Virus record (IMG/VR): IMGVR_UViG_2778261252_000001
Direction: 5' to 3' (one strand)
DNA from: a virus
Taxonomy: Duplodnaviria > Heunggongvirae > Uroviricota > Caudoviricetes
DNA length: 4,026 nucleotides
Of this stretch, positions 1 to 4,026 are shown one piece after another; within the stretch, counting starts at the first letter, position 1, and every line of letters starts with the position of its first letter. The notes under the pieces were generated by a model. The model was not told the origin of the DNA. It saw nothing but the letters and a program-made list of their open reading frames with translations, and searched no databases. Both the position numbers and the translations under genes were made by a program.

Positions 1-1231
<1,231 letters not shown>

Positions 1232-1242
1232 ACATCCCCCTT

Positions 1243-1596
1243 TCAGCGGCGACGGTTAACGGCAGGCGGTACGCCCCGTCCAAGCCAGAGATGACAACTT
1301 CCGCCATCATCCGGCGAAACCCGATCTACCCAGAAATTTTCCTCACCGATGGTCAGCGTGTCTCCACGCCGCAGCTGCCGCACCTCATCAGTCCGGACAA
1401 ACAGGGACGGGCTGGAGCCTTCAACGCGCACGCCCTGTCCGGCATAGCTGATATTTTCAGGGTCATCAAAAACACCACGTATCACAGCACCGGACTGCTC
1501 ACCGGATGTCATGGTGGCTGACGTTCCCATGTACCCGCGTATCGTTTCATCGGCGCGGGCAATGGCAGCATCGAACAGGTTATCGAAATCAGCCAC
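1243..1596 (-). CDS. FII: Head-tail joining (head completion) protein FII, 117 aa
   Basis: ORF 1243..1596 (-), MADFDNLFDAAIARADETIRGYMGTSA..., length identical to lambda gpFII. Start codon here is GTG (1594-1596), preceded by GGGAGG. 11-nt gap after the FI stop. Confidence 0.92.
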   Translation of the reverse strand: MADFDNLFDAAIARADETIRGYMGTSATMTSGEQSGAVIRGVFDDPENISYAGQGVRVEGSSPSLFVRTDEVRQLRRGDTLTIGEENFWVDRVSPDDGGSCHLWLGRGVPPAVNRRR

Positions 1597-1607
1597 AGCG
1601 CCTCCCG

Positions 1608-2006
1608 TTATTGCATTCTGGCCAGGCCGCGCGCTGTCATTTCAGCTGACACACCGGCAGAGACACGAAACGCCGTTCCCGGCAGCACAAATGCCACAGG
1701 TTCATCCCGCGTGGCGTGAAGTGCATCAGTATGCAGCGTCACCAGTGCCACGACCGTGACCAGTTCAGACGTATCCAGAATCACGGTATCCGGCTGCGCT
1801 GATCCCACCTCATTTTCATGTCCGGTCAGCACATTTTCCCGGCTGAGAGGGGTGTCCTGACCGGCAGTTTCATCCGTGTCATCAAGCTCCTCTTCCAGCT
1901 CTGCCACACGGAGCGCCAGTTCTTCTTTCGTCCCCGTCAGGCTGACATCACGGTTCAGTTGTTCACCCAGCGAGCGGAGACGGGCAATCAGTTCATCTTT
2001 CGTCAT
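1608..2006 (-). CDS. FI: DNA-packaging / head assembly protein FI, 132 aa
   Basis: Track ORF 1608..2045 contains an internal ATG at 2004-2006 (MTKDELIARLRSLGEQLNRDVSLTGTKEELALRVAELEEELDDTDETAGQ...) preceded by a strong SD GGAGGAG (2010-2016). That gives 132 aa, the lambda gpFI length, and a 41-nt E-FI gap as in lambda. The upstream in-frame ATG at 2043-2045 sits inside a hairpin stem and has no SD. Confidence 0.88.
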   Translation of the reverse strand: MTKDELIARLRSLGEQLNRDVSLTGTKEELALRVAELEEELDDTDETAGQDTPLSRENVLTGHENEVGSAQPDTVILDTSELVTVVALVTLHTDALHATRDEPVAFVLPGTAFRVSAGVSAEMTARGLARMQ

Positions 2007-2027
2007 GGACTCCTCCACAGAGAGAAA

Positions 2028-2045
2028 ATGGCCCCGAAGGGCCAT
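2028..2045 (-). other. Stable stem-loop with UUCG tetraloop (AUGGCCC-UUCG-GGGCCAU) 2 nt after the E stop, followed by a U/C-rich tract and the FI SD
   Basis: Plus strand 2028-2045 atggccc cgaa gggccat is a perfect 7-bp inverted repeat. On the minus-strand RNA the loop is UUCG. Downstream on the RNA: UUUUCUCUCUG, then GGAGGAG, then the FI AUG. Confidence 0.45.
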
Positions 2046-2047
2046 GA

Positions 2048-3073
2048 TTACGCCAGTTGAACGGCCACGAACTCATCAGGATCAGCCAGCAGCATCAGCG
2101 GTGCTGACTGAATCATGGTGAACTCTCGCGCCGGATCGCCGGATGTCTTCCAGTTTTTCGGATAACGGGGAGACGCATTAATACCCTCACTCAATGCGTC
2201 CGCATCCTGAATGCAACCATAGGTGCGCAGACCGCGTGCCTGAGTGTTCCCCAGCACCATCGTGTTGTCCGGCAGGAAGTTCTTTTTGACGCCGTTTTCC
2301 ACGTACTGTCCGGAATACACGACGATGGCCACATCGCCATACATTCCCTTATAAGACACCGCTTTGCCCAGGTCTTTTACCGCTGTCTCCAGCTCGGAAT
2401 GAGAGCCGCGACGGGTATCCAGCTTCTCCTTGACGGCCTTGAAGGAACGGAACAGCGCCCAGCCTTTCGGATCAAACACGATGATATTCACCACACCGCT
2501 GGCGTTCAGCGCGTAGGCTTCGATATCGTCGGTCGGGTCATACGTGGACTTGTCACGCTTGCTCCACTCTGTGCCGCCGGACTGCGTGATGTTATTCGCC
2601 GCACTGCGGCCCATATCCACCTCAACCGGATCGAAGGCTTCACCGGTCATGGTGTATTTGCCCTTAAGCACGGCAGAAACTGCCTGCATCTCTTCGACCT
2701 GGGCAATCGCCAGATTTTCATCCAGCATATTCTGCCGAATAATACGGCGACGACGGTAAGCCGGGTCAGCCAGGTTCTGCGGATCTTCATCCGGCAGGCG
2801 ACGCAGGGTCATCTGCGGATTCACCTCATGCTTGGGTTTGACATAACCCGGCGTAAATTCAGAGGTGGAGCCGCCACGGGATCGGATAACCTCACCGGAA
2901 ACAATCGGCGAAACGTACAGCGCCATGTTTACCAGTCCCGGAATTTGTGAGAGATAGACTTTTTCCGTGGTGAAAGGATAGGTTTCACGGAAAAACAGGC
3001 GCAGAAACAGCGGATCGAACTTAAAGTGATGCTGGGTCGATGCCAGTAATTCTGCAGTTGTATATACAGACAT
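2048..3073 (-). CDS. E: Major capsid protein E (HK97-fold major head protein), 341 aa
   Basis: ORF 2048..3073 (-), MSVYTTAELLASTQHHFKFDPLFLRLFFRETYPFTTEKVYLSQIPGLVNMALYVSPIVSGEVIRSRGG...DPDEFVAVQLA. Same 341-aa length as lambda gpE and near-identical over most of its length by recollection. 55-nt gap to D as in lambda. Confidence 0.97.
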   Translation of the reverse strand: MSVYTTAELLASTQHHFKFDPLFLRLFFRETYPFTTEKVYLSQIPGLVNMALYVSPIVSGEVIRSRGGSTSEFTPGYVKPKHEVNPQMTLRRLPDEDPQNLADPAYRRRRIIRQNMLDENLAIAQVEEMQAVSAVLKGKYTMTGEAFDPVEVDMGRSAANNITQSGGTEWSKRDKSTYDPTDDIEAYALNASGVVNIIVFDPKGWALFRSFKAVKEKLDTRRGSHSELETAVKDLGKAVSYKGMYGDVAIVVYSGQYVENGVKKNFLPDNTMVLGNTQARGLRTYGCIQDADALSEGINASPRYPKNWKTSGDPAREFTMIQSAPLMLLADPDEFVAVQLA

Positions 3074-3086
3074 AAATTATTTCCAT

Positions 3087-3111
3087 AAAAAAAGCCGCAC
3101 AGGCGGCCTTT
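3087..3111 (-). terminator. Intrinsic-terminator-like hairpin in the D-E intergenic region: AAAG-GCCGC-CUGU-GCGGC followed by U7 on the transcribed strand
   Basis: Plus strand 3087-3111 is aaaaaaaGCCGCacagGCGGCcttt. On the minus strand this is a 5-bp GC stem, extendable to about 9 bp, with a 4-nt loop followed directly by seven U, about 14 nt upstream of the E start codon. Confidence 0.4.
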
Positions 3112-3128
3112 GTTGATGAAGGGGAAGA

Positions 3129-3461
3129 TTAAACGATGCTGATTGCCGTTCCGGCAAACGCGGTCCGTTTTTTAGTCTCGTCGCTGGCAGCCTCCGGCCA
3201 GAGCACATCCTCATAACGAAACGAGCCGGACTTGTAGAACGTCAGTGTGGTGCTGGTCTGGTCAGCAGCAACCGCCAGAATGCCAACGGCTGCACCGTCG
3301 GTGGTGCCATCCCACACAACCAGCTTACGGGTAGTGCCATCCAGCATCAGCGGGGTCATTGCAGGCGTTTTCGCACTCAATCCGCCAGGCGCAATTGCTG
3401 TATGAGCCGGATCACTGTTACCCAGCGGCTGGTAATGGTTAAACTCTTCTTTTGTCGCCAT
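3129..3461 (-). CDS. D: Head decoration protein D, 110 aa
   Basis: ORF 3129..3461 (-), [110 protein letters not shown]. Same length as lambda gpD and highly similar. ATG 3459-3461 preceded by GAGG; 9 nt after the upstream stop. Confidence 0.95.
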
Positions 3462-3470
3462 AACTGCCTC

Positions 3471-3878
3471 TTATACCGGTAAAGCTTCAGGTGTATTAAG
3501 TAATTCTTTATTGGTATCAGATGCCAGGTTACCTGCAGCCAGCGGTGCCGGTGTACCCTGCATCAGACGATCCAGCGCAGTGTCACTGCGCGCCTGTGCA
3601 CTCTGTGGTGCTGCAGCCAGAATGCGGCGGGCCGTTTCCACGGTCATACCGGGGGTTTCTGCCAGCACGCGGGCCTGTTCTTCGCGTCCGTGAGCCTCCT
3701 CACAGTTGAGGATCCCCATAATGCGGCTGTTTTCTGCCGCAACCGCTGCGGTGATCTGCGCGTTCACGTCCGGCTGCGCCGCGCTGGCGTTTTCGCCCTC
3801 CGTCGCTGGCACCACGTCAGTAACGTCAGCCTGCGAAGCAGTGGCTGAAACAGTTGTTGATTGAGTCTCTTTGGTCAT
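3471..3878 (-). CDS. Nu3: Scaffolding protein (Nu3-like; equivalent to the C-terminal region shared by lambda gpC and gpNu3). Most likely start is ATG 3876-3878 (135 aa); the open frame extends to GTG 3957-3959 (162 aa)
   Basis: Track ORF 3471..3959 (-). The ATG at 3876-3878 (MTKETQSTTVSATASQADV...) is preceded by AGGAGG (3883-3888). Ala/Gln-rich, low-complexity, acidic sequence typical of scaffold proteins; ...ENSRIMGILNCEEAHGREEQARVLAETPGMTV... matches my recollection of the lambda C/Nu3 C-terminus. In-frame TGA at 3969-3971 limits the frame upstream. Start assignment is uncertain. Confidence 0.78.
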   Translation of the reverse strand: MTKETQSTTVSATASQADVTDVVPATEGENASAAQPDVNAQITAAVAAENSRIMGILNCEEAHGREEQARVLAETPGMTVETARRILAAAPQSAQARSDTALDRLMQGTPAPLAAGNLASDTNKELLNTPEALPV

Positions 3879-3948
3879 TCGCCCTCCTGAGAGACGGGAT
3901 TTACGTGCATCCAGTGCATCACGCATGACGGTGATCGCATCGGTGCTG

Positions 3949-4026
3949 TTAACCAACACGGGCAGACTTCACCACATTCACCTCGCGGATGTAGTCGCTG
4001 CCCATCGCATTCATGATGGCCCGCTG
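3949..4026 (-). CDS. 3' end (last 25 codons) of an upstream head gene entering from the right edge; possibly the prohead protease (C-like), identity not established
   Basis: The only frame open across 3952-4026 on the minus strand reads ...QRAIMNAMGSDYIREVNVVKSARVG* and ends at TAA 3949-3951. It is a different frame from the scaffold ORF and overlaps the GTG at 3957-3959. Too short to classify. Confidence 0.4.
   Translation of the reverse strand, partial: QRAIMNAMGSDYIREVNVVKSARVG

What the first reader, a model, noticed from the sequence alone, without database searches (positions are those of the whole stretch)
3876..4026. Protease/scaffold region is not the lambda nested C/Nu3 arrangement
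In lambda the scaffold Nu3 is translated in-frame from within the protease gene C, so C is one continuous frame to the shared stop. Here the scaffold frame (stop at 3471) has in-frame stops upstream at 3969-3971 (TGA) and beyond, while a different frame is open from the window edge and ends at TAA 3949-3951 (...AIMNAMGSDYIREVNVVKSARVG*). The overlap GTGTTGGTTAA (GTG 3957-3959, TAA 3949-3951) looks like a translational-coupling junction, and a strong AGGAGG-ATG start lies at 3876-3878. So either this relative has separate protease and scaffold genes (a mosaic recombination joint inside the C-equivalent), or C carries a frameshift and is a pseudogene. The short upstream peptide does not show the S49 protease signature I recall for this part of lambda C.
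Basis: partly seen in the sequence, partly recalled or inferred. Interest (0 to 1): 0.45.

Follow-up and report, generated by a model that had tools for sequence, protein, structure and literature searches.

The report
Deletion scar in a defective prophage
The odd two-frame junction is a deletion scar: a decayed lambda-like prophage of E. coli lost about 4.3 kb, which joined the start of the terminase gene A to the tail end of the protease/scaffold gene C, and this is ordinary prophage decay already flagged as pseudogenes in RefSeq.

Summary
The scaffold frame is closed upstream by TGA 3969-3971, another frame runs in from the window edge to TAA 3949-3951, and an AGGAGG-ATG lies at 3876-3878.

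The upstream frame is neither a protease nor a frameshifted C. It is codons 57-81 of the terminase large subunit gene A (100% nt identity to phage Perceval A; the 81-aa A' product is identical to lambda gpA residues 1-81). Homology to lambda C begins only at window 3953, which is C codon 284. The two segments meet at a 4-bp microhomology, GTTA (3950-3953).

About 4315 bp (lambda coordinates, not a multiple of 3) are missing: the rest of A, W, portal B, the whole S49 protease domain of C and the annotated Nu3 start. The TAA stop and the "coupling-like" GTG are by-products of the joint. The AGGAGG-ATG is Met309 of gpC, with identical context in lambda.

The window is from a DLP12-type cryptic prophage next to ompT in E. 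coli VE-V10-F, and PGAP already marks both fragments as pseudogenes. A second deletion (Z'-'J, about 9.3 kb) lies at about 687-698. Both joints recur, base for base, in five other assemblies, so they are real and inherited. Interest is low.

The parts
3949..4026 (-). 3' end of the A' pseudogene fragment. This is the terminase large subunit, codons 57-81, plus the stop TAA at 3949-3951. The whole fragment is 81 codons and starts outside the window, just after Nu1.
   Evidence: The stretch is 77/77 nt identical to phage Perceval A nt 878-954 and 97.4% identical to lambda A nt 879-955. The peptide QRAIMNAMGSDYIREVNVVKSARVG equals lambda gpA residues 57-81, and the source ORF equals gpA 1-81 exactly. 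Pfam GpA_ATPase matches residues 47-81 at 23 bits, below the 25.6 cut-off because only the first 39 of 247 profile positions remain. PGAP annotates it as 'phage terminase large subunit family protein, incomplete, missing C-terminus'.
3950..3953 (-). The deletion joint. GTTA is a 4-bp microhomology shared by A (…CGTGTTGGTTA|TTCC) and C (…GAACTTGTTA|ACAGC).
   Evidence: BLAST segments overlap at query positions 74-77. Base-by-base comparison with lambda, Perceval and the ATCC 8739 prophage shows the same thing. The missing stretch is 4315 bp in both lambda and Perceval coordinates, and 4315 mod 3 = 1.
3471..3953 (-). 'C/'Nu3 remnant. It holds the codons equivalent to lambda gpC 284-439, which is the C-terminal scaffold part only, plus the stop at 3471-3473.
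   Evidence: The stretch from window 3953 to 679, which begins with this remnant, is 94.7% nt identical to lambda from nt 5267 and 96.9% to Perceval. LVNSTDAITVM... maps to gpC residue 283 and Nu3 residue 45. It has no Pfam hit, whereas lambda gpC carries Peptidase_S49 at residues 150-297. PGAP annotates it as 'S49 family peptidase, incomplete, missing N-terminus'.
3957..3959 (-). GTG that opens the mechanical 162-aa ORF. It is an accidental start candidate lying inside A-derived sequence.
   Evidence: The GTG is formed across A codons CGT GTT (R79 V80) and is present in all intact A genes compared. No gene with this 162-aa product is on record in any assembly.
3876..3888 (-). AGGAGG (3883-3888), a 4-nt spacer and ATG (3876-3878). 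This ATG is Met309 of gpC and Met71 of the GenBank Nu3. It is an internal site that also exists in lambda.
   Evidence: The 36-nt context is identical in lambda at nt 5315-5350. Gene callers start the remnant here, giving a 135-aa product recorded in 57 blocks of the collection.
3129..3461 (-). Intact D (head decoration protein, 110 aa).
   Evidence: ORF. PGAP and Pfam HDPD support it.
2048..3073 (-). Intact E (major capsid protein, 341 aa).
   Evidence: ORF. PGAP and Pfam Phage_cap_E support it.
1608..2006 (-). FI (DNA-packaging protein, 132 aa as annotated).
   Evidence: Supported.
1243..1596 (-). FII (head-tail joining protein, 117 aa).
   Evidence: Supported.
692..1231 (-). Z', which is codons 1-179 of 192. 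The TAA stop at 692-694 is supplied by the second deletion joint.
   Evidence: The product is identical to lambda gpZ residues 1-179, then stops.
687..698 (-). Second deletion joint, Z'-'J (GGGCTA|ACCGCC). About 9306 bp of lambda coordinates are lost: the 3' end of Z, then U, V, G, T, H, M, L, K, I and about two thirds of J.
   Evidence: BLAST segments run from lambda 8531 to 17819. The sequence display is and the coordinates.
1..695 (-). 'J remnant (tail tip / host-specificity protein, from about codon 772). It runs off the window edge.
   Evidence: Window 66-697 is 91.5% identical to lambda 17819-18450. PGAP annotates it as 'phage tail tip domain-containing protein, missing N-terminus'.

Best explanation
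Window 3950-3953 is the scar of a roughly 4.3-kb illegitimate (microhomology-mediated) deletion in a lambda-type, DLP12-like cryptic prophage of E. coli.

The deletion joined codon 81 of the terminase large subunit gene A to codon 284 of the protease/scaffold gene C, across a shared GTTA. The lost length is 3n+1, so the A frame runs straight into the out-of-frame TAA of C's GTTAAC. That gives an 81-codon A' stub. The C frame is left without its own start, without the S49 protease domain and without the annotated Nu3 initiation site.

The rest of A (ATPase and nuclease), W and the portal gene B are gone. A second deletion (Z'-'J) removes most tail genes, and the antiterminator (Q-type) gene upstream is also truncated. 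The element therefore cannot build or fill heads.

The GTG/TAA overlap and the two-frame appearance are passive by-products of the joint, not a gene-expression device.

Shown directly: the identity of both flanks, the position of the joint, the frame arithmetic, the loss of domains, and inheritance across assemblies. Inferred: the mechanism of deletion (replication slippage or end-joining at microhomology), and that the fragments have no function.
For: 1. Flank identities. Window 4026-3950 (minus strand) is A nt 878-954, and window 3953 onward is C from nt 5267.
2. Protein level. The source A' ORF equals lambda gpA residues 1-81 exactly. The remnant matches gpC from residue 283/284 to the end.
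3. Frame arithmetic. The deletion is 4315 bp and 4315 mod 3 = 1. The intact A gene reads GGT TAT here, and the window reads GGT TAA.
4. Domain loss. Lambda gpC has Peptidase_S49 at residues 150-297, and the remnant has no Pfam hit. A' keeps only profile positions 3-39 of the 247-position GpA_ATPase model.
5. Source. The window is 100% identical to NZ_AP027971.1. There Nu1 lies immediately upstream, and PGAP labels the two pieces as incomplete pseudogenes.
6. Intact relatives have Nu1-A-W-B-C-D-E in the expected order.
7. The joint is real and inherited. The identical 38-nt joint, and 99.97-100% identity over all 4026 bp, occur in five further NCBI assemblies.
8. Further decay in the same element. 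There is a Z'-'J deletion in the window, and truncated antitermination and tail-fibre-assembly genes.
9. Locus. The element is syntenic with K-12 DLP12, from nohD-aaaD' through tfa, ybcY and tfaX to ompT. K-12 has a different, independent break in A at lambda nt 1018.
Against: Nothing found contradicts the deletion reading. Several limits apply:
- No reads were available, so the base calls were not checked directly.
- The joint occurs in only 1 of 5,426 complete E. coli genomes. It was absent from the metagenome and GTDB-representative scans.
- D, E, FI and FII remain intact ORFs, so the decay is recent or partial.
- Expression and function of the fragments were not tested. The promoter scan found no sigma-70-like site on the coding strand anywhere in the window, but that scan is weak evidence.
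Confidence: 0.96

Rival explanations
1. This is a lambda relative in which protease and scaffold are separate, translationally coupled genes, produced by a mosaic joint with a different protease family.
For: Two frames meet with a GTG...TAA overlap of the type seen at coupled gene pairs.
Against: The upstream ORF is gpA residues 1-81 and follows Nu1 directly. No S49 or other protease domain is present on either side. Portal and W are missing between Nu1 and D. The GTG is an out-of-frame triplet found in all intact A genes. No gene caller or assembly records the 162-aa GTG product.
Confidence: 0.005
2. C is full length but carries a 1-2 nt frameshift or a sequencing error near 3945-3975.
For: The frame does change at that position. 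Such indel artefacts do exist elsewhere. Draft assembly L010 has GTTAAC read as GTAAC at this very site and a split C of 283 + 135 aa.
Against: In the window there is no C-derived sequence at all upstream of 3953. The 73 bases beyond it are 100% terminase A. The joint is identical in six independent assemblies, including a complete genome.
Confidence: 0.005
3. The joint is an assembly chimera, that is, a mis-join between two lambdoid prophages of the same genome.
For: The source genome holds a second place matching the query (places_in_record = 2). Lambdoid repeats are a known source of mis-assembly (own knowledge).
Against: A mis-join across repeats would occur within homologous sequence. It would not join A nt 955 to C nt 5267 through 4 bp. 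The same joint, together with the same Z'-'J joint, is present in five other assemblies from different projects.
Confidence: 0.01
4. The scar is real, but the retained pieces are kept by selection rather than being inert. The pieces are Nu1 plus an 81-aa gpA N-terminal stub, with or without the 135-aa Nu3 C-terminal fragment behind its strong Shine-Dalgarno site. One possible role is as a decoy that titrates the small terminase or scaffold partners of superinfecting lambdoid phages.
For: - Nu1 plus an A stub of 81-102 codons is retained in at least three differently deleted DLP12-type elements: the window type, L007, and K-12 nohD-aaaD'.
- The gpA N-terminus is listed as the Nu1-binding part of A (Table 2 of PMC3224144).
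- The joint-bearing module is found behind two different lysis modules.
- The AGGAGG-ATG is intact.
Against: There is no evidence of expression. No coding-strand promoter-like site was found in the window, and the antiterminator gene of the element is truncated. The window-type and L007-type A breakpoints are at the same nucleotide, so they probably share ancestry and are not independent. Retention is equally expected from neutral, recent decay.
Confidence: 0.03

Closest known systems
E. coli K-12 cryptic prophage DLP12 (nohD-aaaD'-tfaD ... ompT)
   Same: It occupies the same chromosomal neighbourhood next to ompT. It has the same Nu1 homologue followed by a 5' fragment of the terminase large subunit gene annotated as a pseudogene. 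Identity is 97.9% over nohD and the A stub, and 96.5% over the tfa/ybcY/tfaX region.
   Different: K-12's A fragment runs to lambda nt 1018 and is fused to the tail-fibre-assembly region at about 22119, so all head and tail genes are lost. The window's element breaks A at nt 955 and still keeps 'C, D, E, FI, FII, Z', 'J, lom and stf. The two deletions are independent, and this element is less decayed.
Lambda genes C / Nu3 (nested S49 prohead protease and scaffold)
   Same: The remnant is about 93% nt identical to lambda C/Nu3 over its last ~156 codons and ends just before D, as in lambda.
   Different: It lacks C codons 1-283, which include the S49 domain at residues 150-297. It also lacks the annotated Nu3 start at lambda nt 5132. 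It is not a nested gene pair but a 5'-truncated fragment.
Lambda gene A (terminase large subunit, gpA)
   Same: The first 81 codons are identical in protein sequence to lambda gpA and lie directly after Nu1.
   Different: It lacks residues 82-641, which is almost all of the ATPase domain and all of the nuclease domain. From my own recollection of the terminase literature, the break falls inside the deviant Walker A segment KSARVGYS (residues 76-83). This was not checked against a paper here.
Intact lambda-type (pro)phages: phage Perceval and the ATCC 8739 prophage
   Same: They are the closest intact references for both flanks. Perceval is 100% identical over the A stub and 96.9% from C to Z.
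   Different: They carry the full Nu1-A-W-B-C-D-E-...-J series.

Membership tests
Lambda-type nested C/Nu3 protease-scaffold gene | One continuous ORF of about 439 codons with an N-terminal Peptidase_S49 domain | tested here: not met
   The C frame is closed by TGA 3969-3971. Only codons 284-439 are present, and the remnant has no Pfam hit, whereas lambda gpC has S49 at residues 150-297.
Lambda-type nested C/Nu3 protease-scaffold gene | An internal in-frame start for Nu3 (lambda nt 5132) that shares the stop of C | tested here: not met
   Homology begins at lambda nt 5267, 135 nt downstream of the annotated Nu3 start. Only Nu3 residues 46-201 remain.
Lambda-type nested C/Nu3 protease-scaffold gene | Position between portal gene B and decoration gene D | tested here: not met
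   D follows the remnant, but the upstream neighbours are A' and Nu1. B and W are absent.
Terminase large subunit gpA (PF05876 ATPase + PF20454 nuclease) | A complete ATPase domain and endonuclease domain | tested here: not met
   The stub has 81 residues. GpA_ATPase scores 23 bits, below the 25.6 cut-off, and covers profile positions 3-39 of 247. There is no nuclease hit. Lambda gpA scores 172 and 251 bits for the two domains.
Terminase large subunit gpA (PF05876 ATPase + PF20454 nuclease) | Sequence identity to gpA and a position directly after Nu1, overlapping its end | tested here: met
   The product equals gpA residues 1-81 exactly. In locus L001, Nu1 is 11313-11858 and A' is 11833-12075.
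DLP12-type cryptic (defective) lambdoid prophage | Chromosomal position beside ompT, with the series lysis genes, bor, nohD, A stub, tfa, ybcY and tfaX | tested here: met
   The region is collinear with K-12 DLP12 at 92-98% identity. The left end and attachment site were not examined.
DLP12-type cryptic (defective) lambdoid prophage | Loss of genes essential for virion production | tested here: met
   A, W, B and C are deleted or truncated. Z is truncated, U to I are absent and J is truncated. The antitermination gene is truncated. Inability to form plaques was inferred, not tested.
Translationally coupled gene pair (stop/start overlap) | The overlap is conserved in relatives as a gene boundary, with a ribosome-binding site upstream of the restart codon | tested here: not met
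   The overlap exists only in genomes that carry the deletion. In intact relatives the GTG lies inside A and the TAA lies inside C, 4.3 kb apart. No gene with the GTG-started 162-aa product is on record in the assembly collection.

The most novel reading that the evidence does not exclude
The Nu1 + gpA(1-81) stub is repeatedly retained in DLP12-type remnants. It might be a domesticated decoy that interferes with terminase or procapsid assembly of superinfecting lambda-type phages, possibly together with the 135-aa Nu3 C-terminal fragment behind its strong ribosome-binding site. On that reading the scar marks the boundary of a selected module, not neutral decay.
Probability: 0.03. Interest if true: 0.55.

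Novelty: already known. Interest (0 to 1): 0.08.

Why it matters
It matters little for biology. Deletion-riddled lambdoid remnants such as DLP12 are a textbook feature of E. coli genomes, and RefSeq already labels both fragments here as incomplete pseudogenes.

The practical value is as a caution. When a window edge cuts a gene, an unfamiliar upstream frame may belong to a gene normally several kilobases away. The stop/start overlap at a deletion joint can then mimic translational coupling.

The case also gives a clean, dated-by-descent example of microhomology-mediated prophage decay. There are two joints, both shared by six assemblies, and a possible precursor joint in a seventh.

Tried and rejected
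- **1-2 nt indel.** I aligned the junction to lambda C to look for one. There is none. Identity simply ends at GTTAAC.
- **The junction elsewhere.** An exact 38-nt scan of metagenome contigs and of the GTDB representative genomes found nothing. The 162-aa GTG-started product is on record nowhere.
- **L007-type joint.** I searched for it in complete E. coli genomes and found none. Its 13-nt filler matches no C allele compared, so the two-step origin stays a conjecture.
- **True Nu3 start in the literature.** The key papers (Medina et al. 2010 and a review of phage lambda that I looked for) are not held. The papers that are held only list C and Nu3.
- **Promoter scan.** No sigma-70-like site was found on the coding strand anywhere in the window, and overall counts are at the level of shuffled sequence.
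- **Heavy searches not run.** I did not run structure prediction or large protein searches. Both flanks are more than 92% identical at the DNA level to annotated lambda genes, so those searches could not change the answer.

Full report
**1. The observation**

All genes in the window read on the minus strand, in the lambda head-gene order.
- One frame is open from base 4026 and reads QRAIMNAMGSDYIREVNVVKSARVG*, with TAA at 3949-3951.
- The frame that ends at the stop 3471-3473, just before D, reads ...MW*SLPVLVNSTDAITVMRDALDARKSRLSGGRMTKETQ..., with TGA at 3969-3971.
- GTG 3957-3959 opens a mechanical ORF of 162 aa.
- ATG 3876-3878 follows AGGAGG (3883-3888) after four bases.

C is 4418-5737 and nu3 is 5132-5737, in the same frame with the same stop.

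**2. What the two frames are**

A megablast of window 3400-4026 against phage genomes matched lambda and its relatives only from query base 74 onward. That base is window 3953, which corresponds to lambda nt 5267 inside C.

The outermost bases were then searched on their own. They matched the terminase large subunit gene A at nt 878-954. Identity is 100% to phages Perceval, 2B8 and several Stx1a phages, 98.7% to phage 434 and related records, and 97.4% to lambda itself.

Direct alignments show the window following A through ...GCCCGTGTTGGTTA and then following C from GTTAACAGCACC.... The two parents share only GTTA (window 3950-3953).

At the protein level:
- The complete upstream ORF in the source genome equals lambda gpA residues 1-81 exactly.
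- The downstream frame matches gpC from residue 283/284 to the end, which is Nu3 from residue 45/46.

**3. The frame arithmetic explains every odd feature**

The missing stretch is 4315 bp in both lambda and Perceval coordinates, and 4315 mod 3 = 1.
- Intact A reads CGT GTT GGT TAT TCC here.
- After the deletion it reads CGT GTT GGT TAA. The stop is the out-of-frame TAA of C's own GTTAAC, brought into the A frame by the joint.
- The GTG is the out-of-frame triplet across A codons R79/V80. It exists in every intact A gene compared.

The 'coupling-like' GTGTTGGTTAA is therefore an accident of the joint.

The AGGAGG-N4-ATG is Met309 of gpC and Met71 of the GenBank Nu3. Its 36-nt context is identical in lambda, so it is not a peculiarity of this relative.

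**4. What was lost**

The deletion removed A codons 82-641, W, the portal gene B, C codons 1-283 and the annotated Nu3 start. Pfam confirms the domain loss.
- Lambda gpC carries Peptidase_S49 at residues 150-297. The remnant has no hit.
- Lambda gpA carries GpA_ATPase (residues 47-285) and GpA_nuclease (residues 322-600). The 81-aa stub reaches only profile positions 3-39 of the ATPase model, at 23 bits against a 25.6-bit cut-off.

From my own memory of the terminase literature, not checked here, the break lies within the deviant Walker A segment KSARVGYS.

**5. Source and context**

The window is 100% identical to E. coli VE-V10-F (NZ_AP027971.1, Hanoi), at locus L001 12001-16026. In that genome:
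- PGAP annotates 'phage terminase large subunit family protein, incomplete, missing C-terminus', overlapping by a few bases 'S49 family peptidase, incomplete, missing N-terminus'. Nu1 lies directly upstream and D, E, FI, FII follow downstream.
- The same element has a truncated antitermination gene and truncated tail-fibre-assembly genes.
- It also has a second large deletion inside the window. Z stops after codon 179 of 192 and is fused to J at about codon 772 (GGGCTA|ACCGCC, window 698-687). About 9306 bp are lost, covering U through I.
- The element lies beside ompT and is collinear with the right arm of K-12's cryptic prophage DLP12 at 92-98% identity, from nohD-aaaD' through tfa, ybcY and tfaX to ompT.

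K-12's A pseudogene aaaD' breaks at lambda nt 1018 and is fused to the tfa region at about nt 22119. That is an independent and larger deletion. Intact relatives (lambda, Perceval, the ATCC 8739 prophage) have the complete Nu1-A-W-B-C-D-E series.

**6. Real or artefact?**

Among 5,426 complete E. coli genomes, only the source carries the joint. Exact scans of metagenome contigs and GTDB representatives found nothing.

However, the 135-aa product that gene callers start at ATG 3876-3878 is on record in 57 blocks of the assembly collection. Five further NCBI assemblies contain the identical 38-nt A'-'C joint and the identical Z'-'J joint. They are GCA_025139585.1, GCA_958431265.1, GCA_958303125.1, GCA_014981205.1 and GCA_958313195.1. 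Identity over all 4026 bases is 99.97-100%.

These carriers place the module behind two different lysis regions. One is like the source and one is like K-12 DLP12. The joint is therefore a genuine, inherited structure. It is not a base-call error or an assembly chimera.

**7. Rivals**
- 'Separate protease and scaffold genes' fails because the upstream ORF is terminase, not protease, and because portal and W are missing.
- 'Frameshifted C' fails because no C sequence exists upstream of codon 284. A true indel-type split of C does occur in a poor-quality draft (L010, GTTAAC read as GTAAC), and it looks quite different.
- 'Assembly chimera' fails on the six concordant assemblies.
- The only reading with any novelty is that the Nu1 + A-stub module, or the 135-aa Nu3 fragment, is retained by selection, for example as a decoy against superinfecting lambdoid phages. 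The support is thin. Similar stubs are retained in the window type, L007 and K-12. The gpA N-terminus is listed as binding Nu1 in Table 2 of PMC3224144. Against it, there is no sign of a coding-strand promoter, the antiterminator is truncated, and the window and L007 breakpoints probably share ancestry. I give this about 3%.

**8. Mechanism**

The joint has 4 bp of microhomology and no mobile-element sequence. That is the signature expected of illegitimate recombination, either replication slippage or microhomology-mediated end joining. This is an inference from established knowledge, not shown here.

Assembly L007 breaks A at the very same nucleotide. It then carries 13 nt of unmatched filler and resumes in C at lambda nt ~5206. 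The window's joint could have arisen from such a precursor by a further 74-nt deletion between GTTA and GT(T/C)A. This is a conjecture, since no complete genome carries the L007 joint.

**9. Verdict**

The feature is an ordinary deletion scar in a DLP12-type cryptic prophage and is already annotated as pseudogene fragments in RefSeq. Novelty: already known. Interest: low.

Noticed in passing
window 687-698 (joint); Z' 692-1231; 'J 1-695, minus strand: There is a second deletion joint in the same window. Z is cut after codon 179 and fused to J at about codon 772 (GGGCTA|ACCGCC). About 9.3 kb of lambda coordinates are lost (U, V, G, T, H, M, L, K, I and most of J). As at the first joint, the fusion supplies an immediate TAA stop.
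   Followed up: yes
L007 5830-5960 (GCA_019841025.1): Another DLP12-type remnant breaks gene A at the identical nucleotide (lambda 955, ...GGTTA). It then has a 13-nt filler, CGGAAAGGCGATG, and resumes in C 61 nt further upstream (lambda ~5206). It has also lost D and E. It may be a precursor form of the window's joint, with a 74-nt GTTA..GTYA slippage deletion giving the window's version. No complete E. coli genome has this joint.
   Followed up: partly
L009, L011-L014 versus L008; L011 versus L006: The head module with both joints is 99.8-100% identical across six assemblies, yet it sits behind two different lysis/upstream modules. One is the source type (TonB_C, DUF1327). The other is the K-12 DLP12 type (nmpC-like porin, ybcV, ybcW). 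Shared sequence begins about 240 bp upstream of Nu1. This implies recombination between DLP12 variants after the deletions.
   Followed up: partly
window 3876-3888 (minus strand); lambda nt 5315-5350: The strongest Shine-Dalgarno-plus-ATG in the C/Nu3 region (AGGAGG-GCGA-ATG, Met309 of gpC) is identical in lambda. Curated records disagree on the Nu3 start. Lambda and 434 use nt 5132 (201 aa), and the 434 records carry a note 'real Nu3 start ...' that the tool truncates. Lambda imm21 uses an earlier start (233 aa). I could not settle from the literature held here whether Met309 is ever used.
   Followed up: partly
L006 7355-7663 (K-12 aaaD') versus L001 11833-12075: K-12 DLP12's terminase-A pseudogene aaaD' ends at lambda nt 1018 and is fused to the tfa region (lambda ~22119). 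This is an independent deletion from the one in the window, at the same chromosomal locus. Nu1 plus a short A stub survives in both.
   Followed up: yes
L010 4640-4700 (GCA_000355335.2): An otherwise intact lambda-type prophage has C split into 283 + 135 aa by a 1-nt loss (GTTAAC read as GTAAC) at the same hexamer as the window's joint. V, H and FII are also split or shortened. This pattern is typical of indel errors in a draft assembly, and it explains part of the database count for the 135-aa product.
   Followed up: partly
window ~3086-3107 and 2028-2045, minus strand: A GC-rich hairpin followed by T7 lies between D and E (GCCGCCTGTGCGGC-TTTTTTT). It is at the position where the phage 434 record annotates a rho-independent terminator. 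A second hairpin (ATGGCCCTTCGGGGCCAT) lies immediately after the stop of E (stop 2048-2050), upstream of the annotated FI start. Both are inherited lambda-type features, not specific to this element.
   Followed up: no
L001 3294-3962 and 9259-9552: The source prophage has a truncated antitermination (Q-type) gene, so late-operon expression is unlikely. It also carries iss (a bor homologue, the serum-survival lipoprotein), a cargo gene that may explain why the remnant is retained.
   Followed up: no
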